Position numbers and translations under genes: made by a program. A stretch of 64,000 nt of DNA from an uncultured Verrucomicrobiota bacterium. Its GTDB lineage: Bacteria; Verrucomicrobiota; Verrucomicrobiia; Limisphaerales; UBA9464. Of this stretch, positions 1-64,000 are shown in pieces; the stretch's first letter is position 1; every line of letters begins with the position of its first letter. The notes beneath the pieces are model-generated. The model saw nothing but the letters and a program-made list of their open reading frames with translations, did no database searches and was not told the origin of the DNA. The stretch covers positions 58,112-122,111 of the forward strand of contig CAINWP010000076.1 in the NCBI GenBank assembly GCA_903854475.1, given 5' to 3'.

Positions 1-379
1 GATCACCATACCGCGTCAGGCGATTCTCGACGTGCTCCGCAAACATTCGTCCCCGCTGACGATCAAGGAAATCCACACATCGCTCGGAAAACTGGACTGC
101 GATCTGGCGACCATCTACCGGAACATGCACACCCTCGAAAGAATGGGGTTGGTGAGGCGTTACGATTTTGGCGACGGAGCCGCCCGCTTCGAATTATCAC
201 CCGAGGAAGGCGATGGGCATCACCATCATTTAGTATGCACCCGCTGCGCGCGCATCGTCGAGCTCGACGACTGCTTCCTAAATGAATTTCAGGATCAGTT
301 GGCCCGCCGGCATGGATTCACCCAAATTTCCCATCGAATGGAATTCTTTGGGCTCTGCCCCAACTGCCAAGTGCCTTGA
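1..379 (+). CDS. Fur family metal-responsive transcriptional regulator (5' end outside window)
   Basis: Frame 2 is open from the window edge (ITIPRQAILDVLRKHSSPLTIKEIH is the winged-helix part of Fur proteins). C-terminal metal-site motifs HHHHLVCTRC...CPNC are present. The track start at 32 is an internal GTG. Confidence 0.85.
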   Translation, partial: ITIPRQAILDVLRKHSSPLTIKEIHTSLGKLDCDLATIYRNMHTLERMGLVRRYDFGDGAARFELSPEEGDGHHHHLVCTRCARIVELDDCFLNEFQDQLARRHGFTQISHRMEFFGLCPNCQVP

Positions 380-448
380 GCATGGCAGCGGCGATGTCAT
401 GCTGCGGAGAGTCGGATGCTTCTCCTATAATCTTCAGCCAGGCTTCCC

Positions 449-1405
449 ATGAATCGGACATCCGCCCCCAATTCACCACCCAACCCGGCTTGGATCTTGG
501 GTGGATACCTCGCTACGGTGTTTGTCGGTGGAGCCCTGCTAGCTCCTTGGCTTTGGATGTTGGTCCAGCACGTGGGCCCTCACTCTTCATTAGCCGCGCA
601 ACCGTTTCGCCGGTATGTCGACCGGAGTCTTCTTGGGGTCGCCTTACTCGGGCTATGGCCCATGGCTAAAAGTGGCCTGTTTCCGGGTTGGCACTCCGTC
701 GGCATGGTCTGGGGACAATCCGCCCGGCGTGACCTGTTGATTGGCTTGGCTGGCGGAATGCTGTCGCTGGCAGTCGTGGCGCTCCTCTCTCTCGGGTTCG
801 GCGTCCGCACCTGGGATTCGGGTCATTCCTGGAGCTTGCTACTTGCTCATGCAATTCGTGCGCTCGGCGCGGCCATCGCCGTTTCGTTTATGGAGGAACT
901 GCTGTTCCGTGGGATGGTCTTTGGATCGCTTCGCCGCCAATTTTCTTTTGCCGCCGCCGCTCTGAGCAGCGCGGCTCTCTATGCTCTAGTCCATTTTTTC
1001 CACCGGCCTGAAGCCCCCCTTTCAGTCAGTCCTTGGACCGGCTTAGAAATGCTGGGCCGCATGCTTTCGGGTCTGAGCCAACCCTCGCAGATGTTCCCCG
1101 GAATTCTCACCCTTGGGGCGATCGGCTGGTTACTGGCCTGGTGCCGCGAGCGGACCGGTGCGCTGTGGCTCCCGTTGGGTTTGCACGCCGGATGGATCTT
1201 CTGGTTCAAATCCTACACGTTCTTCACGGCACCGCTGACCCACCAAGGCACGCAATCGTGGTGGTGGGGCTCGGGCCGCCTGCACGATGGCTGGCTAACC
1301 TTTGCGGTGATCGCCGTTACCAGCGCTTTTTTTATGGGTGTCCTTGGACGCCGCGAGAGCCCAGCCAACCCTGCCACTCCTACCCCTCTGGGCAATGCTC
1401 CTTGA
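449..1405 (+). CDS. CPBP family intramembrane glutamic endopeptidase (CAAX protease/Abi-like)
   Basis: Polytopic hydrophobic protein with the family motifs EELLFRG, ...ALVHFF and LHAGWIF. Confidence 0.8.
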   Translation: MNRTSAPNSPPNPAWILGGYLATVFVGGALLAPWLWMLVQHVGPHSSLAAQPFRRYVDRSLLGVALLGLWPMAKSGLFPGWHSVGMVWGQSARRDLLIGLAGGMLSLAVVALLSLGFGVRTWDSGHSWSLLLAHAIRALGAAIAVSFMEELLFRGMVFGSLRRQFSFAAAALSSAALYALVHFFHRPEAPLSVSPWTGLEMLGRMLSGLSQPSQMFPGILTLGAIGWLLAWCRERTGALWLPLGLHAGWIFWFKSYTFFTAPLTHQGTQSWWWGSGRLHDGWLTFAVIAVTSAFFMGVLGRRESPANPATPTPLGNAP

Positions 1406-2204
1406 ACGCCCCATCAGCGGTCCTATTCACAGGCCTGTCGGCGGGCTCGGACTAGGCGATTGGCCCGAGTTAATTCTCGGGCTGGTTTATCCCCCGGTTT
1501 GTGCTGTCTGCCACCAACATCGGGCCGATCGCGATCAGGGTTATGTCTGCGCTACGTGCCAAGGCGGTGTCCGCCGAATCACCGAGCCCTGCTGCCAACG
1601 CTGTGGAATACCTTTCTCCGGGAAGATCATCGGCTCTCAAACCTGTATCGCCTGCCGAAGAGATTCCTGGGCCTGGGATGAAGCCAGAGCCGCCGCCATC
1701 GCCGAGGGCATCACTCTGGAATGCATCCACCGGCTCAAGTACCAAAAAGAACCCTGGTTCGGGACCTTCCTGTCGGGGCTGCTCATGGAGGCCGCATTGC
1801 CCCGATTAATCGGCCATCCCTGGCAAGGAGTGGTGCCGGTACCACTGCACCGCGTGAAACACCGTGAGCGCGAATTCAATCAGGCCGAGCGACTGGCCGC
1901 GCCCCTGGCTCACGCATTGGGCGTGCCCTTGGAGACAAATCGGGTTCAACGCCGTGAAGCCACTTTGAGCCAAACTTCCCTGAGTCGAGAGGATCGGATT
2001 CGCAACATGAGGACCGCGTTCGAACCGGCTCGCTCCCCTCGAATCCACGGATCATGGATCCTCGTGGACGACGTCCTCACCACCGGAGCAACCACCGATG
2101 GAGTGGCGGCCGTTTTGAAAAATCTAGGCGCCGAACGCGTGGTCGTTTGGGCCGTCGCTCGGGCCATCTTGGAAATCGACCAGCTGCCCACCCGTCAGGG
2201 CTGA
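1395..2204 (+). CDS. comF: ComF family protein (phosphoribosyltransferase domain with N-terminal double zinc ribbon)
   Basis: CAVCHQ...CATC...CQRCG...CIAC zinc-ribbon cysteines and the PRTase motif ILVDDVLTTGATT. The start is ambiguous (track start 1338; ATG at 1395 gives a smaller overlap with the upstream gene). Confidence 0.8.
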   Translation: MLLERPISGPIHRPVGGLGLGDWPELILGLVYPPVCAVCHQHRADRDQGYVCATCQGGVRRITEPCCQRCGIPFSGKIIGSQTCIACRRDSWAWDEARAAAIAEGITLECIHRLKYQKEPWFGTFLSGLLMEAALPRLIGHPWQGVVPVPLHRVKHREREFNQAERLAAPLAHALGVPLETNRVQRREATLSQTSLSREDRIRNMRTAFEPARSPRIHGSWILVDDVLTTGATTDGVAAVLKNLGAERVVVWAVARAILEIDQLPTRQG

Positions 2205-2572
2205 ATCTTCGCGTTCAACACCTCGACGACATCCGTCTTCGACGGCCAAGGAAAATCATCCTCCAGAAAGGCAAACAGGTGGCTCACCCAGCCCTGGTCA
2301 TCGAGGTGGAGTGTGAAGGCCGCTCTTGAAGGGCATCCTTTAATCTGGGCAAAGGTATGGCCTCCAAAAATGGCACCTCGAGTTCCTGGAAATGAACCGT
2401 CCTGGGCGCGAAGTCGGATCAACAGCGCGGTTCCCAAACGTTCACGTCCCAAGACCGTCACGCCGGCCAACTGAGTAGCCAGCGCAGCATCGGGCTCCGC
2501 TAATAACAAATGGCGCAGCACGGCGTTCTCCCACGGTTTGAGAGCGACGACTCCGAGGTCTGGGGTTTCCAT
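2195..2572 (-). CDS. hypothetical protein (125 aa), immediately downstream of cysS
   Basis: ATG at 2572 lies 10 nt after the cysS stop. The longer track ORF (to 2773) would overlap cysS by about 190 nt. No motif recognised. Confidence 0.4.
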   Translation of the reverse strand: METPDLGVVALKPWENAVLRHLLLAEPDAALATQLAGVTVLGRERLGTALLIRLRAQDGSFPGTRGAIFGGHTFAQIKGCPSRAAFTLHLDDQGWVSHLFAFLEDDFPWPSKTDVVEVLNAKIQP

Positions 2573-2582
2573 CACCGGTCTA

Positions 2583-4007
2583 TTAGAGACGTTTGAGCTT
2601 CGACCCAGTCTTGGAATCCTCGACAGTCCAACCCAAGGCCTTGAGTTCATTGCGCACGGTATCGGCCAGCGTAAAGTTTCGAGCCACTTTGGCGGCGTTG
2701 CGCTTCTCCAACAACGCCACCGCAGCCGCGGGGACTTCCTCTGCTGGACGCCCACCCAACCCCATGACTCCATCGACCCGCAACCAAGACTGAAGTCGTG
2801 CCGCTGCGGCGCTCGGGCTCAGCGACCCGGAGGCCAAGGCCGCATTGGTTTCCCGGACCCAGTCGAAGATCACCGCCCATGCTTTCGAAACATTGAGGTC
2901 GTCATCTAGGGCCTCAGTGAATGAGATCTCCAACGCGGACGGCGGCGTGGAGGTCTCGTGGACCTCCGACCCGGCCCGTTCGGTCAACTGAGCGACGGTG
3001 GCATCCAATCGAGCCAATGCCGATCGAGTGGCCTCGAGGCCTTCCCGGGTGAAATTGAATGTCTCGCGATAATGGGCGCTGATGAGAAGGAAACGGATTT
3101 CTCGACCCTGGAATCCCTGTCCCAACAAATCTCGCACTGTGAAGAAGTTACCTAGTGACTTGCTCATCTTCTTGCCGTCTACCAGCAAATGGGCCGCGTG
3201 CACCCAATGCTTCACGAACGGTCGACCCGGCTGCTGGAGCCCGGTTCCTTCACTCTGGGCGATCTCGTCTTCGTGATGAGGGAACGCCAAATCTTCGCCT
3301 CCGAGGTGAAGATCAAAGCTAGGTCCGAGAATGGCCATGCTCATGGCTGAACACTCGATGTGCCAACCGGGGCGACCTTCGCCCCAAGGACTGTCCCAGA
3401 AGACAACCCCATCGCCCGGAACCCGGGCCTTCCACAGTGCGAAATCGGCCAGATCGTCCTTGTCGTAGGAGTCGCCCGAGACGCGTTCGGTGCGCCGCTG
3501 CGCCTCCGGATCCAGCGTCACCAACTGTCCATAGCAACAACCGCAGGCCCGGTACTTGTTGATACTAAAGTACACCGAACCATCCCCCGCCCGGTAGGCG
3601 ATGCCTCGCTGCTCCAACCGTTGGATAAGATCGACAATCTGAGGGATGTAGTCCGTTGCCTTGGGCAAAAAATGCGGTTTGAGGCAAGAAAGGGTGGCCA
3701 AATCCGCGAGAAAGGCCTCGGTGTACTGGCCAGTGAACTCAGCCAGCGACTGTCCCGTGACCGCCACTTGGCGGATAATCTTGTCCTCCACGTCGGTGAT
3801 ATTCATCACGTGGTTGATGCGAAATCCCCGAAATTCGAGGTAGCGCCGCAGGAGATCTGCAAAGACGAAGGTCCGAAAGTTTCCGATGTGACCGAAGTCG
3901 TACACCGTAGGCCCGCAGCAGTAGAATCCGACGGATTCGGCGTCAGGGAACAGTGGGGTGAATTCTTCCACCCGACGGTGGAGCGAGTTAAACAAGCGCA
4001 GGGCCAT
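2583..4007 (-). CDS. cysS: cysteine--tRNA ligase
   Basis: Class I aaRS motifs HIGNFRTF (HIGH-type) and KMSKSLGN, with full-length similarity to CysRS. Start trimmed to MALRLFNSL (ATG at 4007). Confidence 0.95.
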   Translation of the reverse strand: MALRLFNSLHRRVEEFTPLFPDAESVGFYCCGPTVYDFGHIGNFRTFVFADLLRRYLEFRGFRINHVMNITDVEDKIIRQVAVTGQSLAEFTGQYTEAFLADLATLSCLKPHFLPKATDYIPQIVDLIQRLEQRGIAYRAGDGSVYFSINKYRACGCCYGQLVTLDPEAQRRTERVSGDSYDKDDLADFALWKARVPGDGVVFWDSPWGEGRPGWHIECSAMSMAILGPSFDLHLGGEDLAFPHHEDEIAQSEGTGLQQPGRPFVKHWVHAAHLLVDGKKMSKSLGNFFTVRDLLGQGFQGREIRFLLISAHYRETFNFTREGLEATRSALARLDATVAQLTERAGSEVHETSTPPSALEISFTEALDDDLNVSKAWAVIFDWVRETNAALASGSLSPSAAAARLQSWLRVDGVMGLGGRPAEEVPAAAVALLEKRNAAKVARNFTLADTVRNELKALGWTVEDSKTGSKLKRL

Positions 4008-4183
4008 GCGATGAATTGGGAGCCTACCCCGCCGGCGCAAAATAGAAAGGCATCGTGAGGCTGGGGATTCGACCCCGAAAAGAGTTCGGGGAGTTCTACT
4101 CGGACGATCCAACACCCCTTTGGCAGGGACTCTTGTCGGTCCGCCCCTCGCGGCCTACCCTCACACCTCACAGATTTACGGAC

Positions 4184-5155
4184 ATGCCTCGGACTCCCAA
4201 GACAAACCCGCCCCGCTTCGAAGGCGAGGTTGCTGCTTGGGCTGCCATCGGTGCGGGTTGGCGGCAACTCTTCGGTAGTTTCGGAAGCCTGGGTTTCAGC
4301 TTGGAATGGCATGATTTCAAAGCTTCCGATCCGATCGACTGGGCCCGCAGCTTCCATCCCGGGAGCGTCGAACTCTGCCTGAATCTCTCGGGCCAGGGTT
4401 CAGTCAGCTGTGGCAGCAAGACCGCCCAATTTCGAAACCAGTCCGCCGGTTTCTATCGCCAAGGCCAAGACCCACTCTCTGCTCTCCGCTCCCCGGGACA
4501 AACCCACCAGTTCATCACGGTGGAGTTTCGCCCCGATTTCCTGAGCCTAGAACTCGGTGAGAGCCGGGAGTTTCTTCACCCACTAATTCAGACATCGCTG
4601 GATGCCCAACCGGCCGTTTCGGGCGTTTCAGAACCCGAACCCCTCTCCTCCCGTCAACGCGACCTGGTCATGGCCTTGCGCCAACCTCCAGTCTTGGCCG
4701 GAGCCCAACGGCTTTGGTACGGGGCCAAGGTCCGGGAGTTGATGAGCGAGTTCTTCTTCGCTCCTCCTTCGGATTCCGAACTATTCTGTCATCGCCAACA
4801 ACGGGTTGCCCGTGACCGTGTGGAGACCGTCGTTGAAGCCCTCAAGAAAGACCTCACCCACCCTCCGTCGCTGGACATCATCGCCCGGGAGGCCGCATGC
4901 AGTCCCTTCTACCTAAGCCGGACTTTTTCCAAAGAGATGGGACAAACCATTCCCCAGTACTTGCGACAGCTGCGGATGGAAAAGGCAGCCACCTTGTTGC
5001 GATCTGGCTCGTTTAACGTGACGGAGGCGGCGGTGGAGGTGGGCTATTCTAGCCTTAGCCATTTCAGCGCCGCGTTTCATCAAACTTTCGGCTGCTGTCC
5101 GGGGCTCTACCCGATGGCCACACCGACCCAACGGGTCACCACCCGTGAAAGTTGA
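4184..5155 (+). CDS. AraC family transcriptional regulator
   Basis: C-terminal double HTH typical of AraC/XylS (PSLDIIAREAACSPFYLSRTFSKEMG...YSSLSHFSAAFHQTFGCCPGLY). Start set at ATG 4184. Confidence 0.85.
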   Translation: MPRTPKTNPPRFEGEVAAWAAIGAGWRQLFGSFGSLGFSLEWHDFKASDPIDWARSFHPGSVELCLNLSGQGSVSCGSKTAQFRNQSAGFYRQGQDPLSALRSPGQTHQFITVEFRPDFLSLELGESREFLHPLIQTSLDAQPAVSGVSEPEPLSSRQRDLVMALRQPPVLAGAQRLWYGAKVRELMSEFFFAPPSDSELFCHRQQRVARDRVETVVEALKKDLTHPPSLDIIAREAACSPFYLSRTFSKEMGQTIPQYLRQLRMEKAATLLRSGSFNVTEAAVEVGYSSLSHFSAAFHQTFGCCPGLYPMATPTQRVTTRES

Positions 5156-6340
5156 TTGTCGCCGGGGAGCGAACCCGCCGGTAAGGTCATCGGCACCGTG
5201 GCCTCCCAACCCACCAGCGTCCGGTTACTTCAGAATCTCATCGCGCTGCCCAGCGTGAACCCTGCCTTTTTCAGCGATCCCGAGCTCCATGGAGAACATC
5301 GGGTAGCGGAATTCCTCGCATCGGCCGCCCGTCAACACGGCCTAGAGGTGGAATTACAACCCGTGGTCCCGGGACGGTCCAACCTCCTTGTCCGACTGAC
5401 TCCGAGGGGCCAAGTCCGCCAACGAGTCCTGTTAGCGCCACACCTCGACACGGTCGGTGAGCCCGCCTACGCGCTGCAGCTCAAGCCCGTCGTCCGCGAT
5501 GGGCGCGTCTATGGGCGCGGCGCGTGCGACACCAAAGGGTCCGTCTGCGCCTTCTTCCAATCCCTGCTCAACGTGACTGCCACGGGCGCACGGCCCGCGC
5601 ATACCGAGATCCTCTTTGTCGGCCTCATCGACGAAGAAAACATGCAATTGGGCTCCCGATACTTTGCCAGCCACGGGCCGAAGAGCGATTTGGCGATCGT
5701 CGGCGAACCCACAGGCTTGGAGATCGTGACCGCCCACAAAGGCGATGTCTGGCTGCGCCTGCGCACCATCGGGCGTTCAGCCCATGGGGCCACACCGCAG
5801 CTCGGCCGCAACGCCGTGACTGCCATGTCGCGGATCGTTTTGGCTCTCGAGACCGAGTACGCGGCCGAACTGGCTGCGCGCCCTGCCCATCCTCGCCTTG
5901 GTCGGCCCACGATCAATGTCGGCCGGATCGACGGAGGCCGCCAACCCAACATCGTGCCCGCCGAGTGCATCATCGACATCGATCGACGCACTCTCCCCGG
6001 CGAAACCGAAACCGGGGTTCGCCGCGAAATCCGCGCCCTCTTGCGGCGGCACGGACTCAACGCCTCCTTCGACACCCTCCGGACCAGTCCCTGCGAACCG
6101 CTGGAGACCGATCCAGACCTTCCGCTCGTCCAAGCGTTAACCCGCGCCGCCGGACGCCGGAGGACCCGAGGTGTTCATTACTTTACCGATGCGGCGCCGC
6201 TGGCCGCGGGAGGGATTCCCTCGGTGGTGTTCGGTCCGGGTGACATCGCTCAGGCCCACACGGAGCGGGAGTGGCTGGCCATCTCCCAGTTGGAAAAATC
6301 GATCCTTATCCTCGAGCGGTTCCTTCGCGGCCTGGACTGA
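5156..6340 (+). CDS. M20 family metallopeptidase (ArgE/DapE-like deacylase)
   Basis: Motifs LLAPHLDTVG, GRGACDTKGS, IDEE and a C-terminal GPGDIAQAHTEREW. The start is either TTG 5156 or GTG 5198. Confidence 0.8.
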   Translation: MSPGSEPAGKVIGTVASQPTSVRLLQNLIALPSVNPAFFSDPELHGEHRVAEFLASAARQHGLEVELQPVVPGRSNLLVRLTPRGQVRQRVLLAPHLDTVGEPAYALQLKPVVRDGRVYGRGACDTKGSVCAFFQSLLNVTATGARPAHTEILFVGLIDEENMQLGSRYFASHGPKSDLAIVGEPTGLEIVTAHKGDVWLRLRTIGRSAHGATPQLGRNAVTAMSRIVLALETEYAAELAARPAHPRLGRPTINVGRIDGGRQPNIVPAECIIDIDRRTLPGETETGVRREIRALLRRHGLNASFDTLRTSPCEPLETDPDLPLVQALTRAAGRRRTRGVHYFTDAAPLAAGGIPSVVFGPGDIAQAHTEREWLAISQLEKSILILERFLRGLD

Positions 6341-6369
6341 ACGCCCGCGACAGCCCCTCTCCCCTTACG

Positions 6370-7626
6370 ATGCGCCTGGCCTTCCTCACCCACGAACCGT
6401 ATTTCCCGCCCAGCGGCGGAGGCTCCGCCGAGGCTATTTACCTGATCCGCGAATTGGTGCGCCGAAACCATGAGATCCATTTATTTTGTCCCGTCTTCCC
6501 CGATTGGGAGTCCATTGGTTCCTCTCATGGAATTCTCATCCATCCGTTCACCCGATGGCCGATGGGTCGCTACACGCCCTACCGCAATCTCAAGTACCTG
6601 CTCTACCCTCTCGCCCTGGCCCAACACGCCGACCAAACTCTGAAGTCCCTGCGCCGATCGACGGTCCCGGAGTTTCGATTCGACGTCCTCCTCTCGCAGC
6701 ACACGATTTCCGCCGTGGCCGCTGGCCTGCTAAGAAGCCGGTGGAAAGTGCCCATCATCCTCAACTTTCTGGATTACCTGACGGGCTTCATGGAGACCTG
6801 GCCCGCCGTCTTTACGCGATCGGGTTTAGTTCCCTGGCTCAACCGCTACGAGCGCTCGTTGCCCCGGCGCTTCAATGCCGAAGGCGTGATGACCGTGTCG
6901 GCTCCCTTGGCCGAGCGATTCCAAGCCACCGGTTATCCGGCGGACCGGATCCGAGTCATCCAGTACGGCTACGATGCGAGTCTCTTTCGACCGCTTCCCG
7001 AGACCGCAGCCGATCCGTCCGATTCCAATACACCGGTCGTGGTCATGCACGGGTCCTTCGACACGCATCACCTCGGCCCCATTGCTCGGAACGCCTTGTT
7101 GCACCTACACGCTCGCCGGCCGGATCTCCGGTTCCGATTCCTCGGGAAGGAAACTCCTGCGTTGCTGCAATTGGCCCAAGATGTACGCGCGGCCGCTCCG
7201 GGGATCCGGATTGAAATGACCGGCTTCATTCCCTACCACCTAATGGCCGAGGCCCTAGGTGGGGCTTCCGTGGGGATGGTCCCTTATGAAGAATCTCAAG
7301 GGGTGCACTGCGCCTTCGTCGCCAAGGCCGTCGAATACTTGGGCTGCGGGATTCCCTGCGTCAGCACTCCCCTAGAAACTCTGTCCTGCTACTTCGCCGA
7401 CGAACCGGCGATCCGGTTCTCCGGTTGGACGGGCCAATCCTTCGCCGAAAACGTGCTGGCACTGCTCGCCCTTTCAGCCAAGGAACGCCGTGCCCTCGGT
7501 CTCTCGGCGGCCGCCAGAGTCGCCGCCCGGCTCGACTGGAATGTCATCGCCACCCATGCCGCTGACTTCATCGAGCAGCAAGCGGGCCCTCCCAAAAGCA
7601 GTTGCCAAGCGGCCGGTCCGGTTTGA
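6370..7626 (+). CDS. glycosyltransferase family 4 (GT-B fold)
   Basis: N-terminus MRLAFLTHEPYFPPSGGGSAEAIYLIRELVRRNHEIHLF is typical of GT4. The C-terminal half has GT-B nucleotide-sugar-binding-like features. ATG at 6370. Confidence 0.7.
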   Translation: MRLAFLTHEPYFPPSGGGSAEAIYLIRELVRRNHEIHLFCPVFPDWESIGSSHGILIHPFTRWPMGRYTPYRNLKYLLYPLALAQHADQTLKSLRRSTVPEFRFDVLLSQHTISAVAAGLLRSRWKVPIILNFLDYLTGFMETWPAVFTRSGLVPWLNRYERSLPRRFNAEGVMTVSAPLAERFQATGYPADRIRVIQYGYDASLFRPLPETAADPSDSNTPVVVMHGSFDTHHLGPIARNALLHLHARRPDLRFRFLGKETPALLQLAQDVRAAAPGIRIEMTGFIPYHLMAEALGGASVGMVPYEESQGVHCAFVAKAVEYLGCGIPCVSTPLETLSCYFADEPAIRFSGWTGQSFAENVLALLALSAKERRALGLSAAARVAARLDWNVIATHAADFIEQQAGPPKSSCQAAGPV

Positions 7627-7641
7627 GCTTAAAGGCTGTCG

Positions 7642-8559
7642 ATGAGTTCGTGTTCTTCAACGATGGCGGCCCCGATGGCCGCGATCCCATTACTTCCCAG
7701 GCGCCGTTTGCCCGAATGGCTGAAGGTGCAGTTGCCCACTTCGAGTGCCTTCACGGCTACGCGCACGCTGCTCGATGGCTTAGGCCTCCACACGGTGTGC
7801 GAGAGTGCCAAGTGCCCCAATCATTGGGAGTGCTGGAGCAAGGGCACGGCCACCTTCATGATCGCGGGAGATCGTTGCACCCGCGCTTGCGGATTCTGCG
7901 CGGTCTCGACGGCCAAACCACTGGCCTTGGAACACGATGAGCCTCAGCGAGTCGCCGAGGCCACCCGTCGCATGGGACTCAAGCATGTGGTGATCACCGC
8001 CGTGGCTCGGGATGACCTCCAAGACGGCGGGGCCGAACATTTCCGCCGCACCATCGAAGCGGTACGGGATCTGAATCCTGGAATCGTTGTCGAGGTGTTG
8101 ACTCCCGATTTCCTCGATCGTGATGACGCGATCGATTCGGTCCTCGCGGCTCGGCCTGACATCTTCAACCACAACCTCGAGACCATTCGCCGTCTGACTC
8201 CTTCGGTGCGCCATCGTGCCACCTATGAGCGGTCGCTCCGCGTGCTGACCAAAGTCAAAGACCGCCTGGGCTCCAAAGTTCACACCAAATCGGGCATGAT
8301 GCTCGGACTGGGAGAAACGCAGGAAGAAGTGCTGGAAGCCATGCGAGACCTCCGCCACGCCCACTGCGATATTCTCACTCTGGGACAATACCTGCAACCG
8401 ACCCTCAAACACCTGCCGGTGGTGGACTTCATTCCTCCGGCCGTTTTCGACACGCTCCGGCGTGAGGGTGATGCCATGGGATTCACCCATGTAGCCTCGG
8501 GTCCCTTAGTTCGCAGTTCGTATCATGCCGACGAATTCTCTCCGATCCCTCCTGCATGA
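7642..8559 (+). CDS. lipA: lipoyl synthase
   Basis: LipA-specific CPNHWEC cluster plus the radical-SAM CTRACGFCAV motif; full-length match. Confidence 0.95.
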   Translation: MSSCSSTMAAPMAAIPLLPRRRLPEWLKVQLPTSSAFTATRTLLDGLGLHTVCESAKCPNHWECWSKGTATFMIAGDRCTRACGFCAVSTAKPLALEHDEPQRVAEATRRMGLKHVVITAVARDDLQDGGAEHFRRTIEAVRDLNPGIVVEVLTPDFLDRDDAIDSVLAARPDIFNHNLETIRRLTPSVRHRATYERSLRVLTKVKDRLGSKVHTKSGMMLGLGETQEEVLEAMRDLRHAHCDILTLGQYLQPTLKHLPVVDFIPPAVFDTLRREGDAMGFTHVASGPLVRSSYHADEFSPIPPA

Positions 8560-9233
8560 GATTCTGGCGATTTGCCTGGATCTCTCTACTGATCCTTCTG
8601 GTTCCTTTGAACGCGGCTGAATCGGCCTCCACCAACCGCTTTGAGCCGGAGGTTCTAAAATTTGAAGCCCTGGACCGAAGGGTCCCGCCGCCGCCGCGGC
8701 CCATTTTGTTCGTGGGCAGTTCTAGCATCCGATTGTGGACCCATTTGCCGACCTCGATCCACGGGCGGCCTGTTCTCAATCGCGGTTTCGGCGGTTCCCG
8801 TTTCAAGGATCTGCTGCGATTTTTCAACCGTGTGGTGCTGCCCTATGGCCCCTCTGTAGTCGTGGTCTACGAAGGCGATAACGACTTGGCCGACGGTCAA
8901 ACTCCTGCAGAAATCGCTCAAGATCTGGCCGTGTTCTTGGAGCGAGCCGAAACCGAACTCCGGGGAACCTCGATCCTCTTGCTCACGGTGAAGCCGAGCC
9001 CATCACGGGTGCATCTCCTTGAAGTCCAATCGGAGTTCAACCGGCGGCTCAAACTCCTCCCGCAGTCTCATCCGCGTGTGCGCGTCATCGACGTGGCCTC
9101 GCCGTTGCTCGACTCCCAGGGAAAACCCGATCCTCGTTTCTTCGCCGCAGACCAACTCCACCTCAACGCGGAGGGTTACGAGACTTGGCGAAAACCGGTT
9201 TTGGATGCCATTGAACTCAGCTTGAAGCGTTGA
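8556..9233 (+). CDS. SGNH/GDSL hydrolase family protein, secreted
   Basis: Signal peptide. SGNH blocks are present: FVGSSSIRLW (I), GFGGSRF (II), YEGDNDL (III), DQLHLNAEGY (V). ATGA overlap with the lipA stop. Confidence 0.75.
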   Translation: MRFWRFAWISLLILLVPLNAAESASTNRFEPEVLKFEALDRRVPPPPRPILFVGSSSIRLWTHLPTSIHGRPVLNRGFGGSRFKDLLRFFNRVVLPYGPSVVVVYEGDNDLADGQTPAEIAQDLAVFLERAETELRGTSILLLTVKPSPSRVHLLEVQSEFNRRLKLLPQSHPRVRVIDVASPLLDSQGKPDPRFFAADQLHLNAEGYETWRKPVLDAIELSLKR

Positions 9234-10020
9234 ACGAGACCCGGAATGGCGAATCGGCCGCAGCGGCCAACAAACCGCCATCGAGAAACGCCTGATACTC
9301 CGGCGACTCCAATCGATGGGTCTCCGGCTGTGTTCGGAGCAGGTGCCGCAATTCATCCCGATTGCGCGACCATCGGTGCCCATTAAAAAATTCTATGGGC
9401 TCGAACTGAGTCTTATAAAGGGCCTTGTCTGTATAGCAGGTACCCAAGTGCAGGTGACCCAAACCACTTTCCTGAGCCCAAGCCACTGCTTGCGTCATCA
9501 TGGCCATCCCAAGATGGCTTCCCGATGCGGCAAGGTCGTAGAACGCATAATAATAATAGGCCATGCGCGGGGGCTCGAGGTAGAGCAAAGCCACTCCGCA
9601 TTCGGGTCCATCACCACCGCCCTCCCGGAACACCAGTACGTGGGAGATCACCCGACCCGCCAGCAATCGATCTAACCGGGCCGCGGGCATGACACCGGAA
9701 CCGAAGCGAATCTCGGCAAAGGCCAACCAGGCCGCTCGGCGCTCCGGCGTCCAATCAAAGCGATCGCGGGGCACCAACTCGCACTGCAAATTTCCGACCT
9801 TACGCAGCACACGGCGATTTTCGGAAGAGGCTCGCCATTCTCCCAGGGGCACCCGCAATTGGCGCCCCATATAAAAGCGGGATAAATCGGGAGCCGATGG
9901 CAGAAATCCGGCTGCAAACAAATCCGCTGGGCTTTCTGTGGGTTCCGGGAATGCCCAGACCGCATACGGATAAACGTAGCGGCCGGGATCTGCGACCGCC
10001 TCGGAAAATACCAGCTTCAT
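9217..10020 (-). CDS. divergent arginyltransferase (ATE/Bpt)-family protein
   Basis: ATG at 10020 (MKLVFSE). The layout resembles Bpt/ATE_C: AAGFLPS...FYMGRQLRV...SSENRRVLRK, then AYYYYAFYD...HLGM...LHLGTCYTDKALYKTQFEPIEFFNGHRW. It lacks the Cys-rich ATE_N motif. Confidence 0.5.
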   Translation of the reverse strand: MKLVFSEAVADPGRYVYPYAVWAFPEPTESPADLFAAGFLPSAPDLSRFYMGRQLRVPLGEWRASSENRRVLRKVGNLQCELVPRDRFDWTPERRAAWLAFAEIRFGSGVMPAARLDRLLAGRVISHVLVFREGGGDGPECGVALLYLEPPRMAYYYYAFYDLAASGSHLGMAMMTQAVAWAQESGLGHLHLGTCYTDKALYKTQFEPIEFFNGHRWSRNRDELRHLLRTQPETHRLESPEYQAFLDGGLLAAAADSPFRVSFNASS

Positions 10021-10109
10021 TGGAAAAGTGATGAGTCTGGCGCCCGTCAACGATCCAAGACCCCGTCGCCTGAGCGGGAGGGGTCTTGGCTCTACCAACG
10101 GGCACTGCG

Positions 10110-12941
10110 TCAGTTTCCGCTGATGCGGAAGAAGGCCGCACTTTCGGTGACCGGCACCGTGGTCTTCAAGGCGTTGGTCGTAACCAAATTCTGCCATGGA
10201 ACATCCAAGGCACTCCGAACCTGCACGGTGTAAGGCGGCAGGCCTCCGGTCCAAGAAAGTCCGAGCGTGTTGCCCGTCAAAGTCACTGCCACTCGGATAG
10301 GCGTGGTCGGAACATCGAATCCTCCCAAGATGGCCGAGAACGGAGACGTCACAGCGGCCACCGGCACGGCGATCGTCGTATCGGTTGCGGCCACCGCATC
10401 CAGAACGTAGCTGGCCGAGACAGTGATTCGCTTCAAATCCGTGTCACTCATGGCCAGTCCGCTCAAATCAATGTCCACCAATCCCCCGTCCATCGAGGCG
10501 TCCAAGGTCACTTGCTTCAAGTGTTTGAGACTTTGAACCGAGCCATTGGGATATGCCTCTGAAGTCGCCGTCAAACCCGACGGATCCGCCAAAGCCACAT
10601 CCACCTGAATACCTCCCGTCGCGTTGCTCGGGTTGCGTGCTGGCACCCGAACTGAAAGCGTAGTGACGGTGGAATTGGTCTGTATCACCGGCCGGACTTC
10701 ACCGGTCGGTTCGGCCAGAGCCAATCCATAGAATTTATCGACCGCCAGGCCGCTCGAGGCATCCCACGGAGCACTGCCGACATTTCCGGATAACACATTG
10801 CCGCGAAAGACGACTCGTGCCGGCTGGTCCGCTGTCCCATTGCTGCCGTGGAAACGAATCATCGGGGCACTCATCCCGGACAACGTGTTGGCTTCCAATG
10901 CATCGGATTCAGCCGGCCCGCTGAAGTCGGAACCCACCCGGAGGGTTGAATAGCTCCGGACCGTGGTGAGGCTAATCGGGGTCGGATTTTTAAAGAGCAC
11001 CGATCCCGACGGTCCGTAGCCAAAAGAATTTCCGGCTAGGACCACGCCGATCGCCGTGCGCCAAAACTCCACCACCACATCATAATTGAGCGGACCAAAA
11101 TAATTCCGCTCGTTGGCGTCATTGATGCCGTCCCCGTCGGTTCCGATGAGCATGAAATGGCCTCGTCCGTTCTCAATGGCTTCCATGTCGGTGAATTGCC
11201 CGAGATAGCCCGCCACTTGCGAATAATCGAAGACCGACCCATCGGGGAGATAGTTGAAGCGGTTGCCTGAAATCCGAGCATTGGGAGTCTCCAAATGGAC
11301 GGCCAACAATTGCCCTGTGATCAGGTTGTGTTCTGCCAAATCACCGAAGCCGTCTGAATCAGTACCGACTACCAATCCTTCGGAGGTAATATCATTGTCC
11401 CACTTGAAGGAAGCCACTGCGGCACGACCACCGCGAACTCCCAGAGCAGTGGGTTTAGCCGGATCAACGCCGAACCAGCAACCTTGGATACGGGCTTCGG
11501 TCGAAGACCCTACCAACGCCACTCCATAAATAAACGGGTCTTCAGCGGAATCGCCACCGGTCGCACTCAGCACGGCCACACCACGAAGGGTGAAGTTGCG
11601 AGAATTGAGAATCGGTAACATCGCGCTCTCGCTGTCTCCAAACCCATGATCTCCGTAGTCGGTCAGCGCGAAACGACCCCCGGTCCGTGAGTCGAGAACA
11701 ATCCGCAATTGGGCGGTGTCGGAACCCTGAAGCACATTGGTGTTTGCCGAAGCTCCCGGTTGGCTAAAGCCATCGATCAACACGTTGTCGGCCTGGATGA
11801 TCGGATAACCCAAGGTCGGTGTGACCAGATAATGCGGCCCGACACCAGGGATATTGAAGGTAATGCGGTCATTGGAGCGAACGTCTTTGAGCGCCTCCGC
11901 CAGAGAGGTTTTCCCATCACCCGCCGGAGAGGCGTTGTCCGCCGTGTTCACCACCACGGTACGCACCGTTTCAACGCGAAGATTGTCGATGAGCAGCCAA
12001 CTTTCCCCCTTCACCTCGGCCACGCCTGCAAAGGGATCCATGTAGCCCACCATCACTCGCCCGGATTTCCAGGGACTCGTGTTAGTGTGACGGCTAATGA
12101 TCCGCCCGTCGATCCTCCAGGTAATCACATCACCCACCTGACTCACTTCGACCTGAACCCACCGCTTACCCAGGACACCTGGGGCCTCGAACCGCGGTGA
12201 CGGAAACTGGGTTCGAAGGAAGGGCTCGTTGCCATCGTCATCCGGGTTACCATTGCCGTCGCGGTCTGGAACCCCCGCGGCTTCGCCATCCAGGTAACGA
12301 CTGGCTTGTCCGGCCTGTCCTTCCCAGCTTTGAAGACCCCGCGCTGCGCCATCGTCTCCGACAACCCCAAACCAGAGGCCATCACTGCCGCTCCCGCCGA
12401 CGGCCTCGGCCGCGAAATCCTCTCGCTGTTCCGCTCCCGACAGCACGCCCCAGTTGACCAAATCTCCCGAGTGGTTCAAACCGAACGTCAGGAACTCAGA
12501 GGTTCCGACTCCACTGTCTGCAAAGGACGCATGGTTCAAGAACGCGTCGAACTTGAGAACATAGTCTCCGGAAAAATTCGCGGTCTTCGGGTAAAGGCTC
12601 AGGGCAAAGCGGCCCGGCTCGTCATCGTTCTTGTTGACCGTGATCTTAAGCCCCTTCGATCCACCCGCTGCGGAATTGGGCGCGGTCGGAACCGGCAAAT
12701 TTTCGGGCGTTGCCGTCTGGAATGAAAATCGGTTGAAGGTCAGAGCGCTGTAGTCGTACGACCAATCCAGAGTGTAGTCGTTGGTCGAGGTCCCTGCGTA
12801 ATACCCCACCCGCACATCATAGTTGGCCGAAGTGTTCGACTCGAACGCGTCTTTGAACACGGACTGTCCCATCAGGGAGGTGGAGAACAAGGTCACGGCT
12901 ACGAACGCGACGACGCTGGATTTCGGCATTTTCAAAGTCAT
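10110..12941 (-). CDS. large secreted protein (943 aa): N-terminal lectin/LamG-like region, probable parallel beta-helix core, C-terminal Ig/FN3-like domain
   Basis: Signal peptide MTLKMPKSSVVAFVAVTLFSTSLMGQ. The segment VVVNTADNASPAGDGKTSLAEALKDV resembles the CSLREA-type start of beta-helix passenger domains. The C-terminus ...LSWTGGLPPYTVQVRS...AAFFRISGN is a common PVC surface-protein ending. Function unknown. Confidence 0.6.
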   Translation of the reverse strand: MTLKMPKSSVVAFVAVTLFSTSLMGQSVFKDAFESNTSANYDVRVGYYAGTSTNDYTLDWSYDYSALTFNRFSFQTATPENLPVPTAPNSAAGGSKGLKITVNKNDDEPGRFALSLYPKTANFSGDYVLKFDAFLNHASFADSGVGTSEFLTFGLNHSGDLVNWGVLSGAEQREDFAAEAVGGSGSDGLWFGVVGDDGAARGLQSWEGQAGQASRYLDGEAAGVPDRDGNGNPDDDGNEPFLRTQFPSPRFEAPGVLGKRWVQVEVSQVGDVITWRIDGRIISRHTNTSPWKSGRVMVGYMDPFAGVAEVKGESWLLIDNLRVETVRTVVVNTADNASPAGDGKTSLAEALKDVRSNDRITFNIPGVGPHYLVTPTLGYPIIQADNVLIDGFSQPGASANTNVLQGSDTAQLRIVLDSRTGGRFALTDYGDHGFGDSESAMLPILNSRNFTLRGVAVLSATGGDSAEDPFIYGVALVGSSTEARIQGCWFGVDPAKPTALGVRGGRAAVASFKWDNDITSEGLVVGTDSDGFGDLAEHNLITGQLLAVHLETPNARISGNRFNYLPDGSVFDYSQVAGYLGQFTDMEAIENGRGHFMLIGTDGDGINDANERNYFGPLNYDVVVEFWRTAIGVVLAGNSFGYGPSGSVLFKNPTPISLTTVRSYSTLRVGSDFSGPAESDALEANTLSGMSAPMIRFHGSNGTADQPARVVFRGNVLSGNVGSAPWDASSGLAVDKFYGLALAEPTGEVRPVIQTNSTVTTLSVRVPARNPSNATGGIQVDVALADPSGLTATSEAYPNGSVQSLKHLKQVTLDASMDGGLVDIDLSGLAMSDTDLKRITVSASYVLDAVAATDTTIAVPVAAVTSPFSAILGGFDVPTTPIRVAVTLTGNTLGLSWTGGLPPYTVQVRSALDVPWQNLVTTNALKTTVPVTESAAFFRISGN

Positions 12942-13085
12942 GGTGGATCGGGCCGTTCAGACAGCGCGACGGCTTGACTCGGGTATTACGCCCCGCTTCG
13001 ATGCCGTCGAGGGTTTAATTCCAACGCCGGACCCGAAAAGGCTTCACCAACGGGCGTTCAGTCTTTTTGATCCGAGACCGGTTTC

Positions 13086-14465
13086 ATGATGACCTTGAAC
13101 TTTTGCCCATTGGGTTTCCGATGTCTTTGTCTGATCTTGGCAGGGTTCTCAGCCCTAGCCGCGGAGGGTCCCTGGCGCCTTCGCTCGGCACTTGATCTTC
13201 CTGAGTGGGCCGATATTGGCCTGGAACAACGGCTTCGGTACGAATCTCTCGGCAACAATTTTCGCGCCGGGCGTCCGGGCAGCGACCAGGCGCTGGCACT
13301 CCGAACCAGCCTGCTCGGACAAATCAAAACCGAGCCCGTGGGGTTGTTGGCTGAGGTCATGGATTCTCGGCAGTACCTCTCCGATTCGGGCAGCGCTATC
13401 GACACAACGCAGGTCAATGCTGTGGATTTGCTTCAGGCTCAGGTTCGTTGGGATGCCGGCCCCCTCTTCTCCGGCGGCAAGCACCGAATCCAGTTCGGTC
13501 GCGAAACCCTCGATTTGGGGAATCGGCGATTGGTTGCACGCAACGCCTATCGCAACACCATCAATTCCTTCACTGGTGTCGATTGGCTTTGGACGAGTGA
13601 TTCCGATGCCTCCATTCGAAGCGTTGCGTTCCTGCCGGTCCGACGTCTTCCCGAAGATGCTCCGTCCCTACTCGACAACCAGATCACCGCCGACACCCAG
13701 AGTTTCGGTCAACAATTCTATGGCGTGTACGCGACCTCTCGCCGCCTTGGATTGGATGCTCGGGTAGAAGCCTATTGGTTAGGCCTTTTTGAAGACACCG
13801 ATCCCTCGCGTCGCCATCGACGATTGCACACAACCGGGAGTCGTCTCTTCCGCAATGCCAAACCCGGCCAATGGGATTTCGAAGCCGAGGCGTCCCTGCA
13901 ACGAGGCTCATCGCGATCGGGAACTGGCCTGTCCGCCGATCTCGACCACACGGCTTGGATGTTCCAAAGCGGGGCCGGGTATACGTGGGAGGCCCGCGGC
14001 ACACCTCGATTGGGTGTTCGCGTCGACCAAGCCAGCGGCGATCGCAACCCCAATGATGGGCAGAATCAGCGCTTCGACACGCTCTTCGGAGCACGCCGCT
14101 TTGAATTTGGTCCCACTGGCCTCTACGGCGCGATTGCCCGAGCCAACCTCCGATCACCGGAAATTCGGGGTTCCATCCGACCCACTAAAACTCTGGAAAC
14201 CACTCTGAGCCACCGGTGGATTTGGTTGGAAAGTCCCTTCGACGCCTTCACTGCCGCTGGGGTACGGGATTCCTCCGGACTTTCTGGATCTTATGTAGGA
14301 CAACAACTGGAAGCTCGGATCCGCTGGGACATCCTTCCGGGTAACTGTCGCCTCGATACCGGTGTGGCCACTCTCTTCAAGGGCTCCTTTCTACAAAATG
14401 CCCCGAATGCGAATCCGAATGGCGACACCCTTTATGCGTGGGTGGAGTGTACCGTCACTTTTTGA
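13086..14465 (+). CDS. outer-membrane beta-barrel, alginate-export (AlgE-like) family porin
   Basis: Signal peptide, an EQRLRYESL motif near the N-terminus, alternating beta-strand pattern, and a terminal aromatic residue (WVECTVTF). Confidence 0.65.
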   Translation: MMTLNFCPLGFRCLCLILAGFSALAAEGPWRLRSALDLPEWADIGLEQRLRYESLGNNFRAGRPGSDQALALRTSLLGQIKTEPVGLLAEVMDSRQYLSDSGSAIDTTQVNAVDLLQAQVRWDAGPLFSGGKHRIQFGRETLDLGNRRLVARNAYRNTINSFTGVDWLWTSDSDASIRSVAFLPVRRLPEDAPSLLDNQITADTQSFGQQFYGVYATSRRLGLDARVEAYWLGLFEDTDPSRRHRRLHTTGSRLFRNAKPGQWDFEAEASLQRGSSRSGTGLSADLDHTAWMFQSGAGYTWEARGTPRLGVRVDQASGDRNPNDGQNQRFDTLFGARRFEFGPTGLYGAIARANLRSPEIRGSIRPTKTLETTLSHRWIWLESPFDAFTAAGVRDSSGLSGSYVGQQLEARIRWDILPGNCRLDTGVATLFKGSFLQNAPNANPNGDTLYAWVECTVTF

Positions 14466-14517
14466 GACCCGGATTCGGTTTCCATCCTCACCACGACCCA
14501 GATAGCCTTTTGGTTTC

Positions 14518-14853
14518 ATGAGTAAACCTGGCTGCCCGATGTGTGAGATGACCGATGTGATGGAACACCCCGAGAAATGGGAGTGCCTCACTTGCGGGCA
14601 TGAGTGGGAACGCGCAACGGAAGCCGAGGCCCCAGACGCACCCCGGATCGTGAAGGATGCTCATGGCACCGTGCTCAATGACGGCGATTGCGTGATCCTC
14701 ATAAAAGATCTTCCCCTGCGCGGTTCCTCCGGAGTTCTCAAAGGCGGGTCAAAATCCAAACCCATCCGTCTGGTCGATGAAGATCACGAAATTTCCTGCA
14801 AGATCGATGGGGTCGCCCTCGGTCTGAAAGCCTGCTTCGTGCGCAAGGCCTGA
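14518..14853 (+). CDS. phnA: zinc-ribbon protein PhnA/YjdM
   Basis: N-terminal CPMC...CLTCGHEW zinc ribbon and a conserved C-terminal half (VKDAHGTVLNDGDCVILIKDLPLRGSS...KSKPIRLVDEDHEISCKIDG). Confidence 0.9.
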   Translation: MSKPGCPMCEMTDVMEHPEKWECLTCGHEWERATEAEAPDAPRIVKDAHGTVLNDGDCVILIKDLPLRGSSGVLKGGSKSKPIRLVDEDHEISCKIDGVALGLKACFVRKA

Positions 14854-14926
14854 ACTACAAGCCCCAAACACTCTGGGCGTTGCATCTGAATCAGAGCTCG
14901 TAACCGTTCCGATCGACTCCAGCGTT

Positions 14927-14963
14927 GCCGCAACGATACTGACTGCAACTGCATCGTTGCGGC
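14927..14963. terminator. 11-bp inverted repeat between convergent phnA and thiC (possible bidirectional terminator, no U-tract)
   Basis: gccgcaacgat (14927-14937) pairs with atcgttgcggc (14953-14963). Confidence 0.3.
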
Positions 14964-14982
14964 TGAGCTCAACGACTCCGGC

Positions 14983-17138
<2,156 letters not shown>

Positions 17139-17295
17139 TCCCCGAACGAGCCGAAGTATGGACTTGGACCGCGTCCTCGCCAAAAGGAAAGTAATCCAGC
17201 TCCTGTAATCCTCGGATGCTTTGGCCCGGACCCTCTCGGATTACACCTAAAGTTGGATTCCACCCGTGTCTGGTCGCGGCGGTCTCATCTTGCGA

Positions 17296-18156
17296 TCAGG
17301 TGGCTGGTATGAACCGCTGAGCCAAGAGCGAAAGGATGAAGAGCCCTACATACAGTCCCATCCCGCTGGGATCGGGGGCAATGGCGAGCAAGTCCACCAG
17401 ACAAATGCCGGCCAAAAGTCCGGAGACAGTCCGGCCGAAGTGGGGTTGGGCCCGACCCACGGTATGGCTCAGACTCCAGACGGTCCAAGGCAGCACCAAA
17501 AGACCGGCTAGAATCACGCCCAAGCCCGGATCGTCTCCATGGACTAATCCGGCCAAAAGTCCGGGTATCGCCAAAAATACCAATGGCCAATAGGCCATCG
17601 GACCCCTTCGGCTTTCCCGCCGAGCGATATAGCTCAGGCCCACAATCCACGCCGACAGCGCCAAGGCAGCCCACACGACTTCTCCGGTGACTCCACGTTC
17701 CCCGACCGATGCCACCGTCAGGAAGAGGAAGAAACGACAGGCTGCCATCAAGACTGGGGAGAGCGTGACTCGCTTGTGGATCCAATCGTAAAGGATGACC
17801 GAACCGGCCAGCAGTCCGACAAAGAACGTGGTCCACCAGCCCTGCACTGCCAACCCAATGACGCCCGCCACCATGAGAGACCACCCCACCTGCCAGACTC
17901 GAAGCTCAGAAACCGCTCCCGAGGGTATGGGTCTCTCTCGACGAAACTGGCGGTCAAACTCGGCGTCGAACGCGTCGTTCAAGACCATGCCTCCGATGTA
18001 AATCGAACTGGCTGATACTATCACCGCGCCCATTCGGCCGAATTCCAGCCCTCCTCCCAAGACCCCTGCAGCCACACAATTGGACCACACCGTCGGCAAA
18101 TTAGAGGCCCGTGCGAGGATTAGCCAAGATCTCCATGATGGGGTTGTGGAACTCAA
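17296..18156 (-). CDS. UbiA family prenyltransferase
   Basis: Polytopic membrane protein with LNDAFDAEFD (NDxxDxxxD) followed by RERPIPSGAVS. Apparent TTG start. Confidence 0.8.
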   Translation of the reverse strand: MSSTTPSWRSWLILARASNLPTVWSNCVAAGVLGGGLEFGRMGAVIVSASSIYIGGMVLNDAFDAEFDRQFRRERPIPSGAVSELRVWQVGWSLMVAGVIGLAVQGWWTTFFVGLLAGSVILYDWIHKRVTLSPVLMAACRFFLFLTVASVGERGVTGEVVWAALALSAWIVGLSYIARRESRRGPMAYWPLVFLAIPGLLAGLVHGDDPGLGVILAGLLVLPWTVWSLSHTVGRAQPHFGRTVSGLLAGICLVDLLAIAPDPSGMGLYVGLFILSLLAQRFIPAT

Positions 18157-18185
18157 GATCGGGGATTCCCTTCTGATGGCCCGCT

Positions 18186-19613
18186 TCAGTCAAGCGCTCG
18201 GATCTTCACTCCATCCACGATCCGCTCTCCGGAAGCCATGTTGGTGACAACGACAACCGTATCACCGCGTCGCAACAATCCGTCGTTCATAAGTTGGGCG
18301 ACTGCCGCATCGACGGTTCGATCCGGATCTTGAGAATTAAACGCCACCACCCGGGGAATGACTCCGCGCAGCAAGGTTAACCCATCGGCGGTGGGCCATC
18401 GATCGGTGAACGCGTAAACGACCGAATGGCGCGGCCGCATCCAAGAGGCAAACCGAGCCATGTGGCCTCGTTTGGTGAAAACCAAGATGGCATCGGCTTT
18501 GATGTCATCAGCGAGTCCCACGGCACTCCGTACCAACTTCTGTCGCGAAGACGTGAGCTCGGCTTTTTCCTGATAGTTAGTCCCACCACTGCGCTCAATG
18601 CGTCGGGCGATCGTGTCCATGACTTCGATGCAACCCAGGGGATGTTTTCCGACGGTGGTCTCACCACTGAGCATGATGGCGTCGCTCTGCTCGTAGACCG
18701 CATTCGCCACGTCTGTAATTTCGGCTCGGGTCGGCGTCGGACTTTGGATCATGCTCTCCAACATGTGAGTGGCCACGATCACCGGTCGGCCCAGTTGCTG
18801 ACAGGTTTTGACGATTCGCCGCTGAATGATGGGCAACTCCTCATAGTTGCACTCAATTCCCAAATCGCCGCGGGCCACCATGATTACATCGGCCTCTCGG
18901 GCAATCGCATCAAAATGGTTGACGGCGAACTGGTGCTCAATCTTCGCGACGATTTGCGGTTGGTGGGCGGAGGGGTGTTGTTTCAGAAAGGCCCTCAGTA
19001 ACTCGATGTCCTTAGATTCGCGCACGAAACTCAAGGCGATGTAGTCGACGCCGACTTCGAGTCCCAGTTGGATGTCTTCCTTGTCCTTTTCTGTTAGCGC
19101 AGGGAGCGAAACGTGGACCCCAGGCAAATTAATATGCCGACGACTGCCTAAGGTTCCGTCGGTGAGGACTTCACATTCCACGGTGTCTGCCGTCTTCGAC
19201 AAAATCCGCATCTTCATTTCCCCGTTGTCCACGATGAGCGTGTCTCCGGCATGCACGTCATCGGCAAATTGATCGTAGCCGACGCTGGTCCACTTGCCCT
19301 GGGTCGGGATTTTTCCGCGGACTGTAAAGGTGAACTGCTCTCCAACAGACAACGGAATCTTTTCCGCTACGTCACCCGTCCGGATCGAAGGACCTTGGGT
19401 ATCTAAAAGAATTCCTATGGCCCGCTGATGCCGTTCGGACAAACGACGGATATCTTGAACCACGCGGCGCACCCATTCCGGTTGGGCGTGACTCATGTTG
19501 AGCCTGAGGACATTCACCCCAGCTAGAATGAGGCGCTCCAACATCTCTGGCGAATCGGTGGCCGGGCCCAGTGTGGCGATGATTTTGGTTTTTCTGATAC
19601 CGTAGATGCTCAT
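18186..19613 (-). CDS. pyk: pyruvate kinase
   Basis: KTKIIATLGPATDSPE...LNMSHA, MVARGDLGIE and other full-length PK features. Confidence 0.95.
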   Translation of the reverse strand: MSIYGIRKTKIIATLGPATDSPEMLERLILAGVNVLRLNMSHAQPEWVRRVVQDIRRLSERHQRAIGILLDTQGPSIRTGDVAEKIPLSVGEQFTFTVRGKIPTQGKWTSVGYDQFADDVHAGDTLIVDNGEMKMRILSKTADTVECEVLTDGTLGSRRHINLPGVHVSLPALTEKDKEDIQLGLEVGVDYIALSFVRESKDIELLRAFLKQHPSAHQPQIVAKIEHQFAVNHFDAIAREADVIMVARGDLGIECNYEELPIIQRRIVKTCQQLGRPVIVATHMLESMIQSPTPTRAEITDVANAVYEQSDAIMLSGETTVGKHPLGCIEVMDTIARRIERSGGTNYQEKAELTSSRQKLVRSAVGLADDIKADAILVFTKRGHMARFASWMRPRHSVVYAFTDRWPTADGLTLLRGVIPRVVAFNSQDPDRTVDAAVAQLMNDGLLRRGDTVVVVTNMASGERIVDGVKIRALD

Positions 19614-19720
19614 GGGTCTTCTGGTTTGGGTTTGTCTGGTCGGAGCATCACTCCGTCTGCAGCTGGGTCAACGGCGCTTGGCAAATGATCCGATTGATTA
19701 GACTCTGAACTTCGGACCTG

Positions 19721-20728
19721 ATGTCTTCTGAATACTTGCAATTGTTGGACGCGACGATCGCCCACTTGGAATCCTTGAAAGATCGAGGAGCAGGTTGGGT
19801 CCCAGTGCGTCGCGAAACTCTCCTTTCAATTGTTGGCCCCTCTCTCAAGCCGGTTCCATCGGTCGCACGGCGCGAGATTCCGAAAATGGTGAGGCCCGTC
19901 TTTCAGGGTACTCTGAGTGCTTCTGTCACTTCTGAACATTTGACCTCAGCGTCTCCTCAGTCGTCAGTCATTCCTAGTGTTGTCCGTTCAGAGGCTGCGA
20001 TGTCGCGGTGGTCCAAGGCTGTTTCGGTAGTTCCTCTGACCTCGTCTAGTTCTAAAACCTCTTTCGTCGCAGCCCCCGTGTCTTCTCCGTTGCTTCCGGA
20101 CGCGAGAGCTGCAGCGATGGCAGAGCTTCGATCTCAAATTCTCGCCTGTTCCCGCTGCTCTCATTTGGCTTCATCTCGGCATTCGGTGGTCTTTGGCGTT
20201 GGTGACATCCATGCCAAAATCTTGTTTGTCGGCGAAGCGCCTGGAACTGAAGATGATCTTTGTGGTGAACCGTTTATGGGTCCAGCCGGCGAACTACTCA
20301 CAAAAATTCTAACAGCGATGGGTTTAAGTCGGGATTCGGTTTTTTTAACCGCCCTGCTCAAATGTCGCCCAGATACTCCCGGTGATTCGGCAGGCAATCG
20401 CAAACCCAGACCAGAGGAGGTTTCGACGTGTCTTCCTTGGTTAGAACGGCAAATCGACCTGGTTCAGCCTCGAGTCGTGGTGGCTTTAGGAGCGAGCGCT
20501 TCTGAAGGACTCTTGGGCAAAGGAGTCACCGGAATCACCCATTTGCGGGGTTCGTGGCAAAATTATCGAGGCATGCCTCTGATGCCAACGTATCATCCAG
20601 CCTACCTGCTTCGAAATCAGGCCCTTTCAGAAAAACGGAAAGTTTGGGAAGACATGCTTCAGGTGATGGAGCGGGCGGGCTATCCGGTCTCGAACAAGCA
20701 ACGCTGTTTTTTTCAGATCAAAGATTAG
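19721..20728 (+). CDS. uracil-DNA glycosylase family 4 with a Ser-rich N-terminal extension
   Basis: C-terminal 200 aa carry CSRC...ILFVGEAPGTEDDLCGEPFMGPAGELL...HPAYLLRN. The N-terminal 130 aa are low complexity, so the start is uncertain. Confidence 0.8.
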   Translation: MSSEYLQLLDATIAHLESLKDRGAGWVPVRRETLLSIVGPSLKPVPSVARREIPKMVRPVFQGTLSASVTSEHLTSASPQSSVIPSVVRSEAAMSRWSKAVSVVPLTSSSSKTSFVAAPVSSPLLPDARAAAMAELRSQILACSRCSHLASSRHSVVFGVGDIHAKILFVGEAPGTEDDLCGEPFMGPAGELLTKILTAMGLSRDSVFLTALLKCRPDTPGDSAGNRKPRPEEVSTCLPWLERQIDLVQPRVVVALGASASEGLLGKGVTGITHLRGSWQNYRGMPLMPTYHPAYLLRNQALSEKRKVWEDMLQVMERAGYPVSNKQRCFFQIKD

Positions 20729-20775
20729 TTTAGCTTTTTATTCGTCTCGAAAAACTCTCTGCCGGTTTCTTTTTT

Positions 20776-21057
20776 TCAACGGTCATCGATAACCAACTGG
20801 GTCTCGGCGGCCTGAATCCAGGACCAATCCCGATCGGTTAAACCATCCGTTTCATGCGTCGTCAGCTTCAAAGTCACTCGATTCCAACGGATATCGATGT
20901 CTGGATGGTGGTTCCGTTGCTCGGCGAGACTAGCAACCCGGTTTACCCAGAGCATAGCGGTTCGAAAATTTGTAAACACTTCAGTTCGGACCAAACACCG
21001 CCCTTCCAAGGTCCATCCTCGGATAGTGGCGGTTCGGTCGCTGGCCATCGCTTCCAT
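20776..21057 (-). CDS. phhB: 4a-hydroxytetrahydrobiopterin dehydratase
   Basis: GW...F.F..F..A..F...VA..AE..NHHPDI.I.WNRV.L.L.TH pattern (AEQRNHHPDIDIRWNRVTLKLTTHE). Trimmed to ATG 21057. Confidence 0.85.
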   Translation of the reverse strand: MEAMASDRTATIRGWTLEGRCLVRTEVFTNFRTAMLWVNRVASLAEQRNHHPDIDIRWNRVTLKLTTHETDGLTDRDWSWIQAAETQLVIDDR

Positions 21058-21330
21058 TCGAGGCAAACGGTAAGAACGGTTTCTTCGGGTACAAGCTTCG
21101 CGCTCAGGAAGTTCTTCGCAGAACTTTGGGAACAACGGTCTAAAGGAGTGCCGATAGGGGCCCAACAACGGCAGTTTCAGCCTTCGGCCCGGGTTGTTCC
21201 CAAAACAGTTCACCGTCAGGGATTCTTATTTCAGCCCTGTTTGACAGGGTTTGCTCCGGTTGTAGGGTTTGTTCACAGTCCTTATTAAGGACTTTCTCTT
21301 TGAAGACTCTCCATTGATATTAAGCCGAAC

Positions 21331-22446
21331 ATGAAACTGACGATAGCCAAGGATCAGCTGCTCGTTGGCCTTCAGGCCGTGCAGAACATCGTGGGGTCAC
21401 GATCAACGCTTCCCATCTTGTCCAATGTTCTGTTGGAGACCGGCGACGGGCGTCTCTCGCTGACTGCGACCGATTTAGATGTCACGATCACCTGTTCGGT
21501 CGCCGCCACCGTAGAGAAGTCCGGTCGAGCCACGCTACCCGTGAAGAAGCTCGTAGACATCACTCGAGAGCTCACTTCTACGGACATTGAGATCGAAATC
21601 GACGAAAAGTCAGTGGCTTCGATTCGCGCCGGAAGCGCTTTTTTCAAGGTCAACGGCCTAGCGGCCGAGGAATTTCCTCCGCTGCCGGTATTCGCTCAGA
21701 ACCGCACGGTGGTCATTCCTCAGGACAAACTTAAAGGGATGCTCCGTAAAACGAGTTTCGCCGTGTCGACGGACGAAAGCCGTTTTGTGCTCAATGGAAT
21801 CTATATCAGCCTCAAGGAAAACAAGCTGATCTTGGTGGCCACTGATGGACGGCGGCTCGCCTTGTGCGAAGAGGAATTTGAGATTTCAGCCGACAATCAG
21901 GCTGATTTTATCCTTCCCACCAAAGCGATCAACGAACTGACACGCCTGCTACAGGGTGGGGGTAATGTGGAGGTGAAGTTTACGGAGAACCAAGCTTCGT
22001 TTGCGACCAAGCCCGCCACCGAAGGCGCCGTTTCGGCCATCCTTGTGACCAAGTTGGTCGACGGGGTGTATCCGAACTATCGCCAGGTGATCCCAGCCGA
22101 GCCGTTGGAGCGTGTGCCGCTCAACAGAGAAGAGTTCCTCAAGTCACTGCGTCTGGCTGAAATCATGACCACCGATAAGCAAAATTCGGTGAAGTTGACC
22201 TTCAGCCGCAATCAGTTGGCCATTACTGCCAATGCCCCAGAAGTGGGTGAGGCCCGTCAAACGGTGGCCATTAAGTATCAAGGCAAGGATTTCGCCATCG
22301 CTTTCAACCCTGGCTACCTCATGGATCCCTTGAAAGCCTTGGACACCGATGAGGTTTATTTTGAACTCATCGACGAACTGAGCCCGGGAGTTCTAAAGAC
22401 CAACGAGCCATTCCTGTACGTGATTATGCCGATGCGCATGAGCTGA
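21331..22446 (+). CDS. dnaN: DNA polymerase III subunit beta (sliding clamp)
   Basis: Full-length DnaN similarity (MKLTIAKDQLLVGLQAVQNIVGSRSTLPILSNVLLE...LVATDGRRLA...MPMRM). Confidence 0.95.
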   Translation: MKLTIAKDQLLVGLQAVQNIVGSRSTLPILSNVLLETGDGRLSLTATDLDVTITCSVAATVEKSGRATLPVKKLVDITRELTSTDIEIEIDEKSVASIRAGSAFFKVNGLAAEEFPPLPVFAQNRTVVIPQDKLKGMLRKTSFAVSTDESRFVLNGIYISLKENKLILVATDGRRLALCEEEFEISADNQADFILPTKAINELTRLLQGGGNVEVKFTENQASFATKPATEGAVSAILVTKLVDGVYPNYRQVIPAEPLERVPLNREEFLKSLRLAEIMTTDKQNSVKLTFSRNQLAITANAPEVGEARQTVAIKYQGKDFAIAFNPGYLMDPLKALDTDEVYFELIDELSPGVLKTNEPFLYVIMPMRMS

Positions 22447-22537
22447 AGGAGGGGTTCGTCGAACAATGAGCCTGCTCTAAGCGGCACATTCCCCGGTTGC
22501 GCCAGACCGACCCGATGAGGTTGACTCTGGGTCTTCC

Positions 22538-23422
22538 ATGAAGATATCGCTTCGTCCGTACCTCTGGACTGCACTGGTGGCCGCTTGGGTCGCCGTGGGT
22601 TGCTCCACTCACACCACCTCCGTCGGCACCGGTTCCCACTTCCGGGGTCCGGTTGGTATCCAGCTTTATAGCCTCCGGGCTCAATTCACCCGCAACGTTC
22701 CCCAGACCGTAGGAACGGTGAAAGGATTCGGTATTCAGGAGGTGGAGTTGGCCGGCAACTACAACCTGAAAAATCAGTCCTTTCGCCAGATGCTAGACCA
22801 GGCAGGCTTGAAGCCCATCGCCGGTCATTTTCCGATGGATCGCATCACTGGAGACACCGAGGTCGTGGCCAGGGAATGTCAGGAGTTGGGTATCCGGTAT
22901 GTCGGGGCGGCTTGGATTAAAGGCAAGGGCGAGTTTGACATTGAGGCCGCCCACAAGGCTGCGGCGGATTTCAACAAGGCCGGAAAAGCGCTGGCGGCGC
23001 ATGGCATCAAGGTCTTCTACCACTGCCATGGTTATGAATTCAAACACCGCGATAGTTCTGGTCTGAAGGCGATGGACATTCTTATTCGGGAAACCGATTC
23101 GCGCTACGTGGCCTTCGAAATGGACATCCTTTGGGTCCAATATCCGGGTGAGGATCCCGCTGCATGGCTGGCCAAGTATCCCGGTCGATGGGAGTTGATG
23201 CACTTGAAAGACTTGAAGAAGGGCGTGCCGACGGGTTTCCACAATGGTGGAACCGATCCCAACAACGACGTGGCATTGGGCACAGGTCAAATGGACTGGC
23301 CTAAGATTCTGAAGGCGGCCCAGAAGTCCGGGGTGAAACACTACTTCATCGAGGATGAATCGGCCTCTAGCGTGGAGCAAATCCCGCAGTCGTTGAAGTT
23401 CCTCGAGAGCGTGCGCTGGTAA
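22538..23422 (+). CDS. sugar phosphate isomerase/epimerase (xylose-isomerase-like TIM barrel), putative lipoprotein
   Basis: Lipobox-like WVAVGCS followed by AP-endonuclease-2/TIM-barrel family features (VELAGNY..., HCHGYEF, FEMDILW, FIEDE). Confidence 0.7.
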   Translation: MKISLRPYLWTALVAAWVAVGCSTHTTSVGTGSHFRGPVGIQLYSLRAQFTRNVPQTVGTVKGFGIQEVELAGNYNLKNQSFRQMLDQAGLKPIAGHFPMDRITGDTEVVARECQELGIRYVGAAWIKGKGEFDIEAAHKAAADFNKAGKALAAHGIKVFYHCHGYEFKHRDSSGLKAMDILIRETDSRYVAFEMDILWVQYPGEDPAAWLAKYPGRWELMHLKDLKKGVPTGFHNGGTDPNNDVALGTGQMDWPKILKAAQKSGVKHYFIEDESASSVEQIPQSLKFLESVRW

Positions 23423-23613
23423 CGCTCAGCGGGCCTGGAAGAGGGCGGTCCAAGAGGCCTAGAGACCTAGAGACCCAAAGCTTCGATTCATCTATCGGTC
23501 ACGGTCGCAGTTTTCAGACTAATCCTAGGGATGACCTTGGTTTCGCTTCGTTGAACTCCGGTGCCGTAATGGGCCCGGGGTTCTTAGTGTCGATAGAGCC
23601 CAGCTAGTGAGGA

Positions 23614-25677
23614 CTACTCCGGCTTGGGCATCTTGGAACCGAGTCGGATGTATTCCCAAAGGGCGCGAATGGTCTTGGGGCCATCGCCTTCGAGCACATC
23701 GGCTAGCGCACTCCTGCCCTCTTCATCAAAGTAGGCGGGCATCTTGGAATTGGGGTCCAAGGAAACGGGATTGCGCAACCAGCGGCGATAGAAGTCGGGC
23801 TGTAACCGTTCAAAGGAGTGAGCCAAGTTAATGCCCGGTGCCTCGAAGACTTGGGTCGCGCCGAAGTCGCCAACGCTGTGGCAGGATATACAGGCGAAGC
23901 CGCCAGAGGTTCCGATGAGTTTGTGGCCCACTTTGGCCAATTCGGCATCAGGAGCATCATCGAGCGCCGTCACCGGAGGCAGTCCATGGGCGGTGGCTAG
24001 GCCCTGGCCCAAGAAGGCAGCGTGGGTGGGAAACGCGGGCATCCGAGACTCCAACCACGGGCGAGGCTTCCACGACTCGGTTCCGCCAATGAACCGGCTG
24101 GCCCACTCGGGCTTTAGCTTGCCACCGAGGAGCTCCCAGGCAGGAAAGCCTTCGAATTTCCCGTGGCATTCCCTGCAATTCAGGGACATCGATTGTCGTT
24201 CCAGGAAGTCGGCGGCGGTGTGTCGGGTGAGCGAAGAACGGTCGGTCCGTCCGAATGCGGCCAGGGCTAGGCGATCGGCGGAGGAGAGAGTATAGCGGGG
24301 GGCTTTGGATTCAGGAGCGGGCGAGGAGGACAGACAGCCCGCGGTCCAAGCGTCGGGCTTGAGCTCGGCCAAGGCGGGAGCTTTAAAGGTGTTGGGGAGA
24401 TCCAGAGTGTGACAGTTGAGGCAGCCACTGCTCTGGACCAGATTCTTGCCCTTGAGGATGAGGGCTTCATTGGAGGGGATGGTCCGTTCCGAGGGTTTGT
24501 CAGCGGCAGATTCAAGGTAAGCGGCCAACTGGAACGCCTCTTCGTTAGAGAGCTTAAAGTCGGGCATGCCAATCCAAGCGAAGTGTTCCGAGGGCTTCAG
24601 GAGGAAGGCGACCAGAGCACCCGGAGTGAACTTGGCCAGCACCTGCTTTTGCGAAATCTTTGCCAGGTTGGCTTTGGAGTCGTCCGGCGCCACGTGGCAG
24701 GCGACGCAGTGGAGCTTTTCATACAGGGACTTGCCGGCTTCGACGTGGTCGGCGGAGGGAGAGGCACTCGGTGAGAGAGGGGTGGTCGCTTTAAGGGAAC
24801 CTAGGAAGGCCGCAATGGCGTCGGAGTGAGAGGCCGAGTCAGCCCCGTGGAAGAGCGAGGGCATTGGAGAGCCGGGTCGGAGGGATTCCGGGTTGGCGAT
24901 CCATTGTGCCATCCAAGACGAATGCCTCCGTGAGCCAATTCCAATGAATGCTGGAGCGTCGGCCTTTAGATCGGGCATGCCGCCCTGAGTGGTGTGACAG
25001 TGCGAGCACCGGAGTTCTGCAAACAGATCGCGGCCTCGTCGCAGCTGGTTGGCCGAGGTGATGTCTGCGCTGGCAGAGTGGCTGAGGGCAACCACGGGAA
25101 CGGGATTGAAGGGAACCTCTTTTCCGGACCAATACACACGCACGAGGGCCTCCCCGGTCTTAGGAGCCGAGTATTCGGTGACGAGTTTGTTGGCTCCCTT
25201 ATTGAGTCGGACCTTCGAGCTGTCGATCCACGCTGGGCTTTTGCCGTCGGCATCGAGCACAACCGCATCATTAATGGAAACTTTGAGATGACCCGTGAAG
25301 AGTCCATGGAAGGAGTATTCGCCTCGAAGATCAACGGAGAGCTCTCCAGACCAGGATGAGGTGAAGGGTCCCGGAACCAAAAAGGGTGTCGCGGGTTCTC
25401 CGGAAGGCACAAACAAGGCGATCCCGTCGGCAACTCGGTGATCGGATGAGGTTCCCGAGCGCAGAGTTTGAGCCAACCCGGCCGACGCTTCGGCTGCCAT
25501 CAGGTCATTCAGCGCGAAGAGCCCAAGGCAGACCGAGGAGAGCAGCACCACGCTGCGAATGAAGAGGCAAAAGAAACGCACGGCGGTGGATGGTAGACGG
25601 GCCCATAGGAGGGTCAAGCCAGCCTCCCGACCGATCCAAAGGAGGGGTGGGTGAAACGCAAATTCAACGGTCATCAA
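23614..25677 (-). CDS. exported PA14-like domain + five-CXXCH c-type cytochrome domain protein
   Basis: Signal/TM segment. PA14-like stretch GEYSFHGLFTGHLKVSINDAVVLD. Five haem motifs: CSHCH, CVACH, CLNCH, CRECH, CISCH. Confidence 0.8.
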   Translation of the reverse strand: MMTVEFAFHPPLLWIGREAGLTLLWARLPSTAVRFFCLFIRSVVLLSSVCLGLFALNDLMAAEASAGLAQTLRSGTSSDHRVADGIALFVPSGEPATPFLVPGPFTSSWSGELSVDLRGEYSFHGLFTGHLKVSINDAVVLDADGKSPAWIDSSKVRLNKGANKLVTEYSAPKTGEALVRVYWSGKEVPFNPVPVVALSHSASADITSANQLRRGRDLFAELRCSHCHTTQGGMPDLKADAPAFIGIGSRRHSSWMAQWIANPESLRPGSPMPSLFHGADSASHSDAIAAFLGSLKATTPLSPSASPSADHVEAGKSLYEKLHCVACHVAPDDSKANLAKISQKQVLAKFTPGALVAFLLKPSEHFAWIGMPDFKLSNEEAFQLAAYLESAADKPSERTIPSNEALILKGKNLVQSSGCLNCHTLDLPNTFKAPALAELKPDAWTAGCLSSSPAPESKAPRYTLSSADRLALAAFGRTDRSSLTRHTAADFLERQSMSLNCRECHGKFEGFPAWELLGGKLKPEWASRFIGGTESWKPRPWLESRMPAFPTHAAFLGQGLATAHGLPPVTALDDAPDAELAKVGHKLIGTSGGFACISCHSVGDFGATQVFEAPGINLAHSFERLQPDFYRRWLRNPVSLDPNSKMPAYFDEEGRSALADVLEGDGPKTIRALWEYIRLGSKMPKPE

Positions 25678-26060
25678 TCGGGCCGCGCGGTATCACCGAT
25701 TTGGGGGGTTCCATCGACGATGTCTGCGGCGGCGGTCGTTGGATTGCTCCATCGGGATAGCCGGACTCGGCCCACACGGTTGGACGAACGGTATACTTCC
25801 AGAAAGGAACCGGAGGGTGGCAGAGTGCTAAAGGAATAATCGAGGACTACAAACCGGAGGCGCTCATTGACCAGAACCACCGAGCCCACACTGGCATCGA
25901 GCGGGCGGATAACGGCTGGGAAGTCCGGAGCTGGCATGAGTATCTGGGCTCGCGAGGAGGCGGAGCATCCGCAAAGGGCCACCAAACCGACAACGAGAGC
26001 CGGCCCGAAGGCCGAGACCCATCCTCGGCGACGTAACCAATCCAAGAGAGGGGGCTGCAT
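25674..26060 (-). CDS. putative lipoprotein (128 aa), translationally coupled to the cytochrome gene
   Basis: ATG at 26060 (MQPPLLDWLRRRGW...LVALCGCSASS is signal plus Cys). Its stop overlaps the downstream start (ATGA at 25674-25677). Confidence 0.55.
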   Translation of the reverse strand: MQPPLLDWLRRRGWVSAFGPALVVGLVALCGCSASSRAQILMPAPDFPAVIRPLDASVGSVVLVNERLRFVVLDYSFSTLPPSGSFLEVYRSSNRVGRVRLSRWSNPTTAAADIVDGTPQIGDTARPD

Positions 26061-26363
26061 GGCGGACAGACAAGCATGCCCAGCGATCAGGTCAACCGTG
26101 TGGAGTGGCCAAAATTCGGTTCTGGCGTGCGGGATTGCTCCTGAGGCGTCGGCCGTTATGCTGCGACCTATGGATTGGCAGAAAATAGCGGCTCTGTGCG
26201 TGGTGGGAATCACGTTGGGGTTGTTCTTCTGGGCTCGATGGGGACCGCGGCGTTTGGGGAGCCGAGGGGGAGGGTGTGGCTGTTCGGGCGGCGCTTCAGC
26301 CAAGGCGGGACCTCGATTGATCGTGCAAGGTCGACGTGGAGAGCGTCCCCAGGTCCTTCTACG

Positions 26364-27107
26364 ATGAGCCTCATGCCTCTAGCAGTAAGGGTGTGTCTGC
26401 TGGTTCTTGTCGTTTGGACCGGACTGATGTCGGTCGCGGGCGCCGAAGAGTCCGCGGAGTCCCTGGGACGTGAGTGGGCCCAGCGGTTGCGCACGGTAGT
26501 TCCCCAAGATCCATCGACCAATCAGGCGGTCTTGAAGATCCGCAATCGGGAGGGACGCCGTCAGATTCCGGTGACAGTCATCACTCAACCGGGAAAGGGT
26601 CGTTGGTCGGTGGAATACCAAGTGGCAGGCGATGGCGGAAAGGGCGGGCGGGAGATTTCAAGGATCCACTACAATGCGGAGGGTCCTCCGACGTATGAAG
26701 CATGGGTCGAAGCTCCCGGGAAACCGTCCACCAAGGAGGGCCTAGCGCCTGGTGATAGAGTAATAGCTAACAGTGATTTTTTACTCAGTGAATTGGGTAT
26801 GGAGTTTCTTAACTGGAAAGAACAGCGCATTAACGGCCGAGAATTGAGCAATGGTCGATGGTGCAAGGTACTTGAAAGCACGTCCAAGAAACCCGAAGGA
26901 CCCGCGTCGGTCAGGTCGTGGATCGATGAAAAGCTGGGAGTGGTCTTGAGTGCTGAGGTTTATGACGCGCGCAACGTCCGACTCAAGCATTTCTCAATTA
27001 CCCAGTTCCGCGAGCAGGCTGACCGATGGACTTGCAGCGTGAGCATGGTCGACGACGTCCGCGGGACCAAGACCGAGTTGACGTTTGATGGCCCGGTTCC
27101 TCGATGA
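26364..27107 (+). CDS. LolA-like outer-membrane lipoprotein-sorting family protein (secreted)
   Basis: ATG 26364 with signal peptide MSLMPLAVRVCLLVLVVWTGLMSVAGA. About 250 aa with NSDFLLSELGMEF, resembling the SDFsyeDl motif of the LolA_like family. Confidence 0.5.
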   Translation: MSLMPLAVRVCLLVLVVWTGLMSVAGAEESAESLGREWAQRLRTVVPQDPSTNQAVLKIRNREGRRQIPVTVITQPGKGRWSVEYQVAGDGGKGGREISRIHYNAEGPPTYEAWVEAPGKPSTKEGLAPGDRVIANSDFLLSELGMEFLNWKEQRINGRELSNGRWCKVLESTSKKPEGPASVRSWIDEKLGVVLSAEVYDARNVRLKHFSITQFREQADRWTCSVSMVDDVRGTKTELTFDGPVPR

Positions 27108-27149
27108 CCCAGGGCGCAGATTGAGGGCGGAGATTCCGGCGGAGAGACC

Positions 27150-28664
27150 TTAGGACACCGATGAAGCACCGGCGGCCGGGGGCTGGAGCTTTGGGTCGGA
27201 GGTCTTGGTGGCATCCAAGGCTTCGCCGACCAATTCGGCGAGCGACAGGCTTGCGGCCAAGGAATTTTCAGCCTTCCGAATCGCGTCGAGAGCATGAGTC
27301 ACCGGATGGCGCCCAGCATCTTCGGCGGTTGAAAGATCCCTCCCATGAGCAGTCCGGATTGCGAGTAGGATGGATTGAAGGGACAGTTCGTTCAGGGGTT
27401 TAGCCGGTACGAACGCGGATTCTGCGCCCGAGGTTTCGTGCAAAAGGCCGGAGGTGGCCAGCGACTGCAGCAAGGAGGCAGCGAGTTTAGGAGGGATTCC
27501 CAATTGGTTGGCCAGTGACGCGGCAGCCGGAGGGCGCTCGCCCCGTTGGAAGCACATCCCAATGGCGGTCATCAAACGCAAGGCGGCGAATTCGCGCCCG
27601 TTTTGGTGGATCGAGTCGGCCTGACGGTCTTGAAGGTAAGCGCCACGGTTTTGGAAGACGTAGGCCACTTGCGATCCAAAGAGCAGGATCAACCAAGAAA
27701 AGTAGAGTCCGAGGAGGAACAGAGGCACAGCACCCAGGGAACCATAGATCTTGGAGTAGGTGACGACTCGGGTATTGTAGAGGGCTCCCAGTTGGGAGTT
27801 ACCCCACCAGAGGGTGGCGGCAACCGCTGCTCCAACGGCAGCCGATCGGGGATCGACCCGAGTATTGGGCATCAACAAGTAGAAGAGGCCAAAGGCAATG
27901 GTCAGCGTGATGATGGGGAGAAGGGCGGTGTTGAGCATGCCCAAGAGGGGGAGCCGGCGCATCCATTCAACGTGTTCGAAGGTGGCCTGGACATAACTGG
28001 AGGTGGTGACCAAGGCCAGGATGGCCGGCCCCAGCGTCAGAACGCCCCAGTAGAGGAGAATGCTGTTCCACCAGGACCGAGAGCGGGTGACACCCCAGAT
28101 GTCGTTGAAGGCCGCTTCGATGGTCCGCATCATTGAGATAGCGGCAAAGATCAGACCGATCATCGCGGTGATGCCGATGGTGCCGAATGGGATGTCTGAG
28201 ACGATCTTGACGATTTCGGTGACCACGGCCTCCTGCGAAACGTTGGCTCCTTGTTGACCCGACAATCCCAACGTGGGAGCCACATTTTGGACCAACTGAG
28301 AAATCCAGCGATCGATCGATTTCTTGGCGTTATCGATTTGGAAGATTCCCAGCATGCTGATCGCTACCGCCAGCAACGGCACCAAGGCCATCAGCGTCGT
28401 GTAGGCCAGGGCCGAGGCCCGGACTTGGCAGCGGTTCTTCCCGAAGAATCGGAGCACCAAAGCCCAGAAGTGGGTGAATTTCTGGAATGCGGACAGAGAC
28501 TCGGGATCCGGATGGGCGTGGACACCGTCGCGGAAGGTGGCCGCGACATCCGCCTGGATTTGTTGGAGACGCGAGGGCTTCGGCACGGGGTGACGGTACT
28601 CGGACTTCGTTGGTCTCGGCAACTCTCCATACCACCCGGCAAGGAATGGAGGCTGCCGGCCCAA
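27150..28664 (-). CDS. YihY/BrkB family membrane protein with a C-terminal winged-helix-like extension
   Basis: ASALAYTTLMALVPLLAV and FNDIWGV..R..W motifs with multiple TM segments. The C-terminal ~150 aa (REFAALRLMTAIGMCFQRGERPPAAASLANQLGIPPKLAASLLQSLATSGLL) look like an Rrf2-type wHTH. Start uncertain (TTG). Confidence 0.75.
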   Translation of the reverse strand: MGRQPPFLAGWYGELPRPTKSEYRHPVPKPSRLQQIQADVAATFRDGVHAHPDPESLSAFQKFTHFWALVLRFFGKNRCQVRASALAYTTLMALVPLLAVAISMLGIFQIDNAKKSIDRWISQLVQNVAPTLGLSGQQGANVSQEAVVTEIVKIVSDIPFGTIGITAMIGLIFAAISMMRTIEAAFNDIWGVTRSRSWWNSILLYWGVLTLGPAILALVTTSSYVQATFEHVEWMRRLPLLGMLNTALLPIITLTIAFGLFYLLMPNTRVDPRSAAVGAAVAATLWWGNSQLGALYNTRVVTYSKIYGSLGAVPLFLLGLYFSWLILLFGSQVAYVFQNRGAYLQDRQADSIHQNGREFAALRLMTAIGMCFQRGERPPAAASLANQLGIPPKLAASLLQSLATSGLLHETSGAESAFVPAKPLNELSLQSILLAIRTAHGRDLSTAEDAGRHPVTHALDAIRKAENSLAASLSLAELVGEALDATKTSDPKLQPPAAGASSVS

Positions 28665-28852
28665 TTAATCCGCATGAGAGCGCTCGTGCTGGAAGGATTG
28701 AGTGAGCAGGGAAGGGAGAGCAGGGCTGAATTTGTTGTAAGACGGTGCGTGAGTGGGTCTATGGCCGGATTCAGGTCTGTAACGAGCAAGCAACGAAGCC
28801 TTTGTAGAAGAAGACCCGATAAGAACGACCGATCCTGCTAAATCGTTGAGGG

Positions 28853-30841
28853 TTAGAGGTCGCCGCAGCACTGATTGTGGGCCCCTGGGGCGTCTAAGTG
28901 TTCCTCCGAGCAGCAGGCATTGGGCTCGGATTCCTCCTTCGACGGAGCTGCCATCATACGTTTGAGGAAGAGACTCAAGACCGAGACATCGGCGGGGGTG
29001 ACACCGCTGATTCGGCCTGCCTGACCCAAGGAGGAAGGTTGAATGGATTGGAGCTTCAAGCGCGCCTCGATTCGCAGGCTGGGTACTTGTCCATAGTCTA
29101 AAGAGGTCGGGATGCTTTGACTCTCCCAAAGACGCTGACGATCGACCTCGGCTTCTTGCCGATCGATGTAGCCAGCGTATTTGAGGGTGATTTGGACCTG
29201 CAGAGTGACCTCGTCGGGCAAATCGGTTCGGAGGCCGGGCAGGGTACGATACTCGACTTCCGGCCGCTTGAGGAGATCGGACAGGAGGTCCTGACCATGT
29301 CGGGTGGTTTGAAGTCGACGGACTTCTTCTTGGATCGATAGAAGTTTGGTGGAGAATCGATCAAAGTGCCGCTGAGGCAGTAAACCGATGTCCCGACCGA
29401 TGGGGCTCAGGCGTTGGTCAGCATTGTCCTGACGGAGGAGGAGGCGGTATTCGGCCCGACTCGTGAACATCCGGTAAGGCTCCAAGGTGCCTTTGGTGAC
29501 GAGATCGTCGATGAGAACCCCAATGTAAGCCTGATCTCGTCGGAGGACGATTGGGTCTTTGCCTTGAACTCGTCGGGCGGCATTGATACCGGCCATGATT
29601 CCTTGGGCGGCGGCTTCCTCGTAGCCCGACGTGCCATTGATTTGGCCCGCTAGGAACAGATTCTGGCAGCAGCGGGTTTCTAGGCTGGGAGAGAGTTGGG
29701 TGGGATCGGAGAAGTCATACTCTACCGCATAGGCGGGCCGGAGGATTTCGGCGTGTTCGCAACCAATAATAGAACGAACCATTTCCACCTGAACTTCGAA
29801 GGGGAGGCAGGTCGAGAACCCGTTGACGTAGATTTCGTCGGTCGCGATCCCTTCCGGTTCTAAGAAAATCTGATGTTTGGGTTTTTCGGCGAATCGGACG
29901 AATTTATCCTCAATGCTCGGACAATAGCGGGGTCCAACGCCCTCAATGACACCGGAGTACATTGGGGACTTGTGCAGGTTCTGCAGGATGATTTCCCGGG
30001 TGCGGTCGGTGGTATGAGTGATGTAACAGGGTTCCTGACCGCCATGTCTGGCGAGGATGGATCCAGGAGGGTAGGGCCCAGGAGGAGGCGTGGAACATCC
30101 GGTACGTTGTTCCACGTGGAACAAAGGATCATTCCAGAGGTCCTCTTTCCAATAAGTGAACCAAGGAACTGGTTCATCGCCGTGTTGGGGCTCAGTCCGG
30201 GTGAAATCGATGGACTGACGGACTAATCGAGGGGGCGTACCGGTCTTTAGGCGACCGAGTCGGAGACCTACCGCGGCCAGGGACCCTGACAGGCCTGTGG
30301 CCGCCGATTCACCGGCGCGACCGCCAGACTGTTGATTGGCCCCAATGTGCATGAGGCCCCGCAGAAATGTCCCGGTGGTTACAATGACTGTTTCGGCGAG
30401 GAATTGGACCTCCAGGGCGGTCTCGACCCCATAAACCCGTCCGTCACGATGGAGGAGACTCACTGTTTGGCCTTGTTTGCAGTCGAGGAGCGGTTGGCGC
30501 TCGCAAACCCATTTTAAACGGAACTGGTAGGCCTTTTTATCGCATTGCGCCCTGGGAGCCCATACCGACGGCCCCTTCTTCGTGTTGAGCATCCGGAATT
30601 GCAGGCCGCAAAGATCGGTGGTCTTTCCCATTTCACCGCCTAGGGCATCGATTTCGCGGGTGAGGTGTCCTTTGGCAAGGCCTCCAACAGCGGGATTGCA
30701 GGACATTTGCCCAATGGTGTCTAGATTGATGGTCAACAGGAGCGTTTTGCAACCCATCCGAGAGGCCGCCAAAGCCGCTTCAACCCCAGCATGCCCAGCC
30801 CCCACCACAATGACATCATACCGCTTTGGATAGACGAACAT
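28853..30841 (-). CDS. mnmG: tRNA uridine-5-carboxymethylaminomethyl(34) synthesis enzyme MnmG (GidA)
   Basis: YDVIVVGAGHAGVEAALAASRMGCKTLLLT FAD motif and full-length GidA similarity. ATG at 30841. Carries an extra C-terminal tail ending CCSEEHLDAPGAHNQCCGDL. Confidence 0.95.
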   Translation of the reverse strand: MFVYPKRYDVIVVGAGHAGVEAALAASRMGCKTLLLTINLDTIGQMSCNPAVGGLAKGHLTREIDALGGEMGKTTDLCGLQFRMLNTKKGPSVWAPRAQCDKKAYQFRLKWVCERQPLLDCKQGQTVSLLHRDGRVYGVETALEVQFLAETVIVTTGTFLRGLMHIGANQQSGGRAGESAATGLSGSLAAVGLRLGRLKTGTPPRLVRQSIDFTRTEPQHGDEPVPWFTYWKEDLWNDPLFHVEQRTGCSTPPPGPYPPGSILARHGGQEPCYITHTTDRTREIILQNLHKSPMYSGVIEGVGPRYCPSIEDKFVRFAEKPKHQIFLEPEGIATDEIYVNGFSTCLPFEVQVEMVRSIIGCEHAEILRPAYAVEYDFSDPTQLSPSLETRCCQNLFLAGQINGTSGYEEAAAQGIMAGINAARRVQGKDPIVLRRDQAYIGVLIDDLVTKGTLEPYRMFTSRAEYRLLLRQDNADQRLSPIGRDIGLLPQRHFDRFSTKLLSIQEEVRRLQTTRHGQDLLSDLLKRPEVEYRTLPGLRTDLPDEVTLQVQITLKYAGYIDRQEAEVDRQRLWESQSIPTSLDYGQVPSLRIEARLKLQSIQPSSLGQAGRISGVTPADVSVLSLFLKRMMAAPSKEESEPNACCSEEHLDAPGAHNQCCGDL
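30108..30123. promoter_or_regulatory. parS: parS-type ParB-binding palindrome (inside the mnmG coding sequence)
   Basis: Perfect 16-bp palindrome TGTTCCACGTGGAACA (18 bp with flanks), against the widely conserved parS consensus TGTTNCACGTGAAACA. An extra half-site GTGGAACA lies at 30090-30097. Confidence 0.75.
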
Positions 30842-30905
30842 GCGATGAGGGTATTGATTTCTTCTCAATCAGCAATCTTAGGCCGAGGCGGTGATTTGAA
30901 TCGAA

Positions 30906-30921
30906 TGTTCCACGTGGAACA
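30906..30921. promoter_or_regulatory. parS: parS-type ParB-binding palindrome (intergenic, upstream of mnmG)
   Basis: Identical perfect palindrome TGTTCCACGTGGAACA, 65 bp upstream of the mnmG start. Confidence 0.75.
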
Positions 30922-31625
30922 GTGGGGAGAAGCGAGGTTGAAGCGGCCACTGTCGGTAGATTCCGGAACGTTGCTGAGATCCAACCTGACCCAAACGCCT
31001 CCGAGGTAGGGCGATTTCTCCGAAAGCGCCACGTCGGCAGACACAGACCGCCGAAGTGACCGAGTGAAAACCGATGAAACCTGCCGGTTTGACAACCACT
31101 GAGCCAAAAAACTCAACGGATCATCGATTCGGCCTGAGCCTGTTGGTTGCCCCAACGAATTCTTATCAACTCTGGTCGGCCCCAGACGCATTCTGCCTCA
31201 TCCGGAAGGAGGAAGAAACGCTGGCGCTCATCTTGGACAAAATCGGATTCGAGGCTCAGGCAATACCGCGGATTTCAAAGAGGCAACTATCTGTGAATTT
31301 CGGAACGTTGTTGAGATTCGACCCACAACACTGGTTCAAATCGGTTAAAAACTAGAAAAATAACGATAACGAAACAGGTTTCTTAGGAATTCCGAGATGA
31401 GAAATCCTAAAGCAACAGCTCTGCAGAAGATTGTCCGTCCCAGATTGCAAGGGTCGCTTGGCAACCATTCGCAGGATTCTGTGGCTATGGAGATGCCTTC
31501 GATAGGGTCGATGGACCGACGGGGTGCCTAGGTGTGATGGGTAAAATCTAAACCACCAATTTAGAGCTTGCTAACTCGAGTTAGAGACGATCTGTTACCC
31601 CCTGAAACTCTCATATAAGAACTCT

Positions 31626-31925
31626 ATGAAACTGATCCTCGCTGTTGCGGTTCTGGCCGCCCTGTCCACCGCTACCTTCGCCAAAGAAGTGACCCTGACG
31701 GGCGAAGGCAAGTGCCTGAAGTGCGCCCTCAAGAAGGCTGACAAGTGCCAGAACGTCGTCGAAGTGAAAGAAGGCGATCATACCACCACCTACAAGTTGA
31801 CCGGTGATGTCTCCAAGGGTTTCCACAAGGAACTCTGCAGCGAGACCAAGAAGGTCAAAGTGACCGGAACCTTGGACAAGGAACACAGCGAGTTGGCCGT
31901 GACCAAGATCGAGGCCGTCAAGTAA
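31626..31925 (+). CDS. small secreted Lys-rich four-Cys protein (99 aa)
   Basis: Signal peptide MKLILAVAVLAALSTATFA. The mature part has GKCLKCALKKADKC...ELC. A strong intrinsic terminator follows directly. Confidence 0.75.
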   Translation: MKLILAVAVLAALSTATFAKEVTLTGEGKCLKCALKKADKCQNVVEVKEGDHTTTYKLTGDVSKGFHKELCSETKKVKVTGTLDKEHSELAVTKIEAVK

Positions 31926-31969
31926 TAGACCTTTAAGAAGGGGCTGGCCGTAATTCCAGCTCGAAGACA

Positions 31970-31997
31970 AACCCGCCTGAATCAGGCGGGTTTTTTT
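31970..31997 (+). terminator. rho-independent terminator
   Basis: cccgcc-tgaatca-ggcggg hairpin followed by T7 (31991-31997). Confidence 0.8.
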
Positions 31998-32134
31998 ATA
32001 GAGCGTTATTGAGCGCCCGGTAGGGCTCACATTCCTACACCGCTGAAGTAGAATTCCACCAAAAATGGGGCGATCGTGTCTCCATCAGCGCAGTCTTTCA
32101 GCGCTTTAAAAGGGCCCAGGAAGGGCTAAAAATA

Positions 32135-32208
32135 TGGTTGGCCAACATGGATTCGAACCATGACTAAGGGCGTCAAAGGCCCCTGTGCTACCATTACACC
32201 ATCGGCCA
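32135..32208 (-). tRNA. tRNA-Gln (anticodon UUG), CCA encoded
   Basis: The minus strand reads TGGCCGA-TG-GTG-TAATGGTAG-CAC-A-GGGGC-CTTTGAC-GCCCT-TAGT-CATGG-TTCGAAT-CCATG-TTGGCCA-A-CCA. It folds as a cloverleaf with a U1-A72 pair, a TTCGAAT T-loop and anticodon TTG. Confidence 0.9.
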
Positions 32209-32277
32209 ACAGCGGAGCGAGTCTAGGACGGGTCCTTCCCGGCTGAAAGTGAATTCCACAGGTAACGACCGGCTTTG

Positions 32278-33414
32278 ATGAGTTTTTACTCTACGGCGAC
32301 AAGGTGTCGCCAATGGGAAACCCCTCGGCTATCACTGGCTGCCATCAACACATCCGATAGCGCATCTGAGATGGTTCCCATTTCTCCGGCTGACCCGCCG
32401 ATTTCTCGGCGATGGTCCCGGCTGTCCTTGATCGCTGCTATTTTGTCGGTGCCTTCCTTCGGGATTCTCCTCATCACCCCCGGATGGCTGTTTCAGCGGA
32501 TGATGGCGATGGATATGAACGGCTTGGGGCCGGTGGTCCTAACGCTTTTCGTAGCAGTATCGGTTGGTTTTATTGGGTCGATCTTCGGTGGGCTTGCGCT
32601 ACGGCGGCTTCAAGGTCCGGATCCTGAGCGTCGTGGTCGGGCTTGGGCTGTGTTTGCAACGGCCGGTATACGGGGTCTACTGATGGTCATTGGCGGAACT
32701 TTCGGTTCCGTAGTTTTAGGCCGCGCGGTCGAAGAGGGGGGTGATCCCGAGTTTTTTAAGTCACGGTGGATTGCCGGGCTCGTCGTCACTCTCCTGTTGA
32801 GTGGAGTGTACCTTCGCGCTCGTCTTCGCGGCGTCCATAAACCTCGACGGGGACGCGGTTGGTGGGCCTTTGCCGGGGGATTACTGCTGCACCTAGTTCT
32901 CATACCAGCATTGCCGTTTTCGATGTTCCAGGCGTGGGCCACATTCCACCCAGAAATCGTCCGAGGAGGTGGTCAGAATCGGCGTTATGGAGGTCCTCAA
33001 GAACCTGGGCTCTTTGCGCAGCGTCAATTGCGCCTAAAAACAGCGGTTGGAAAGCCAACGACGGTGGTTCTAAGGTTCTGGGAAAATGGGAAGCCTCGTG
33101 AGTTGGGGCGGCGGGTGGTCAACGATGCATCCGCCTTGGAATGGCGGCTGATCGAGGGCCCGGGTTCGACTCAGGGACTGAGCCTGCATTGGACCAAACC
33201 AGCCACCACGCCTCTGGAAACGTGGTCATTGGCCTTGCCGCCCGGAGTTGAACTGACCTCGGTGCTCGAACCGCAGAGCCTGACGTTGCATAAGGGAACG
33301 AAGACCAACGTGTGGATCTTCCAGAATTTCGATCAACCGCTTGTCACCCCGACTAGCGCAAGTCCTGATTGGGCGGTGGAGGTGCTTGTAGAATCGGGAT
33401 CCCCATTGCCTTAA
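32278..33414 (+). CDS. hypothetical membrane protein
   Basis: Several hydrophobic helices in the N-terminal 220 aa (LIAAILSVPSFGILLI, VVLTLFVAVSVGFIGSIFGGL, LLMVIGGTFGSVVL, LVVTLLLSGVYL, LLLHLVLIPALPF) and a soluble C-terminal domain. Start uncertain; no motif recognised. Confidence 0.5.
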   Translation: MSFYSTATRCRQWETPRLSLAAINTSDSASEMVPISPADPPISRRWSRLSLIAAILSVPSFGILLITPGWLFQRMMAMDMNGLGPVVLTLFVAVSVGFIGSIFGGLALRRLQGPDPERRGRAWAVFATAGIRGLLMVIGGTFGSVVLGRAVEEGGDPEFFKSRWIAGLVVTLLLSGVYLRARLRGVHKPRRGRGWWAFAGGLLLHLVLIPALPFSMFQAWATFHPEIVRGGGQNRRYGGPQEPGLFAQRQLRLKTAVGKPTTVVLRFWENGKPRELGRRVVNDASALEWRLIEGPGSTQGLSLHWTKPATTPLETWSLALPPGVELTSVLEPQSLTLHKGTKTNVWIFQNFDQPLVTPTSASPDWAVEVLVESGSPLP

Positions 33415-33579
33415 AGCACCTCGCAAACAGCGTGGATACCCCGTTGGTCCGAACGATTTCTGTTGGATTCATCGTGTTGGCTGCGCCCTCTCGAGCCAGC
33501 GCTGGGTTGTACGCTCGTTCCGGGCCTCCAATGGGTTGGTTCCCGGTTCTCGCCTCGTTTTGTTAAAGAATTTGTCGCG

Positions 33580-34074
33580 CTATGAGTGACCTCCCAATGG
33601 ACTCGTTCCGGCTGAGTTGGCGGAAACCTCTTCGATGGCTTTGAGGCAATACCACTTCACGGCGCCGCTCATGGGTGGATCTAGCTCCTCGAGCGCTTCA
33701 GGAGAACACCAGCGGATGTCCCGATGCTCTTCGACCGCGAGGGTGAGCGAGCCACGGATGGGACGGGCAAAATAAATCATGCCGATGTGTTCGTGGGTGG
33801 CATGAATGCGGTGGATGTCGAGAAAACGGGGAGCAATGAGGGCCCGGGTACCGGGTTCGGTGGTTGGCGGTCGCTCGCCGAGAAGCTCGATTTCCAGACC
33901 GCTCTCCTCACGGGCCTCCCGCAAGGCCGCCTGTTCCGGGTCCTCGTCTAATTCGATGTGTCCGCCGAGCGGCAGCCATTTGCCGAGCTTGCGGTGTAGA
34001 ATGATCAGCACCTTCCGGTCCTGAACGACAAAGAGGGCGACGGTGAAATCGATATTTTCGTGGAGATGTGGCAT
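33580..34074 (-). CDS. NUDIX hydrolase
   Basis: Nudix box GGHIELDEDPEQAALREAREESGLE. Confidence 0.85.
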   Translation of the reverse strand: MPHLHENIDFTVALFVVQDRKVLIILHRKLGKWLPLGGHIELDEDPEQAALREAREESGLEIELLGERPPTTEPGTRALIAPRFLDIHRIHATHEHIGMIYFARPIRGSLTLAVEEHRDIRWCSPEALEELDPPMSGAVKWYCLKAIEEVSANSAGTSPLGGHS

Positions 34075-34315
34075 GGGTGAATGAATGGATGCAGAGCTAG
34101 GGTGACGATAAAAGAGCCCCCCCGGGTTTTGGATTTAACCGTGAGCTGGAGTATCAATAGAAGTCGTTCAAGGGCCTATCGGATCCAAATTACCCAAAGA
34201 GCGCTGTGAGGGTCGAGGGCCCGGTCGATTTGCTTCAATCGTAACCAGTGGCCGATGGCTGCGGTCAGCACTCATGTCTGGGGTTTTCTTGACTCCGCAA
34301 TTAACAACGATAGCC

Positions 34316-34909
34316 ATGAAACGCTTGTCTCTAGCCTCCCTGTTGGCCATTTGTGGCCTAATTCTTTCTACCGCCACCGGGTCGCTCTTGGCCCAGAACG
34401 AGGCTCCGGCGGCCCAAGCCGGCGCACCCGGCGCACCGGGTGGCCCCGGCGGTCGCGGGGGTCGGGGCAATTGGGATCCCGAGCAAATGCGTCAACGCAT
34501 GATGGAGCGCATTCGCGAGCAGCTGGCCGTGAAAGATGATGCAGAATGGAGTGTCATTGAGGCCCGCATTAAGAAAATCAACGACTCCCGATCTGGCATG
34601 GGTCGAGGCTTCGGCGGTCCCGGCGGCGGCCCTGGCGGTCCTGGCGGTCCTGGCGGTCAAGGGGGCCAAGCCGGTCAGGGTGGTCGTCAGGGACGCGGCG
34701 GTTTCGGTCAGCCTAACCCGGATGCGGAGGTCTTGCAGACGGCCTTGGACTCTGGTGCCTCAGCCGATGATATTAAGGTTAAGCTCACGGCTTACCGCGC
34801 AGCGGCAAAGGTGAAGGAAGGTCAACTCGAGAAGGCTCAAGATGAACTTCGCCAACTCCTCTCCGTCAAGCAAGAGGCCCGCGCGGTTCTGCTCGGCTTG
34901 CTGAAGTAA
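34316..34909 (+). CDS. secreted Gly/Pro-rich helical protein (CpxP/Spy-like appearance), function unknown
   Basis: ATG 34316 with signal peptide MKRLSLASLLAICGLILSTATGSLLAQ. Contains GAPGAPGGPGGRGGRG and GGPGGGPGGPGGPGGQGGQAGQGG tracts between predicted helices. Confidence 0.6.
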   Translation: MKRLSLASLLAICGLILSTATGSLLAQNEAPAAQAGAPGAPGGPGGRGGRGNWDPEQMRQRMMERIREQLAVKDDAEWSVIEARIKKINDSRSGMGRGFGGPGGGPGGPGGPGGQGGQAGQGGRQGRGGFGQPNPDAEVLQTALDSGASADDIKVKLTAYRAAAKVKEGQLEKAQDELRQLLSVKQEARAVLLGLLK

Positions 34910-35052
34910 GCCACAAATTCTGTGACGACCCCGGGAGGGGCGCTTGAAGGAAAGCGGGGAAGCAGGCTTCTCCACGTTTCTTCGGGTGCCACCTCCCGGT
35001 GTCGTTGTCGCCGGATTCTATTTAGACAATTGCTCCGTCAATCACCCGCATC

Positions 35053-36825
35053 ATGGCTGAAGCCTCGACACCCACCCAAACGCTTCTCGATCACATGATC
35101 GCCGAGCGGCAACTTTCTGCCGTTGATGCGTTGGCGTTTGTCCAGGCCCGATCGATCAAGGGAGCTTCAAGCGAAGGGGGTGAGGAAGCTACCGAGCGGG
35201 ATGTCTTAGAATGGCTGAGCCACGAATATGGGGTGGGGTTTCTTCCTTTGGATTCGGTCGAGGCCGATCGCGAGGTACTGGCGCTCTTCCCGGCCCGAAT
35301 TCTCCTCAAGGAAGAACTGCTGCCGCTGCGCCGCGATCACGGTTCTATCGAGATCGCCAGCTGTCGCCTTTTTGCTACTCGGGGGCTGGACACACTCCGC
35401 TCCCTGACAGGCCTCCGTCTCAAATTGGTTTTGTCGCCGCGGGAGGCGCTCCTACGGGAGATGAAGAAGAATCTCGGAGTCGGCGCCGACACCATCGGCG
35501 CACTCGACGAAGAGAAATCTGTCCAGGTCGTCGATGAAAACACCGAGGAATCCAACCTCGACGCCGGAGCCGAGGATGAAGCGTCCATTATACGCTTCGT
35601 AAATCAGGTTCTTAAAGACGCCATTGAGCTGCGGGCTTCGGATATTCATCTGGAGCCCTTCGAGCACGAATTTCGTATTCGCTACCGCATCGATGGCGAA
35701 CTACAGGAAATCCCGCTTCCGGCACAGCTCAAGCAGTTCCAACCGGCCATCGTTTCACGGGTCAAGATCCTCAGTCATCTCAACATCGCGGAGAAGCGCT
35801 TGCCTCAGGATGGGCGTATTAAGGTTCGCATCGAAGATACCGAGGTCGATATCCGTGTTTCAGTGATTCCCATGCTCCACGGGGAGGCGGTGGTCATGCG
35901 TCTATTGCGGCAGAATTCGACCCTGCGGGGTCTGTCCCATATCGGTCTAGGAACCCGCGAGTTGGAGTGTTTTCGGAAGGTGCTGAATTTGCCGCATGGA
36001 ATCGTGTTGGTGACAGGCCCGACCGGCAGCGGCAAGACCTCGACTCTTTACACCGCCCTCAACGAGATCAACGACGAGGTCCGCAAGATCATCACGATCG
36101 AAGACCCCGTCGAGTATCAGCTTCGGGGCGTGAATCAAATCCAGGTTTCGGAGAAGGCCGGACTCACCTTTGCCCGAGGATTGAGGTCTATTCTTCGCCA
36201 CGATCCAGATGTCGTACTGATCGGTGAAATCCGAGATCGGGAGACAGCACAAATCGCGGTGCAGGCCTCGCTGACCGGCCATTTGGTGTTCTCCACGCTG
36301 CATACCAATGACGCCCCGGGCGCGCTGACCCGCTTGGTGGACATGGGGGTTGAGCCTTATCTGGTGGCGTCGTCTCTGGAAGCGGTTCTGGCCCAGCGGC
36401 TGGTTCGAGTCTTGTGTCCTCATTGCAAGGTTCCCGACACCTCGGCTCATGCGAACGCCTTCCGATCTCGCATGGGCATTGCTCCAGAGGTGGAACTCTT
36501 CAAGGGCGTAGGATGTCGCGAGTGCCGGCAAACTGGATTCTTCGGACGTCATGCCATCTTCGAATGGATGGACATCGATGAGAATATCCGTCGGCTGATT
36601 TTGGAAAATGGCTCCACCGACCAAATTCGTTCGGCCGCGCGAACTTCCGGCATGCGGACATTGGCTGAGGACGGCTGGCGGTTGGTAGCTCAAGGCATCA
36701 CGACCGTAGAAGAGGTCCTGAGCGTCACCACGGACAAGGAAACTCCGCGATCCCAGGCACCGGCCGATTCGGGTGAAGCCACCGACCAGACCCGTGGTTC
36801 CGGGGCATCGGGTTCACGCACCTGA
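35053..36825 (+). CDS. gspE: type II secretion / type IV pilus assembly ATPase (GspE/PilB family)
   Basis: N-terminal T2SSE_N-like domain, Walker A GPTGSGKTST, Walker B DPDVVLIGEIRD, His box GHLVFSTLHTN, and tetracysteine CPHCK...CRECRQTG. Confidence 0.9.
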   Translation: MAEASTPTQTLLDHMIAERQLSAVDALAFVQARSIKGASSEGGEEATERDVLEWLSHEYGVGFLPLDSVEADREVLALFPARILLKEELLPLRRDHGSIEIASCRLFATRGLDTLRSLTGLRLKLVLSPREALLREMKKNLGVGADTIGALDEEKSVQVVDENTEESNLDAGAEDEASIIRFVNQVLKDAIELRASDIHLEPFEHEFRIRYRIDGELQEIPLPAQLKQFQPAIVSRVKILSHLNIAEKRLPQDGRIKVRIEDTEVDIRVSVIPMLHGEAVVMRLLRQNSTLRGLSHIGLGTRELECFRKVLNLPHGIVLVTGPTGSGKTSTLYTALNEINDEVRKIITIEDPVEYQLRGVNQIQVSEKAGLTFARGLRSILRHDPDVVLIGEIRDRETAQIAVQASLTGHLVFSTLHTNDAPGALTRLVDMGVEPYLVASSLEAVLAQRLVRVLCPHCKVPDTSAHANAFRSRMGIAPEVELFKGVGCRECRQTGFFGRHAIFEWMDIDENIRRLILENGSTDQIRSAARTSGMRTLAEDGWRLVAQGITTVEEVLSVTTDKETPRSQAPADSGEATDQTRGSGASGSRT

Positions 36826-36828
36826 CCC

Positions 36829-38088
36829 ATGCCCACCTTCACCTACCGAGCACTCCAAGCCGATGGGCAGATGGCCGATGGCATCGCCGAAGCGGCCACC
36901 CGTCCCGAAGCCTTGCGGGTCATCGAAGCGCGAGGGCTTCGTCCCGTCAGCGTCATCGAAGCCCGCGGCAGCGGAAAACCAACCGTCAAATCAGCCAAGG
37001 ATTCAGCCGCCCCCACTCAGGGAATGGGCGGGTGGTCGTTGGGTGGTTCCAAGGTGAGTTCGGAGGAATTAGAGAATTTCACTCGGTTGCTCTCCAGCCT
37101 ACTCGCCGCGGGGGTACCGTTGAGTCGGGCGCTGACCATCCTTGGTAAGGAGGCGTCGTCGCCGGTGGCCTCGGCAAAGTGGCGTGAAATCCATAGTCTG
37201 GTGGTGGATGGTATGTCCCTGGCCAGTGCCATGGCCCGATCCCCGGAAACGTTCCCGAAAGTTTATACGGCGATGGTCGAGGCCGGTGAGGCCGGCGGAT
37301 TTCTCGATGTCGTCCTCGCGCAAATCGCAGACTTCCAGTCCCGAGAAAAGGAGCTCCGATCCAAGGTGCTCACGGCGATGATCTATCCAGCCGTACTGTT
37401 GCTGATGGCCGTGGTGGTGCTGAGCGTGCTGCTGGTCTTTTTCATTCCCAAATTCCAGAAGGTTTTCACCAGCGTGAAAGGCGGCTTGCCCCTCATCACC
37501 CAAATTATTATCGCCACCAGCGACATCTTGCGTTCCTACGGGCTGTTGGTGTTGGTCGGGTTGGTACTGGGGAGTTTCTTTTTGAGAACCTGGATCGTCT
37601 CGCCCGCGGGCCGACGCATTTGGGAAGGGTTGACTTTGAAAGCTCCGGTCGTAGGTCCGCTCAGTGCCCGATTTGCGATGGCGCGTTTTTGCCGAATGCT
37701 GGGGACCTTGATTGGAGCCGATGTCCAGTTGGTTCAGGCACTGAATGTGGCGCGCCGTTCGATTGGTAACCAGATCTTGGTGGATGCTGTGGCACGTTCG
37801 ATCGACCAGGTGCAGCAGGGTGGACGTCTCGGCCAGAGTTTGGCGGAGTGTCCCACCCTCTTCAGCGGGTCCGTGATGGAGATGATCTCGGTGGCGGAAG
37901 AGAGTGGGCGACTGGATGTCGAACTCATCCGCATCGCCAACGTCACGGAGAGTGAATTAGACCGACGTCTTAAAACTGCGGTGGCCTTGGCCGAGCCGTT
38001 GCTCCTCTTCCTGATCGCCGGTTTTATCGGCTTCATCTTTATCGGCATGCTGCTTCCGGTTTTCTCGCTGCAAGACTACATCAAGTAA
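36829..38088 (+). CDS. gspF: type II secretion system F-family platform protein (GspF/PilC)
   Basis: Two T2SSF repeats with three TM segments. Starts 3 nt after the gspE stop. Confidence 0.9.
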   Translation: MPTFTYRALQADGQMADGIAEAATRPEALRVIEARGLRPVSVIEARGSGKPTVKSAKDSAAPTQGMGGWSLGGSKVSSEELENFTRLLSSLLAAGVPLSRALTILGKEASSPVASAKWREIHSLVVDGMSLASAMARSPETFPKVYTAMVEAGEAGGFLDVVLAQIADFQSREKELRSKVLTAMIYPAVLLLMAVVVLSVLLVFFIPKFQKVFTSVKGGLPLITQIIIATSDILRSYGLLVLVGLVLGSFFLRTWIVSPAGRRIWEGLTLKAPVVGPLSARFAMARFCRMLGTLIGADVQLVQALNVARRSIGNQILVDAVARSIDQVQQGGRLGQSLAECPTLFSGSVMEMISVAEESGRLDVELIRIANVTESELDRRLKTAVALAEPLLLFLIAGFIGFIFIGMLLPVFSLQDYIK

Positions 38089-38102
38089 TTCCTTCTGACC
38101 TC

Positions 38103-38558
38103 ATGAACCTGAACCTCACCCTTCGTCCCCAGGCAGGAGCCTTCGCCGGCAAGACACGTCGTCGCCACCGTGGTTTCACGTTGGTTGAGATGCTGTTGGT
38201 CATCACCATTATCGGGATTTTGGCCGCACTTGTGGTGCCCAAGATGATGGGTCGCAGCGAACAGGCCCGACAGTCGGCAGCACGCGCCGACATCGCCTCA
38301 ATCAAAACGGCTCTAGACGCTTACGAGGTGGACAATGGCACCTACCCGAAGGCCTTGGCCGACCTCATTCAGGCCCCGCGGCAGGCCCGCAACTGGCGCG
38401 GACCTTATTTGGACAAGGTCCCTCAAGATCCGTGGGGCAACGAATACCAGTACGCTCAACCTGGACGACAGAATTCTACCTCCTTCGATTTGTCCTCCAT
38501 AGGGCCAGACGGTAAGGCAGGAACCGAGGATGACTTTGGCAACTGGACGGCGAAATAA
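38103..38558 (+). CDS. gspG: major pseudopilin GspG
   Basis: Prepilin motif G/FTLVEMLLVITIIGILAALVVP. GspG core ARADIASIKTALDAYEVDNGTYP...WRGPYL...DPWGNEYQY...GPDGKAGTEDD. Confidence 0.9.
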   Translation: MNLNLTLRPQAGAFAGKTRRRHRGFTLVEMLLVITIIGILAALVVPKMMGRSEQARQSAARADIASIKTALDAYEVDNGTYPKALADLIQAPRQARNWRGPYLDKVPQDPWGNEYQYAQPGRQNSTSFDLSSIGPDGKAGTEDDFGNWTAK

Positions 38559-39132
38559 GAGTCACAGCCCCAAGGGTTCGCGGCAGCAGGGCTTCACCTT
38601 GATTGAAATGATTCTGGTGATGGCGTTGTTGGTTGTCGCTGTCTCGATGGTGTCTCCGCGCCTGTCGGGATTCATCCGCGGACGAGCCTTGGAGTCCGAA
38701 GCCCGTCGGGTTCTAGCCCTGACGCATGCGGCCCGGAGTCGGGCTATTTCCGAGAGCATGCCCGTCCTACTGTGGCTCGACGCCACCGTCGGGCGCTATG
38801 GTGTCGAGCGCGAGACTCCGGGCCAAAAGGGTGATCCGTTGGCTCAGGAGTTCACCGTCGATGACCATCTCCGGATCGCTTTTGATCAGGCCCAGCGCCT
38901 TATCGGCCAGACGTTGACGAGTACCCGCACCACGGGGTTGCTGCCCGGAATCTCCAGTTCTCAAAGACCCACCAACGCCCGGACCGAACCGTCGATCCGA
39001 CTCCTGCCGGATGGGACCATCGATGAGGACAGTCCTAACGCCATTCGCATCGAAGACTCCGATGGGTCCGTGCTGTGGCTCGTCGAAGGGTCGGACCGCC
39101 GCCATTATGAAATTCGCACCGGTCTCCAATAA
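38530..39132 (+). CDS. minor pseudopilin, GspH/FimT-like
   Basis: G/FTLIEMILVMALLVVAV N-methylation motif, then SGFIRGRALESEARRVLALTHAARSRAIS typical of GspH. Confidence 0.75.
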   Translation: MTLATGRRNKSHSPKGSRQQGFTLIEMILVMALLVVAVSMVSPRLSGFIRGRALESEARRVLALTHAARSRAISESMPVLLWLDATVGRYGVERETPGQKGDPLAQEFTVDDHLRIAFDQAQRLIGQTLTSTRTTGLLPGISSSQRPTNARTEPSIRLLPDGTIDEDSPNAIRIEDSDGSVLWLVEGSDRRHYEIRTGLQ

Positions 39133-39529
39133 CCGTCGGCGAGCGGGATACACCCTGGCGGAGACGCTGGCGGCCCTCCTCTTTTTGGCCATCGTCATCC
39201 CCGCCGTGGTCGAGGCGCTGCATGTGGCGGGGCGAGCCGGCACCGTATCTATACGCCGGGCTGTGGCCGCCCGCATTGCCGAACGGATGCTCACCGAGGC
39301 GACCCTCTACACCAATAGCAGCGCCACGCAAAGCGGGACTCAGGTCGAGGGAACGGTGGACTACCAGTGGACGGTGACCCGCGAGAACTGGGTGCAAAGC
39401 AGCCTACCGCTATTGACGGCCGAGGTCCGCTTTTTGACCCAGGGACAGGAGTCCTCGGTTCGGTTCTCTACGCTGGGTCACCCCGTCGATGCCCTCCCCG
39501 GAAGCAGCAGTAGCACCGCCCCCCGATGA
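39107..39529 (+). CDS. minor pseudopilin, GspI-like
   Basis: ATG 39107. Prepilin motif RRAG/YTLAETLAALLFLAIV with Glu at +5. Size about 140 aa. Confidence 0.7.
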   Translation: MKFAPVSNNRRRAGYTLAETLAALLFLAIVIPAVVEALHVAGRAGTVSIRRAVAARIAERMLTEATLYTNSSATQSGTQVEGTVDYQWTVTRENWVQSSLPLLTAEVRFLTQGQESSVRFSTLGHPVDALPGSSSSTAPR

Positions 39530-40230
39530 CCATCCCCGTTTCATCCAGAAGCAGGACTTCAATGGGGTTCACGTTGATCGAACTGATTCTCTCGATCGGG
39601 GCGGCAGCCCTCATCCTTATCGTCGCCAATCAGGTTCTTTTCACGAGTCTTCGGCTCCGCAACACGGTCTCTGATGCGATTGAATCGGCGGCCCCTCTGG
39701 AGTTGGCGCTCGATGCCCTGCGCCAAGACCTCAAGGGTGCGGTGACCCCGAAGACCAATGGACTCATCTCCGGCTCCTTCCGCGCCGGTACCTTGTCCAG
39801 CACGGTCAATGCCCAACCCGTTTCGCTCGAGTTCAATACGACTACCGGTTCCCTGCGGGCTTCAGAGCCTTGGGGTGTGGTCCAACGGGTTTCTTACAGT
39901 CTGCGGAATTCGGTTGAAGGAGGATCGGCGGAGATGGATCTCTATCGGGGCGTGTGCCGAAATCTCCTGGCCATCTCTGTAGCCGAGGTCGAGGACCAAC
40001 TCCTCTTGCGCGATGTGGCTCGTCTGGATGTTGAATCCTTTGATGGGATTCAGTGGCTTTCCCAATGGGACACCACCGATACCTTTGGTAGTACCACCAA
40101 TCTTCCGGTGGCCGTGCGTATTCGTCTCCAGCGTGGGGTTTCTTGGGGTCCCGACCCGGGACTCGTCGAATTATTGGTGCCCGTGAGCGCCCAGACACGC
40201 ACCAACTCCACCAGCACCGTCGGAGGCTGA
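39526..40230 (+). CDS. minor pseudopilin, GspJ-like
   Basis: MG/FTLIELILSIGAAALILIV prepilin motif. ATGA overlap with the upstream gene. Confidence 0.7.
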   Translation: MTIPVSSRSRTSMGFTLIELILSIGAAALILIVANQVLFTSLRLRNTVSDAIESAAPLELALDALRQDLKGAVTPKTNGLISGSFRAGTLSSTVNAQPVSLEFNTTTGSLRASEPWGVVQRVSYSLRNSVEGGSAEMDLYRGVCRNLLAISVAEVEDQLLLRDVARLDVESFDGIQWLSQWDTTDTFGSTTNLPVAVRIRLQRGVSWGPDPGLVELLVPVSAQTRTNSTSTVGG

Positions 40231-40232
40231 GC

Positions 40233-41663
40233 ATGGTACTTCAAACCCTGAGCCAGAAAATGAGGACGCGGGCGGTCCTAGACCGGCCCAAGCTCCAGAT
40301 GGATCGTCGCGCCGGGTCCCGGGCGTCGGTTCTGGTGGTGGTGCTGTGGATCACGGCTGGATTGACCGCGCTGGTTCTCTACTTTGCAGCCTCCATGAGT
40401 TTGGAGTTGCGGGCTTCGGCCAATCGAGCGGCCGACCTGGCGGCCGGTCAGGCCATCGAGGGCGCCGCGCGCTATGTGGGATGGGCCTTGGCTCAGTTCG
40501 CCACCAACGGGATGATGACCACCAATTCCCAGTTTGTTTGCCAGGCTTTGCCCATCGGAGAATCTCAGGTCTGGATTTTGGGCCGCAATCCGGCCCCCGC
40601 AGAATCCGGGCTCAACCAGTTGGTTTTTAACCTTCAGGACGAGTCGGGAAGGCTCAATCTCAACCGGGCCAATTCCAATGCTCTTTCGATGTTGCCTGGG
40701 ATGACCACCGAGTTGGCTGCCGCCATCGTGGATTGGAGGAGCACCAACGGGACCTTGCAGTTGGGTTATTCGAGTTTGGGCTATGAAGCCAAGCGGAGTC
40801 CGTTTGAAACGGTCGATGAATTGCGCTGGGTCCAGGGCATTACCTTAGATCACCTCTTCGGGGACGATCGCAACCAGAACGGGGTTCTCGACCCAGACGA
40901 ACGCAGCCTCACTGGATCCTTGTATTCGACTCCGGGCCTATTGGATACGACCACCGTCTTCAGTCGGGAGCCCAATTTCCATGCCGATGGCACTCTCCTC
41001 ACCAACGTCAATATCCGAGCCCAAATCCAGGGATTGCTCGATTCGTCCTTCGGCACCGGCCGTAGCCGCGAAATTCTCACTCGCTTAGGCTTCACCCAGG
41101 GCGGGGGCCCTGGGGGAGGAGGCGGGGGAGGAGCCGCGGCTGCGACGCCCAATTTCCCGAGTTTACTGCGTTTTTATCTAACCAGCGGTCTAAGCCAAGA
41201 TGACTTCGAACGCATCGCCCCGGAACTTTGCGTCACCACCAATACTTACAGCTATGGGCGGGTGAACCTGAATACGGCCAACGCCACGGTCCTCACTGCA
41301 CTTTTTGTTGGGGCGGGCTTGGCTCAAGAAGCTGCAGAGGGCGCGGCATCGACACTCGTTCAGTATCGGGAACAAAATACGACGAGCCTGAATTCCATCG
41401 CTTGGATGGTGGCCGCACTCGGTCGTGATCATCAGGCCGTAACCACTTTGGCTGGCCGCGATCTCCTTACGACCCGGAGCTTCCAATATGGAGCCGACCT
41501 GGTGGCCGTGGGGCCCTTGGGCCGAGGTTATCGCCGAGTGAAGTTCATTTTTGATATCAGTGATGGAGTCCCGAAGATCCTTTACCGTCAGGATCTCAGC
41601 CGATTGGGCTGGGCATTGGGCGACCGTGTCCGTGAGCAGATCGCCCAGCAAATCGATCGCTAG
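40233..41663 (+). CDS. GspK-like minor pseudopilin with helix-hairpin-helix motifs
   Basis: Hydrophobic N-terminus SVLVVVLWITAGLTALVLYF without Glu+5 (as in GspK). LNLNRANSNALSMLPGMTTELAAAIVDWR and VNLNTANATVLTAL are HhH/SAM-like motifs typical of GspK. Confidence 0.7.
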   Translation: MVLQTLSQKMRTRAVLDRPKLQMDRRAGSRASVLVVVLWITAGLTALVLYFAASMSLELRASANRAADLAAGQAIEGAARYVGWALAQFATNGMMTTNSQFVCQALPIGESQVWILGRNPAPAESGLNQLVFNLQDESGRLNLNRANSNALSMLPGMTTELAAAIVDWRSTNGTLQLGYSSLGYEAKRSPFETVDELRWVQGITLDHLFGDDRNQNGVLDPDERSLTGSLYSTPGLLDTTTVFSREPNFHADGTLLTNVNIRAQIQGLLDSSFGTGRSREILTRLGFTQGGGPGGGGGGGAAAATPNFPSLLRFYLTSGLSQDDFERIAPELCVTTNTYSYGRVNLNTANATVLTALFVGAGLAQEAAEGAASTLVQYREQNTTSLNSIAWMVAALGRDHQAVTTLAGRDLLTTRSFQYGADLVAVGPLGRGYRRVKFIFDISDGVPKILYRQDLSRLGWALGDRVREQIAQQIDR

Positions 41664-41683
41664 ATGAAGGCCCAGACCACCCC

Positions 41684-43126
41684 ATGATGAATTTTCTGAA
41701 ACTGGGTTCCCGTCCGCGCAAAGCCCCGCCCTCCGTACTGGGGCTTTCGTGGGAGGGCCGTCGCATCGAGGGCAGCCTCTTGCGCCGGACTCAGAACGGG
41801 ATTGAGAAAACGCTCGGATTTCAGGCCGAACTGTCTCTGGACATTGATTCGGGTGATCCTGAAACCGTCGGCAAGGAGTTACGGGCTCAGCTAGATCAGG
41901 CTGGTATTCGGGAACGCACCTGTGCGGTGGCCCTGTCGGTTTCTAGCCTGCTGGTCACCCAGACTGAAATTCCAGTCTTGGCCGATGCCGATGCACACAG
42001 CTTGTTGCAACTGGAGGCGGAGAAGGGTTTTCACGGCGACGCTTCGACCCATCAGGTGGCCCACTCGCGCTGTGTCCGGGGTGAGGGTAGCCAATGGGTG
42101 ACCTTAGCCGCATTGACGCAATCTCGTTTGGCCTCTCTGGAACGTTGGACTCGTTCTGCGCGCCTCAAGTTGGTGAGCGTTTCGGCGACCCTGTGCGAGC
42201 TCCAGCCTCCTGAAAATCCTGCCTCGGAGGGGGTCCTCGCGTTGCACCTCGGATCCGGGCCGGGTCCGGTGACACTCCAGATGAGCGCTGGAGGCGGTCT
42301 GGTGGCCTTGCGTTCCTTCGAGGGCGTTACCGAAGACCCGTCTGGCCGACCGGTTTTACATGCCGACAGCGTCGCACGGGAGATTCGGATTACGTTGGGG
42401 CAACTCCCAGATCCTTGGAATGGCTCCATTCGCGATGTTCGCATCTTTGGCCCCCAAGACCTGGCGCAAACGCTGGCCGCTGAGCTGTCCACGCGATTGT
42501 CGGTGGCCGGTTTCCGCATCCGCCCCCAGACCACCGAAGTGCCCGGGTTGGCCTCGTCTCAAGAGCTCCCAATTTCAGCGGTGGTCGCAGCCCGTGTACT
42601 GGCCTCGCGGCCGGCGACCCTCGAGTTCCTGCCGCCCAAGCCATCGGTGTTCCAACAATTCTTGGCCCGTCACGCCCAAGGGCAGCGACGCACGGTCTGG
42701 ACGGTCGCCGGCGGCGTGGCTGTCCTGGTGGCTCTGGCTTTCCTGATTCAGCAAATCCAACTCTCGCTCTTGGAATCCCGTTGGGCGGGTCTCTCAGGCA
42801 AGGTCCGGGAGCTGGAACGCATCCAGCAAGATTTGCGACAATTCCGACCTTGGACCCCTCAGTCGGCCCGGGGCTTGGCGATTTTGGAGGTTCTGACGAG
42901 CGCCTTCCCCGAGAACGGATCGGTGACCGCCAAGGTCATCGAAATTCGAGAATCGGGCGAGGTGGTCTGCAGTGGCACGGCCACCGATAATCCGGCTTTT
43001 TTGGCCATGACGGCCCGTCTGAGCGCCTTGCCCGGAGTCCTCAAGGTTCACCACGACCAATCCCGTGGTGTTTCTCCGATGCAGTTCAACCTCACCTTCG
43101 TCTGGAATGGAGGCATGGCCCGATGA
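41684..43126 (+). CDS. PilM-like cytoplasmic domain fused via one TM helix to a PilN-like periplasmic domain (GspL-equivalent)
   Basis: The N-terminal ~330 aa show a PilM/actin-like pattern (VLGLSWEGRRIEGSLL...CAVALSVSSLLVTQTEIPVL...LLQLEAEKGF). TM helix TVWTVAGGVAVLVALAFLIQQI. Coiled-coil plus ferredoxin-like C-terminus. Confidence 0.6.
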   Translation: MMNFLKLGSRPRKAPPSVLGLSWEGRRIEGSLLRRTQNGIEKTLGFQAELSLDIDSGDPETVGKELRAQLDQAGIRERTCAVALSVSSLLVTQTEIPVLADADAHSLLQLEAEKGFHGDASTHQVAHSRCVRGEGSQWVTLAALTQSRLASLERWTRSARLKLVSVSATLCELQPPENPASEGVLALHLGSGPGPVTLQMSAGGGLVALRSFEGVTEDPSGRPVLHADSVAREIRITLGQLPDPWNGSIRDVRIFGPQDLAQTLAAELSTRLSVAGFRIRPQTTEVPGLASSQELPISAVVAARVLASRPATLEFLPPKPSVFQQFLARHAQGQRRTVWTVAGGVAVLVALAFLIQQIQLSLLESRWAGLSGKVRELERIQQDLRQFRPWTPQSARGLAILEVLTSAFPENGSVTAKVIEIRESGEVVCSGTATDNPAFLAMTARLSALPGVLKVHHDQSRGVSPMQFNLTFVWNGGMAR

Positions 43127-43659
43127 ATCCCACCCAACGTCAACGTCTCCTCATGATCGTGACCCTGGCCGCAGTGGGTCTCTACATCGCCGACCTCGTG
43201 TTCATCACGCCGATGGGCCGAGCTTGGTCGGAGCGCTCAGCACGCATCGCCACGCTGCAGCGTCAGGTGAGCGAGGGACGGGCGTTGATCCAGCGCGAGG
43301 GAGGACTTCGGGATCAGTGGAACCACTTGCGCACCAACGCCCTGCCGCATGAACCGTCCCAGGCCGAGCAACGTCTGCTTCGGGCCTGCGATGAATGGGC
43401 CAAGGCGTCCGGGGCTCAAATCGTGGATCGAATGCCGCAGTGGAAGGGCGACGAAGCCGCCTACCAACTGTTGCGGTGTCGCCTCGAGACTTCCGGGTCT
43501 CTCGCGAGTTTGACTCAGTTTATCCAGCGGATTGAAGAGGGTCCGTTGGCCGTCAAGGTCGATAGCCTTCAGATGATGAGCCGCGATCCGGCCGGTCGTC
43601 AGTTGACTCTCAGCCTCCAAATCAACGGCCTCGTGCTCAATCCCTCGTCTAAGCCATGA
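43123..43659 (+). CDS. PilO/GspM-like bitopic assembly protein
   Basis: N-terminal TM helix LLMIVTLAAVGLYIADLVFI, a coiled-coil, then a C-terminal alpha/beta domain. ATGA overlap on both sides. Confidence 0.55.
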   Translation: MNPTQRQRLLMIVTLAAVGLYIADLVFITPMGRAWSERSARIATLQRQVSEGRALIQREGGLRDQWNHLRTNALPHEPSQAEQRLLRACDEWAKASGAQIVDRMPQWKGDEAAYQLLRCRLETSGSLASLTQFIQRIEEGPLAVKVDSLQMMSRDPAGRQLTLSLQINGLVLNPSSKP

Positions 43660-44270
43660 AGGTTCCTCCCTCAATTTGGATTGGTTTCCTAGTGGCCGAG
43701 GTCCTGTTTGGGTCCTTGCTGGGTTTCGCTGCCGAGACTCATCCGACGCCGGTGATCGACTCCAAGGAGGTGGCGCGTCGGGTGGGCGATCGAAACATTT
43801 TCGATCCAGAAAGGCAGCCCAAGATCCGGGGTGAATCTCGACCGGCACCCAAGCCGAAGGCGGTGGCCTCGGCTGACGCCCCTGAGTTTGGACTCGTGGG
43901 AGTCATAACCTATCCGAGAGGCACCTTTGCCTTCTTTGACGGCAACACCGCGGACCTTCGCAAGACCCTCCAGGTGAACGCGGTCATCGCCGGCCAGACC
44001 CTGAGCCTCGTTTCTCCCCAGTCGGTCACCTTGTTAGGGTCCAATCGCCCTCCAGTTTTGCTGAAGGTGGGTCAACGGCTCCGTCAAGATTCGGAGGGCG
44101 CTTGGCAATTGTTGTCCGGCACCGGCGGAGATGGGTTCAAGCGAGTGGGCTCAGCCGAGGGAGCGACCGGAACAGCGGCCGCCTCGTCGACGACTCCGAG
44201 CGAGGACCCCCCGGGATCCGATGAAATTTTGAAGCGGCTTTTGAAAAAACGGGAACAGGAGATGAAATGA
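43656..44270 (+). CDS. PilP/GspC-HR-like periplasmic protein
   Basis: N-terminal hydrophobic anchor. Beta-rich core FGLVGVITYPRGTFAFFDGNTADLRKTLQVNAVIAGQTLSLVSPQSVTLL resembles the PilP/GspC homology region. Confidence 0.5.
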   Translation: MKVPPSIWIGFLVAEVLFGSLLGFAAETHPTPVIDSKEVARRVGDRNIFDPERQPKIRGESRPAPKPKAVASADAPEFGLVGVITYPRGTFAFFDGNTADLRKTLQVNAVIAGQTLSLVSPQSVTLLGSNRPPVLLKVGQRLRQDSEGAWQLLSGTGGDGFKRVGSAEGATGTAAASSTTPSEDPPGSDEILKRLLKKREQEMK

Positions 44271-45553
44271 AGACCTTGATCACTCGAGCCTTTGGCGCCG
44301 CCTGTGCTGTGGGATGTTTGGCTGGCGGCCTGTTAGCTCAGGATGCCGGTGCACCCACTAGCAATGCCCCAGCCACCACCCGAACGGAAACGACCACGAG
44401 TCCGTCGCCCGCGCCCCGGGAACAGAACTCGGCGGCCGGCAGTGCTGCGGGGATTCAGATGAATTTCAGGAATGCTCCATTGGAGCAGGTTCTTGAATAC
44501 CTGAGCGAAGCGGCCGGTTTCATCATCGTTTTGGACGCGCCTATTAAGGGCACCGTCAACGTGATTAGCGCCAAGCCCATGAGTCAGGACGAGGCGGTGG
44601 ATTTTCTGAGTTCAGCACTCAACAAGAATGGTCTGGCCGCCATTCGGGATGGTCGAACTCTGACCATTATCGACCGCACAGCGGCCAAGACCCGGGACAT
44701 CCCGGTGAAGGTGAACAACGATCCCCGGATGATTCCGAAGAACGATGAGATCGTGACGCAAATCATTCCGATCCGATACGTCGAGGCCGATCAATTGGCC
44801 AAGGATCTCGTCTCCTTCATTTCGCCTCAGGCGACCTTCGTGGCTAATGCCGCCGGCAACTCCATCGTGATGACGGACACCCAAGCCAACATTCGGCACA
44901 TGGTGGAGATCATCAAAGCCATCGACTCGAGTGCCGAAGCCGAGACCGAAATTCGTGTGTTCCATCTGACCCATGCCAGCCCTTCCGATGTGGCCACCGC
45001 CCTGGCTGGGGTGTTTCCCACCAGCAGCGGGTCGGGAAACAACAATCAGGCGCCGGTCCGGTTTGGTGGGGGACCCTTCGGAGGAGCAGGAGGTTTTGCG
45101 GCAATGATGGGAGGCGGCGGTGGTGGCGGTGGACGAGGCGGCGGTGGCGGTGGTGGTGGTAATTCCGCGTCCGGACAAAACGATCGGATCCGTCGTGCAT
45201 CGCAGGTCATGGCGGTGCCCGATTCACGGACCTCTTCAGTCATCGTGACCGCTTCCAAGAATCTGATGACACAGATTGCGGGTATGGTGCGCGAATTGGA
45301 TGTGGTTTCCACACGGGACCAGCAAGTGCACGTGTTTCGTATGAACAACGGCGATCCTCAGCAGGCGGCGCAGGTGCTGCAGAACATGTTCCAGAGCACA
45401 TCGGGCAGCCGGACAGGCGCCAGTGGCAGTGCTCAGAACAGTGCGCTCATGCAGCGCCAGCAAAACAACAACCAGACCACGGGCAGCACCTCTAGTGGAT
45501 CGGGTACCTTTGGGAATAGCGGCGGTGGCCGCTCCGGCGGGCAACTGTTCTGA
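44267..45553 (+). CDS. secretin N-domain protein (N0 + two complete and one half N1-type modules; no secretin C-domain)
   Basis: Signal peptide. N0-like MNFRNAPLEQVLEYLSEAAGFIIVLD...GRTLTIID. Modules IIPIRYVEADQLAKDL...IVMTDTQANIRHMVEIIKAIDS and IRVFHLTHASPSDVATALAGVF-[polyGly]-VMAVPDSRTSSVIVTASKNLMTQIAGMVRELD. Ends with VHVFRMNNGDPQQAAQVLQNMF plus a S/G/N/Q-rich tail. Confidence 0.8.
   Translation: MKTLITRAFGAACAVGCLAGGLLAQDAGAPTSNAPATTRTETTTSPSPAPREQNSAAGSAAGIQMNFRNAPLEQVLEYLSEAAGFIIVLDAPIKGTVNVISAKPMSQDEAVDFLSSALNKNGLAAIRDGRTLTIIDRTAAKTRDIPVKVNNDPRMIPKNDEIVTQIIPIRYVEADQLAKDLVSFISPQATFVANAAGNSIVMTDTQANIRHMVEIIKAIDSSAEAETEIRVFHLTHASPSDVATALAGVFPTSSGSGNNNQAPVRFGGGPFGGAGGFAAMMGGGGGGGGRGGGGGGGGNSASGQNDRIRRASQVMAVPDSRTSSVIVTASKNLMTQIAGMVRELDVVSTRDQQVHVFRMNNGDPQQAAQVLQNMFQSTSGSRTGASGSAQNSALMQRQQNNNQTTGSTSSGSGTFGNSGGGRSGGQLF
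45064..45160 (+). repeat. GGN-codon low-complexity tract (poly-Gly loop insertion)
   Basis: Encodes GGGPFGGAGGFAAMMGGGGGGGGRGGGGGGGG inside an N-domain loop. Confidence 0.8.
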
Positions 45554-45579
45554 ACTTAAGAACCTTGAACGATTCTAGA

Positions 45580-46896
45580 ATGAAAACCAGTGGTTCTATC
45601 CTTTCGCGATTCCTTTCCACGGCCCCGGTGCTCCGCGTGTTGGTCGCGCTCCTCGGATTGTCCCTAGTCCTACCCGCCATAGCCCAACAGCGCGGCGGTG
45701 GTGGTGGTGGCGGGTTTGGTGGTGGCGGTGGATTCGGCGGCGGCGGCGGGTTTGGCGGCGGCGGGTTTGGTGGTGGTGGCGGAGGCAATCGAGGCACCGG
45801 ATCCTCGGGTCTCTATAACAACAATGGCACTGTTGGCAGCGCCCTCATCACGGTGGATCCGCAGACCCACAATCTCGTGGTCATCGCCGACGCCCTGACG
45901 GCCCTGCAAATTAGCAACGTCATCCGGAATCTCGACTCACCTAAGCCGCAAGTGCTTATCAAGGTGGTCTTCATGGAGGTTCAGCGAAACAACGGCTCCG
46001 AACTCGGAGTCGAAGGCGCTTGGGCCAAGAACAACATTGGAAACAACATTAGCAGCGGCGGTGGGACCGTGATGGGTCTATCCGGGGTCAACACGATTAC
46101 CACCAACTTGAACGGCTTGGGGCAATCGATGGGAACGGCACTGACTCCGTCCTCCACCGGCAGCGGTTCCGGTGGTCTTTATTCCATCGCCGGCTCCGAG
46201 TTTCAGGCGACGCTCCGAGCTGTGGCTACATCGGGTAAAGCGCAGGTTTTATCCCGTCCGTCGATCATCGCCCGCGATGGGCAATTGGCGCGCATCGTGG
46301 TCGGTCAACAAGTGCCCCTGCCCAGTGGCGTTTCCTATGCGGCTTCGGGTAACAACACCATCCCCATTATTAACGTCACCTACAATGACGTGGGCATCAT
46401 CCTTAACGTCACTCCATTCATCGGTTCTAATGGTCAAGTCGAGATGATCGTCCAACCGCAAATCTCTTCAGTTTCACCGACTGAAAAGCAGTTCTTGTCG
46501 GCCGATGTTTCGGCTCCTTACATCAATGTCCGTTCAGCCGACACCGTGGTGGTCACTCCAAATGCGGAGACTGTTGTCATTGGCGGACTCATCTCGAATA
46601 ACCAATCCCAGAGCGAGAAGAAGGTTCCGTACTTGGGTGATATCCCGATTCTGGGCAATTTGTTCAAGACTCGCGCCAAGAGCGACGCCAAGACCGAACT
46701 GCTCATCTTTCTGACGCCCTACATTCTCCAGGCACCTTCTCAGTTGGCTCAATTGACAACGAAGGAAACCCACCAAGCGTCGTTGATCACCAATTCGGTC
46801 TCAGAGATGGATCTCAACCGATTCCTTGAAAAGGTTCCGGTCAAATCAGACGCCCCGGCCCCGGCCCCTAAGTCCAAGGGATTCTTCAAAAAGTGA
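45580..46896 (+). CDS. secretin (GspD/PilQ family C-domain) with its own signal peptide and poly-Gly N-terminus
   Basis: ATG 45580 with signal peptide MKTSGSILSRFLSTAPVLRVLVALLGLSLVLPAIA. A (G4-5F)n tract follows, then ITVDPQTHNLVVIADALTALQISNVIRNLD. Secretin core: QVLIKVVFMEV...SRPSIIARDGQLARIVVGQQVP...VGIILNVTP...VPYLGDIPILGNLF...ELLIFLTPYIL. Confidence 0.85.
   Translation: MKTSGSILSRFLSTAPVLRVLVALLGLSLVLPAIAQQRGGGGGGGFGGGGGFGGGGGFGGGGFGGGGGGNRGTGSSGLYNNNGTVGSALITVDPQTHNLVVIADALTALQISNVIRNLDSPKPQVLIKVVFMEVQRNNGSELGVEGAWAKNNIGNNISSGGGTVMGLSGVNTITTNLNGLGQSMGTALTPSSTGSGSGGLYSIAGSEFQATLRAVATSGKAQVLSRPSIIARDGQLARIVVGQQVPLPSGVSYAASGNNTIPIINVTYNDVGIILNVTPFIGSNGQVEMIVQPQISSVSPTEKQFLSADVSAPYINVRSADTVVVTPNAETVVIGGLISNNQSQSEKKVPYLGDIPILGNLFKTRAKSDAKTELLIFLTPYILQAPSQLAQLTTKETHQASLITNSVSEMDLNRFLEKVPVKSDAPAPAPKSKGFFKK
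45694..45787 (+). repeat. tandem GGN/TTY-codon tract encoding (GGGGGF)n
   Basis: ggcggtggtggtggtggcgggtttggtggtggcggtggattcggcggcggcggcgggtttggcggcggcgggtttggtggtggtggcggaggc. Confidence 0.8.
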
Positions 46897-47064
46897 CCCG
46901 CGCACTGAGTGGAGCCCGGCCAGCTCAGTCATCGGAGTGACCCGCTGGGTGGTCAGCACCAAAGTGTCGTTGACGGCGAATTAACTGCCCAACAGGGTCG
47001 GCCGACGGGAGCCGGCAGAGAGCCTCTACATCGGGGCCCTTCGGAGACCCCAATCACCTTGATT

Positions 47065-48294
47065 ATGAGCAAACTCGATTCCGTTTACGCGAAACTTCAG
47101 GTCAAGACCGGGGCCAAAATGGCACTCATCGTTCTCGACGGCCTAGGAGATCTAGCGACCCGTTCCCAGAATTGGATGACGCCGTTGGAGGCGGCCAAGA
47201 CCCCGAACCTCGACGCCCTGACCCAATCGGGGTGCGCCCAAGGACGGATGATTCCGGTGGCACCGGGCATTACCCCTGGATCGGGTCCCGGACATCTGGC
47301 CCTCTTCGGTTACGACCCCATCGAATGGGAGGTCGGCCGAGGTGTGATCGAGACGCTGGGTTTGGGCATCGAGCTCAAGAATGGGGACGTGGCGGCACGG
47401 GCTAATTTCTGCACCCTCGATCCCAAGGGAATCGTCACAGACCGTCGCGCCGGTCGCATTGCGACCGAGGTTTGCGAGCGTTTGTGTGGAATCCTCTCTG
47501 CTAAGATTCAGAAGATCGGCGCAACCGAGGTTCACATTTATCCGGGCAAGGAGCATCGCTTTGTCGTGGTGTTCCGGGGTCAGGGTCTGGAAGGCCCGCT
47601 GACGGATACAGATCCCAACCGCGAGGGGCTCCAGATCGCCGAGGCCAAGCCGGTGGATCCGCAGAATGCCGGCCAGAAGAAGGTCGCCAAACTGATCGCC
47701 GATTTCTACAAGCTGGCCTTGCCGCTCTTGGCGGGTGAGAAGATGGCCAACGGGTTCCTCATGCGCGGTGTTGCCCATCAGCCTGAAATTCCGACTTTCG
47801 AGCAGCGCTACGGTCTGAAGGCGGCAGCGATCGCGGTCTACCCGATGTACAAGGGTTTGAGCCAGTTGGTCGGCATGGTGAAGATTGAGGGACCGGAAAC
47901 GATCGCCCAGCAGTTTGAGCGATACGTGAAGGAGTACGACCAATACGACTTTTTCTTCATCCACTACAAGTACACTGACAAGGCCGGCGAAGACGGCGAT
48001 TTCGCGGCCAAGGTTAAGGCCATCGAGGACTTCGATGCCGCTTTGCCCATCTTCTTGGCCAAGAAGCCCGATGTAATAGCGATTACGGGCGACCATTCCA
48101 CACCGGTCGCCGTGAAGGGTCACTCGTGGCATCCGCAGCCGGTGCTCATCCACTCCGAAATCAGCGGCAGCGACAAGCTGTCCCGTTTCACGGAGACAGG
48201 AGCTAATTCCGGATCCCTTGGTATCTTTGAGGCCAAGTATCTCATGCGTCTGATGCAGGCCAATGCTCGTCTGTTCGACAAGTACGGCGCCTGA
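47065..48294 (+). CDS. apgM: cofactor-independent phosphoglycerate mutase, archaeal-type (ApgM)
   Basis: ALIVLDGLGD..., ITGDHSTP and full-length ApgM-family similarity. ATG at 47065. Confidence 0.85.
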   Translation: MSKLDSVYAKLQVKTGAKMALIVLDGLGDLATRSQNWMTPLEAAKTPNLDALTQSGCAQGRMIPVAPGITPGSGPGHLALFGYDPIEWEVGRGVIETLGLGIELKNGDVAARANFCTLDPKGIVTDRRAGRIATEVCERLCGILSAKIQKIGATEVHIYPGKEHRFVVVFRGQGLEGPLTDTDPNREGLQIAEAKPVDPQNAGQKKVAKLIADFYKLALPLLAGEKMANGFLMRGVAHQPEIPTFEQRYGLKAAAIAVYPMYKGLSQLVGMVKIEGPETIAQQFERYVKEYDQYDFFFIHYKYTDKAGEDGDFAAKVKAIEDFDAALPIFLAKKPDVIAITGDHSTPVAVKGHSWHPQPVLIHSEISGSDKLSRFTETGANSGSLGIFEAKYLMRLMQANARLFDKYGA

Positions 48295-48332
48295 GTTGCC
48301 GGATCATTTGCCGCTGTCGAACAACACGAAAA

Positions 48333-48365
48333 GGGACAGACCGATCTCGGTTCTGTCCCTTTTTC
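48333..48365 (+). terminator. rho-independent terminator after apgM
   Basis: gggacagaccga-tc-tcggttctgtccc hairpin (one bulge) followed by ttttt. Confidence 0.75.
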
Positions 48366-48476
48366 GCTGAACAGATCTCTCAACCGGTTCAAGAGCCATG
48401 ACCCGGTTAAAGAACCACGAACGCAGTCCTGTGAGCAGGGCTTGATCGGGATGGATTCGGGACGCAGATTCTCTGG

Positions 48477-49928
48477 ATGCACCCGCAGTTGCCGACACCC
48501 ATCTTGGAATCCCTCAAGGCCTCCACGCGGCGGCGTTTTCTCCAGCACTGTGGCACCGGCATGGGCGCCTTGGCATTGAGCACCTTGCTCAACCCGTCAT
48601 TGCAGGCCGGCACTCAGGAATCGGGAACCGCGTTCAAGGCCCCGCACTTCGCCCCTAAGGCCAAGAACATCATTTACCTGTTTCAGTCCGGTGGGCCCTC
48701 GCACCTCGACCTCTTCGATCCCAAGCCGGAGCTCACTAAGCGCAACGGCCAACGGGTCCCCGAGGAGTTGGTAAAAAACATACGGTTGGCTCAGATCGGC
48801 AAGGAGTCCAAGTTGCTGGCTTCTCCTTATCAGTTTGCCCGACACGGCAAATCCGGGGCCTGGATAAGTGAACTCCTGCCCCAGTTGGGTTCCATTGCTG
48901 ACGATGTCTGTTTCGTGAAGGGCTTCTACTCCGAGGCATTTAACCATGACCCGGCGACCTTGTTCATGAACACCGGAGCTCAGTTGGCGGGTCGGCCGGG
49001 CATGGGTTCGTGGTTCAGCTACGGCCTGGGCAGCGAGAACAAGGACTTGCCGGCCTTTGTGGTGATGATGACGGGCGTCGGACAGCCCCTCACCAACGCG
49101 GCTTGGGGCAGCGGCTTCTTACCGACGGTGCATCAGGGCGTTACATTGCGCTCACAGGGTGATCCGGTGCTGTACGTCGGAAATCCGCCGGGCATGGATC
49201 GCAAACGCCGTCGCCAAACATTGGATGTCCTTCGGGACCTCAATCAGGCGCGTTTCGATGTCTTGCAAGATCCAGAGATCCAGACACGAATCGCCTCCTA
49301 TGAGCTCGCCTACCGCATGCAAACCAGTGTGCCCGAGGTCATGGATATCACGGGCGAAACAGCGCGTGTCCATGAGGCCTACGGGACAACTCCCGGACGG
49401 GCTTCTTTCGCCAACAACTGCCTACTGGCCCGTCGATTGGTCGAGCGTGGAGTTCGCTTTGTCCAACTCTACCACCGGGGCTGGGATCATCATGGCGGGC
49501 CCGACGGCAATTTGGTCTTTGATCTCAAGAAGCGTTGCGCCGAGACCGATCAGCCGTCTGTTGCCCTCATCAAGGACCTCAAGGAGCGTGGTCTTCTCGA
49601 CGAAACCTTGGTCCTTTGGGGCGGAGAGTTTGGTCGGACTCCGATGATGCAAGGAGCTCTCAAGCCAGACCAGATCGGTCGAGATCATCATCCGCATGGG
49701 TATACCATTTGGATGGCGGGTGGCGGTATTAAGCCAGGCACAGTTTACGGCGGGACCGATGATTTCGGTTTTTATGCCACTGAAAACAAGGTTCACGTGC
49801 ACGATTTGCATGCCACTCTCCTGCACCTCTTCGGCATGGATCACCATAGGCTTACCTACCGATTCCAAGGGCGTGATTTCCGTCTCACTGACGTCCATGG
49901 AGAGGTGATACAGGGAATCTTGGCCTAG
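48477..49928 (+). CDS. DUF1501 domain protein (sulfatase-fold), Tat-exported
   Basis: Twin-arginine signal STRRRFLQHCGTGMGALAL. DUF1501 hallmarks: IIYLFQSGGPSHLDLFDPKP, FVVM..., WDHH, GEFGRTP, GRDHHP. Confidence 0.85.
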   Translation: MHPQLPTPILESLKASTRRRFLQHCGTGMGALALSTLLNPSLQAGTQESGTAFKAPHFAPKAKNIIYLFQSGGPSHLDLFDPKPELTKRNGQRVPEELVKNIRLAQIGKESKLLASPYQFARHGKSGAWISELLPQLGSIADDVCFVKGFYSEAFNHDPATLFMNTGAQLAGRPGMGSWFSYGLGSENKDLPAFVVMMTGVGQPLTNAAWGSGFLPTVHQGVTLRSQGDPVLYVGNPPGMDRKRRRQTLDVLRDLNQARFDVLQDPEIQTRIASYELAYRMQTSVPEVMDITGETARVHEAYGTTPGRASFANNCLLARRLVERGVRFVQLYHRGWDHHGGPDGNLVFDLKKRCAETDQPSVALIKDLKERGLLDETLVLWGGEFGRTPMMQGALKPDQIGRDHHPHGYTIWMAGGGIKPGTVYGGTDDFGFYATENKVHVHDLHATLLHLFGMDHHRLTYRFQGRDFRLTDVHGEVIQGILA

Positions 49929-50008
49929 TCGATGGGGAGCGAGAGTGAGAATAACTCATCGGCCCTGTGCGTTGACGCAGTCAAAAAAGTTTCCATATTG
50001 GCAGACCG

Positions 50009-50770
50009 ATGACGTTCGACCTCACTGAGATGCTGCAGGACTGGGATTATAAGCCCGGTCAGGTGGTGGCGCGCCGCTTTCAGGGCAAGGACGGTGAGAA
50101 AATCCAACTCCGCGTTGATCTGGGGATCCTCCAGATGAATGTGCTGGGGCGTCCGGATGGCAAAAAGCCCATGGGGAATGAGTCTTGGTTCCATTTCTAC
50201 AGAAAACGTTTGGAACAGGCTCCTATCAGCGCCGATGGCGAGACTCCAGATTTCGCCCTGGGTTCGGAGGAATGCGGACGTCTCCAGCAGGAATCCATTC
50301 AGTATCATCACCGATACATTTGTTTCTTCCAGCTCAAGGATTACGAGGCCGTTGAGCGTGACTGTGCTAGAAACCTGGAAGTCTTCAGCTTCGTGGACCA
50401 GTTTGCTGAATCCGACGATCTGTCATGGAGCGTGGTTCAATTTACCCCACAGCTCACGATGATGCGCACGCGAGCCCGGGGCGAGGCCCGTCTCCAAGAC
50501 AACGATCGGGATGCCGCCCTCATCGCCATCGAGGCCGGCATCACCGAGTTGGCGGAGTTCTATCGGGATCACGAGCGCGAAGAACTCATTGAACAGAGCG
50601 GCGAGATCTTGTCACTGCGCGGATGGCTCGACGAAATTCGTCGTAAGCCCCCGCAGAATGAGATCGAACGCCTTCGCTTCGCTCTTGCCGAGGCCATCCG
50701 GATCGAGGACTACGAGACCGCCGCCGAAGTCCGCGATCAACTCCGCAAACTCCAAGCCTCCGAATCATGA
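50009..50770 (+). CDS. UvrB/UvrC (UVR) motif-containing protein
   Basis: C-terminal UVR motif LRFALAEAIRIEDYETAAEVRDQLRKLQ. The remainder is uncharacterised. Confidence 0.65.
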   Translation: MTFDLTEMLQDWDYKPGQVVARRFQGKDGEKIQLRVDLGILQMNVLGRPDGKKPMGNESWFHFYRKRLEQAPISADGETPDFALGSEECGRLQQESIQYHHRYICFFQLKDYEAVERDCARNLEVFSFVDQFAESDDLSWSVVQFTPQLTMMRTRARGEARLQDNDRDAALIAIEAGITELAEFYRDHEREELIEQSGEILSLRGWLDEIRRKPPQNEIERLRFALAEAIRIEDYETAAEVRDQLRKLQASES

Positions 50771-51213
50771 GCCTCCAACAACGCGTTAACGACGAACTCA
50801 AATCCTCCATGCTAGCCCGCCAAGCCGTCCGAACCGGGACGCTCCGGATGCTCAAGGCGGCTCTGGGTTACGCCCAAATCGAAAAGAAAACGGAGATACT
50901 CTCGGATGCCGATGTGATGGCGTTGATCCAACGGGAGGCCAAGAAGCGTCGAGACTCCATCGAAGAATTTGAGAAGGCCGGCCGGACGGAAATGGCAGCC
51001 AACGAGAAGGCCGAATTGGAAGTGCTCACCGAGTACCTGCCCAAGGCGTTGTCGGCCGAAGAATTGGAAAGCCTGATTCGAGAGGTCATTATCGAAGTGG
51101 GCGCTACTTCAAAGAAAGACATGGGAGCGGTCATGAAAGTTGCCCAGTCCAAGATAGATGGCCGAGCGGACGGCAAGTCCGTCAGTGCCCTTGTATCCAG
51201 GCTTCTGCCCTAA
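50767..51213 (+). CDS. yqeY: GatB/YqeY domain protein
   Basis: MSLQQRVNDELKSSMLARQAVRTGTLRMLKAAL...RRDSIEEFEKAGR...E.EVL.EYLP pattern. ATGA overlap with the upstream gene. Confidence 0.9.
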   Translation: MSLQQRVNDELKSSMLARQAVRTGTLRMLKAALGYAQIEKKTEILSDADVMALIQREAKKRRDSIEEFEKAGRTEMAANEKAELEVLTEYLPKALSAEELESLIREVIIEVGATSKKDMGAVMKVAQSKIDGRADGKSVSALVSRLLP

Positions 51214-51232
51214 GGTCAGAGAGCCTCGCTGG

Positions 51233-51898
51233 ATGTCCTTACCCCCTCAGTCTTCGAGCAACGCCACCGCGGCGGACTTCATCCGTGCCATGAGCGCTTC
51301 GGCTCAGGTCGCACGCTCGGGTGGCCAAACCATCGGTGAGTTCCTCGATCAACTGGGCGAGGGCAACGCCTGGTTAATGGCTCTGATTCTCACCCTGCCC
51401 TTCATTCAACCCTTGCCCACCGGGCCCATCGCCACCTTCGGTGGCCTGGCCTTTGCAGGAATGGGTTGGAGGTTAATTCGCGGTGATGAGTCGGTCTGGC
51501 TGCCGATGCGTATTCGGTCCACGCGACCCAGAGCGATGACTTGGAACGCATTCTCAGGCTTCGGGTGCGGATTGCTGAAGATTGTCGGTCGCGTCAGCCG
51601 CACCGAACGCATGGTTTGGCTCGTGGATGCGGTCGGGCGCAAGGGTGCAGGTTGGCTCATCCTGCTGGGCGGCCTCTTGGTGGCCGTCCCATTCTTGGTG
51701 GTTCCACTTCAGAACTCGCTCCCGGCACTGATCATCTTTTTCGCGTGTGTCGGACGACTTCAGCGAGATGGCGTCATGTACTTGCTGGCTCTTCTGAGCC
51801 TGGTGGTCACTCTCATCTATTTTGCGGTGGTCACCTGGGTGATTTTCTTCGCCGCTGAGCAGTCTTGGATGTGGCTTCGGGGCTTTCTGAGAGGGTAG
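51233..51898 (+). CDS. exoD: exopolysaccharide biosynthesis protein ExoD family (membrane)
   Basis: GEFLDQLGEGNAWLMALILTLPFIQPLPTGPIATFGGLAFAGMGWRLI and further TM helices typical of ExoD. ATG 51233. Confidence 0.75.
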   Translation: MSLPPQSSSNATAADFIRAMSASAQVARSGGQTIGEFLDQLGEGNAWLMALILTLPFIQPLPTGPIATFGGLAFAGMGWRLIRGDESVWLPMRIRSTRPRAMTWNAFSGFGCGLLKIVGRVSRTERMVWLVDAVGRKGAGWLILLGGLLVAVPFLVVPLQNSLPALIIFFACVGRLQRDGVMYLLALLSLVVTLIYFAVVTWVIFFAAEQSWMWLRGFLRG

Positions 51899-52124
51899 AA
51901 ATCGATCACGATCTAGGGTCTTTGGCCCATTGACCCAGAAGCCACTAGGGCTGCCAAAATTCAAGAGAGGCGCCGGCTGATGGACCCATTCGGTCGCAAA
52001 CTTTTCCAAAATCCGCTTGTGAAACTTTTCACTATCTCGTTATCTCGACCCATCAACAGTTGAAAACCCTCGCCGACTGCGCGCCCGTGGCGTGGTCCCG
52101 GTGGTCTTCCTTCTATCAATCACG

Positions 52125-53036
52125 ATGGCCTGGTCTAAAACCTTAGTACTTCCGTTCGCGGGATTCTGCCTCCAGTTGGCAACCGTTGCCGCGGAGCATG
52201 GAAATCACGTCGAGGCTGCCGAGCAGCAGGGCTTGCCCTCGGCGGCACCCGTTATTTTCCACATTGGACCGTTGCCGGTGTCCAATTCCATGATCTTGAC
52301 CTGGGTGGTCTCTTTGCTGTTGGTCTTGGCTGTGCGTTTGGGTGTTCGGACCATGAAGGACATTCCGGACGGGGCTCAGAATTTCTGGGAGTGGGTGGTT
52401 GAAGGTCTGTATGATTTCCTCGGTGGAATTATCGGAGACGACCTCGTTCGCAAAACGTTTTGGTTCTTTGCCTCGTTGTTTGTCTTTGTCGTGTCCACCA
52501 ACTGGTTCGGCCTGCTCCCGGGGGTTGGGACCATCGGATATGGTGTTGCTGGGGAACATGGCTTCCATGTGACCGACCCTCTGCTGCGGGGCGCCAATGC
52601 GGACTTCAACATGACCTTCGCCATGTCGATGGTTTTCTTTGTCCTGTGGACGGTCTGGGCCTTGCAGGCCAACGGCCCCATCGGATTTCTCAAGCATATA
52701 TTTGGAGCCAAAGGCGGGTTGAGCGGTTTTATGGGAATCGTCCTAATGGTGGTCTTTTTCGCTGTCGGTCTCCTAGAGGTCGTGTCCATACTTTTCCGCC
52801 CCGTTTCGCTGAGCTTCCGCCTTTTCGGGAATGTCTTCGCTGGAGAGAATATGCTGGAGTCGATGACTCATCTGGGTGGCGCCCAACTGGGTTGGCTCAC
52901 CGCTTTGCCGTTCTACTTCATGGAACTTTTGGTCGGTTTGGTGCAGGCTCTGGTCTTCATGCTCTTGACGGCGGTTTTCACGCTGCTCATTTGCTCACAC
53001 GATGAAGAGCACGGCGAGGATGGGTCTCACCACTAA
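52125..53036 (+). CDS. atpB: F0F1 ATP synthase subunit a
   Basis: LSFRLFGNVFAGE with the essential Arg. Polytopic. Start is either ATG 52125 or GTG 52092. Confidence 0.9.
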   Translation: MAWSKTLVLPFAGFCLQLATVAAEHGNHVEAAEQQGLPSAAPVIFHIGPLPVSNSMILTWVVSLLLVLAVRLGVRTMKDIPDGAQNFWEWVVEGLYDFLGGIIGDDLVRKTFWFFASLFVFVVSTNWFGLLPGVGTIGYGVAGEHGFHVTDPLLRGANADFNMTFAMSMVFFVLWTVWALQANGPIGFLKHIFGAKGGLSGFMGIVLMVVFFAVGLLEVVSILFRPVSLSFRLFGNVFAGENMLESMTHLGGAQLGWLTALPFYFMELLVGLVQALVFMLLTAVFTLLICSHDEEHGEDGSHH

Positions 53037-53108
53037 CACTTTCGGCCGTCAGACGGTGGCAAGCCTGCCGGGGCGGTCGGCAACAACACTAGAAAGGTAA
53101 ACATCATC

Positions 53109-53318
53109 ATGATGATCGCAGAAATGTCCGGCAACATTCACGTCGCCGCCGCCGCTGCCGCTGCCGCAATCGGCGTCGGAATGATCGGTAAGAGCGCCGC
53201 TGAAGCAGTCGGCCGCAATCCCGGAGCCGCCACCAAGATCCTGGTTCAATCCATTCTGAGCACGGCCTTCGCTGAAGGCATTGTATTCTTCGCCCTGTTC
53301 CTCTGGAACGGTAAGTGA
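53109..53318 (+). CDS. atpE: F0F1 ATP synthase subunit c
   Basis: Two-helix hairpin with polar loop GRNPGA and carboxylate in AFAEGIVFFAL. Confidence 0.9.
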   Translation: MMIAEMSGNIHVAAAAAAAAIGVGMIGKSAAEAVGRNPGAATKILVQSILSTAFAEGIVFFALFLWNGK

Positions 53319-53391
53319 TCACTTGGGCGCGGGACCTCAAGGTTCCGCGCCTCCATTTTCGAGAAGTTAAGACCCCACAGATCCCATAGAG

Positions 53392-53934
53392 ATGAGTCCG
53401 CTCCTATTTCTTGCGGCAGCCGATGCCGGTCCCGTTGGTGAAATTGCCAAGACCTTCGGGGCCAATATCCCAGCGCTTATTGCCAACGCAATCAGCTTTG
53501 TGCTGGTGGCGCTGATCCTGAAGAAGTGGGCGATCGGCCCTATCCAAAAGACATTGGAAGACCGCCGTGCGTTGATTGCTCAAGGTCTTGCCGATGCCGG
53601 CCGCGCTCGGGAGGAGCTCGCTGTTGCCCATCGCAAGTCTCAAGAATTGCTGGAAGAAACAGGCGCCCAGACCGGTCGGATCATTGAAGAATCCAGAGCT
53701 GCAGCGGCACGGGTTACGGAGATCGAAACCCAAAAGGCGATTGCCGCCGCTGCCGACATTATTGCCAAAGCTCGCCATTCTAATGAGGCCGAATTGACCC
53801 GCTTGAAGGCGGAACTCCGTCAAGAATTTGGACGGTTGGTCGTCGAGGCCAGCGTCAAGGTGACCGGAAAGATTCTGACGTTGGACGACCAAAAGCGCTT
53901 GGCTGAGGAAACCCAACGGCAAATCGCCGCCTAG
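53392..53934 (+). CDS. atpF: F0F1 ATP synthase subunit b
   Basis: N-terminal TM helix followed by a long charged helix; operon position. Confidence 0.85.
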   Translation: MSPLLFLAAADAGPVGEIAKTFGANIPALIANAISFVLVALILKKWAIGPIQKTLEDRRALIAQGLADAGRAREELAVAHRKSQELLEETGAQTGRIIEESRAAAARVTEIETQKAIAAAADIIAKARHSNEAELTRLKAELRQEFGRLVVEASVKVTGKILTLDDQKRLAEETQRQIAA

Positions 53935-53977
53935 GCCCACCCAAATCACAAACCGAATCACAACCTAAATTTCTAGG

Positions 53978-54370
53978 ATGAAGATTGGAAAACAGGCGCG
54001 GCGTGACGGCAAAGATCTGTACCGCATGTGCCAATTGAATGGTGTGCTAAGTGAGACCCGCGTCCGCTCGGCGGTGTCGCAGGTGTTGGCGAGCAAGCCC
54101 CGCAATTATCTGGCTGCTCTGACGCATTTTCAGCGCCTAGTGGAACTCGACGTTCAGAGTCGGACGGTCCGCATTGATAACGCCGTGCCCACCTCTGAGT
54201 CCCAAATGGACACCATTAAAGCCAGCCTGACCCAGAAGTATGGGGCCGGTCTGGATTTCCAGTTCTTCGTGGATCCCACTTTGATCGGTGGGCTCCGCAT
54301 CCAGATTGGTAGTGATGTGTTTGATGGCACCGTGAAAACACGGTTGGCCGCACTCGAGAATAGCTTTTAA
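53978..54370 (+). CDS. atpH: F0F1 ATP synthase subunit delta (short, 130 aa)
   Basis: OSCP C-terminal signature DPTLIGGLRIQIGSDVFDGTVKTRLAALE; operon position. Confidence 0.8.
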   Translation: MKIGKQARRDGKDLYRMCQLNGVLSETRVRSAVSQVLASKPRNYLAALTHFQRLVELDVQSRTVRIDNAVPTSESQMDTIKASLTQKYGAGLDFQFFVDPTLIGGLRIQIGSDVFDGTVKTRLAALENSF

Positions 54371-54415
54371 CGATCATTTTCAACTTTCCCACAGTCGAAT
54401 AATCCCACAGACGAC

Positions 54416-55942
54416 ATGAGTTCCCTGCTCCAAGAAATTGAGGCCCAGATCAACGGTGCGAAGGCTTCGGTGACACGCCAAAACATCGGACAAATCCGCG
54501 AGATTTCCGATGGTGTTTGCAAGATCGAAGGCCTTTCGGACTGCATGGCCAATGAGATGCTCGACTTCGGTGGCGGCATCATCGGCCTCGCCCTGAACCT
54601 CGAAGAAACCGAGGTCGGCGCGATCATCATGGGCGACTACACCAGCCTCCACGAGGGCAGTGAGGTGAAGACCACCGGCAAACTGCTGTCGGTTCCTGTC
54701 GGAAAAGGACTATTGGGTCGAGTCGTGGACGTCCTCGGGCGCCCGCTCGATGGCAAAGGTCCTATTGAGGCCACCGCATTCTACCCGGTCGAAAAGATCG
54801 CCCCGGGTATTATTAAGCGGAAGTCCGTGAGCCAACCGCTCCAGACCGGGATCATGGCCGTCGACGCGATGATTCCCATTGGTCGCGGTCAACGCGAGCT
54901 GATCATTGGTGACCGTTCCACCGGCAAGACCACGATCGGCGTGGACACGATGATCAATCAGGCCCGCATCAATCAGCAGAATGTTGGGGTCAAGGACTTC
55001 CGCCCGGTCTACAACATCTACGTCGCGATCGGGCAGAAGCAATCCAACATCGCCCGCGTCATCGCTGAGCTCGATAAGGCCGGCGCAATGGAGTACACGA
55101 TTGTCGTGGCCGCCGCTGCCTCCGATTCGGCTGCCGACCAATATTTGGCGCCGTTCTCAGGAGCTTCCATTGGCGAGTGGTTCATGGACAACGGCATGGA
55201 TGCGCTCATCATTTATGATGATCTCTCCAAGCAGGCCACGGCTTACCGTCAAGTTTCATTGGTGTTGAAGCGTCCGTCCGGCCGCGAAGCCTATCCGGGC
55301 GATGTGTTCTATCTGCATAGCCGCCTCTTGGAGCGATCGGCCCGCGTGAACGAGAAGAGCGGCAATGGATCGCTGACGGCCTTGCCCATCATTGAGACTC
55401 AAGCGGGTGACGTCTCGGCCTACATTCCGACTAACGTTATCTCCATCACCGACGGTCAGATTTATCTCGAGACCGACTTGTTCTACCAGGGTGTTCGTCC
55501 GGCCATTTCGGTCGGTCTGTCGGTCAGCCGCGTTGGATCCGCCGCGCAAATCAAGGCGATGAAGCAAGTCGCCGGTAAGATCAAGCTCGACCTGGCTCAG
55601 TACCGAGAACTCGCCGCGTTCGCCCAGTTCGGATCAGACCTCGATGCCAAGACCCAGGCAACCTTGGAGCGCGGCAAGCGAATCGTAGAACTCTTCAAGC
55701 AAAGCCAATACAAGCCGATCCCGGTCGAAATCCAGGCGGTCATCCTTTGGACCATGCAGAATGGTCTGCTGGACGACGTGAACGTTGAGAAGGTCAAGGA
55801 CTTCCAAAACAAGGTCACCGACTTCCTCAATACTCGGAAACCGACTCTCCTTGAGAAGATTCGTATCGAGAAAGCTATCAATGACGCGTTGGCCGCCGAA
55901 TTGAAGGCAGCCATCACCGAGTTCAAGCAAAGCTACCGCTAA
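54416..55942 (+). CDS. atpA: F0F1 ATP synthase subunit alpha
   Basis: [10 protein letters not shown]-loop and full-length alpha similarity. Confidence 0.97.
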
Positions 55943-55975
55943 GTCGCAGCCTGACCGGAGCACCTCCCACTCACC

Positions 55976-56860
55976 ATGCCCAGCACACGCGACATCCGGC
56001 GCCGCATCAAGTCGGTCAAGAACACGGCGCAGATCACTAAGGCGATGCAAATGGTCGCCTCGGCCAAGATGCGTAAGGCGCAGCAGGCTGCCCTAGCGGG
56101 TCGGCCGTATGCGTCCTTGATGAATGAGGTGTTGGCAGCTGCTACGGCAGGGGCCGGAGAGTTCCAGCACCCTCTCACTGAAGAACGCGAGATTAAGAAT
56201 CGGGCGCTGATCATCATCAGCACCGACAAGGGTCTTTGCGGCGCTCTGAACACCAACTTGCTGCGCGAGGCAGCCAAAGCCCATCTGCCCAGCACAGTTT
56301 ATGTGGTGGCCGGCCGCAAGGCAGCCCAATGGGTGGCACGTCTCAAGCGCAAACTGGTCGCCGAATTTTCTTACAAAGACATACCCGAATTCGCTGAGGC
56401 CCGGGCGATTTCCAAGTTTGCCCAAGAACTCTTTCTTAGCGGTCAAGTAGATGCTGTTGATGTGGTTTTCACCAACTATATCAACACGTTGACTCAAAAG
56501 GCGGAGATTCGAACGTTGTTGCCTTTGGGCCGTCTCCAGAAACTGGATCCGGATATTCGCGGTATTGGCGGTACTGAGGAGATTCAGCACAGTGCCGCCC
56601 AGGAGTATAGCTTTGAACCGCCTGCACCGCAGTTGCTGAGCAACCTCCTCCCGCACTACCTGAATTATCAGGTGTATCAGATGCTTTTGGAGGCCAAGGC
56701 TTCCGAGCATTCGGCGCGCATGGTTGCCATGAAGAGCGCCACCGACAACGCTAAGCAACTCATTAAGGACCTGACGCTCGAGTACAACAAGCTCCGTCAG
56801 GCGAACATCACCAAGGAACTTCTCGAAATTACCAGCGCCGCCATGGCGATGGGCAACTGA
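55976..56860 (+). CDS. atpG: F0F1 ATP synthase subunit gamma
   Basis: MPSTRDIRRRIKSVKNTAQITKAMQMVASAKMRKAQ...ITKELLEI. Confidence 0.95.
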   Translation: MPSTRDIRRRIKSVKNTAQITKAMQMVASAKMRKAQQAALAGRPYASLMNEVLAAATAGAGEFQHPLTEEREIKNRALIIISTDKGLCGALNTNLLREAAKAHLPSTVYVVAGRKAAQWVARLKRKLVAEFSYKDIPEFAEARAISKFAQELFLSGQVDAVDVVFTNYINTLTQKAEIRTLLPLGRLQKLDPDIRGIGGTEEIQHSAAQEYSFEPPAPQLLSNLLPHYLNYQVYQMLLEAKASEHSARMVAMKSATDNAKQLIKDLTLEYNKLRQANITKELLEITSAAMAMGN

Positions 56861-58324
<1,464 letters not shown>

Positions 58325-58359
58325 CCGGTTGTCCGTCCCACGCTCAGAACCCCACCGAC

Positions 58360-58767
58360 ATGGCCACTCTCAAACTGGAAATCGCAACGCCTGAGGCCCG
58401 CATCTATTCCGAGGAGGTCGACATGGTCACCTTGCCAGGGCTCGAGGGCGAGATGGGCATCTTCCCTATGCACATCCCGCTGATGACCCAGATCACTCAC
58501 GGTGAGATCGTCGTTCGCAAGGGCGGCCAAGACCACTTTCTGGCCGTCGGAGAAGGTTTTGTTGAGATCACTGGTGAACGGGTTGCCATCTTGACCGACA
58601 TGGCTATTCGAGCAGCGGACATCGATGAGGCCCGAGCCGAAGAAGCTCGGAAAAAGGCTGAGGCGCGAATCGCTCAGAGATTGGGAGACGAAGAAACAGC
58701 CCTGGCCCAAGCCTCTCTCATGCACTCTCTGACCCAGTTGAATTTGAAGCGGCGTCACCATCGATGA
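58360..58767 (+). CDS. atpC: F0F1 ATP synthase subunit epsilon
   Basis: Beta-sandwich N-terminus (LKLEIATPEARIYSEEVDMVTLPGLEGEMGIFPMHIPLMT) plus a helical C-terminus. Confidence 0.9.
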   Translation: MATLKLEIATPEARIYSEEVDMVTLPGLEGEMGIFPMHIPLMTQITHGEIVVRKGGQDHFLAVGEGFVEITGERVAILTDMAIRAADIDEARAEEARKKAEARIAQRLGDEETALAQASLMHSLTQLNLKRRHHR

Positions 58768-58794
58768 ACTGATTCATCGGATCGGAATCGACCA

Positions 58795-58822
58795 AACGGC
58801 CGCCGCTTACACGGCGGCCGTT
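58795..58822 (+). terminator. GC-rich hairpin after atpC (possible terminator, no U-tract)
   Basis: aacggccgccg-cttaca-cggcggccgtt, an 11-bp perfect stem. Confidence 0.45.
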
Positions 58823-58924
58823 GCATTGGGAACCCCCTTCCTTATCCTAATGGGTAGCCGCCCGGAGAGCCGAGCCGCCGCCAACCCAATTCATCGAGCC
58901 CAATTTATTAAGCCAGTGAACAGC

Positions 58925-59224
58925 ATGCCGGGAACCATCGAATTACCGACACCCGAGGTCGGTGCGGAGATAGAATCTAAGAAGGTCCGTGAGCGGGACT
59001 ATACCGTCATCGTTTGGGATGACCCGGTGAACCTCATGCCTTATGTGACTCATGTCTTCCAGCAGGTCTTCGGTTGGGGTCGTGAAAAAGCACAGCGGCA
59101 CATGCTCGAAGTTCATAAGGAAGGCCGCAGTGTTGTGGTTCGAGACAGCTTCGAAAAAGCGGAGTATTACGTCCACGCGCTCCAGAAGTATTCCCTCACC
59201 GCCACGCTGGAACCGGCCTCATGA
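58925..59224 (+). CDS. clpS: ATP-dependent Clp protease adaptor ClpS
   Basis: YTVIVWDDPVNLMPYVTHVFQQVFGWGREKAQRHMLEVHKEGRSVV. ATG 58925. Confidence 0.9.
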   Translation: MPGTIELPTPEVGAEIESKKVRERDYTVIVWDDPVNLMPYVTHVFQQVFGWGREKAQRHMLEVHKEGRSVVVRDSFEKAEYYVHALQKYSLTATLEPAS

Positions 59225-59715
59225 AACTTCACGCGTGCGACGACGAGGGCACTTCTTGGTTCCTCACCCCTGGAGAGCGCAACCTGCTGCTCACACTTTT
59301 TTCTCGTCCCATCGACCCACGCCAACGAGCTCGGCTGAGTCGCACCTCTGAAGCCCTTGAGGAACAGTGCCAGTCGGATTTAGCCGGTGAGTTGGAGAAC
59401 CACCGATCAGAGGTACGGTCCCGGTTGGTTGTGCTTTTGGGCGCCGCGGCCACGGCCACAACGACGACTCAAACCCCTTCCGGAACCCGGGAAGACTCCG
59501 GCTGGATTCTCCGTCTGACCCCCGAAGACCGTGAATCCTTTCTTCAGGCGTTGAACGAATTACGCCTGGGGGCCTGGGAACAACTCGGGCGACCCGATCC
59601 CCCGGAGGTTCCCGCCGATTTGCCTCTGAACTCACCCAATACCCTGCATTGGTGGAACCTGGAAATCGCTTCCCGTTTCCAGGGGCGATTGATCTCCGAG
59701 GAATCTCTCGAATGA
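59221..59715 (+). CDS. hypothetical acidic protein (164 aa), translationally coupled between clpS and aat
   Basis: ATGA overlap with the clpS stop (59221-59224) and with the aat start (59712-59715). GC-rich third positions. No motif recognised. Confidence 0.65.
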   Translation: MKLHACDDEGTSWFLTPGERNLLLTLFSRPIDPRQRARLSRTSEALEEQCQSDLAGELENHRSEVRSRLVVLLGAAATATTTTQTPSGTREDSGWILRLTPEDRESFLQALNELRLGAWEQLGRPDPPEVPADLPLNSPNTLHWWNLEIASRFQGRLISEESLE

Positions 59716-60386
59716 GGAATCCATCGGATTCCGTGACCTTCCTATCTCCAGGAGATCGGTTGCCGGATCCGAGCCAGGCCCGGGAAGATGGATTGGTGGC
59801 AGTGGGAGGCGACCTGTCGGTGGAGCGGTTGCTGGAAGCGTATCAGAGCGGTCTTTTTCCGTGGTCGGTTGACCCGATTACCTGGTGGTCCCCCGATCCC
59901 CGCGGCGTTCTTCCGGTGGGCGCAGTGCATGTTTCGCGGAGTCTGGCCCGGACGTTGCGCCGAGCCCCCTACACGGTGAGTTTCGACCAAAAATTTTCAG
60001 CCGTCATTCGTGCCTGTGCCGAGGTGCCCCGAAGCGGGGCCAGCTCGACTTGGATTTCACCCCAGCTTTTGCAGGCGTATGAACAGCTGGCCCAGGCCGG
60101 ACATGCCCACAGTGTGGAATGCTGGCAGGAAGGGCGGCTGGTGGGCGGGGTGTACGGGGTGTGCGTGGGAGGCTTCTTTGCCGGTGAGTCGATGTTTCAC
60201 CATGCGGATGATGCCTCGAAGGTGGCTTTGGTCCATCTGGACCGTCATCTAGCCCGCCGTGGATTTACCCTGCTGGACTGCCAGATGGTCACCTCAGTCA
60301 CCCGGTCGCTGGGAGCCACGGAAATTCCGCGGGCCGAGTATTTGGGTCGGTTGGCCCGGGCCGTGAGCCAACCGTCGCGGTGGTAA
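59712..60386 (+). CDS. aat: leucyl/phenylalanyl-tRNA--protein transferase
   Basis: LVAVGGDLSVERLLEAYQSGLFPW...PITWWSPDPRGVL...GESMFH. ATG 59712. Confidence 0.9.
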   Translation: MRNPSDSVTFLSPGDRLPDPSQAREDGLVAVGGDLSVERLLEAYQSGLFPWSVDPITWWSPDPRGVLPVGAVHVSRSLARTLRRAPYTVSFDQKFSAVIRACAEVPRSGASSTWISPQLLQAYEQLAQAGHAHSVECWQEGRLVGGVYGVCVGGFFAGESMFHHADDASKVALVHLDRHLARRGFTLLDCQMVTSVTRSLGATEIPRAEYLGRLARAVSQPSRW

Positions 60387-60426
60387 CGCTCGTAGTGCAG
60401 GGTGCAGACAGTCTGTGGCGAGCCCT

Positions 60427-61146
60427 TTAGGCTGCGGCCACAGCGGAAGCCCGTCGGGATTCTAGCGCCAAGATCATGCTCTTCAGGATCGACCGACCGT
60501 CTTCCGTTCCGAGAATACCTTCCACTGCACGATCTGGGTGCGGCATGAGGCCCGCCACATTGAAGCGCTCGTTGGCGATGCCGGCGATGTTCAGCACTGA
60601 ACCGTTGGGATTGGCTGCCTCAGTCACGGCACCCTTCGCATCACAGTACTGCCAAAGAATTTGGCGCTGCGTTTGCAATCGTTCCAGCGTGGGAGCATCG
60701 GCGAAGTAGCATCCCTCGCCGTGGGCGATAGGAATGCGGATGGGAACGCCGTCGCGGGGGATCTCTGAAGTGAAAGGAGTCTCGAAGTTGGCGGTTTTCA
60801 GAAAAACCTGTTCGCAGTGGAATCGCAGGTCTCGGTTGCGGATCAGTGCGCCTGGTAAAAGACCTGCTTCGCAAAGGATTTGGAAGCCATTGCAAATGCC
60901 TAAGACGAGCCCGCCGTTGTCCGCGAAGCGGCTCACCGCTTGCATCACAGGGCTGAAACGGGCGATGGCCCCGCAACGCAGAGCGTCCCCATAGCTGAAG
61001 CCACCGGGGACGATCACGGCATCCACCTCGCCCAACGAGGTGTCCTTGTGCCAGACGAGTTTGGCTTGGCTGCCCAGCACGCGAAGCGCGTGCACGCAGT
61101 CTTGGTCGCAGTTGGAAGCTGGAAACTGGAGGATGGCAAATCTCAT
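60427..61146 (-). CDS. purQ: phosphoribosylformylglycinamidine synthase subunit PurQ
   Basis: MRFAILQFPASNCDQD...VPGGFSYGD...GICNGFQIL...MPHPDRA glutaminase triad motifs. ATG 61146. Confidence 0.93.
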   Translation of the reverse strand: MRFAILQFPASNCDQDCVHALRVLGSQAKLVWHKDTSLGEVDAVIVPGGFSYGDALRCGAIARFSPVMQAVSRFADNGGLVLGICNGFQILCEAGLLPGALIRNRDLRFHCEQVFLKTANFETPFTSEIPRDGVPIRIPIAHGEGCYFADAPTLERLQTQRQILWQYCDAKGAVTEAANPNGSVLNIAGIANERFNVAGLMPHPDRAVEGILGTEDGRSILKSMILALESRRASAVAAA

Positions 61147-61160
61147 AGCCGAATGGGTCG

Positions 61161-61406
61161 TCATTCCACGATCTCCAGACGGTAATCTTCGATCACCGGG
61201 TTGCTCAGAAAACGCAAGGCCGCCTCGTTGAGAGCGTTGTGGGCATCGGCAGCGGAGGTGCCCGGAGCCAAGTCGATCTCGATGTACTTGCCCACGCGGA
61301 CGCCGGTGACTCCAGCGTATCCCATGTGTTCGAGGGCGTTGGCGACGGTCTTGCCTTGAGGATCGAGGACGGCCTTTTTCGGAGTGATGACGAGCTTGGC
61401 TTTCAT
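61161..61406 (-). CDS. purS: phosphoribosylformylglycinamidine synthase subunit PurS
   Basis: 81-aa product MKAKLVITPKKAVLDPQGKTVANALEHMGY...NPVIEDYRLEIVE. ATG 61406. Confidence 0.9.
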   Translation of the reverse strand: MKAKLVITPKKAVLDPQGKTVANALEHMGYAGVTGVRVGKYIEIDLAPGTSAADAHNALNEAALRFLSNPVIEDYRLEIVE

Positions 61407-61607
61407 GGCGGCGGAAGTTTCCTCGGGAGAAACCCGAAGGAAGTGAGAGAATGAGGCAGCATCTGGATAGAGGTGAAGAAGATTTCTGGCGGCTTTGGCG
61501 GGTCCGAACCAACGCTGTTGGAATTGGACGCTTGCCAGCGATTCGTCGGCCAGTAAGCTATAGGTTCTTTCCGCCGGATTACCCAGCGGAACACCCATTT
61601 CAATTCT

Positions 61608-62168
61608 ATGGCAGTCAACGCGAACGAACTCCGCAAGGGTCAAGCGATCAAGTACAATACCGACATTTGCGTCGTCCTTGAGGTCACCCACCGGACTCCC
61701 GGAAACCTACGGGCTTTCGTACAGGGCATTTTGCGCAGCATCCGTACCGGCAAGAGCATGGATGTCCGCTTCGGCTCGGGGGAAAAGATAGAGACGGTCC
61801 CATTGATGACCTACAAGATGGAGTTCAGCTACAAGACCGGTGACGACTATGTATTCGTCAATCCTGAGACTTACGAAGAGGTCACGGTGACTCCTGAATT
61901 CGTCGGTGACGCCAAGAATTATCTCACCGAGAACAGCTTAGTGACCATGACCTTCGTCGAGGAGAAGGCCGTCATTATTGAAATGCCTTCGAGCGTCGTC
62001 CTAGTCGTTTCCAATGCGCCGGAAGGCCTCAAGGGTGACAGCGCCAACAATGTGCAGAAGACGGTGACGTTGGAGACGGGTCTTGAGATCAATGTCCCGC
62101 TCTTCATCAAGACGGGCGAGAAGATCAAGGTGGACACACGGACCGGCAAGTACATGGAACGTGCCTGA
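61608..62168 (+). CDS. efp: elongation factor P
   Basis: Full-length EF-P similarity (…NAPEGLKGDSANNVQKTVTLETGLEINVPLFIKTGEKIKVDTRTGKYMERA). Confidence 0.93.
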   Translation: MAVNANELRKGQAIKYNTDICVVLEVTHRTPGNLRAFVQGILRSIRTGKSMDVRFGSGEKIETVPLMTYKMEFSYKTGDDYVFVNPETYEEVTVTPEFVGDAKNYLTENSLVTMTFVEEKAVIIEMPSSVVLVVSNAPEGLKGDSANNVQKTVTLETGLEINVPLFIKTGEKIKVDTRTGKYMERA

Positions 62169-62207
62169 GCCAGTTCTCTACACTTTCCGCCACGTTCAAG
62201 TTTTCAG

Positions 62208-62246
62208 ACGCCCGTCCTGCTTCTTGCAGAACGGGCGTTTGCTTTT
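62208..62246 (+). terminator. rho-independent terminator after efp
   Basis: acgcccgtcctgc-ttctt-gcagaacgggcgt (13-bp stem, one mismatch) followed by ttgctttt. Confidence 0.6.
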
Positions 62247-62309
62247 GGCGGCTTAAAAAAAGCGGAGCGGGACTGAGTGAAGGAGTGACCGGATTCAGTT
62301 GAACTCTCC

Positions 62310-63983
62310 TCAAGACCAATCGCAGAGCGCCGACACCGCGGCGGCAGAACCATCGCGTAGCCAGCCATCGAGCTGAGCGGGGTCCTTCAACTGTTGACCC
62401 CGAATTCGGGGCACCACCACAAAGCGGGTGTCGATCTCGCTCAAGGCACTGAGATCGCTCCAGAGTTTCTCAAACTGGGCCACCGGAAAAACATCTTCCT
62501 GGCCGTGTCCCCAGCGTTTCTTAACGTCCTTAATCGTGACATAGGTCGGCAGCCGACTGGCCATGGTGCGGATGGCGGAGGCAATCGTTGATTGGTTCTG
62601 GGAAAGGATGTCCTCCCGCGTCAATCCGAAGGTTTCTAGCAACCGGTCGAGATGGATCCAGGTCGTCATGGAGTTGTAGAAGCGCAACCGGAACTCATCT
62701 TCCTCTCGCGGCATCGCCAATCCTTCAACCAGCCGCGGGTGGCCATTGACCCGAGCGAGGCCACCCCCCCGGTCTTCTAGCCGCCGCCCAATTAATTCGA
62801 AGGTGAGACAAGCCCCGCTGAGGACATGCTGGCCCAACAATGCCGGATCCACTGAGGCCCCGAGGGTATCGATGTTGTGGAGTAGCAGGTATTTGAGTTG
62901 GGGTCGCTCACCCAAGAGTCCGGCGAGCACGCCGTTGTGAAACAGATTAGGAACCTCAAAAAAATGGCCCACCGGATGCAGGCATTGCAGAGGCACGTTG
63001 TCGGTGTAGTCGCCTGTCTCACCCGAAGTCCGGGCCCAGCCAATGAGGGATGATCGGAGACTCTCGCGGACCTTCTGCTGCTGAACATCGAGCAACTGTT
63101 GAGGCATTTCTTCCCACGCGAAGCGAAGATCGCGCTCCGTCGGGATGAGTCTCAGGCCGACGCTGCGGCCGGGTGACAGAATCAGGGGCCCTGGGTAGCC
63201 ATAACCATCGACCTGACGGAGGAACCGCTGGGTGGGTTCGTGGGTGAGGTAGCTCGTCGTAAAAAGGTGCGGTAGGACGTGGCCCGCTAGCCGACCTGAG
63301 CGCCGGGACTTGGCTAGGTGGGTTTCGATGAAGGTCCGGTGCCGGCCGGCGAATTGGGCGAAGGGATGCAGGGCCTTGCAGGTGCCAGCGCCGCCGGTCC
63401 ATCGAGATCCGGCTCCAGCCGCCAAGGTTATCACGGCAACCTGGCCGGCTCGCAATGCGGCCTCACCAGCAGCCCGGACCTCGGGCGGCACAGTGGTCGA
63501 AGGCGTGTCCCAACGCAGCACATCGTCTGCTTCGACGTCTTCGATCCGGCTGTCGGCACGAAGGCGATTTTGGGCCAGTCCGATGCGGCCGTCCCGCAGG
63601 TCTGAGCGAATTTGCTCATGCTGGGCTGGATCGAAACCGTTTTCTTCGAGCAATCCCTGCAATCCGCTGCGTTCGCTCGCACTGTCCCGGGAGCGAGGCA
63701 GGAGGGCGTCGAACAGTGTCTGGATCATCCCGCCCAGCTCCGGACGTGTGCGTGCGGCCCTTCCCACACGGTCGAGTTCAGCACGGCGAGCCGGGGTTAA
63801 TGATCGGCGATCGGCACGCAGCAAGGGGGGTACCGTGAGCGCGTAGTAATTCAGCGGCATCAGAGCGTCCTCGCCGGAGAGCAACTCGGCCATGGTGCCG
63901 TGCTCGTTGATGGCGTAATCGAAGACCACCGGATCCATGGCGAAGGGCAGGGCCGTCGAGAGGCTCCGCTTCGTTTCCAGCAT
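62310..63983 (-). CDS. UDPGP-type nucleotide-sugar pyrophosphorylase family protein (UTP--hexose-1-phosphate uridylyltransferase-like)
   Basis: VAVITLAAGAGSRW resembles the LxGGxGTxxG nucleotide-binding loop. LLHNIDTLGASVDP resembles the NIDNL..VDP motif of the UDPGP family. Substrate not assignable. Confidence 0.5.
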   Translation of the reverse strand: MLETKRSLSTALPFAMDPVVFDYAINEHGTMAELLSGEDALMPLNYYALTVPPLLRADRRSLTPARRAELDRVGRAARTRPELGGMIQTLFDALLPRSRDSASERSGLQGLLEENGFDPAQHEQIRSDLRDGRIGLAQNRLRADSRIEDVEADDVLRWDTPSTTVPPEVRAAGEAALRAGQVAVITLAAGAGSRWTGGAGTCKALHPFAQFAGRHRTFIETHLAKSRRSGRLAGHVLPHLFTTSYLTHEPTQRFLRQVDGYGYPGPLILSPGRSVGLRLIPTERDLRFAWEEMPQQLLDVQQQKVRESLRSSLIGWARTSGETGDYTDNVPLQCLHPVGHFFEVPNLFHNGVLAGLLGERPQLKYLLLHNIDTLGASVDPALLGQHVLSGACLTFELIGRRLEDRGGGLARVNGHPRLVEGLAMPREEDEFRLRFYNSMTTWIHLDRLLETFGLTREDILSQNQSTIASAIRTMASRLPTYVTIKDVKKRWGHGQEDVFPVAQFEKLWSDLSALSEIDTRFVVVPRIRGQQLKDPAQLDGWLRDGSAAAVSALCDWS

Positions 63984-64000
63984 GAGAATCTGAAGGCGCT

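Follow-up and report, generated by a model that had tools for sequence, protein, structure and literature searches.

A probable, divergent type II secretion locus of freshwater Verrucomicrobiota with a secretin encoded as two genes

Secretins are bimodular, with an N-module (N0-N2) and a C-module (N3, barrel and S) that meet at a flexible junction (PMC10550240). Split secretins are already known from the rhizobial T3SS and the mitochondrial T2SS. In the rhizobial-type T3SS (RhcC1/NolW and RhcC2) and in T3SS-2 of Pseudomonas syringae (HrcIIC1/C2), separate genes encode the N- and C-terminal parts throughout the family (PMC3574062). The miT2SS of some protists contains GspD, GspDL and GspDN1-3, of which GspDN3 and GspDN2 are the N- and C-terminal halves of Secretin_N, respectively (PMC8134430). 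A secretin gene pair cut in the middle of a folded domain was not found described for bacterial T2SS-type systems.

The locus analysed here lies in a stretch of 64,000 nt (64 kb; the window) from an uncultured Verrucomicrobiota bacterium. It probably encodes a divergent T2SS, consisting of GspE, F, G, H, I, J and K, an equivalent of GspL, GspM, GspC and a secretin. The system is conserved in freshwater Verrucomicrobiota, and its components are mostly ordinary except for the outer-membrane channel. The notable feature of the locus is this two-gene GspD.

The locus resembles the canonical proteobacterial T2SS (Gsp/Pul/Xcp/Xps/Eps) in gene set and order (E-F-G-H-I-J-K-L-M, plus C and D), in the major pseudopilin GspG, the tip protein GspK without Glu+5, the putative XpsM-type GspM and HR-type GspC, and in the content of the secretin (N0-N1-N2-N3 and barrel). 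Unlike in the canonical systems, the secretin occupies two genes and is cut within N3, and the L position is taken by a full-size PilM fused to PilN, with no recognisable GspL. GspC, which closes with a short conserved helix, lacks both a PDZ and a coiled-coil domain. The C and D genes come last in the operon, and gspO, gspN and a pilotin are missing. A conserved Gly-rich periplasmic protein upstream and Gly/Phe-rich disordered inserts in the secretin also set the locus apart.

Gene content of the cluster

Twelve tightly packed ORFs, all on the + strand, occupied positions 35053-46896 (coordinates are for the most plausible starts), as given in a preliminary description of this DNA. The ATGA overlaps at 39526, 43123, 43656 and 44267 were all found again, and the 26-nt gap ahead of the secretin ATG was correct. 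Small gaps reported at most other junctions were recovered in four cases (3, 14, 2 and 20 nt), whereas G/H and H/I overlap by 29 and 26 nt. The single operon proposed there agreed with our analysis, in which the cluster was operon-like with a T2SS-type pseudopilin set. The 12 genes probably form one transcription unit, which possibly includes a 13th gene. The same gene order was present in 77 loci of other genomes, and the arrangement is therefore not due to chance. An ExoD-like gene downstream of the cluster was kept in close relatives only.

The first gene, gspE (35053-36825, +), encodes a secretion ATPase of 590 aa, which carries CxxC...CxxC motifs and whose N-domain is of the MshEN type. 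Its top match was TIGR02533 (600.8 bits, under the 630.25 cut-off), with PilB at 556.3 bits; the T2SSE Pfam family, PF00437, matched with E 2e-137. gspF (36829-38088, +) encodes the inner-membrane platform protein (419 aa), in which PF00482 matched two stretches. TIGR02120 was its top match (340.1 bits; cut-off 424), compared with about 250 bits for the PilC models.

Five pseudopilin genes follow. The product of gspG (38103-38558, +; 151 aa), the major pseudopilin, scored 143.7 bits with TIGR01710, over the equivalog cut-off of 88.85, and matched PF08334 (E 1.7e-32); against PilA_Myxo it reached only 43 bits (cut-off 400). Among the minor pseudopilins, the GspH-like protein (38530-39132, +; 200 aa) matched N_methyl, PF12019 GspH (22.8 bits; gathering score 21) and TIGR01708 (E 4.5e-13). 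The GspI-like protein (39107-39529, +; 140 aa) carries the prepilin leader AGYTLAE, and was assigned from position and size because its family matches were weak (TIGR01707 gspI, E 0.0019; T2SSI, E 0.09). GspJ (39526-40230, +; 234 aa) matched PF11612 T2SSJ (41.5 bits; gathering score 28) and TIGR01711 (E 4.7e-7). GspK (40233-41663, +; 476 aa) contains an alpha-domain with helix-hairpin-helix, and matched NF037980 (E 5.1e-15), T2SSK_1st (28.9 bits; gathering score 26.2) and HHH_3 (E 2e-11).

Prepilin-type leaders were present in four proteins, G, H, I and J, and the leader of GspK lacked Glu+5. The HMM matches and leaders bore out the earlier proposal of a T2SS-like pseudopilin set, with a GspG-type core and a GspK without Glu+5. 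Annotation with Pfam and NCBIfam profiles likewise agreed with the preliminary one for E, F, G, H, I (weakly), J, K, Secretin_N/N0 and Secretin.

A T2SS model was the top match for GspE, F, H, J, K and M and for both GspD halves. Since most component scores (GspE, F, H, I, J, K, M, C and both D halves) fell under the curated cut-offs, membership in the T2SS was assigned by best-hit logic and synteny.

The alignment module

The GspL equivalent (41684-43126, +; 480 aa) joins PilM and PilN in a single chain. An actin-like PilM domain spans residues 1-310 and is followed by EFLPPKP (314-320), a long helix including a TM segment (about 338-360) and a periplasmic alpha-beta-beta-alpha-beta-beta domain (392-474). 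The F-L-P-P motif (E314-P320; 42623-42643, +) lies immediately ahead of the membrane helix. Its residues F315, L316, P317 and P318 were invariant across 42 sequences, and the segment E314-P320 was modelled as confident coil (pLDDT ~79). We take the motif to resemble the PilM-binding N-terminal peptide of PilN.

When the family profile was compared with the PDB, PilM was matched (3jc8, E 1.9e-6; 2ych, E 6.3e-5). Foldseek with the AF2 model (pLDDT 83.4) placed PilM:PilN complexes first (5eou, 6.5e-16) and the cytoplasmic domain of EpsL/GspL lower (1yf5, 2.7e-11; TM-score 0.66 on target). Pfam PilN was matched by 12 of the 42 orthologues. These results confirmed the PilM-TM-PilN fusion noted earlier. 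GspL HMMs matched neither the 480-aa protein of the window nor its 42 orthologues. The architecture is nevertheless that of GspL (cytoplasmic actin-like domain, TM and periplasmic ferredoxin-like domain), and its cytoplasmic domain is a significant match by fold, with PilM ranking higher. GspL is regarded as a homologue of PilM plus PilN. The fusion was therefore interpreted as the L-equivalent, and not as evidence of a pilus.

The next protein, GspM (43123-43659, +; 178 aa), had been described as PilO-like. Its top score was with NF040576 GspM_XpsM (E 1.7e-9; 37.6 bits, cut-off 60), spanning positions 4-177 of 180, and T2SSM_b (E 2.8e-4) scored ahead of PilO (E 3e-3). A search of the PDB with the family profile gave no match.

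The GspC-like protein (43656-44270, +; 204 aa) is anchored in the membrane at its N-terminus and carries an RNIFDP motif and a beta domain of HR type; its C-terminal helix, LKRLLKKREQEMK, is conserved (alignment A3), and a PDZ domain is lacking. Pfam and PDB searches with it were both without a match. Of 20 orthologues, 19 matched NF041515 GspC_delta (best 6.9e-9; each under the cut-off of 150) and one matched pilP_fam (0.034). Of the earlier reading as PilP/GspC-like, the PilP part was not upheld. Profiles of the canonical L, M and C proteins thus gave sub-threshold matches for M and C and none for L. The label of a T2SS/T4P hybrid applied to the 480-aa fusion alone, and not to the M and C proteins.

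The preliminary description called the cluster a T2SS/T4P hybrid. A rival reading in this direction is a genuine hybrid of the two systems, or pilus machinery of T4aP or MSH type, that would produce a surface filament and secrete no protein. The locus does share with PilM-PilN-PilO-PilP-PilQ of the type IVa pilus a protein with the PilM fold, PilN-like motif, TM and periplasmic domain, and an M protein that is a distant relative of PilO. The MshEN-type N-domain of GspE, a PilB score just 44 bits under that of GspE, and matches of MshL and PilQ models to the pore protein point in the same direction. However, PilM and PilN are one chain here, and at the O and P positions GspM and GspC models gave the better scores. 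As its major subunit the cluster has a GspG over the equivalog cut-off, and a large GspK without Glu+5 is present; a PilA-type pilin is missing. The N0-N1-N2-N3 arrangement of the secretin is that of GspD, an AMIN-domain PilQ is absent, and the two secretin proteins scored far higher as GspD than as PilQ (194+249 vs 47+169 bits). No PilT was found in the 64-kb window. Homologues of PilMNOP, moreover, are normal constituents of T2SS (PMC6668835). On this evidence a hybrid or pilus machine appeared quite unlikely, and the cluster was read as a T2SS.

It is normal for a T2SS cluster to lack a prepilin peptidase or PilT, and PilT is not expected in a T2SS. The prepilin-peptidase motif was absent from every plausible ORF of the 64-kb window, which also contained no further GspE/PilT-like ATPase, platform protein or secretin. 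Ten mid-sized ORFs of the window gave nothing relevant in Pfam. The motif and ATPase searches agreed with the earlier statement that the cluster has no PilD/GspO peptidase or PilT. The T2SS model of TXSScan treats the prepilin peptidase gene as a 'loner', which may lie apart from the other genes (PMC6668835), and in this bacterium it would have to be located elsewhere in the genome.

Two secretin genes and the position of the cut

The last two genes had been listed as a secretin N-domain protein and a secretin, and their split was not recognised as unusual. The first, gspD-N (44267-45553, +; 428 aa), encodes the N-module protein. Its signal peptide is followed by N0, N1 and N2, the last with a Gly-rich loop; then come the first half of N3 and a low-complexity tail whose final residues are GGQLF. 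The second, gspD-C (45580-46896, +; 438 aa; alternative TTG start at 45565), encodes the pore protein, with a signal peptide (…LPAIA/QQ) and a Gly/Phe-rich stretch ahead of the second half of N3; the beta-barrel secretin domain follows, and then a tail of 55 aa. As judged from the sequence, GspD is encoded as two genes, each with its own predicted signal peptide, and the cut falls within the ring-building domain N3. The domains N0-N1-N2-N3 and the secretin domain are all present, spread over two polypeptides and not one.

The GspD model TIGR02517 was divided exactly between the neighbours, with positions 1-296 of 600 in gspD-N (E 3.6e-57) and 294-600 in gspD-C (E 7.5e-74). PF21305 and PF03958 were also matched by gspD-N. 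Its best 120 homologues were all 334-451 aa long and all without the Secretin domain. In gspD-C, PF00263 was matched with E 6.9e-48, PilQ with 1.8e-49 and MshL with 3.8e-49, and the top PDB matches were T2SS GspDs.

The first half of N3 (beta1-alpha1; residues 351-376 of gspD-N; 45317-45394, +) matched by itself Secretin_N positions 1-26 (17.5 bits). With a mean identity of 0.83 over 56 orthologues, it was the most conserved segment of gspD-N. The second half (beta2-beta3-alpha2; residues 92-126 of the 443-aa ORF; 45838-45942, +) matched positions 31-69 (15.8 bits). Stitched together, they matched positions 1-69 of 69 with 35.2 bits, over the gathering score. Stitched pairs from 18 of 18 diverse orthologues matched Secretin_N (best E 5e-15), and the stitched profile aligned end to end with the N3 of solved GspDs (5zdh, 241-323; 5wln, 243-329; 6i1x, 148-235).

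Gly/Phe-rich disordered stretches lie on either side of the cut. The one in gspD-C (45691-45822, +), at the mature N-terminus, begins GGGFGGGGGFGG... and was found after the signal peptide in all orthologues with a callable start.

The adjacent ORFs are in different frames in the window, and error-prone, low-complexity G-rich DNA flanks their junction, as would be expected of an ordinary single gspD broken by a frameshift, pseudogene formation or an assembly error. On the other hand, none of the 74 related loci (42-100% identity) had the two secretin parts in one ORF; this held down to 42-46% identity, and frame offsets of 0, 1 and 2 all occurred. These loci were retrieved with patterns drawn from the N-protein itself, and the 74/74 therefore shows that the split is stable within the clade, not its wider extent. 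The pore protein opened with a signal peptide in the 61 loci with a callable start after the N-protein stop, and started within 40 nt of that stop in 58 of them. Independent assemblies gave the same two genes. Among the best 150 cluster representatives, 118 were under 1,000 aa, and 117 of these had no secretin domain, being stand-alone N-proteins; a barrel was likewise missing from all of the best 120 homologues. Conservation was strong on both sides of the cut (0.83 for the first half of N3, 0.72 for the second half and 0.71 for the barrel core). An error or pseudogene was refuted as far as comparative data allow, and we give it a negligible probability. The comparison argues that the split is real and selected.

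A different question is whether the two halves of N3 complement each other. Both proteins might be functional without complementation, gspD-N acting as a periplasmic ring or adaptor, either free or bound to GspC, that meets the pore transiently or via the disordered Gly-rich tails, with the half-domains pairing otherwise or unfolded. A fused construct reached just pLDDT 32 in single-sequence AF2, long disordered segments lie between each half and its chain end, and half N-domains exist as separate proteins in the mitochondrial T2SS (PMC8134430). Against this, the halves sum to exactly one Secretin_N in all 18 pairs and align to the solved N3 of GspD, and beta1-alpha1 is the most conserved segment of gspD-N, as expected of an obligate interface. 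Two proteins without complementation therefore seemed doubtful. We consider it probable that the locus encodes a complete but divergent T2SS, with a secretin of two polypeptides joined by N3 complementation.

With the Rhc T3SS this secretin shares only the principle of splitting, into an N-terminal and a C-terminal gene conserved in the family. The machine is different and the event independent, with SctC models (106.8 bits) far below GspD (249.3 bits) in gspD-C. Other genes usually stand between the Rhc halves, or the two belong to different operons, whereas here the genes are neighbours, with 3-40 nt between them in nearly all loci with both ends callable, and the cut is in N3. The miT2SS has GspD in several polypeptides with the same kind of half-domain fission, but it is a eukaryotic system with nuclear genes, and both N0 and GspC are missing from it.

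Proposed working and the upstream gene

By analogy with other T2SS, GspE would drive assembly of the GspG pseudopilus on the GspF platform, with GspH-I-J-K as its tip. The single-chain PilM-PilN would act in the role of GspL and, with GspM, couple the ATPase to the periplasm; GspC would bridge to the N0 domain of the secretin. GspD-N and GspD-C would be exported separately by Sec. GspD-C (half of N3, beta-barrel and tail) is predicted to form the outer-membrane pore, and GspD-N (N0 to N2 plus the remaining half of N3) the periplasmic rings. N3 would be rebuilt from beta1-alpha1 of GspD-N and beta2-beta3-alpha2 of GspD-C, leaving the periplasmic N-module docked non-covalently beneath the pore. 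The Gly/Phe-rich and Ser/Asn/Gln/Gly-rich disordered flanks, and possibly the 13th protein, may help to stabilise this junction.

The split may also be functional beyond a tolerated gene fission, although we regard this as unlikely. The cell could then load fewer, or exchangeable, N-modules (N0-N2) under a 15-mer pore. Secretin and GspC show a 15:12 symmetry mismatch, to which separate N- and C-modules would be a natural answer. Each channel would have about 45 disordered segments, Gly/Phe-rich and polar, and these and the Gly-rich 13th protein could make up a cohesive FG-like junction or a permeability barrier in the vestibule. As a further possibility at the same level, the multi-part GspD of mitochondria might derive from a source to which this bacterial lineage, with its GspD split at a half-domain, is related.

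The cargo leaving via the secretin would be folded periplasmic proteins, probably hydrolases. In myxobacteria and cyanobacteria, GspD/PilQ secretins have been reported to export slime or polysaccharide. Non-enzyme cargo of this kind, such as an exopolymeric slime, would suit the 'delta' (myxobacterial) type of the GspC, and one publication links T2SS secretins to slime secretion (PMC12475490). However, no genes for polysaccharide synthesis or export are conserved beside the cluster, the ExoD-like gene being limited to close relatives, and the pseudopilus set is complete. Such an export function was judged very improbable, and protein secretion was retained as the proposed role.

The 13th gene (34316-34909, +) encodes a periplasmic Gly-rich helical protein of 197 aa, with a signal peptide and two Gly-rich stretches (alignment A5). 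Pfam and NCBIfam searches with its product gave no match. Its helices carry the motifs WDPxQMxQRMME and LSVKQEAxAVLLGLL. In at least 41 related loci the gene immediately precedes gspE, with 35-93% identity, and it does so in locus L082 as well (E 1.9e-29).

Gene order and component assignment

The locus at 35053–46896 contained twelve ORFs, all in the same direction. The preliminary description had correctly given the coordinates of this cluster, its four ATGA overlaps and the 26-nt gap before the last gene. With the most plausible starts, the E/F and F/G junctions were gaps of 3 and 14 nt, I/J was a 4-nt overlap (ATGA), J/K and K/L were gaps of 2 and 20 nt, L/M, M/C and C/D-N were 4-nt overlaps (all ATGA), and D-N/D-C was a gap of 26 nt. 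The G/H and H/I junctions, which had been counted as gaps, were overlaps of 29 and 26 nt. A scan for consensus promoters and terminators gave counts not above those of shuffled sequences, and was neutral on a single operon.

The components were assigned with Pfam and NCBIfam models. GspE scored 600.8 bits with TIGR02533 against 556.3 with PilB, GspF scored 340 bits against 250 with PilC, and GspG scored 143.7 bits, above the equivalog cut-off of 88.85. GspH, GspJ and GspK gave Pfam matches above the gathering scores, and GspI only a weak match. Four proteins (G, H, I and J) carried prepilin leaders; K had no leader with Glu+5. By eye, the c-di-GMP-binding motif in the MshEN domain of GspE looked degenerate.

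The cluster had been described as a T2SS/T4P hybrid. This reading held for the L protein, which was PilM-PilN-like, and was not supported for the proteins taken to be PilO- and PilP-like, which scored best, below the cut-offs, with GspM and GspC models. The 178-aa protein matched GspM_XpsM over the full length (E 1.7e-9), T2SSM_b at 2.8e-4 and PilO at 3e-3. For the 204-aa protein, the window copy matched GspC_delta weakly (E 0.0067), and 19 of 20 orthologues matched this model (best 6.9e-9), compared with one of 20 for pilP_fam. Pfam gave no match on the C-like orthologues, and profiles built from the C-like and M-like families found no meaningful match among PDB sequences. At 44211–44267 the GspC-like protein had a strongly conserved C-terminal amphipathic helix (D/E-[IV]-LKRLLKKREQEMK), where canonical GspC has a PDZ domain or a coiled coil.

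Among the plausible ORFs of the 64-kb window, none had a prepilin peptidase motif, and neither a second ATPase of the GspE/PilT type nor another secretin was found there. We concluded that the cluster encodes a T2SS, of a verrucomicrobial type that is distinct and widely conserved. By analogy, its T2SS part would work as in the studied systems. It is unusual in that the secretin is encoded by two genes and cut inside N3, the L protein joins PilM and PilN in a single chain, there are disordered inserts rich in Gly and Phe, and an additional periplasmic protein is conserved.

The twelve-gene order was intact in all related loci with a sufficiently long contig. The extra gene (34316–34909, + strand) encoded a periplasmic protein of 197 aa, in which two stretches were rich in Gly and conserved helices bore the motifs WDPxQMxQRMME and LSVKQEAxAVLLGLL. 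It matched no family. In at least 41 loci its gene stood immediately before gspE, with identity down to 35%. On the downstream side, apgM, DUF1501, YqeY and ExoD genes were retained in close relatives only. The conserved unit therefore comprised 13 genes. The cofactor-independent phosphoglycerate mutase gene directly downstream (PhosphMutase/Metalloenzyme, 46909/47065–48294) and the DUF1501 gene (48477–49928) were rejected as members of the system, their synteny being limited to 14 close relatives. By eye, the product of the upstream gene had the look of a Spy/CpxP-type chaperone, and its Gly-rich runs were similar to the low-complexity segments of the secretin proteins.

The GspL-equivalent protein

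The 480-aa L protein (41684–43126) had been described as a PilM-TM-PilN-like fusion, and the evidence bore this out. The window copy matched no Pfam or NCBIfam family of its own, and a profile of 42 homologues was compared with the PDB. It found PilM of Myxococcus (E 1.9e-6) and Thermus (6.3e-5). The structures closest to an AlphaFold2 model (pLDDT 83.4) were PilM:PilN complexes (5eou, E 6.5e-16), followed by FtsA and then by the cytoplasmic domains of EpsL, GspL and PulL (1yf5, E 2.7e-11). Pfam PilN was matched by 12 of the 42 homologues, and a GspL model by none.

Just before the membrane helix stood an invariant F-L-P-P motif, which resembles the N-terminal peptide of PilN that binds PilM. 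The periplasmic part was predicted in the same model to be alpha-beta-beta-alpha-beta-beta. PilN, PilO, GspL and GspM share this type of fold.

The L protein is thus an L-equivalent of an archaic or T4P-like form. It is no evidence for a pilus, because GspL itself is seen as the fused equivalent of PilM and PilN, and PilMNOP homologues are normal in T2SSs (PMC6668835).

A secretin encoded by two genes

The GspD model TIGR02517 (600 positions) was divided between two successive proteins. Positions 1–296 were matched in the 428-aa GspD-N (44267–45553) and 294–600 in the 438-aa GspD-C (45580–46896). GspD-N consisted of a signal peptide, N0, N1, N2 with a Gly-rich loop, then QQVHVFRMNNGDPQQAAQVLQNMF and a polar, Gly-rich tail ending in GGQLF. 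GspD-C opened with its own signal peptide (…LPAIA|QQ), followed by a (G)nF-rich stretch, LITVDPQTHNLVVIADALTALQISNVIRNLD and the barrel. A lipoprotein signal in GspD-N was rejected because the Cys was not conserved. Low-complexity segments lay at 45020–45193 (the Gly-rich loop in N2), 45395–45550 (the Ser/Asn/Gln/Gly tail) and 45691–45822 (the (G)nF run). The tail of the N-protein often ended in an aromatic residue (…GGQLF, …NLF, …RTY), reminiscent of the C-termini of outer-membrane proteins.

The segments of the two proteins were tested for N3 against Pfam Secretin_N (69 positions, gathering score 28.2). A clade-specific N1 HMM was too narrow for comparing joined and half N3 (median 2–4 bits, uninformative), and the Pfam model was used instead. 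The GspD-N segment alone matched positions 1–26 with 17.5 bits, and the GspD-C segment alone matched positions 31–69 with 15.8 bits. Joined, they matched positions 1–69 with 35.2 bits, above the gathering score. The joined construct matched in 18 of 18 diverse orthologue pairs (best 5e-15), and a profile of the joined constructs aligned over its full length with N3 of solved GspDs (5zdh 241–323, 5wln 243–329 and 6i1x 148–235). This places the cut in the loop between alpha1 and beta2 of N3, near where PMC10550240 sets the border of the N-module and the C-module.

The split was found well beyond this contig. An identical L protein occurred on 11 contigs from independent assemblies, and where these extended far enough the secretin genes were called separately (427/428 and 438 aa). 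The best 120 homologues of the N-protein (62–100% identity) were all 334–451 aa long and contained N0 and Secretin_N only. A scan of species-representative genomes gave 77 loci, nearly all in Verrucomicrobiota MAGs from lakes, rivers and soils. The two secretin parts were separate ORFs in 74 of the 74 loci containing both, and all three relative frames (0, 1 and 2) occurred. A start after the N-protein stop was called by script in 61 loci, and there the second ORF opened with a signal peptide and then a Gly/Phe-rich run; in 58 of them this start was at most 40 nt from the stop. Mean identity was 0.83 and 0.72 in the N3 halves against 0.71 in the barrel core, the halves being among the best-conserved segments of the two proteins. 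We dismissed an artefact or a pseudogene as the origin of the split in view of the uniformly separate ORFs, the signal peptides, the conservation and the independent assemblies.

One locus (L082; GCA_039683515.1, JBDKRG010000040.1) in a MAG labeled Candidatus Sumerlaeia had the same 13-gene arrangement, upstream gene included, and a separate 422-aa Secretin protein. The similarity of its proteins was roughly that seen for distant Verrucomicrobiota. This locus may reflect horizontal transfer, common ancestry or mis-binning, the binning of the MAG perhaps being wrong. Several environmental MAGs with the cluster bore implausible labels ('Akkermansia muciniphila' for loci L008–L010, L031 and L035; 'Bifidobacteriaceae' for L039, L063, L065 and L074), which are probably taxonomy-assignment errors in the deposits.

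We propose that GspD-C would form the outer-membrane multimer, and that the N-protein would dock beneath this pore and complete N3 in trans. The N-module would then be a non-covalent, separately exported subunit. The main alternative, that the N3 halves do not complement each other and the N-protein is a looser adaptor, seems to us unlikely next to the full Secretin_N match of the joined halves. Single-sequence AlphaFold2 on a fusion of GspD-N 228–428 and mature GspD-C (mean pLDDT 32.3) was silent on the re-forming of N3.

Secretins are viewed as single-chain, bimodular proteins, and how a flexible N-module relates to a 15-fold pore and to 12-fold inner-membrane partners is debated (PMC10550240). 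Here a natural cut almost exactly between the modules has been maintained across a large, diverse clade. The split is a ready-made system for asking whether the modules assemble, exchange or differ in copy number.

Split secretins are common to this verrucomicrobial T2SS, the rhizobial T3SS and the mitochondrial T2SS. In the rhizobial type the split (RhcC1/RhcC2) is a hallmark of unexplained significance (PMC3574062). Mitochondrial GspD is in several proteins, two of which represent one half each, N-terminal and C-terminal, of a single Secretin_N domain (PMC8134430). The present locus is a bacterial counterpart to these unexplained cases. Our literature searches turned up no account of a bacterial T2SS with a split GspD or of a verrucomicrobial T2SS; this is weak evidence, since the searched literature was incomplete and subscription journals lay mostly outside it.

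Verrucomicrobiota are abundant polysaccharide degraders in freshwater and soil. Their T2SSs may be undercounted, because a secretin model may score either half below threshold, and a T2SS model that expects GspL will miss the PilMN fusion.

N-domain number in the family

Searching 1.84 billion cluster representatives exhaustively gave 9264 relatives. Among the best 150, 118 were shorter than 1,000 aa (250–915 aa), and 117 of these lacked a secretin domain, one of them being the N-protein of the L082 locus. N-module length varies widely, from 5 to at least 35 N-domains in secretins of the same family, and these machines seem unusually plastic in their periplasmic conduit.

An unsplit relative of 915 aa (P0341) had N0, five Secretin_N and Secretin, and an 894-aa N-protein of the split type (P0260) had five N-domains without a barrel. 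P0244, P0269 and 30 other representatives from the search were giant secretins of 2679–5532 aa, for which no literature was found in a search that mostly left out subscription journals. P0269 (3423 aa) consisted of N0, 35 Secretin_N repeats and a C-terminal Secretin domain. P0244 (5532 aa; locus L083, 10001–26599) had 46 matched stretches, and stood at the end of a T2SS-like cluster of E, F, G, H, I, J, K and a 655-aa PilM_2 protein.

What the first reader, a model, noticed from the sequence alone, without database searches (positions are those of the whole stretch)
44267..46896. Secretin encoded as two separately exported polypeptides, split inside an N-domain at a poly-Gly loop
ORF A (44267-45553) has a signal peptide, an N0-like domain and two complete beta-alpha-beta-beta-alpha N-modules. 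It ends with only the first beta-alpha half of another module (VHVFRMNNGDPQQAAQVLQNMF), a S/G/N/Q-rich tail, and a TGA at 45551. ORF B starts 26 nt later (ATG 45580) with a canonical-looking signal peptide (MKTSGSILSRFLSTAPVLRVLVALLGLSLVLPAIA/QQ). It continues with a (GGGGGF)n tract, then what reads as the missing beta-beta-alpha half (ALITVDPQTHNLVVIADALTALQISNVIRNLD). That half runs directly into the secretin pore domain. The preceding complete module in ORF A has a poly-Gly insertion in exactly the equivalent loop (…ALAGVF-[G-rich 60 aa]-VMAVPDSRTSSVIV…). The gene therefore appears to have been cut at a pre-existing Gly-rich loop, with the distal half gaining its own export signal. This implies a two-chain secretin whose N3-like domain might be reconstituted in trans. 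Caveat seen in the sequence: ORF B's frame is open back to a TAG at 45517-45519, so a single-base indel within 45520-45550 would fuse the two ORFs. In a fused protein, though, the hydrophobic signal-like segment would sit in the middle of a periplasmic domain.
Basis: partly seen in the sequence, partly recalled or inferred. Interest (0 to 1): 0.65.

Follow-up and report, generated by a model that had tools for sequence, protein, structure and literature searches.

The report
Naturally split type II secretin gene
The outer-membrane channel protein (secretin GspD) of a type II secretion system is encoded here as two adjacent genes cut in the middle of a small periplasmic domain, each half with its own export signal. 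This is a real arrangement, conserved across a large clade of Verrucomicrobiota-like bacteria, and not a sequencing error.

Summary
ORF A (44267-45553) carries a signal peptide, N0, N1, N2 and only the beta1-alpha1 half of N3. ORF B (45580-46896) carries a signal peptide, a (GGGGF)n tract, the beta2-beta3-alpha2 half of N3 and the secretin pore. On the GspD model TIGR02517 they cover positions 1-296 and 294-600. They close a complete gspE-F-G-H-I-J-K-L-M-C operon.

It is not an indel artefact. In 73 related metagenome loci (57-99% identity) A always ends in a stop codon. A short gap follows (19-38 nt in 66 of 74 loci including the window; the larger values are start-picking errors), and B starts with its own signal peptide. 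The A-to-B reading frame takes all three values.

About 35 protein clusters (50% identity level) share the split. They form one clade against fused relatives (NJ bootstrap 90/100). The nearest fused relatives, Planctomycetota GspD, have a continuous ~100-residue Gly/Phe-rich loop exactly at the cut. Both orphan half-domains are among the most conserved segments.

That N3 re-forms in trans is inferred, not shown. Two-gene secretins are known in Rhc type III systems, and fragmented GspD in mitochondrial T2SS. I found no report for bacterial T2SS, so I class this as a new variant of a known kind.

The parts
35053..44270 (+). Upstream T2SS genes of the same operon: gspE 35053-36825, gspF 36829-38088, gspG 38103-38558, gspH 38530-39132, gspI-like 39011-39529 (weak), gspJ 39526-40230, gspK 40143-41663, an ORF in the gspL position 41684-43126 (no Pfam hit), gspM/PilO-like 43123-43659, and an ORF in the gspC/PilP position 43656-44270 (no Pfam hit).
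   Evidence: Pfam hits. The same gene order is found in related loci L009, L093 and L095.
44267..45553 (+). [quoted passage not shown]
44267..44338 (+). ORF A signal peptide (aa 1-24, predicted cleavage LLA|QD). The Cys at position 17 is not conserved, so this is not a lipobox.
   Evidence: Inspection of homologue N-termini. Segment identity is low at 0.39. AF2 pLDDT is below 50 for residues 1-60.
44453..44941 (+). N0 (about aa 63-140) and N1 (about aa 162-225) domains.
   Evidence: Pfam PF21305 and PF03958. AF2 secondary-structure elements. Alignment to GspD structures 5wq7 and 3ezj.
44948..45301 (+). Complete N2 module: beta1-alpha1 (aa 228-250), a Gly-rich loop of about 60 aa (aa 251-312, nt 45017-45202), and beta2-beta3-alpha2 (aa 313-345).
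   Evidence: AF2: E227-233, H239-249, disordered 253-308, E315-319, E324-330, H331-344. Coordinates.
45323..45391 (+). Orphan first half of N3 (beta1-alpha1; QVHVFRMNNGDPQQAAQVLQNMF, aa 353-375).
   Evidence: It aligns to beta1-alpha1 of N3 in fused relatives. AF2 gives only helix 364-376 at pLDDT 50-61. Mean pairwise identity is 0.81, second only to N1 (0.83) among the segments measured in ORF A.
45392..45550 (+). S/G/T/Q/N-rich tail of ORF A, with the conserved motif QNSALMQRQQNN (45434-45469) and the conserved C-terminal GGQLF-COOH (45536-45550).
   Evidence: The tail is disordered in AF2.
45551..45579 (+). TGA stop of ORF A (45551-45553) and the 26-nt intergenic gap. No promoter-like or terminator-like site was found, so the genes are presumably co-transcribed.
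   Evidence: The gap is 19-38 nt in 66 of 74 loci (window included), with 26 nt the most common value. The relative frame varies (0 in 17 loci, +1 in 16, +2 in 41).
45580..46896 (+). ORF B, the C-terminal part of GspD ('GspD-C', 438 aa): second half of N3 plus the secretin pore.
45580..45684 (+). ORF B signal peptide (aa 1-35; n-region with K2, R10 and R19; h-region VLVALLGLSLVL; c-region PAIA; predicted cleavage AIA|QQR).
   Evidence: The architecture is conserved in complete homologues while the sequence is not. AF2 gives a helix at 16-34.
45685..45840 (+). Mature N-terminus QQR, the (GGGGF)n tract (31 Gly in 49 aa) and the conserved YNNNGTVGS lead-in.
   Evidence: Disordered in AF2. In more distant members the composition changes to S/T-, Q/P- or N-rich.
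45841..45936 (+). Orphan second half of N3 (beta2-beta3-alpha2; ALITVDPQTHNLVVIADALTALQISNVIRNLD, aa 88-119).
   Evidence: AF2: E88-92, E99-103, H105-118, pLDDT about 78. Secretin_N profile positions 25-69 of 69. Aligns to 5wq7 residues 287-321. Identity 0.75.
45937..46896 (+). Secretin pore domain (about aa 122-385), conserved C-terminal helices (aa 387-418) and the stop codon.
   Evidence: PF00263, E = 6.7e-48. The Foldseek top hits are PulD, GspD and XcpQ. AF2 secondary structure.

Best explanation
This is a genuine, anciently fixed fission of the T2SS secretin gene gspD. The break lies in the long, disordered, Gly-rich variable loop of the N3 domain, between alpha1 and beta2.

Shown:
- The two genes are adjacent and apparently co-transcribed at the end of a complete gsp operon.
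- ORF A encodes a signal peptide, N0, N1, N2 and N3 beta1-alpha1.
- ORF B encodes a signal peptide, a low-complexity linker, N3 beta2-beta3-alpha2 and the pore domain.
- The arrangement, including the second signal peptide, is conserved over a large monophyletic clade.
- The nearest fused relatives carry a continuous loop at the cut site.

Inferred:
- Both chains are exported by Sec and cleaved by signal peptidase I (A after LLA, B after AIA, leaving N-terminal Gln).
- ORF B alone multimerises into the outer-membrane pore.
- ORF A's C-terminal beta1-alpha1 inserts into ORF B's beta-beta-alpha half. This rebuilds the N3 ring non-covalently and hangs the N0-N2 rings below it, for contact with the inner-membrane platform.
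- The new free ends (A's conserved tail ending in Phe, B's GGGGF tract) occupy the position of the N3 variable loop. In solved secretins that loop is disordered, and it accounts for the periplasmic constriction of the channel.

The fission itself was most likely tolerated because the loop was already long and unstructured. It may be close to neutral.
For: - Domain mapping: (TIGR02517 positions 1-296 against 294-600).
- Operon.
- Not an artefact: 120 + 120 homologues, essentially all complete ones of half length. In 73 related loci plus the window, a stop (TGA 38, TAA 36), a short gap and an ATG start are always present, and all three relative frames occur.
- Signal peptide conserved as a feature, not as a sequence.
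- Fused relatives with a continuous G/F-rich loop of about 100 aa at the cut.
- Same cut position in members only 37-40% identical (L090, L091, L093, L095).
- Single clade: NJ bootstrap 90/100.
- Purifying selection on the orphan halves: identity 0.81 (A half) and 0.75 (B half) against 0.68 for the pore domain.
- A's half has low AF2 confidence on its own, and its beta1 strand is not formed.
- Literature: the N3 loop is unmodelled in PulD, and 'N3 domain constriction sites' lie within the channel (PMC6882859). There is a 59-aa gap in N3 of Deinococcus GspD (PMC10828601). The InvG N3 variable loop is disordered and accounts for the periplasmic constriction (PMC6155069).
Against: - No direct test of the A-B interaction was possible.
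- SignalP was not run. Cleavage of ORF B's signal peptide rests on motif conservation alone.
- There are no expression, proteomic or structural data for any member.
- The phylogeny is neighbour-joining on 295 columns only.
- Taxonomic assignment rests on the names given to MAGs.
- The conserved tail motifs of ORF A (QNSALMQRQQNN, C-terminal Phe) are not explained by simple fold complementation. They could indicate a different docking mode.
Confidence: 0.7

Rival explanations
1. Assembly or sequencing indel, or a recent pseudogene: the real gene is one continuous gspD.
For: ORF B's frame is open back to 45517, so a single indel could fuse the ORFs in this one sequence. The low-complexity G-rich DNA nearby is error-prone.
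Against: ORF A homologues 97-100% identical come from many independent assemblies and have the same length. 73 related loci down to 57% identity, and further loci down to 37%, all keep the stop, the gap and the start. The relative frame is 0, +1 or +2 in different lineages, and same-frame cases still carry a stop codon. Both halves are under strong purifying selection. A fused protein would carry a signal peptide in mid-chain.
Confidence: 0.01
2. Programmed frameshift or stop-codon readthrough makes a single fused GspD from the two ORFs.
For: The genes are adjacent with a short gap. The window would need a -1/+2 shift.
Against: The required shift differs between lineages (0, +1, +2), stop codons are TGA or TAA, and gap length and sequence are not conserved. 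No slippery-site conservation is apparent in the 20 nt upstream of the start. ORF B's conserved n-h-c signal peptide and A-x-A site only make sense at an N-terminus.
Confidence: 0.02
3. The two proteins are both functional, but N3 is not rebuilt in trans. ORF A would attach to the pore or the platform by other means (for example its conserved tail and C-terminal Phe, or N-domain ring contacts), or it would act as a free periplasmic adaptor. The half-domains would be conserved for other reasons.
For: ORF A's tail carries conserved motifs absent from fused relatives. AF2 does not form beta1 in isolated ORF A. In Rhc T3SS the two secretin genes have different origins yet 'complementary function' (PMC3459982).
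Against: A beta1-alpha1 fragment of 23 aa cannot fold alone, yet it is the second most conserved segment measured in ORF A (0.81, against 0.83 for N1). Its partner half in B is conserved to 0.75. The hydrophobic pattern of both halves matches intact N modules and the continuous N3 of fused relatives. The cut position is invariant across the clade.
Confidence: 0.2
4. ORF B's N-terminal hydrophobic segment is an uncleaved signal anchor. It would tether the pore subunit to the inner membrane through the flexible Gly-rich linker.
For: The n-region is long (about 20 aa) in the window's close relatives. A flexible linker of about 45 aa follows.
Against: A small residue at -1 (Ala) and an allowed residue at -3 lie directly before an almost invariant QQR (0.91) in nearly all members. 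This is typical of signal peptidase I sites. In distant members the h-region is short (about 10-14 aa). Secretins must reach the outer membrane.
Confidence: 0.05

Closest known systems
Canonical single-chain T2SS secretin GspD/PulD/XcpQ (TIGR02517; PDB 5wq7, 6hcg, 5wln)
   Same: The domain order is the same (N0-N1-N2-N3-secretin core). It sits in a gsp operon context. The pore domain matches by sequence and by fold. There is a variable disordered loop in N3.
   Different: Here the protein is two polypeptides with two signal peptides, and the chain is broken between alpha1 and beta2 of N3. Neither half alone reaches the TIGR02517 cut-off (194 and 249.5 bits against 351.35). The N2 and N3 loops are very long and Gly-rich.
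Fused GspD of Planctomycetota (Tepidisphaeraceae, Phycisphaerales; e.g. P0262, 845 aa), the nearest unsplit relatives
   Same: About 35-40% identical over both halves. The architecture is the same, including the Gly-rich loop in N2 and a G/F-rich loop of about 100 aa in N3 at exactly the position of the cut.
   Different: One continuous chain. There is no internal signal peptide, and no conserved QNSALMQRQQNN or C-terminal Phe motifs.
Two-gene secretin of Rhc-family type III secretion systems (RhcC1/NolW + RhcC2; HrcIIC1/HrcIIC2 in Pseudomonas syringae T3SS-2)
   Same: The secretin function is divided between an N-terminal-domain protein and a pore-domain protein. This is conserved within the Rhc-family T3SS (rhizobia and P. 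syringae T3SS-2), and its functional significance is unknown (PMC3574062, PMC3973906).
   Different: It belongs to a T3SS, not a T2SS. The genes are not adjacent. According to PMC3459982 it arose by partial gene replacement, since RhcC2 is Tad/CpaC-like with a BON domain, and not by simple fission. No intradomain cut has been described. The window proteins score far better on GspD than on SctC models.
Mitochondrial T2SS of some eukaryotes (GspD, GspDL, GspDN1-3; Horvathova et al. 2021, PMC8134430)
   Same: GspD is 'split into multiple polypeptides'. GspDN3 and GspDN2 correspond to the N-terminal and C-terminal halves of a Secretin_N domain, so the break point within the N-module fold is the same.
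   Different: It is eukaryotic, the genes are dispersed, and N0, N3 and part of the C-domain are missing from the pore subunit. Sequences were not compared here. Convergence is the default assumption.

Membership tests
T2SS secretin GspD (TIGR02517 equivalog) | N0 domain followed by Secretin_N repeats (N1-N3) | tested here: met
   ORF A has PF21305 and PF03958. AF2 shows N0, N1 and N2. N3 is present only as two halves on two chains.
T2SS secretin GspD (TIGR02517 equivalog) | C-terminal secretin pore domain (PF00263) with the GspD-type fold | tested here: met
   ORF B matches PF00263 at E = 6.7e-48. PDB sequence hits XcpQ, GspD and PulD have E = 3e-42 to 4e-34. The Foldseek top hits are PulD, GspD and XcpQ.
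T2SS secretin GspD (TIGR02517 equivalog) | Full-length match of one polypeptide above the curated cut-off (351.35 bits) | tested here: not met
   ORF A scores 194.2 bits (model positions 1-296) and ORF B 249.5 bits (model positions 294-600). Each is below the cut-off, and only together do they cover the model.
T2SS secretin GspD (TIGR02517 equivalog) | Encoded within a gsp operon (ATPase GspE, platform GspF/L/M/C, pseudopilins GspG-K) | tested here: met
   with synteny in L009, L093 and L095. The GspL- and GspC-position ORFs have no Pfam hit.
Type IV pilus secretin PilQ (TIGR02515) | PilQ-type match above the cut-off; AMIN domains; pilMNOPQ context | tested here: not met
   168.9 bits against a cut-off of 284.35. 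There is no AMIN hit. The neighbours are GspG/H/J/K pseudopilins.
Rhc-type two-gene T3SS secretin (RhcC1/RhcC2) | Part of a type III secretion cluster; SctC-type sequence | tested here: not met
   The SctC model TIGR02516 scores 27.6 and 106.9 bits against a cut-off of 238.45. The operon is T2SS.
Rhc-type two-gene T3SS secretin (RhcC1/RhcC2) | N-terminal-domain protein and pore-domain protein encoded by separate genes | tested here: met
   Here, however, the genes are adjacent and derive from one ancestral gene.
Sec/SPase I-dependent exported protein (for ORF B) | Positively charged n-region, hydrophobic h-region of 10 or more residues, small residues at -1/-3, located at the N-terminus | tested here: met
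   Inspection of the window and of more than 100 homologues. AF2 gives a helix at 16-34.
Sec/SPase I-dependent exported protein (for ORF B) | Prediction by a trained signal-peptide predictor, or an experimentally determined mature N-terminus | not testable with these tools
   SignalP is not available, and no proteomic data exist.
Mitochondrial-type fragmented GspD (GspDN2/GspDN3 half-domains) | Sequence relationship to the eukaryotic GspD/GspDN families | not tested
   The eukaryotic sequences were not retrieved. Only the architectural parallel is noted.

The most novel reading that the evidence does not exclude
The non-covalent N3 joint would be functional and not neutral. The pore half (ORF B) would assemble in the outer membrane on its own. 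The N0-N2 vestibule half (ORF A) would dock reversibly through half-domain complementation, aided by its conserved tail (QNSALMQRQQNN ... Phe-COOH). That would make a detachable or regulated coupling between the outer-membrane channel and the inner-membrane platform. The 15 x 2 free Gly/Phe-rich ends would hang in the lumen as a flexible second gate. A weaker corollary is that the same break point in the N-module seen in mitochondrial GspDN2/GspDN3 reflects descent from such a split bacterial GspD and not convergence.
Probability: 0.15. Interest if true: 0.8.

Novelty: new variant of a known kind. Interest (0 to 1): 0.58.

Why it matters
Secretins are the giant gated outer-membrane channels of type II and III secretion, type IV pili and filamentous phages. 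Several questions about them are still open:
- how their periplasmic N-domain rings assemble;
- how they pass the cell wall;
- how they couple to the inner-membrane machine.

A natural, widely conserved secretin in which the pore half and the vestibule half are separate proteins offers three things:
- It is a ready-made system for asking which half does what. Examples are pore assembly without N0-N2, the order of assembly, and the stoichiometry of docking.
- It is a natural example of fold complementation, in which one small domain is built from two chains, within a large membrane complex.
- It provides a bacterial parallel to the half-N-domain proteins of the mitochondrial T2SS, and a contrast to the rhizobial two-gene T3SS secretin, whose significance is also unknown.

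There is also a practical consequence. Annotation pipelines and secretion-system detectors that expect a single full-length GspD (neither half reaches the TIGR02517 cut-off) will mis-score these systems in Verrucomicrobiota and related phyla.

Tried and rejected
(1) The genome-contig scan with ORF B as a single query was wasted. I therefore have no species-level taxonomy from GTDB genomes. Taxon labels come from names given to MAG proteins: Verrucomicrobiota/Verrucomicrobiae for close relatives, 'Candidatus Sumerlaeota' and 'Candidatus Acidoferrum' for two distant split members, and Tepidisphaeraceae/Phycisphaerales for fused relatives.

(2) My heuristic for picking ORF B's start and cleavage site mis-called several loci, for example internal Met or GTG starts that give gaps of 50-84 nt. 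The 19-38 nt gaps and the MKT... starts are the reliable ones.

(3) In the first tree, several short sequences labelled 'split' fell among fused clades. Inspection of their N-termini shows they are gene fragments cut by contig ends, with no Met and no signal peptide. They were excluded.

(4) ORF A as a lipoprotein (AVGC) was rejected, because the Cys is replaced by F, Y, V or W in close homologues. ORF B as a lipoprotein was rejected because the Cys in the h-region of distant members is preceded by L or F, not G, A or S, and it is absent in the window.

(5) Pfam found nothing for the ORFs in the GspC and GspL positions, so a PDZ domain that might bind ORF A's C-terminal Phe could not be identified.

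(6) The organism of the complete genome OW818685.1, which carries a split secretin (L093), could not be identified.

(7) Covariation between the two halves was considered and not attempted. With about 57 unique, closely related pairs and very conserved segments it would be uninformative.

(8) Literature searches for a described split bacterial T2SS secretin found none. The library is limited to open-access papers, so absence is not proof.

Full report
**Observation**

- ORF A runs from 44267 to 45553 (428 aa) and ends in TGA at 45551.
- A 26-nt gap follows.
- ORF B starts at ATG 45580 and ends at 46896 (438 aa). It lies in a different reading frame.
- ORF A matches the N0 domain and two Secretin_N modules (Pfam).
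- ORF B matches the secretin pore domain, plus a weak hit to positions 25-69 of the 69-position Secretin_N profile, which is the second half of an N module.
- On the NCBIfam GspD model TIGR02517, ORF A covers positions 1-296 and ORF B positions 294-600. Together they make one GspD, cut cleanly at one point.
- Aligned to E. coli K-12 GspD (5wq7), ORF B residues 79-121 fall on residues 279-321. That is the beta2-beta3-alpha2 part of N3 just before the pore domain.

AlphaFold2 with alignments gives the same picture.
- ORF A has N0 (66-140), N1 (162-225) and a complete N2 (227-344) with a disordered Gly-rich loop at 253-308. After that comes only a lone helix (364-376, pLDDT 50-61) and a disordered tail.
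- ORF B has a hydrophobic helix at 16-34, a disordered stretch at 32-82, then strand 88-92, strand 99-103 and helix 105-118, and the barrel from 124.
- Foldseek puts the ORF B model on PulD, GspD and XcpQ.

**Context**

The two ORFs close a complete T2SS operon:
- gspE, gspF, gspG, gspH, a weak gspI, gspJ and gspK;
- an ORF in the gspL position;
- a gspM/PilO-like gene;
- an ORF in the gspC position.

There is no promoter-like or terminator-like site between A and B. There is no second secretin in the window.

**Artefact or real?**

The arrangement is real.
- A search of 5.8 billion proteins returned 120 best hits for each half. Essentially all complete ones are half-length: about 400-440 aa for ORF B and about 420-450 aa for ORF A. 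ORF B homologues reach down to 55% identity and ORF A homologues to 62%.
- Several ORF A homologues from independent assemblies are 97-100% identical and have the same length.
- Every complete ORF B homologue begins with a Lys/Arg-containing n-region, a hydrophobic core and an A-x-A site followed by QQRGGG.
- A metagenome scan gave 80 loci. In the 73 that contain both halves, A always ends in a stop (with the window, TGA 38 and TAA 36).
- The gap is 19-38 nt in 66 of 74 loci (window included). The larger values are start-picking errors.
- B starts with ATG in 70 of 74 loci.
- The A-to-B relative frame is +2 in 41 loci, 0 in 17 and +1 in 16.

A frameshift artefact or programmed recoding cannot produce all three frames. 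Distant secretins from Methylococcaceae and Acidobacteriaceae in the same analysis are ordinary single ORFs.

**How old and how wide?**

- An exhaustive HMMER search of 1.84 billion cluster representatives shows about 30-35 clusters, at the 50% identity level, of the short form. That form has a signal peptide, a low-complexity linker, a half N3 and the pore. These clusters reach down to about 37% identity.
- Loci of four distant members (L090, L091, L093, L095) again have an upstream A-type gene. It is 519-894 aa where complete (L090's copy is cut by the contig end). In each it ends with a beta1-alpha1 half (for example DKKVFVYKPKNANPEDVQTIIQSMF) followed by a low-complexity tail.
- The downstream B-type gene in each starts with a signal peptide. 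One of these loci lies on a complete 6.0-Mb chromosome (OW818685.1).
- In a neighbour-joining tree of the half-N3-plus-pore region, 35 split representatives separate from 48 fused ones with 90/100 bootstrap support. This fits one ancient fission.
- Names attached to the sequences place the window's relatives in Verrucomicrobiota. Two distant split members are labelled Sumerlaeota and 'Acidoferrum' MAGs.

**Where was the cut?**

- The nearest fused relatives (P0262, P0268, P0273, P0278; 814-855 aa; about 39-40% identity to ORF B) are Planctomycetota GspD, from Tepidisphaeraceae and Phycisphaerales.
- They are collinear with A + B, and in N3 they have three consecutive parts. The first is beta1-alpha1 (TFFIYPLKNGQAMDMQATLNSLF). 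The second is a continuous loop of about 100 residues rich in Gly and Phe. The third is beta2-beta3-alpha2 (VYVVADADTNSLLVSTATKYEVRVRDIIAQLD).
- The literature describes the N3 variable loop as unmodelled or disordered. In PulD, residues 288-303 are missing (PMC6882859). In Deinococcus GspD there is a 59-aa gap (PMC10828601). In InvG the loop is disordered (PMC6155069).

**Are the halves still used together?**

The evidence is indirect but consistent. Mean pairwise identity among 57 unique A/B pairs:

| Segment | Chain | Identity |
|---|---|---|
| Orphan beta1-alpha1 half of N3 | A | 0.81 |
| N1 | A | 0.83 |
| N0 | A | 0.73 |
| Signal peptide | A | 0.39 |
| Orphan beta-beta-alpha half of N3 | B | 0.75 |
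| Pore domain | B | 0.68 |
| Signal peptide | B | 0.29 |
| QQR at the predicted mature N-terminus | B | 0.91 |

A 23-residue beta-alpha fragment that cannot fold alone (low AF2 confidence, beta1 strand not formed) is nevertheless one of the most constrained parts of the protein. The simplest explanation is that it completes N3 on ORF B.

This step is an inference.

**Unexplained**

ORF A's tail is low-complexity, but it carries conserved features that the fused loop lacks.
- The motif QNSALMQRQQNN has identity 0.75.
- The C-terminal residue is aromatic. It is QLF in 117 of 120 close homologues, ends in Phe or Tyr in most diverged loci, and is ...GRSF and ...GGSRF in two distant members.

This outer-membrane-protein-like ending on a periplasmic chain may be a docking element. 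It was not tested.

**Comparison with the known**

- Two-gene secretins are known in Rhc-family T3SS (RhcC1/NolW and RhcC2). They are described as a distinguishing feature of unknown significance (PMC3574062, PMC3973906).
- Abby and Rocha showed that the Rhc case arose by partial gene replacement, with RhcC2 being Tad-like (PMC3459982). It is therefore not a simple fission.
- In the mitochondrial T2SS of some eukaryotes, GspD is split into several polypeptides. GspDN3 and GspDN2 are the N-terminal and C-terminal halves of a Secretin_N module (PMC8134430). That is the same break point within the fold.
- I found no description of a split bacterial T2SS GspD. The searchable library holds open-access papers only.

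**Verdict**

- The artefact caveat is refuted.
- The feature is a conserved two-chain T2SS secretin produced by gene fission inside the N3 variable loop, with a second signal peptide acquired by the pore half.
- It is a new variant of a known kind. Interest is moderate to high (0.58). It is not a new principle, but it is a clean, widespread and apparently undescribed natural experiment on secretin architecture.

Noticed in passing
window 45392-45550 (ORF A tail); also L091 1611-3605, L093 6238-8922: ORF A's low-complexity tail keeps a motif QNSALMQRQQNN and a C-terminal aromatic residue (QLF in 117 of 120 close homologues; xQF, xLF, ...SF and ...RF in diverged members). The ending resembles that of outer-membrane proteins, and it has no counterpart in the continuous loop of fused relatives.
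   Followed up: partly
L009 9276-13543; L093 10445-13497; L094/L095 7334-10463: In distant members, the split secretin is followed directly by a HisKA sensor kinase and a sigma-54-dependent response regulator. In the window the next gene is instead a phosphoglycerate-mutase-like metalloenzyme (46909-48294).
   Followed up: no
proteins P0333, P0366, P0368, P0372, P0378 and others: Among the more distant hits are giant proteins of 1,500-4,700 aa with the secretin pore domain at the extreme C-terminus. They cluster together in the NJ tree. A preprint on giant genes (10.1101/2023.11.21.568195) appeared in the literature search, but I did not read it.
   Followed up: no
L091 1611-3605 (664 aa), L093 6238-8922 (894 aa), L095 4396-5955 (519 aa), L009 6535-7965 (476 aa): The A-type half varies from 428 to 894 aa across the clade, with extra N modules or long Pro/Ala-rich N-terminal linkers. 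In every case it ends with the same beta1-alpha1 half module.
   Followed up: partly
window 40143-41663 (gspK): The GspK homologue also carries a poly-Gly insertion (…QGGGPGGGGGGGAAAATP…). Long Gly-rich loops therefore recur in several periplasmic components of this operon.
   Followed up: no
window 17043-17154 (-) and 32138-32208 (-): There is a TPP riboswitch (Rfam RF00059, 67.2 bits) and a tRNA gene elsewhere in the window. Both are unrelated to the finding.
   Followed up: no
proteins P0289, P0349, P0255, P0280 (N-termini): The low-complexity linker after ORF B's signal peptide changes composition across the clade: Gly/Phe here, Ser/Thr-rich, Asn/Ser-rich, or (QQQPI)n repeats elsewhere. 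Disorder is conserved while the FG-like composition is not.
   Followed up: partly
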